Source: an uncultured Phycisphaeraceae bacterium
GTDB taxonomy: Bacteria; Planctomycetota; Phycisphaerae; UBA1845
Reading direction: 5' to 3'
Assembly: GCA_964548955.1 (NCBI GenBank)
Contig: CAZJTP010000110.1
Location: forward strand, 1-14,612
Length of the DNA: 14,612 bases
Part shown: piece after piece, positions 1 through 14,612 of the stretch
How the letters are laid out: each line of letters opens with the position of its first letter
How positions within the stretch are numbered: position 1 is the stretch's first letter
Notes under the pieces: model-generated
The model's database searches: none
The model's input: the letters and a program-made list of their open reading frames with translations, nothing else
What the model was told of the DNA's origin: nothing
Position numbers and translations under genes: made by a program

Positions 1-765
1 CATCACCGTGCAACCATTTGCGGAGACGAGGAATCCCGCCGGCGTATCGGGGCACTGATCACACTTGTCGCCCACGCCATCCCCGTCGGCATCAGACACG
101 GTCCAAGTGTAAGCTGAACCGGACCGGTCACCGAAGTCATCATCACCATAGGCACCGATGACGGCGATGTCGTTCGACAATCCAACGGACGAGCCAAACC
201 AATCCTCCTCGGCACCGTCAGGGGCAAGCAGCTTGGCTTCCTGCGGCCAGACTTCAGGTGAGAGCTGATCGTACCGGAAAACATACGCAGCTCCGGCCGA
301 TCCACCGTTTTCATCCTCGCCGTAGGCTCCAACCAGGGCGGTCGTGCCCGAGATGGCCACAGCGTAACCGAACACGTTGGCTGGCTCGCCGTCCATCGCT
401 TGGAGTTTGGCCTGCTCCACCCACAGAAAACCCTCAGGAATGAACAGTTGACGCCGAAACACATAGGCAGAGCCAGTATTCCCGGCTTCGCCGCATGCAC
501 CAATCAGCACGGTTAACCCGGAGATGCTGACCGCCTGGCCAAAGTGGTCGTTGTCCGAGCCTGGGGGCGGTAGTAGTTTGGCCTCCCATGTCCAGGGATC
601 CTCACCCCCCTCTTCGTATCTGAGCACGTAGGCCGCACCGGCATTGGTGCCATGATCGTCGTCACCCGGTGCCCCTATCAACACGGCCGTTCCTGAAATG
701 GCAACAGACTGACCGAAACGGTCATCGACATCGAGGCCACTGGCCGCGAATCTGCCCACCGTCAC
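1..765 (-). CDS. FG-GAP (integrin-alpha-like) repeat protein with a thrombospondin-type-3-like Ca-binding motif. The 3' end runs off the window; the 5' end looks truncated.
   Basis: Absent from the ORF track because it is open at the window edge. The minus frame with codons at 3k+1..3k+3 has no stop from 825 down to 1 (in-frame TGA at 826-828). It encodes four ~60-aa repeats: FGQSVAISGTAVLIGAPGDDDHGTNAGAAYVLRY, FGQAVSISGLTVLIGACGEAGNTGSAYVFRR, FGYAVAISGTTALVGAYGEDENGGSAGAAYVFRY, FGSSVGLSNDIAVIGAYGDDDFGDRSGSAYTWT. These are followed by DADGDGVGDKCDQCPDT (43-93). The only start candidates upstream of the first repeat are GTG at 763-765 and 757-759 (the sole in-frame ATG, 394-396, lies inside repeat 3), and there is no signal peptide. 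Track ORF 3..503(-) is a different, implausible frame. Confidence 0.65.
   Translation of the reverse strand, partial: MTVGRFAASGLDVDDRFGQSVAISGTAVLIGAPGDDDHGTNAGAAYVLRYEEGGEDPWTWEAKLLPPPGSDNDHFGQAVSISGLTVLIGACGEAGNTGSAYVFRRQLFIPEGFLWVEQAKLQAMDGEPANVFGYAVAISGTTALVGAYGEDENGGSAGAAYVFRYDQLSPEVWPQEAKLLAPDGAEEDWFGSSVGLSNDIAVIGAYGDDDFGDRSGSAYTWTVSDADGDGVGDKCDQCPDTPAGFLVSANGCTVM
100..717 (-). repeat. Four tandem FG-GAP coding repeats (~180 nt period)
   Basis: The recurring peptide pattern FG.(S/A)V(A/S)ISG...(L/V)(I/V)GA.G(D/E)...G(S/A)AY(V)(F/L)R appears four times in the minus-strand frame. Confidence 0.6.
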
Positions 766-886
766 CCAATCTCCTGCAAAACGGCAGTGACTCTGGGCGG
801 CCGGGTCTGAGCTTCGACACGCGGATCAGCGATAGCCGGTTGCAGATCGTGCCTCTGTCGCCTGTTTCCTAACGATAAGTGCCCAC

Positions 887-1258
887 TCAGGCCGCGTTTG
901 ACGACTGCCCGAGCGGTCTGAGGGTACCTACACCCCTCGGTTTACGCTTGACCAAGTTGGCGGGGTTTCCAAGGCCGGCGCGCTTGGGATTCGTGCCGAT
1001 CCGGTACACAAACGTAGGGCAGCTCTTAATGGGGCACTCGCGGACTTCTTTCGGGCTGAAGGCGGAGCAGTCGAGACATCGAGCCCGTATCGCCTTGAGT
1101 GGTGTCATATCTGGTCGCTGATCCTTCGGCTTCCGACCGAATCTGTACGGATATAGTGGGCAGTCCTTGCAAGGGCACAATCGAACCTCGTGTGCTTGTC
1201 CAAGACAGCAATCGAGGCACTTCAGCCGGACCGCTCGGAGTGGCGTAATGTCGCTCAT
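887..1258 (-). CDS. Small tandem-duplicated Cys4 zinc-ribbon protein (123 aa)
   Basis: The ATG at 1258 overlaps the TGA of the upstream ORF (ATGA). The protein is two ~42-aa copies: ITPLRAVRLKCLDCCLGQAHEVRLCPCKDCPLYPYRFGRKPK and MTPLKAIRARCLDCSAFSPKEVRECPIKSCPTFVYRIGTNPK. Each copy has CxxC ... CP..(.)CP. The track start at 1321 only adds a Gly/Arg-rich leader, which I discard. Confidence 0.7.
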   Translation of the reverse strand: MSDITPLRAVRLKCLDCCLGQAHEVRLCPCKDCPLYPYRFGRKPKDQRPDMTPLKAIRARCLDCSAFSPKEVRECPIKSCPTFVYRIGTNPKRAGLGNPANLVKRKPRGVGTLRPLGQSSNAA

Positions 1259-1467
1259 GGCCGCACCCCCTTGACCATCGCCACGATGCCCGCCCGGACG
1301 GCCTCCGGCAGCTTGGGCCAAACCTTCACCACCGCCGCAAGATCGGGGTCGTGAACGGCCGTCGGTGCAGCGTGTACGCCGGATTCTGCGCCGCCTGGTT
1401 CAGAAACCGTTGTTTTCTCCGGGTAATATTGAGGGGGTTCGAGTCCCATCGTCTCCAGTTTACGCAA
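1255..1467 (-). CDS. Small hypothetical protein ending in the motif DPDLAAVVKVWPKLPEAVRAGIVAMVKG
   Basis: The start is TTG at 1467, or an internal ATG at 1449. Its stop overlaps the start of the zinc-ribbon gene. Its 5' end is antisense to a tRNA-like T-arm (MGLEP is encoded by ATGGGACTCGAACCC). A related C-terminal motif recurs in ORF 14068..14334(-). Confidence 0.45.
   Translation of the reverse strand: MRKLETMGLEPPQYYPEKTTVSEPGGAESGVHAAPTAVHDPDLAAVVKVWPKLPEAVRAGIVAMVKGVRP
1433..1457 (+). other. Orphan tRNA/tmRNA 3'-end fragment (T-loop, 3' T-stem, acceptor strand CGTCTCC, discriminator A)
   Basis: The sequence is GGGGGTTCGAGTCCCATCGTCTCCA. An acceptor 3' strand of the form ...CTCC-A fits tRNA-Ala or tmRNA (5' GGGGxxx with G3:U70). 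The upstream bases do not complete the T-stem, and there are no D or anticodon arms, so this is a fragment and not a gene. Confidence 0.5.
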
Positions 1468-1532
1468 GTCACGCCGAACATAGATGTTACATGTACCCGC
1501 CGCGTCGGGCGGTGCGGCCTGGAAAACCCGGT

Positions 1533-1552
1533 AAAACGGTACATACCGTTTT
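1533..1552. promoter_or_regulatory. 20-bp palindrome AAAACGGTA-CA-TACCGTTTT immediately upstream of the integrase remnant
   Basis: Perfect 9-bp inverted arms with a 2-nt spacer, followed by AGGAG (1553-1557) and the TTG at 1571. A related TACATGTA palindrome lies at 1488-1495. The 2-nt spacer argues for a protein-binding site over an RNA hairpin. Confidence 0.3.
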
Positions 1553-1570
1553 AGGAGATCGCACGATTCC

Positions 1571-2043
1571 TTGAACCATCAAACCGCCGTCCTACCGGAA
1601 GCACATCAACGATCAAATCGTATTCGATTTCATGTAGCGGTTTCGGGTCCTTGGAAGAAACGCTTGCCTCGAAGAATCCGCGCGGGCTTCAGGTCCGCAG
1701 CTCGGTACACAGAAACGGGAAATGCTCTAAAGCCCGACCTGGAGGCGTATCTGTTCTCCCCCCGCAGACGCTGCGGCAGAGTGGATCTTTCATCGTGATG
1801 GAAACCGACATCGTGGGGCGATGGAAGCGGATATGTAACGCCGCTGGTGTGGATGGTGTGACTATCCACGACCTGCGACGCACATGCGCAACACGCCTGC
1901 TTGACGCTGGTGTTTCCGTCAAAACGGTGCAAGGCCTGATGGGGCATCGGACCGCATCGACTACGTTGAGAAATGACGCTGGCGTAAGCGACCAACAGAA
2001 ACGGAATGCTGTAGCGAAGCTGAGGCGTATCGAGACTGCATGA
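1571..2043 (+). pseudogene. Tyrosine recombinase (phage integrase family) C-terminal remnant, probably inactive
   Basis: The frame of 1651..2043 reads ...GVTIHDLRRTCATRLLDAGVSVKTVQGLMGHRTASTTLRNDAGVSDQQKRNAVAKL. This is the HxLRxT ... LGH box II region, but RNDAG replaces the expected R-Y-x-H catalytic Tyr segment. The preceding integrase-like piece (TGNALKPDLEAYLFSP) lies in another frame (1571..1798). The N-terminal core-binding domain is absent, leaving only ~150 codons in total. Confidence 0.6.
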
Positions 2044-2088
2044 TTCCTGCCACAGTTTTGCCACCAATGGGCATATGTCCGATAAAAC

Positions 2089-2172
2089 TAGGCGAGGCGG
2101 GATTCGAACCCGCACGGGGTATTACCCCAGGGGATTTTAAGTCCCCAGCGTCTGCCATTCCGCCACTCGCCC
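2089..2172 (-). tRNA. tRNA-Leu (anticodon UAA), type II with long variable arm, no encoded CCA
   Basis: Minus-strand read: GGGCGAG TG GCG GAATGGCAGA CGC T GGGGA CTTAAAA TCCCC TGGGGTAATACCCCGT GCGGG TTCGAAT CCCGC CTCGCCT A. It has a 7-bp acceptor stem (G1:U72 wobble), a 5-bp anticodon stem, loop CUUAAAA with anticodon UAA, a 16-nt variable arm and a canonical T-arm. The architecture parallels E. coli tRNA-Leu(UAA) as I recall it. Confidence 0.9.
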
Positions 2173-2541
2173 GGCCTTGTTTCGCAACAACTCACAGACT
2201 CCCGTCCCCTGGGTGATCGTCAAGTAACTGGATCGCCAGCGGGGCTCGGTTCGGCGCGTCCAGGTAGCACGGTGTTCGGCGGCCGCGTGCATGGTACCCG
2301 ATCGGCGGACGTTTTCCACGGCCGACGAAGGCCCCCAAGCCCAGACGACATGCCTCCACGGAACCCGTCCGCTGATGCGGAGGATCAAGGGTCGTGGGTC
2401 ATGCGGCCTTGTCGCCTTCTCCCTCGTACCGGTACGATGGCTCCGCGGACAGGTTCGGTACGAAGCCGCCGGAGCCGGTGTCCAGCGCGGCCCGGCGTTT
2501 TCCTTTGGCTCGATCGGGTGGGGCCGCCGCCGAGCACGACC

Positions 2542-4671
2542 ATGGTGAGTAACACGGCATCTCTTGAAGACGAACACGTCGCGGATCGGACGCGCCGGCC
2601 ATGGCGGCGTTGGGCGGAGCTGATAGCCGCGGCGGCGGCGATCGTCTGCTTCGCCAACGTGTTGCCCAACGACTTCTGTTACGACGATGATCCGATCGTG
2701 CGTCTCAATCCGAAGGTCAACAATCCCGGCCAGTGGCTGGCGATCTGGGCAACCGATTACTGGTCCGAAACAAAGGAATCCTCAATCAACCGTGATCTTC
2801 TATACCGACCCGTAGCCCTTTCGTCTTACCGTCTGGTTCGTGTGGTCGGTGGTGTCGATCCCCGGCTGCACCACGTGGTCAACATGCTTTTGCACGCGCT
2901 GATTTGTGCGCTGGTCGTACGATTATGCCGAAACGTGGGTGGGTCGGAGGCGGCGGCGCTTATTGCGGGTGTGGTCTTTGCGGTGTTGCCGGTTCACACG
3001 GAGGTTGTTGCATCGGTCGTCGGCCGGGCGGATTTGCTGGCGACATTGGCTGTCTTGGTGACGCTGCAAGCTCATCGGCGGTCGATGCTGACGACGACGC
3101 AATCTCACGTGTTGTGGTGGCGCGTAGCCGCGGCGGCGGCGGCTTTTTGCGCGATGGGTTCCAAAGAGATCGGGATGAGTGTCGTGGTCCTGGCGGTGCT
3201 GTTTGACGGATTCTGGCATCATCGATTCCGCGAGACGAGCGGCGGCAGGGGTTGGTGGACGTGGCGCACACCGTTGAGGCTTGCATATCTTTGCATCCCC
3301 TTAGCTGTCTATCTGGCTCTTCGATATCAGGCGCTCGGAGGTCGTCTTTATCAGCAGCCTCCACTGACCAAGACCGTGAATGTGCTTGTGGACGCACCGT
3401 CGTGGCAGCACATACTCGGCGTTCTTCAATGCTGGGGGATGTACTGGGCGAAGACCGTCTGGCCCGCCGTGCTCAGCGTACAGTACACGATCAATGGAAT
3501 CCGCTTGGCGACAAGTCCGGTTGACCCACACGTGCTGATCGGCGCGGCGGCAGTGATCGGGCTCGCGGTCGCATCGGTCGTGGCCTGGCGAAGGGGCACA
3601 CGTAGTGTCGCCTTTCTGTCGGTGGCAATCGTGCTGAGTTACCTGCCGACGTCCAACGCGCTGGTGCTCATTCAAGTGTTCTTCGCCGAGCGCATCTGGT
3701 ATCTGCCTTCCGTGTGGCTGGCGATTCTTGCGGCGCTAGCGGCTACGCCGGTGCTGTCCGCCAAACATGGACGCGCCTGGTGGGTGATGTTTGTGGTGAG
3801 CGTGTTTGGCATGACCGGGCGCTGTTGGCTCCGAAACGCCGAGTGGCGGGACAATGGGACGCTCTACGCCGCCGCCTATCGGGATCAACGCGATGCCGTC
3901 GGCCCGTTGCATCTGTACGGTCAGTGGCTCGCAAGTCACAACGACTACGAACGCGGCGTCGAGCTGCTCGAACGTGCGATCGAGATTGATCTGGGTTTGA
4001 CCGATGCACACCGGGCGCTTGGTGACGCCCATCGTCGAGCGGGGAACTTCGAGGCGGCTGTGCGGCATTTGCAGATCGCCGATTATCAGGTTCCGGGTCA
4101 TCCGCTCACGGTGGCGCTTCTTTCGCAGGTCAGTCGTCAGCTTGCGGATGGTGACGATGAGCTGAAGCGCCTCCGGCGACGAATTGATGACGATCCCAGT
4201 GATGTCGATGCGGAAGTTGCGCTGGTGCGCAGACTGCGCGATCTGGGATTAGTCCGCGAAGCCCTCGCCCGGTTGGAGAAACGGGAGGGACAGTTTGCCG
4301 ATCACTTCGCCTGGCAGGCGGAGTACGCCGTGACGCTCGTGTACCGCAACAATCGTGATCGAGCGATCGAGCGGTACAGAAAGTGTCTCGATCTTGCTCC
4401 CGACGATGCCCAGCTTGGGGTCGAGCTGGCCATGCTTCTCCTGGAGCGCCGCAGCGGTGATGATCTTGACGAGGCGTGGCGATGGGCGGCGCACGCGTTT
4501 GCGCTGGCGCCCGGCGCGCCGTCCGTCCTTGCCTGCCGTGCGGAGCTGCTCGCATTGCGTGGTGATCTATCGGCGGCTGTTGAGCTCTATGAGAAGGCCA
4601 TCCAGGTTTTGCCGCCCGGCAGTGAGCGGCGCCGCATTTTTGAGCAGCGGGCCAAGGCGCTGGGGCGATGA
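2542..4671 (+). CDS. Polytopic membrane protein with C-terminal TPR repeats, TMTC/PMT_2 (GT-C glycosyltransferase)-like
   Basis: The start was moved to the ATG at 2542 ([12 protein letters not shown]...[36 protein letters not shown]). The FxYDD...N motif after TM1 is typical of TMTC/DUF1736-type proteins. Many hydrophobic segments follow, up to about residue 430 of the 709-aa product, and then TPR-like helices ([43 protein letters not shown]...). Confidence 0.6.
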
Positions 4672-5684
4672 TGCATGAAGCAGAACCTCTGGTAAAAGTG
4701 CGCGATCTTCGGACGTACTTTCGGGTCCGCCGCCGCGGGTTCGGTGGGGACGTCGGGTATGTTCGCGCGGTCGATGGTGTGAGCTTTGATATTCAGCGTG
4801 GGACGACGTTGGGCCTGGTGGGTGAGAGCGGGTGCGGCAAGACGACGCTCGGCCGAACGGTGTTGAGGCTCGTCGACGCAACCGCGGGGCGTGTCCGGTT
4901 CGACGGCGTTGACGTTCTTGCGGCGCCGCGGGCCGCACTTCGCCTGCTTCGCCGCGATATGCAGATTGTCTTTCAGGACGCCTCGGGCAGTCTCGACCCG
5001 CGCATGACCGTGGGGCGGATCGTTGCCGAGCCGCTGACGCTGTACGGCGTTGCCGGTGGACGGAAACGGTGCGATCGCGTCGCGGAACTGCTGGAGCGGG
5101 TCGAGCTTCATCCGGCCGACGCGGATCGATATCCGCACGAACTTTCAGGCGGACAGAGACAACGAGTTGGCATCGCCCGCGCGATCGCGCTGAATCCGAA
5201 GTTTGTCGTCTGTGACGAGCCGGTCAGCGCGCTGGACGTGTCGATTCAGTCCCAGATTGTGAACCTGCTCGATGATCTCAAGCGAGAGCTGGGTCTGACA
5301 TATCTGTTCATCGCCCACAATCTGGCTGTTGTCGAGCACGTCAGCGACCGCGTGGCAGTCATGTACCTCGGCAGGATCGTCGAAATCGCCGACGCGCTCG
5401 AGCTGTACGACCACCCGCAACATCCCTACACGATTGCCCTGCTCGCCGCAGTGCCGGACCCCAATCCCGACCGGCGGCGCGATCGCAGCTCGCTTCCGGG
5501 TGACGTGCCCAGCCCGACTGATCCTCCCACCGGGTGCGCCTTTCATCCGCGATGCCGCCGCGCCGACAACGAGTGCCGCCATATGACACCGGTTCTTCAG
5601 AGGCGTCCGGGCCTGTCGTCCGGGCATCTTGTTTCATGCCATCATCTTGGCAGGGTATCCCCGTCCGGTCCCGTCTTGCGGTGA
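4668..5684 (+). CDS. ABC transporter ATP-binding protein, oligopeptide/dipeptide OppF/DppF type
   Basis: Walker [10 protein letters not shown], signature [14 protein letters not shown], Walker [14 protein letters not shown]-loop FIAHNL. The Opp C-terminal extension is present: [17 protein letters not shown]...[11 protein letters not shown]. The ATG overlaps the previous stop (ATGA at 4668-4671). Confidence 0.9.
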
Positions 5685-5732
5685 TCGTCCGCGCGGCCCC
5701 GGCAGGTCGCCTCTTTCAGGTGTGATGGTTTT

Positions 5733-6521
5733 TCAGTGTCTCGGCGACGGGTTGGAGTGATCAGCGCGCTGGAGACTGATCAGCAGTTCCGTCAGGGCCT
5801 GTGGGTGTCGGCCGACGCGCCCGCCAAAAATGGGTTGGACGGTCTCCGGCACGTCCAGGCCCGCATCGGCCAGCACCGGCGCCACGGCCGACTCCCAGTG
5901 CCGACAAAGCTCGTCCTCCGGCAGGCAAATGCCAGCCTGGGCGAGCGGAACGTCCGCTTCGGTCGGCTCGAACAGACCCAGCGCGTGCGGATACATAAAG
6001 TGCAAGACAGCCTGCAACTTCCCGCGGTTTTCCTCCATCGAGCGGCAAAGTCCAAGCACCCACCGGCGACTATGCGTCAGATGACCGCGTTCCTGCTGCT
6101 GCAGCTCCATTGCGAGCCTGGCGAGTGGCGTCAGCGTGCCGTCACAAAGCGCGGTAAGCCGAACCATCTTGGCTGTGTCGTAAAGGAACTGGCGTAGAAT
6201 GCTGAACACCCAGTCCTGATTGTTCGGCAGGCACACCAGCGACGCGCAGCGAAACTGACGCGAGCTTCGCGTAAGGATCAGCGTATCGCAGTCGGGCTCG
6301 CCTAACTGGTGGAGCATCTCATAGTACGCCCGCGCGTGGTCAATCTCATCCCGGGCCATTGACGAAAACGCGGCGTACTCATCCGGGATCGAGGTCGAGG
6401 CGGCCCACTCCGAATTGCGATGACCTATGATCAGCTCATCATCGGCCAGGCGATAGAGCAGATGGACGACGGCCTCGCACATCGCGCCCGTTAAGGATTC
6501 CAGTGAATCATAGGTTGCCAT
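5733..6521 (-). CDS. PaaA/PaaC-family (phenylacetate-CoA oxygenase subunit-like) ferritin-fold protein, 262 aa
   Basis: MATYDSLE...LYRLADDELIIGHRNSEWAAS...MARDEIDHARAYYEML...QQQERGHLTHSRRW matches the PaaA_PaaC pattern (LADDEL.LGHR.SEW; two ExxH motifs). The start is set at the ATG at 6521, which is preceded by AAGGTG 7 nt upstream. The 61-aa track extension is Arg/Cys-rich and implausible. Confidence 0.7.
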   Translation of the reverse strand: MATYDSLESLTGAMCEAVVHLLYRLADDELIIGHRNSEWAASTSIPDEYAAFSSMARDEIDHARAYYEMLHQLGEPDCDTLILTRSSRQFRCASLVCLPNNQDWVFSILRQFLYDTAKMVRLTALCDGTLTPLARLAMELQQQERGHLTHSRRWVLGLCRSMEENRGKLQAVLHFMYPHALGLFEPTEADVPLAQAGICLPEDELCRHWESAVAPVLADAGLDVPETVQPIFGGRVGRHPQALTELLISLQRADHSNPSPRH

Positions 6522-6938
6522 AACATCACACCTTGCTGGTCGAAGATATGACGCACACCGGCTGTGTGGTATCCCCGCCGCCACGGCGGCATCCCACGCA
6601 TCGCCGACGGTTCCTTCGGGCGTTGCAGCATGGCTTCCGTCGCGGCATCGTCCCTTTGCATGTGGCCGGCGCTTGCTTTTACAAAGACGATAATGACCCG
6701 TCACGATGTCGTCAAGCAGGGGTGTTCCCGGTGGCGCCGTGTGAATCCATCACCGCCGCCACACATACTCTCTCGACAACGACTGGTGAAGCTGCGATAC
6801 TAAAAACCGTCTGATGGAACTTGTGGGACCGACTTTTCCCAGTTGGTCAAGATACAGACTTAAGAGCCTGTCCCACATGAGTTTCGTGAGGTACGCAAGG
6901 AGGTTTCGTCCGGGAGCGCCGGCCGATGTGACCGTCCC

Positions 6939-9146
6939 ATGAAGCCTGAATCGCTCATTCAACTGATCAGCACCGGCAATACCACAATCGTTGAAAAGGA
7001 GTGGATGCGCCTCATCGAGGCGGCGGACGTGCCGCCGGCGCGTCTGGCCGATTACCAGGGTGTCTTAACCGAGCTGTGCGCCGTGGGAAAGACCACACTG
7101 GCGGAGGAGTTCGCGTGGGCGGCTATCGAAACCACATCCGCTCGCCTGACACCGCGGGAGACGCTGACGGTTGCGGGACCGTTTCTTCTGGCCCTTGACC
7201 AGAGCGAGGTGCTCCGGGGTTTGGTTGTGGAACTTTACCGGTCCGCATACGGCGATCACGAGTGGCTTGACGAGCTGCTTGCCGAATCCGGTCTGGGTGG
7301 TGGTCGACCCGCGCGACGCGCCCTGCGAACACTCGATGTGTGTCTGTCGGTGACGGAGGGGGATTTTCTCGCGGCGCGCCACGAAGACGGCGCGGCGCGT
7401 ATCGAGAAGATCGATACGGCCTCCTGGCAGTTCACCATAACCGACGGGCAGGCGACCGAGACACTTGGAGCCGTGCATCTTGCGGACCAATACCGGCCTG
7501 CGCCGGCGTCGGAGTTTAAGGTGGTACGGAGGTTCGCGCCGGATGAACTTGCCAAGCGGCTATGGAATGACCCGACGCCGATCGTCATCGACATCTGCAA
7601 ACAGCATGAGGATCACATTGACAGCGATCTGCTCGAGGCGATCCTCGTACCGGGGCTTCTGCCTGAAGCCGACTGGAAGAAATGGTGGATGCGTGCCCGA
7701 ACCGCGTTGAAGAAATGTCCGAACATAAGCATTGAGGGCCGGTCGCCCTACGATCTGACGTACGTCGAGAAGCCGAACTCGCTGGAAGAGGAAATGCTGG
7801 AGGCGTTTGAACGCCAGCACGACCCGCTCGCCCGGCTCGATCTGGTGGAGAAGTACGTCCGGGAATGCAAGACTCGCGGAGAGCAACGTTCGGAGTCAGC
7901 GCTGCGACAATGCTATGACAGTTTTACGGAGCGCGCAAAACGGGGCACCCGGGAGGGGGTGGTTCAGGCCGGTCTTTTCTGGGTGATCGCCCGGCGGCTT
8001 GCTCAGCTTGCCGGTATCGAAGACTGGCCGGACGAAGCGATCGGACTGTTTCGCACGTCAACCGATCTGAAAGCCGTTTTTGGGGAAATCGAGAGCGACG
8101 CACTGCTCGATATTGCTTGCACGTTGCTGGTGGAAGCCAGGCCGGACGACTGGGCGGATCATCTCGCGGCTTTGCTGCCCATGCTTCCGCTGACGGTTTG
8201 CGATCGGACGGCGGGGCGGCTGATCAAGGCCGGTCGCGGCTTAGCTGATCTTGAGCTGATCGTGCAGCGGATCATGGGTTCGCCCGTTGAGCATTTCGAG
8301 GCGTTGCTATGGTTGTGGGACGGTCCTTCAGATACACAGAGGATCCCGGTTCCGGGGCCGGTAACGCTCCTGTCACGAATCCTTCGCACGTTGGACGACT
8401 GTCGACGTAGTGACAGGATTCCGCGTGAGACCACAAGAAGGCTGGGCGCACGTGCCCGGGCGGTTCTTTCGGCCCGCAAGTACGAACGGTTCGACCGGTG
8501 TCTCGATGAATTGGAGCCCGACATGGCCGGTCCGCTCCGTCAGCAGATTCGCCGACTGGACAGCTTTGGGCGGGCCTTGCGGGAAGACCTTGTGAGACGG
8601 CTGGACCGTCGCTTCCCACCGATTCCGTCGGGGCCCAGAGTTCAACCGTGGGCGCTCGACGACGTACTCTATGTGACCAAGGACGGCCTGGTCCGCAAGC
8701 AGGAAGAGATTGAGCATCACGTGAACGTCAAGATGAAGCGGAACGCCGAGGCCATCGGGCGGGCTGCCGCCATGGGTGATCTCAGCGAGAATTCCGAATA
8801 CAAGTTCGCGCTGGAGGAGCGTGATTTACTACGGGCCCGGCTCGCGCAGATGAACGGGGAGGTGGCCAAGGCGCGGATCCTCACGCCGGACGACGTCCCC
8901 GCCGACTATGTGGGGATCGGCACGAAGGTCATCTTTCGCCGCACGACGGACGGGCAACCCTATGAGATGTCGTTCGTAGGACCGTGGGAGGCGGACCTGG
9001 ACAGGTCCTGGTTCAACTACGGGGCTCCGGTCGCCCGAAAGGTCTTAGGCAAACACATCGGGGACGTCGTGGAGTTCGACCACGGTGACGTGGCAGGCAG
9101 CTACGAGATTGTGGCGCTGGGAAATGCCCTTGCTGAGAATGAGTGA
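6939..9146 (+). CDS. greA: Long-form GreA/GreB-family transcript cleavage factor: ~575-aa N-terminal extension plus a 160-aa Gre module
   Basis: The C-terminal 160 aa (8664..9143) read LVRKQEEIEHHV...AAAMGDLSENSEYKFALEERDLLRARLAQMNGEVAKARIL...IGTKVIFRR...YEMSFVGPWEADLDRSWFNYGAPVARKVLGKHIGDVVEF...YEIVAL. This matches the GreA coiled-coil tip (GDL.EN.EY with the acidic D/E pair) and the globular domain (VG..EAD.....S..SP.ar.LlGk..GD.v). I cannot place the N-terminal 575 aa in any family. Confidence 0.8.
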   Translation: MKPESLIQLISTGNTTIVEKEWMRLIEAADVPPARLADYQGVLTELCAVGKTTLAEEFAWAAIETTSARLTPRETLTVAGPFLLALDQSEVLRGLVVELYRSAYGDHEWLDELLAESGLGGGRPARRALRTLDVCLSVTEGDFLAARHEDGAARIEKIDTASWQFTITDGQATETLGAVHLADQYRPAPASEFKVVRRFAPDELAKRLWNDPTPIVIDICKQHEDHIDSDLLEAILVPGLLPEADWKKWWMRARTALKKCPNISIEGRSPYDLTYVEKPNSLEEEMLEAFERQHDPLARLDLVEKYVRECKTRGEQRSESALRQCYDSFTERAKRGTREGVVQAGLFWVIARRLAQLAGIEDWPDEAIGLFRTSTDLKAVFGEIESDALLDIACTLLVEARPDDWADHLAALLPMLPLTVCDRTAGRLIKAGRGLADLELIVQRIMGSPVEHFEALLWLWDGPSDTQRIPVPGPVTLLSRILRTLDDCRRSDRIPRETTRRLGARARAVLSARKYERFDRCLDELEPDMAGPLRQQIRRLDSFGRALREDLVRRLDRRFPPIPSGPRVQPWALDDVLYVTKDGLVRKQEEIEHHVNVKMKRNAEAIGRAAAMGDLSENSEYKFALEERDLLRARLAQMNGEVAKARILTPDDVPADYVGIGTKVIFRRTTDGQPYEMSFVGPWEADLDRSWFNYGAPVARKVLGKHIGDVVEFDHGDVAGSYEIVALGNALAENE

Positions 9147-9229
9147 CAAGGCGGCACGCTCAAAGCGTTTCTCCTGAACCGATCCGATGACACGAGCGGA
9201 CCGCGTCTTTCCAACTGGAGAACGAGACC

Positions 9230-10294
9230 ATGAAGGCTGCGATTATCGGCTTGCCGCAATCCGGTAAATCAACCCTGTTTTCCGCCGTCACCGGAGTAGC
9301 CGTGGACCCATACGCCGCACGGGAACCGCACCAGGCGATCGTGCAGGTTCCCGATCCGCGGCTGGATTATCTGGCCGATCTCGGCAAGCCCAAGAAGGTC
9401 ACTGAGGCCACAATCGAATTCGTCGATGTGCCGGGTTGTTCGCTGGATGACGCAAAAGGGCAGGAGGAGTGGCGCCGCCTGCTTCCCGTGGTGCGTCAGG
9501 CAAATCTGCTGGTGATCGTGACGCGAGACTTCGAGAACGCAGCCGTACCGGCCTACCGCGACCGCGTCGACGCCAGGGCCGACTTTACGGCCGTGTGGGA
9601 TGAGATGATCTTCGCCGATCTTGATGCCGTCACAACCCGTATCGAGCGGATCGAAGCGGCCCTCAAGAAACCCACGAGATCGCATGAGGCTGAGAAACGC
9701 GAACTCGCCTTGCTGACGCGATGCCGTGAGGCCCTTGAGTCCGAGGCGCCGCTTTCCTCGGTAATCTCGACGGAAGAGGAACGTCGAGAAGTGTCGAGCT
9801 TCGCGTTCCTGACCGAAAAGCCGCTGGCAGGGGTGCGCAATGTGTCCGACGACCGGGCAGCGGACACGGAGCACTGGGAAATCCCCAACGTACAAGAGAC
9901 CATCAGCCTGAGCGCTTCGATCGAGGCGGAGATTGCGATGCTCGATCCAAAGGATCGGCCGGTCTTTCTGGCTGATCTGGATCTAAACGAGCCCGCAAAA
10001 GACCGGCTCATCCGCACGTGTATCAGGGCCTGTGATCTGATCTGCTTTTTCACGATGAACGCTGACGAGCTACGGGCCTGGCTGGTGCCGGCGGGCACCA
10101 CGGCCGTCGAGGCGGCAGCCAAGGTCCACACCGACCTTGCTCGTGGGTTCATCCGTGCCGAGACCGTCTCACATGACGACCTGGTGGCCCATAAGGACAT
10201 GAAGGGTGCGAAGGCAGCCGGCCGAGTCCGAAAGGAGGGTAAGACGTACGTCGTTACGGACGGCGATCTCCTCCAAATCCTCGCGAGTACGTAG
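9230..10294 (+). CDS. ychF: Ribosome-binding ATPase YchF (Obg-like GTPase family)
   Basis: MKAAIIGLPQSGKSTLFSAVTG contains the P-loop, followed by DVPG. The C-terminal YchF/TGS-like domain is present: RAWLVPAGTTAVEAAAKVHTDLARGFIRAETVSHDDL...KAAGRVRKEGKTYVVTDGDLLQI. GGAG lies 9 nt upstream of the ATG. Confidence 0.85.
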   Translation: MKAAIIGLPQSGKSTLFSAVTGVAVDPYAAREPHQAIVQVPDPRLDYLADLGKPKKVTEATIEFVDVPGCSLDDAKGQEEWRRLLPVVRQANLLVIVTRDFENAAVPAYRDRVDARADFTAVWDEMIFADLDAVTTRIERIEAALKKPTRSHEAEKRELALLTRCREALESEAPLSSVISTEEERREVSSFAFLTEKPLAGVRNVSDDRAADTEHWEIPNVQETISLSASIEAEIAMLDPKDRPVFLADLDLNEPAKDRLIRTCIRACDLICFFTMNADELRAWLVPAGTTAVEAAAKVHTDLARGFIRAETVSHDDLVAHKDMKGAKAAGRVRKEGKTYVVTDGDLLQILAST

Positions 10295-10315
10295 AGCAAG
10301 CAGTCTTTTCATGTA

Positions 10316-10339
10316 GCGCCGGCCCCTTGTGGGCGGCGC
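10316..10339. terminator. GC-rich hairpin in the convergent ychF / beta-helix intergenic region
   Basis: GCGCCGGCCCC-ttgt-GGGCGGCGC gives a ~9-bp stem with one bulge, 22 nt after the ychF stop. There is no U-tract, so the terminator role is uncertain. A perfect 16-nt palindrome GGGTCCGCGCGGACCC lies at 10383-10398. Confidence 0.25.
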
Positions 10340-10505
10340 AATGTGCCGTGAGTGCCAGCAAGGCGGCACGGCCGGGTGGCATGGGTCCGCGCGGACCCGT
10401 GTGGCGTACCAAAGAGCCTACTCCGTTAATCCTTGGGGCACCGGTTTTCATCTGGTGAAACACACGGGTTGCGAATCCGTGCCACATTGCCTACTCAGAT
10501 AAGCT

Positions 10506-11828
10506 TCAAGGCTGCGGGCCTTTGAAGAACACCTGAAACAGCGCGAAGTCGTGCAAGTCCACATCGCCGTCGAACTCGAAATCGAACGCTTCACAGCCCG
10601 AATCATACGGTCCGTTGTCCGGACCGGTCATGCAGGCTTCCCAGGCGGCGAAGTCGGTCAGGTCAACAGTCTGATCGCAGTCGTAGTCCCCAATGCCGAA
10701 CTCGTACGCGCCCATGTCCACGCGGTCGCACAGGATCCGTGCGTGACCGTCGAGGTCGGTAGTGACCTGCGGCGGCACGGCCTCGTTGTCCCCGGTGTTG
10801 ATGCAGGGCGAGTCGGCCTGCAGGTGGTAGTCGCCATCGACCCAGAAGCCATCGTCCGGATCGCCCGGTGTGCCGTTGTCGTCCCAGTACCCCGGATCGA
10901 CAAACACCGGGTCGTCGTCGATGTTGCCGTTGGTCCCAGTGGGGTCGGACAGACCCTCGTAGTCGTACTCGGTGTTGCTGCAGACGCAGTTGTACCGTAG
11001 CGTCGGGGTGCCGGCATAGTATTGGTCTTGCCGAATCCCCGAAGAGTTGAACGCGACAATTGTGTTCGCGATTGTCGGGGAGGAGTAATCATACAGGTAC
11101 AGCCCGCCGCCGCCGTACTCGTCAGCGCTGTTGCCCGTGATCGTGTTGTTCTCGATCGCAGGGGAGGAGAAGGCCAGGTACAGCCCGCCTCCGCCGTCAG
11201 CGATGTTGCCCTTGATCGTGTTGTTCGCGATCGTCGGGGAAGAACCGTATAGGTACAGCGCGCCGCCGGAGCCGGCGCTGTTGCCCGAAATCGTGTTGTT
11301 CGCAATCGTCGTCGGGGAGGCTTCCAACAACAGGCACAGCCCGCCGCCGTAAACGGCTGCGATGTTATCCGTGATCGTGTTGTTCACGATCGTCGGGGAG
11401 GAGGAGTACAGGCACAGCCCACCGCCGTAGTCGCCGGCCTCGTTACCCGTGATCGTGTTGTTCGCGATTGTCGGGAAGCTCCAGCCTAGGTACAGCCCGC
11501 CGCCGCGGGTGTACGAGCCGAACACCGTGCCGGAGCCGTTGGTGATCGTGAAGCCGTCGATGGCGCCGACTGCTGCGCAGCCCGCTCGCGCGGTCACCAC
11601 CGAGCCTTCCTGCTGCCCGTCCAGAGTCGTGAGATTGGCGTCCCAGTTTCGCTCCGCCCGCACCGTCTCGTAACCGGCAAACCCGCCGTACAAATACGCA
11701 TAGGGATGGAGTGTGATGCGCTCCTCGTACGTGCCGCCCTGTACCCACACCTCGCCGCCAGGCCCGAACCACATCCTGAGATTCTGCTGCACATGGCGGA
11801 CCGATAAAGTCGGTGTAGACCAGCCCAA
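10506..11828 (-). CDS. Right-handed parallel beta-helix repeat protein with a C-terminal dockerin-like double Ca-loop module; N-terminus suspect
   Basis: There are six or more coils of the form GGGLYL..SSPTI.NNTI.GN.A, an upstream GFTITNG, and the tail GDYDCDQTVDLTDFAAWEACMTGPDNGPYDSGCEAFDFEFDGDVDLHDFALFQVFFKGP (10509-10691). The only start is TTG at 11828, with no SD and no signal peptide. An in-frame stop lies at 11889-11891. Confidence 0.75.
   Translation of the reverse strand: MGWSTPTLSVRHVQQNLRMWFGPGGEVWVQGGTYEERITLHPYAYLYGGFAGYETVRAERNWDANLTTLDGQQEGSVVTARAGCAAVGAIDGFTITNGSGTVFGSYTRGGGLYLGWSFPTIANNTITGNEAGDYGGGLCLYSSSPTIVNNTITDNIAAVYGGGLCLLLEASPTTIANNTISGNSAGSGGALYLYGSSPTIANNTIKGNIADGGGGLYLAFSSPAIENNTITGNSADEYGGGGLYLYDYSSPTIANTIVAFNSSGIRQDQYYAGTPTLRYNCVCSNTEYDYEGLSDPTGTNGNIDDDPVFVDPGYWDDNGTPGDPDDGFWVDGDYHLQADSPCINTGDNEAVPPQVTTDLDGHARILCDRVDMGAYEFGIGDYDCDQTVDLTDFAAWEACMTGPDNGPYDSGCEAFDFEFDGDVDLHDFALFQVFFKGPQP
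11043..11507 (-). repeat. Tandem ~69-75 nt coding repeats (beta-helix coils)
   Basis: On the plus strand, (G/A)TCGTGTTGTT(C)(G/A/T)C(G/A)AT(C/T)G(T/C)... recurs, each followed by (T/G)ACAG(C/G)CC(G/A)CC(G/T)CC. Copies begin near 11139, 11214, 11289, 11363 and 11450. Confidence 0.7.
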
Positions 11829-12060
11829 AACGGCGTTCGTCGCAGAAGTCTGACGCCGCGACGAGCTGCGCCGATCGCGGACTTCTTTTCAGCGGAGTTT
11901 GATACAATGGATTAGCGATTGCCCTCGACGGCGAAAGCAGTGGAGGGGTGAGAGGCCGTCAAACCCGTTTGAAGGTTCCCTCGCAACGCGATCCGGTCGC
12001 GCAATCGATGTCGGCCAAGCCCGGCAAATAGAAACAGGCGGTGTTCTGTGGAGCAATGAG

Positions 12061-13452
12061 ATGAAATCAGTAACAGCAAGACTATTGTCCGTGGCTGCCG
12101 GCGTCTTGGTTTCCACGGGATCCAGCACTGCGGCTGAGCCAATCGGAACAGCGTTCACCTACCAGGGGCAGCTAAAAAATGCCGGCGTTCCGCTGACCGG
12201 CACGGCGGACCTGGAGTTCAGCCTGTGGGACGGCGCCGACGCCGGCGAACCGCCAGCCGGCGGAAGTCAGATCGGCCCGACGGTCCACGTCACGAACGTC
12301 GCCGTCACCAATGGCCTGTTCAGCGTCGAACTGGATTTTGGAGCCTCCGCATTCGCCGCCGACGCTCGTTGGCTTCAGGTCGCCGTGCGCTCGCCGCACG
12401 ATCCGGGCGACACACAGCCCTTCACCACGCTCGCGCCGCGGCAGGCATTAACGCCCGCTCCCTTCGCCCTCGCGACCCGCGGCATCAGCCCCCGACAGGT
12501 GTCGGCTTTGGAGGTCCAAAGCAGCATGGGTGGCTTTGTGAACATGTCCAATATCACGGCGTGTCTGCAAACGGATGAGGACATCAAGTGTGACGAGGTG
12601 GTTTTACTCGATGTCGCCCTTCACGAAGGCGTTGAGATCAGCCTCGAGCTTGTCTCCCTAACATCCAGAGAAGAAGCACTTCAACTCGAAATCGAGAAGC
12701 GACCACAGCAGTCAGCTTCAAGCATCAAGGCGTTCACTGTGGACGTGAAGGTGACATTAGGGTCAGAGGCTCATGAGTTCTCGGTCTCACCGGCCGATCC
12801 GATCTACGGGTCCAAGCACGATTCGACGTGGCCGCACACAACGTGGGATTTCGTGGTGTGGCTGGCCGACGATACACACTTGCGGGTGGCGACCGAGCTT
12901 TCGACCCTCAAGTCGATCACCACGGAGTCCGCCGGCGCCATCACCGCCGCCCAGGTCGAGACCTATGGCGAATTCGCGCAGGACGTGAACGTAACCGTGT
13001 CCGTTACGAACATTGGCGACTACAGAACCAACTACATCGTTATGCTGACCGATTGTGCATCGACCGTCGATCCGGTCCCTGCCCAAGCCCGGATGTTTGA
13101 CCCGGAAGAGACCGTGGACTTCGTGTTCAACCTGCACAACAGCGCTCCGTTCGGCGACGCCGACCAGTGCACGGCCACCATCAAGCAGCCCCACGGGAAG
13201 ATCTACCCCCCGTTCACGGTCGACTTCCCGCCGCCCACCGCAGGGCTATCGGCTCCCGCCGCACAGCCCCCGCCCCAACCCAATGTTGACTGGCCTCCTG
13301 CCGCTCGAACAGTCGAACGTCTTGCCTCGCATCAACCATCGGTTGACGTCATCAACGCAAGACGCGGTGAGATGGCCGACCTCAAGGCTCGACTCGAGGA
13401 GCTTGAAGCACTCGTGGAACAACTGCGTTCCACGCGAGAGGACGGCGAATAA
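12061..13452 (+). CDS. Secreted mosaic protein (463 aa): signal peptide, FTYQGQL-type N-terminal module, candidate fusexin/HAP2-like domain I + III segment, Pro-rich linker, C-terminal coiled coil
   Basis: ATG at 12061 with GGAG 7 nt upstream. The signal peptide is MKSVTARLLSVAAGVLVSTGSSTAAEP. Residues 30-140 (FTYQGQLKNAGVPLTGTADLEFSLWD...VTNGLFSVELDFGASAF..DARWLQVAVRS...LAPRQALTPAPFALA) form a module I recognise from many secreted PVC/Acidobacteria proteins. Residues ~158-392 are discussed in the findings. Residues 433-460 (RRGEMADLKARLEELEALVEQLRS) are heptad-like. There is no C-terminal TM segment. The track start at 11899 is rejected. Confidence 0.8.
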   Translation: MKSVTARLLSVAAGVLVSTGSSTAAEPIGTAFTYQGQLKNAGVPLTGTADLEFSLWDGADAGEPPAGGSQIGPTVHVTNVAVTNGLFSVELDFGASAFAADARWLQVAVRSPHDPGDTQPFTTLAPRQALTPAPFALATRGISPRQVSALEVQSSMGGFVNMSNITACLQTDEDIKCDEVVLLDVALHEGVEISLELVSLTSREEALQLEIEKRPQQSASSIKAFTVDVKVTLGSEAHEFSVSPADPIYGSKHDSTWPHTTWDFVVWLADDTHLRVATELSTLKSITTESAGAITAAQVETYGEFAQDVNVTVSVTNIGDYRTNYIVMLTDCASTVDPVPAQARMFDPEETVDFVFNLHNSAPFGDADQCTATIKQPHGKIYPPFTVDFPPPTAGLSAPAAQPPPQPNVDWPPAARTVERLASHQPSVDVINARRGEMADLKARLEELEALVEQLRSTREDGE

Positions 13453-13874
13453 TGAACAAGCATGCACGAACGACGATCCACATGCTGACCGCCACTGCGA
13501 TGCTGGTGTCCGGCATCGCAATGGCGGACGAGTTCGAAATGACCCGCTGGACGATCGACGGCGGTGGGGCGATGCACAGCACCAGTGGGGACTTCGAGTT
13601 GTCCGGAACGGCCGGCCAAACCGATGCCGGCGCGTTGATGATTGGCGGTGAATTCGAGCTGACCGCCGGGTTCTGGTTTCGACAGGCCGAGGGCGACTGC
13701 AACTGCGACTCAGCCGTCAACCTTTTCGACTTCGACGCGTTTGTGGATTGCGCGGGCGACCCGGGTGGCGGGCTGATCGCACCCGAGTGCGTCTGCTTCG
13801 ATTTCGACGGCGATGACGACGTTGACATGGTCGACTTCGCGCTGTTCCAGCGGCAGTTCACCGGGCCACATTGA
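13452..13874 (+). CDS. Small secreted protein (140 aa): signal peptide, GTxGQxDAG...GGFW-type motif, dockerin-like double Ca-loop module
   Basis: The ATG overlaps the previous TAA (TAATG at 13450-13454). The sequence reads MNKHARTTIHMLTATAMLVSGIAMA | TIDGGGAMHSTSGDFELSGTAGQTDAGALMIGGEFELTAGFWF | GDCNCDSAVNLFDFDAFVDCAGDPGGGLIAPECVCFDFDGDDDVDMVDFALFQRQFTGPH. The tail is clearly homologous to the tail of 10506..11828. Confidence 0.8.
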   Translation: MNKHARTTIHMLTATAMLVSGIAMADEFEMTRWTIDGGGAMHSTSGDFELSGTAGQTDAGALMIGGEFELTAGFWFRQAEGDCNCDSAVNLFDFDAFVDCAGDPGGGLIAPECVCFDFDGDDDVDMVDFALFQRQFTGPH

Positions 13875-14067
13875 CCGAGAGGGGCATACGGTACAACATG
13901 CTGCGCGTTTCGTGCGCGAGTTCTCCCAACTCGGTCCGTGTGAGGGTCGAGTCGAGGAAGGGATGGCACCGATTGACACCTGCACGGCCGCCGAGGCGAT
14001 CTGCTCACCTAATGGGCTCGCTTTTCTGCTTGGGGCCTTCGCCCGGCACGCTGGCACGCCGTGGCAT

Positions 14068-14334
14068 CTATTGGCGTCCTTCACCGCCGCCACCATCGCT
14101 CAACGCTTCAAGGACGATCCGTTTGCAGGGCGCGGAGAGCTGGGGCCACGCCTCAACGACTTTGGCGAGACCCTGGTCACTGCAGAGCAACACCAAGCAG
14201 GACGCCAAGCCGTCTTCTCCGATGCACGTAAGTGCTTGTCTCCACAGTACTTGGAGATCTGGGGTTCGAGGTTCGATTCCCCCGGCCCCGCGGGCCTTAT
14301 GGGCGGGAAACCTCCGAGCGAGCATCAGTGCCAC
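14068..14334 (-). CDS. Possible degenerate small ORF related to 1255..1467 (motif DQGLAKVVEAWPQLSAPCKRIVLEAL)
   Basis: It shares D..LA.VV..WP.L.....(R/K)..IV with the other locus. As there, its 5' part is antisense to a tRNA-like T-arm (GGIEPRT). There is no SD or coupling evidence, and a same-phase plus-strand ORF (13813..14460) competes with it. Confidence 0.25.
   Translation of the reverse strand: MALMLARRFPAHKARGAGGIEPRTPDLQVLWRQALTCIGEDGLASCLVLLCSDQGLAKVVEAWPQLSAPCKRIVLEALSDGGGGEGRQ
14239..14291 (+). other. Degenerate tRNA-like 3' portion (anticodon-arm-like hairpin, disrupted T-arm, acceptor strand)
   Basis: TCTCCA-CAGTACT-TGGAGA (14239-14257), then GGGGTTCGAGGTTCGATTCCCCC (14261-14283), which contains a 7-nt tandem duplication GGTTCGA|GGTTCGA (14263-14276), then GGCCCCG-C. 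There is no matching 5' acceptor strand or D-arm upstream, and loop position 33 is A instead of U. Confidence 0.35.
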
Positions 14335-14537
14335 AGGTATGGCAGCAAAGTGGTAGTACTACCACAAAATGCGCCAAAACGCGTCGAAATGCGACGATTT
14401 GCGAAAACCGCGGATTCCGCTAAGCTATTTCCAACAACGGCTTTAAGCAGTAGTTTCTAGGATTTTGAGAGACGCTCTCTTCGAGGCATCATGTCAGGAT
14501 TCTTGAACCAGACATGGATGTCTGAAAGGAGAGCGTC

Positions 14538-14612
14538 ATGGATGATGCTAGGCAACTTTGGTCGTGGTGGCAATCGTTGTTGGCGGCGTTTGGGCCGGTG
14601 TTCACGCGGCCC
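14538..14612 (+). CDS. 5' end (25 codons) of a probable DDE transposase; continues beyond the window
   Basis: GAAAGGAGAG lies 7 nt upstream of the ATG. MDDARQLWSWWQSLLAAFGPVFTRP resembles the N-termini (..L...F.P.FTRP...) of IS4/IS701-like transposases as I recall them. The surrounding non-coding DNA is lower in GC. Confidence 0.35.
   Translation, partial: MDDARQLWSWWQSLLAAFGPVFTRP

Follow-up and report, generated by a model that had tools for sequence, protein, structure and literature searches.

The secreted product and its genomic setting

The window, that is, the whole stretch of 14,612 nucleotides that was analyzed, carries on its forward strand a gene (12061..13452), here referred to as mini-HAP2, that encodes a 463-residue product predicted to be secreted. 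The coordinates given below all refer to this strand. The ATG start codon at 12061 has a GGAG just upstream, and gene calls in three independent assemblies gave the identical 463-residue product. To judge from the sequence itself, the first 24 residues (MKSVTARLLSVAAGVLVSTGSSTA|AEP, 12061..12132) form a putative signal peptide, and a hydrophobic leader is also present at the N-terminus of homologues, supporting the secretion that had been proposed in a preliminary description of the locus.

The leader is followed by a β-rich N-terminal module (residues 27-135, 12139..12465, 'TAFTYQGQLK...ARWLQIAVR...PRQ'), delimited by homologue search, alignment and a model that predicts β strands between residues 31 and 129. 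This module holds most of the invariant columns of the homologue alignment, and the majority of the 762 matches found span the N-terminal module alone. It finds no match in Pfam, NCBIfam, PHROGs or PDB sequences, and it recurs in the Planctomycetota and Chloroflexota as part of hundreds of tail-fibre-like exoproteins, many with a Peptidase_S74 end, which are ~50-67% identical to mini-HAP2 over residues 25-140. Like mini-HAP2, these exoproteins have a signal peptide and coiled-coil necks, but their bodies consist of fibre or β-helix repeats, and none of those listed contains a HAP2 module.

The central part of the protein is where the preliminary description had seen a resemblance to the eukaryotic gamete fusogen HAP2/GCS1, at 12532..13236; these coordinates correspond exactly to residues 158-392, and the peptides quoted there as well as C168, C177, C332 and C370 are all found in the product. 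Two domains can be distinguished here. The first, a HAP2-type domain I (residues 158-285, 12532..12915) with predicted strands A0-I0, is defined by profile matches, hhalign, an AlphaFold2 (AF2) model, Foldseek and cysteine conservation, and places the C168-C177 pair on its predicted A0-B0 ribbon. The second is a HAP2-type domain III (residues 290-392, 12928..13236), an Ig-like sandwich with a C332-C370 pair that is supported by Pfam, phmmer, profiles, Foldseek and cysteine statistics, and that ends in 'DFPPP', a C-terminal edge typical for the family. Beyond this edge follow a Pro-rich linker that is predicted to be disordered (residues 393-426, 13237..13338; pLDDT <50 at residues 400-426) and, from alignment and model, an amphipathic helix or short coiled coil (residues 428-458, ...EMADLKARLEELEALVEQLRSTRE, 13342..13434), which is conserved in five homologues (P0005, P0006, P0007, P0008 and P0123).

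Directly downstream, and overlapping mini-HAP2 by one nucleotide (TGATG), lies a gene for a 140-residue secreted protein (13452..13874). It contains two 'F-E-L-(S/T)-G' Gly-rich hairpin repeats that extend up to GFWF, followed by a Cys-containing, dockerin-like C-terminal module. The gene is conserved in three loci, and in L008 and L014 it follows mini-HAP2 genes whose identity is as low as ~40%. The number of loci behind the synteny is small, as a narrow-alignment locus search returned two GTDB loci and one metagenome locus. The 140-residue protein is a likely partner of mini-HAP2.

The bacterial and planctomycete-like origin that had been suggested for the gene is borne out by a 73%-identical homologue in a Phycisphaerae metagenome-assembled genome (MAG) and by bacterial flanking genes. 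Eukaryotic contamination was considered and rejected based on these bacterial flanks, on contigs of up to 317 kb, and on protein architectures with Bact_surface_Ig-like, dockerin and pilin-type neighbours; the relatives of mini-HAP2 are found on bacterial contigs of 62-317 kb. The suggestion of a context scarred by mobile elements did not hold. The neighbours are genes for YchF, GreA-like, PaaA/C-like, ABC ATPase and secreted proteins, the G+C content is uniform, and the sole scar is an integrase fragment beside a tRNA-Leu, ~10 kb away and in opposite orientation. The local context of mini-HAP2 is an ordinary chromosome and not a mobile element.

Homology to HAP2/GCS1

The HAP2-GCS1 profile of Pfam (PF10699) matches mini-HAP2 with E=2.9e-12 and 46.4 bits, where the gathering score is 27.4, and aligns residues 287-382 with profile positions 364-458 of 515. 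When the single sequence was compared with the PDB using phmmer, the sole match was T. cruzi HAP2 (5ow4, E=5e-4). Family profiles retrieved HAP2 structures only, both when built from 10 sequences (T. cruzi 1.6e-14, Chlamydomonas 1e-11, Arabidopsis 9e-9, C. merolae 1.7e-7) and when built from 70 (Chlamydomonas 4e-19, T. cruzi 2e-16, Arabidopsis 7e-14). Judged by these sequence comparisons, the resemblance of domain III to HAP2 is far beyond chance, and C332 and C370 both align with HAP2 cysteines. The start of domain I is a weak match by itself (6.7 bits), but it runs collinear to the main match, and its homology is proven because an alignment of the minis (the short family to which mini-HAP2 belongs) to full-length bacterial intermediates, described below, spans the C..C strand (hhalign probability 100, E=2.8e-40, 239 columns, with exactly two large gaps). 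The motif spacings given in the preliminary description (a Y six residues after the G, a C seven residues after that Y) agree with the real Chlamydomonas sequence, and the Chlamydomonas domain III string quoted there is correct; in the Chlamydomonas domain I string the letters were inexact (the real sequence is GRLEKCVVDGVTEELDCQEKVVVTLTV), although the pattern is the same. Residues 158-392 of mini-HAP2 are confirmed to be homologous to HAP2/GCS1, covering the start of domain I as well as domain III.

A model of residues 155-395, obtained with AF2 from a 70-sequence alignment (pLDDT 95.6, pTM 0.87), brings out the same relationship at the level of the fold. The top seven PDB matches found by Foldseek are all HAP2 structures (query-normalised TM score 0.70-0.74), followed by archaeal Fusexin1 (Fsx1) and viral Gc/E proteins, and domain III alone superimposes on the isolated domain III (D3) of P. 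berghei HAP2 with a TM score of 0.73-0.77 (rmsd 2.2-3.3). The predicted packing of domain I against domain III resembles the post-fusion HAP2 hairpin (the same TM score of 0.70-0.74), a folded-back orientation that may be biased by the training of AlphaFold on post-fusion HAP2. A reading as chance motif matches or as a generic Ig/CARDB-like sandwich has next to no probability and is refuted by the Pfam, profile, hhalign and Foldseek results: Ig-like domains of factor XIII and transglutaminase do appear in the Foldseek list (E ~1e-3 to 1e-5), but such Ig-only matches reach TM scores of ~0.33 against 0.70-0.74 for the two-domain superposition, the PDB profile matches are to HAP2 alone, the Pfam gathering score is exceeded, and an unbroken chain of homologues leads from mini-HAP2 to full-length HAP2.

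Two cysteine pairs are conserved. The A0-B0 ribbon of HAP2 is disulfide-bonded (PMC6170185), and both C168 and C177 are cysteines in 64 of 67 minis, in 95 of 99 long forms and in both eukaryotic sequences. The equivalents of C332 and C370 come and go together in the long forms, where 48 have both, 54 have neither and a single sequence has only one.

The absence of domain II and the bacterial HAP2 family

In class II fusogens, domain II consists of insertions between strands D0-E0 and H0-I0. The strands of the AF2 model count 4 + 4 + 1 about two junctions, which is this class II insertion topology, and in mini-HAP2 both insertions are cleanly absent. At the first junction, a short loop (RPQQSASSIK, residues 215-224, 12703..12732) between strands 206-215 and 225-233 of the model coincides with an hhalign gap, and stands where the long forms carry ~108 residues (YPLxYFHTVAYYP..CGWT..SQGFC..FHGYEIG), the first half of domain II. 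At the second, a tight turn (ADDT, residues 269-272, 12865..12876), again seen both as an hhalign gap and in the AF2 model, replaces the second half, for which the long forms use ~125 residues (ELDNYILYIP..MLLVPREEVS..NQLFHKHNSDL..ETTYLVHG). The aromatic stretch SPADPIYGSKHDSTWPHTTW, which the preliminary description placed where domain II would sit, is no substitute for that domain and aligns instead with a segment of domain I that is conserved among the long forms (SPxNPxY..D..Y.G), and the true excision points lie at about residues 215-224 and 271/272.

Compared with eukaryotic HAP2/GCS1 (PF10699; PDB 5MF1, 6DBS, 6E18, 5OW3, 5OW4, 7S0K), mini-HAP2 thus shares a homologous domain I with its A0-B0 ribbon, and a domain III with its cysteine pair, in a D0-E0/H0-I0 topology. 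In place of the three-domain class II ectodomain, it has domains I and III alone. It lacks domain II with the 'HAP2-GCS1' core motif (Chlamydomonas residues 352-399), the fusion loops or helices and the Arg185 carbonyl cage, and it lacks the stem and transmembrane anchor, its tail being the Pro-rich linker and amphipathic helix. It differs further in its additional N-terminal exoprotein module, its C-terminal coiled coil and its bacterial host. The absence of domain II and of an anchor, remarked on from the start, was upheld by the hhalign gaps and by the lack of a hydrophobic segment after domain III. A hydrophobic 19-mer beyond domain III was found in 0 of 68 minis, 57 of which end within 12 residues of that domain. 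The class II mechanism requires that a fusogen insert an element into the target membrane while being anchored in its own. Because the membrane-inserting domain II is missing, mini-HAP2 is almost certainly not a fusogen, and the term candidate fusexin, as first applied to it, is not supported in its functional sense.

The minis form a family of at least 67 clusters in bacterial metagenomes, of which 56 of 70 members match PF10699. They are often fused to collagen repeats (15 of 70 by Pfam) or to N-terminal coiled coils (~12), and the subgroup of mini-HAP2 has the coiled coil at the C-terminus. Their sister group consists of full-length HAP2/GCS1 proteins of bacteria, of which more than 100 exist in MAGs of Planctomycetota, Thermodesulfobacteriota and Nitrospira, including P0311 (NCBI 'HAP2/GCS1 family protein [Phycisphaerae bacterium]'), P0144 (Anaerohalosphaera), P0165 (Thermodesulfobacteriota) and P0342 (Nitrospira). 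These cover positions 2-482 of 515 in PF10699 with E down to 8e-72, and match the T. cruzi, Chlamydomonas, Arabidopsis and C. merolae HAP2 proteins end to end (3e-53 to 2e-33). They are the closest sequence relatives of mini-HAP2 (E with the mini profile down to 1e-41, hhalign probability 100). The long forms share their phyla with the minis, and like them carry a signal peptide, have dockerin-like tails and collagen as accessory modules, and have no transmembrane anchor; unlike in mini-HAP2, their domain II is complete and includes the conserved CGW..SQGFC and NQLFHKHN segments. The premise of there being no bacterial member is untrue at the level of databases, given these proteins and the NCBI annotation of one of them, and publications on bacterial HAP2 proteins were not found in the searchable literature. 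The bacterial branch of the HAP2 family is large and, as it appears, undescribed.

In a neighbour-joining tree of 173 sequences built on the columns of domains I and III, the minis group together with the long form P0180 as nearest neighbour, in a tree that is saturated and unrooted and gives the mini split a bootstrap of 0/200. Most simply, mini-HAP2 is a derivative of full-length bacterial HAP2/GCS1 by loss of domain II.

Other members of the superfamily are more distant. Archaeal Fsx1 (PDB 7P4L) is prokaryotic and belongs to the same structural superfamily (Foldseek E=6e-5, TM score 0.40 to mini-HAP2). Fsx1 has domains I-IV and three transmembrane helices, is carried by integrated mobile elements and has been shown by experiment to fuse cells (Moi et al. 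2022, PMC9259645). In contrast, mini-HAP2 is chromosomal and unanchored, and has two domains, with neither a domain IV nor a transmembrane helix, placing it outside the Fsx1 family. The similarity of Fsx1 to HAP2 is remote in sequence, to which mini-HAP2 is much closer, and Fsx1 is not among the PDB matches of either the mini or the long-form profiles. The viral class II proteins (flavivirus E, bunyavirus Gc and the Gc-like protein of Atlas virus) share the fold family of domains I and III (TM score 0.45-0.53 to Gc proteins), but possess the domain II, fusion loops, stem and transmembrane anchor that mini-HAP2 lacks, and their sequence similarity to mini-HAP2 is undetectable.

Possible roles and significance

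Taken as a whole, the observations are probably best explained by mini-HAP2 being a secreted protein of a Phycisphaerae-like bacterium, with a HAP2 module reduced to domains I and III, that serves as a non-fusogenic, oligomeric surface, adhesion or recognition protein. Its two sandwiches would form a rigid scaffold, folded back in the model as HAP2 is after fusion. By analogy with the coiled-coil and collagen modules adjacent in relatives, the C-terminal coiled coil may oligomerise the protein, probably into trimers, and sister minis would achieve the same with N-terminal coiled coils or collagen triple-helix repeats. The N-terminal module, shared with so many fibre-like exoproteins, may display or target the protein. 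A putative extracellular role of this kind would probably be carried out together with the small secreted protein encoded directly downstream.

An unlikely proposal, though the most probable of the alternatives, is that mini-HAP2 serves the full-length bacterial HAP2/GCS1 proteins as a regulator or accessory subunit, acting as a decoy of domains I and III that co-assembles with, caps or blocks long-form trimers. Exogenous domain III blocks class II fusion of alphaviruses and flaviviruses, minis and long forms have phyla in common, Phycisphaerae/Planctomycetota among them, and can be clearly aligned over domains I and III. Against this, a mini and a long form were found together at none of the loci examined, and the long forms themselves have no transmembrane anchor.

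It is improbable that the relationship runs the other way, with the minis as survivors of a pre-fusogenic scaffold into whose D0-E0 and H0-I0 loops domain II was later inserted, and bacteria having been the origin of the eukaryotic gamete fusogen or having received it early. This reading draws on the bacterial HAP2/GCS1 clade being secreted, anchorless and much closer to eukaryotic HAP2 than Fsx1 is.

Membrane fusion by mini-HAP2 itself is very unlikely. A working, minimal bacterial fusexin would need a surrogate fusion loop, for which one might invoke either the GFWF of the downstream protein or the aromatic loop in domain I: the HAP2 homology is real, an oligomerising coiled coil adjoins the module, and the translationally coupled downstream protein has exposed Gly/aromatic hairpins. 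The aromatic loop, however, belongs to domain I, none of the 68 minis examined has an anchor, and domain II, fusion loops and stem are likewise wanting in mini-HAP2, as set against the demands of the class II mechanism.

There is equally little to recommend a phage or prophage tail-fibre or receptor-binding protein with the HAP2-like part as its distal binding module. This notion would account for the N-terminal module in proteins annotated as 'tail fiber domain-containing' with a Peptidase_S74 end, for the tail-fibre-like gene that adjoins a homologue in two loci (L005 and L006), and for one homologue flanked by an AbiE toxin-antitoxin pair and a recombinase. Yet a scan of 2.9 million viral contigs revealed no relative of minis or long forms, no PHROG match was obtained, and the neighbours are housekeeping genes in DNA of uniform G+C, with no phage structural genes nearby. 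A search of BFVD returned weak matches to class II glycoproteins only, and no phage homologue.

HAP2/GCS1 is the ancestral eukaryotic gamete fusogen. The likeness of Fsx1 to HAP2 is mainly structural, and prokaryotic fusexins other than archaeal Fsx1 are not named in the searchable literature, including papers from 2026. The protein described here belongs to one of two bacterial groups with plain HAP2 sequence homology, the first comprising anchorless full-length proteins and the second the derived family of domains I and III that includes mini-HAP2. If confirmed by experiments, these groups would extend the host range of the HAP2 family to Bacteria and would provide a natural 'domain II deletion' with which domains I and III can be dissected alone; the direction of transfer between bacteria and eukaryotes, and the order in which class II fusogens acquired their domains, would then become directly testable.

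A secreted bacterial relative of HAP2/GCS1

The 12061..13452 (+) open reading frame encodes a 463-aa product, and the identical protein has been called in three independent assemblies, which rules out an artefact of assembly. The ATG at 12061 is preceded by GGAG and yields a typical signal peptide that can be aligned with the N-termini of homologues; a longer TTG-initiated frame from 11899 is consequently unneeded. The signal peptide is followed by an N-terminal beta module (aa 27-135), for which searches of Pfam, PDB and PHROG gave zero matches, by a HAP2-like core of domains I and III, by a Pro-rich linker predicted to be disordered, and by a C-terminal helix (aa 428-458) with a clean heptad pattern. 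The region 12532..13236 singled out in the preliminary description corresponds to residues 158-392, and every peptide quoted there, together with the four cysteines, is found in the translation.

Several independent tests confirm the resemblance to HAP2 proposed there. Pfam HAP2-GCS1 (PF10699) aligns with residues 287-382 over profile positions 364-458 of 515 (E = 2.9e-12), at 46.4 bits against a curated cut-off of 27.4 bits. A single-sequence search of PDB matched T. cruzi HAP2 (5ow4) and gave no other credible match. A profile of ten family members found HAP2 ectodomains only (T. cruzi 1.6e-14, Chlamydomonas ~1e-11, Arabidopsis 9e-9, C. merolae 1.7e-7), with a second, weak, collinear match between the C..C strand and the first 45 residues of HAP2, and with 70 members the E-values improved to 4e-19 (Chlamydomonas), 2e-16 (T. 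cruzi) and 7e-14 (Arabidopsis).

A full-length model built from 10 sequences was mediocre (pLDDT 71), HAP2 nonetheless being its top Foldseek match, and a model of aa 155-395 built from 70 relatives reached a pLDDT of 95.6 and a pTM of 0.87. The first seven PDB matches of the latter are HAP2 chains (E = 1.6e-9 to 2e-7; TM normalised to the query, 0.70-0.74), in alignments that span the whole HAP2 ectodomain, followed by archaeal Fusexin1 (Fsx1, TM 0.40) and then Gc of Atlas virus, RVFV and CCHFV (0.45-0.53). Isolated P. berghei HAP2 domain 3 compares with the model at an rmsd of 2.2-3.3 Å. The protein is a bona fide bacterial HAP2/GCS1 homologue.

Minis, long forms and the missing domain II

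A word-indexed search returned about 10 full-length homologues (39-58% identity), all with precomputed PF10699 matches, and hundreds more proteins alike over the N-terminal ~115 residues only. When 1.84 billion representatives were searched exhaustively with HMMER, the HAP2-like region retrieved 429 proteins, 224 of them at E <= 1e-10, in two classes: minis, including the window protein, which have domains I and III only and match in one piece of ~250 residues, and long forms of 520-900 aa, which match in three. The long forms cover PF10699 nearly entirely (positions 2-482 of 515, E = 1e-48 to 8e-72), and their profile runs end to end with eukaryotic HAP2 structures (T. cruzi 3.4e-53 over 8-483, Chlamydomonas ~3e-47, Arabidopsis 3e-38, C. 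merolae 2e-33). Their accessory domains are bacterial (Bact_surface_Ig-like, dockerin, collagen, TIG); they come by name from MAGs of Planctomycetota, Phycisphaerae, Anaerohalosphaera, Thermodesulfobacteriota, Nitrospira and 'Desulfobacteria', and lie on contigs of up to 317 kb among ordinary bacterial genes (SAICAR synthase, sigma-70, PilM/MreB-like, pilin N_methyl proteins, histidine kinases).

The preliminary description had asked whether longer homologues with a full domain II and a membrane anchor exist. The first feature is present in more than 100 full-length proteins from bacterial MAGs (P0142-P0360; loci L007, L009-L011), which combine a signal peptide with a complete domain II; a transmembrane segment, in contrast, occurs in only 4 of 103, and 43 of 103 end in dockerin-like tails. 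In the four exceptions (P0245, P0255, P0261, P0360) the transmembrane helix is followed by a Cys-rich, basic juxtamembrane tail typical of eukaryotic HAP2, and these are probably protist sequences mixed into the metagenomic match list. Several long forms (P0148, P0163, P0201) have odd Trp/Arg-rich C-termini (…RRSWLRW, …WRWMWMSRRRWR, …KHRWWRHGPFQR), which could be an unrecognised sorting signal or a frameshift product.

Profile-profile alignment of minis with long forms (probability 100, E = 2.8e-40, 239 columns) leaves exactly two large gaps in the minis, of ~108 residues after '...IEKRP' and ~125 after '...LxxD', and the most conserved HAP2 blocks fall in these absent segments (YPLxYFHTVAYYP, CGWT, SQGFC, FHGYEIG; NYILYIP, MLLVPREEVS, NQLFHKHNSDL, ETTYLVHG). 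The two segments are domain II, and they include the old 'HAP2-GCS1 domain' located where D2.1 meets D2.2 (PMC6170185). In the window protein the junctions fall at residues 215-224 and 271/272, and the aromatic stretch previously placed where domain II would be is instead a conserved domain I segment. In the canonical class II layout, domain II is made of two segments inserted between strands D0 and E0 and between H0 and I0. The predicted fold has this layout: the first junction follows four strands, four more lie before the second, and one strand and then an Ig-like domain come after it. The model fits post-fusion trimers well and the C. merolae structure poorly (TM 0.26), which suggests a folded-back arrangement of domains I and III, a prediction that may reflect training bias.

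C168 and C177, which correspond to the disulfide-bonded A0-B0 ribbon of eukaryotic HAP2 (PMC6170185), are a conserved pair: cysteines occupy both positions in 64/67 minis and in 95/99 long forms, as well as in the two eukaryotic sequences. Among long forms, 48 have both C332 and C370, 54 neither and 1 a single one, a near-perfect co-occurrence that reads as the signature of a disulfide pair.

Genomic neighbourhood and a conserved downstream gene

The window protein is encoded near a TPR membrane protein, an ABC ATPase, a PaaA/C-like protein, YchF, a divergently transcribed secreted beta-helix/dockerin protein and a 735-aa GreA-like protein (6939-9146, +). A GreA/GreB transcript-cleavage factor makes up the last ~160 residues of the latter, behind a ~570-aa extension; an HTH_GRAD family is listed for the product in the precomputed Pfam matches on this same gene in L001. 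The context had been described as scarred by mobile elements, and a scar does exist at the far left, where the C-terminal part of a phage-type tyrosine integrase (1651-2043, +; PF00589, E = 4.9e-12) is immediately adjacent to tRNA-Leu(taa) (2089-2172, -) in what looks like a decayed integrative element. It is, however, ~10 kb from the HAP2-like gene, the tRNA 3' end faces away from that gene, and G+C is flat across the window (0.58-0.65). Homologues elsewhere neighbour nuo/YjeF or RecG/PurM/UbiE genes, and once AbiE plus a recombinase: at L013 (273-4815) the mini P0007 lies between an AbiEi/AbiEii toxin-antitoxin pair and a serine recombinase; no other mini was seen in a mobile- or defence-like setting. 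At L004, tandem mini paralogues (10001-11446 and 11443-12396, a 4-nt overlap) lie beside the nuo operon and a YjeF_N gene. Searches of viral contigs found zero relatives.

Overlapping the mini-HAP2 stop codon by 1 nt is a gene for a 140-aa secreted protein (13452-13874, +), conserved behind three mini genes that share only ~40% identity (counterparts at L008 11283-11708 and L014 2040-2462). Its product, without a match in Pfam or PHROG, consists of two Gly-rich 'FELSGT.GQ.DAG / FELT.GFWF' hairpin repeats and a Cys/dockerin-like C-terminal module, and is a likely partner of the window protein. This ~60-aa module recurs at the ends of neighbouring secreted proteins (window 10512-10691, -; L008 16663-16797, -; L014 196-405), among them the beta-helix protein at 10506-11828. 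Similar tails are fused to other minis and to long forms, and the exoproteins of this organism may share the module for anchoring or sorting.

A probable scaffold rather than a fusogen

The preliminary description knew of no bacterial fusexin. This holds for the literature searched: full-text searches, with subscription journals outside their reach, did not turn up any account of bacterial HAP2/fusexins; Moi et al. (PMC9259645) refer to fsx1 assignments in bacterial MAGs only 'with caution', and 2026 papers still term Fsx1 the first prokaryotic fusexin. It does not hold for databases, where automated annotation had already put PF10699 on bacterial HAP2 proteins and NCBI labels one long form 'HAP2/GCS1 family protein'.

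A hydrophobic segment after domain III was sought in 68-70 minis and found in none, 57 of them ending <=12 residues past that domain. Pfam collagen repeats lie directly upstream of the HAP2-like module in 15, G-X-Y runs occur in more, and about a dozen carry a coiled coil at the N-terminus. Collagen forms obligate trimers, and the recurrence of oligomerising modules on minis is consistent with a trimeric assembly without proving it.

By its anatomy the window protein cannot run a class II fusion cycle, because it has neither an element for insertion into a target membrane nor an anchor in its own, and it is therefore read as a putative non-fusogenic, probably trimeric, secreted or surface scaffold. 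The main rival reading would make it a regulator or decoy of the long forms. The scaffold would be derived from bacterial long-form HAP2 proteins and may serve in binding or display, with the downstream 140-aa protein as its likely partner.
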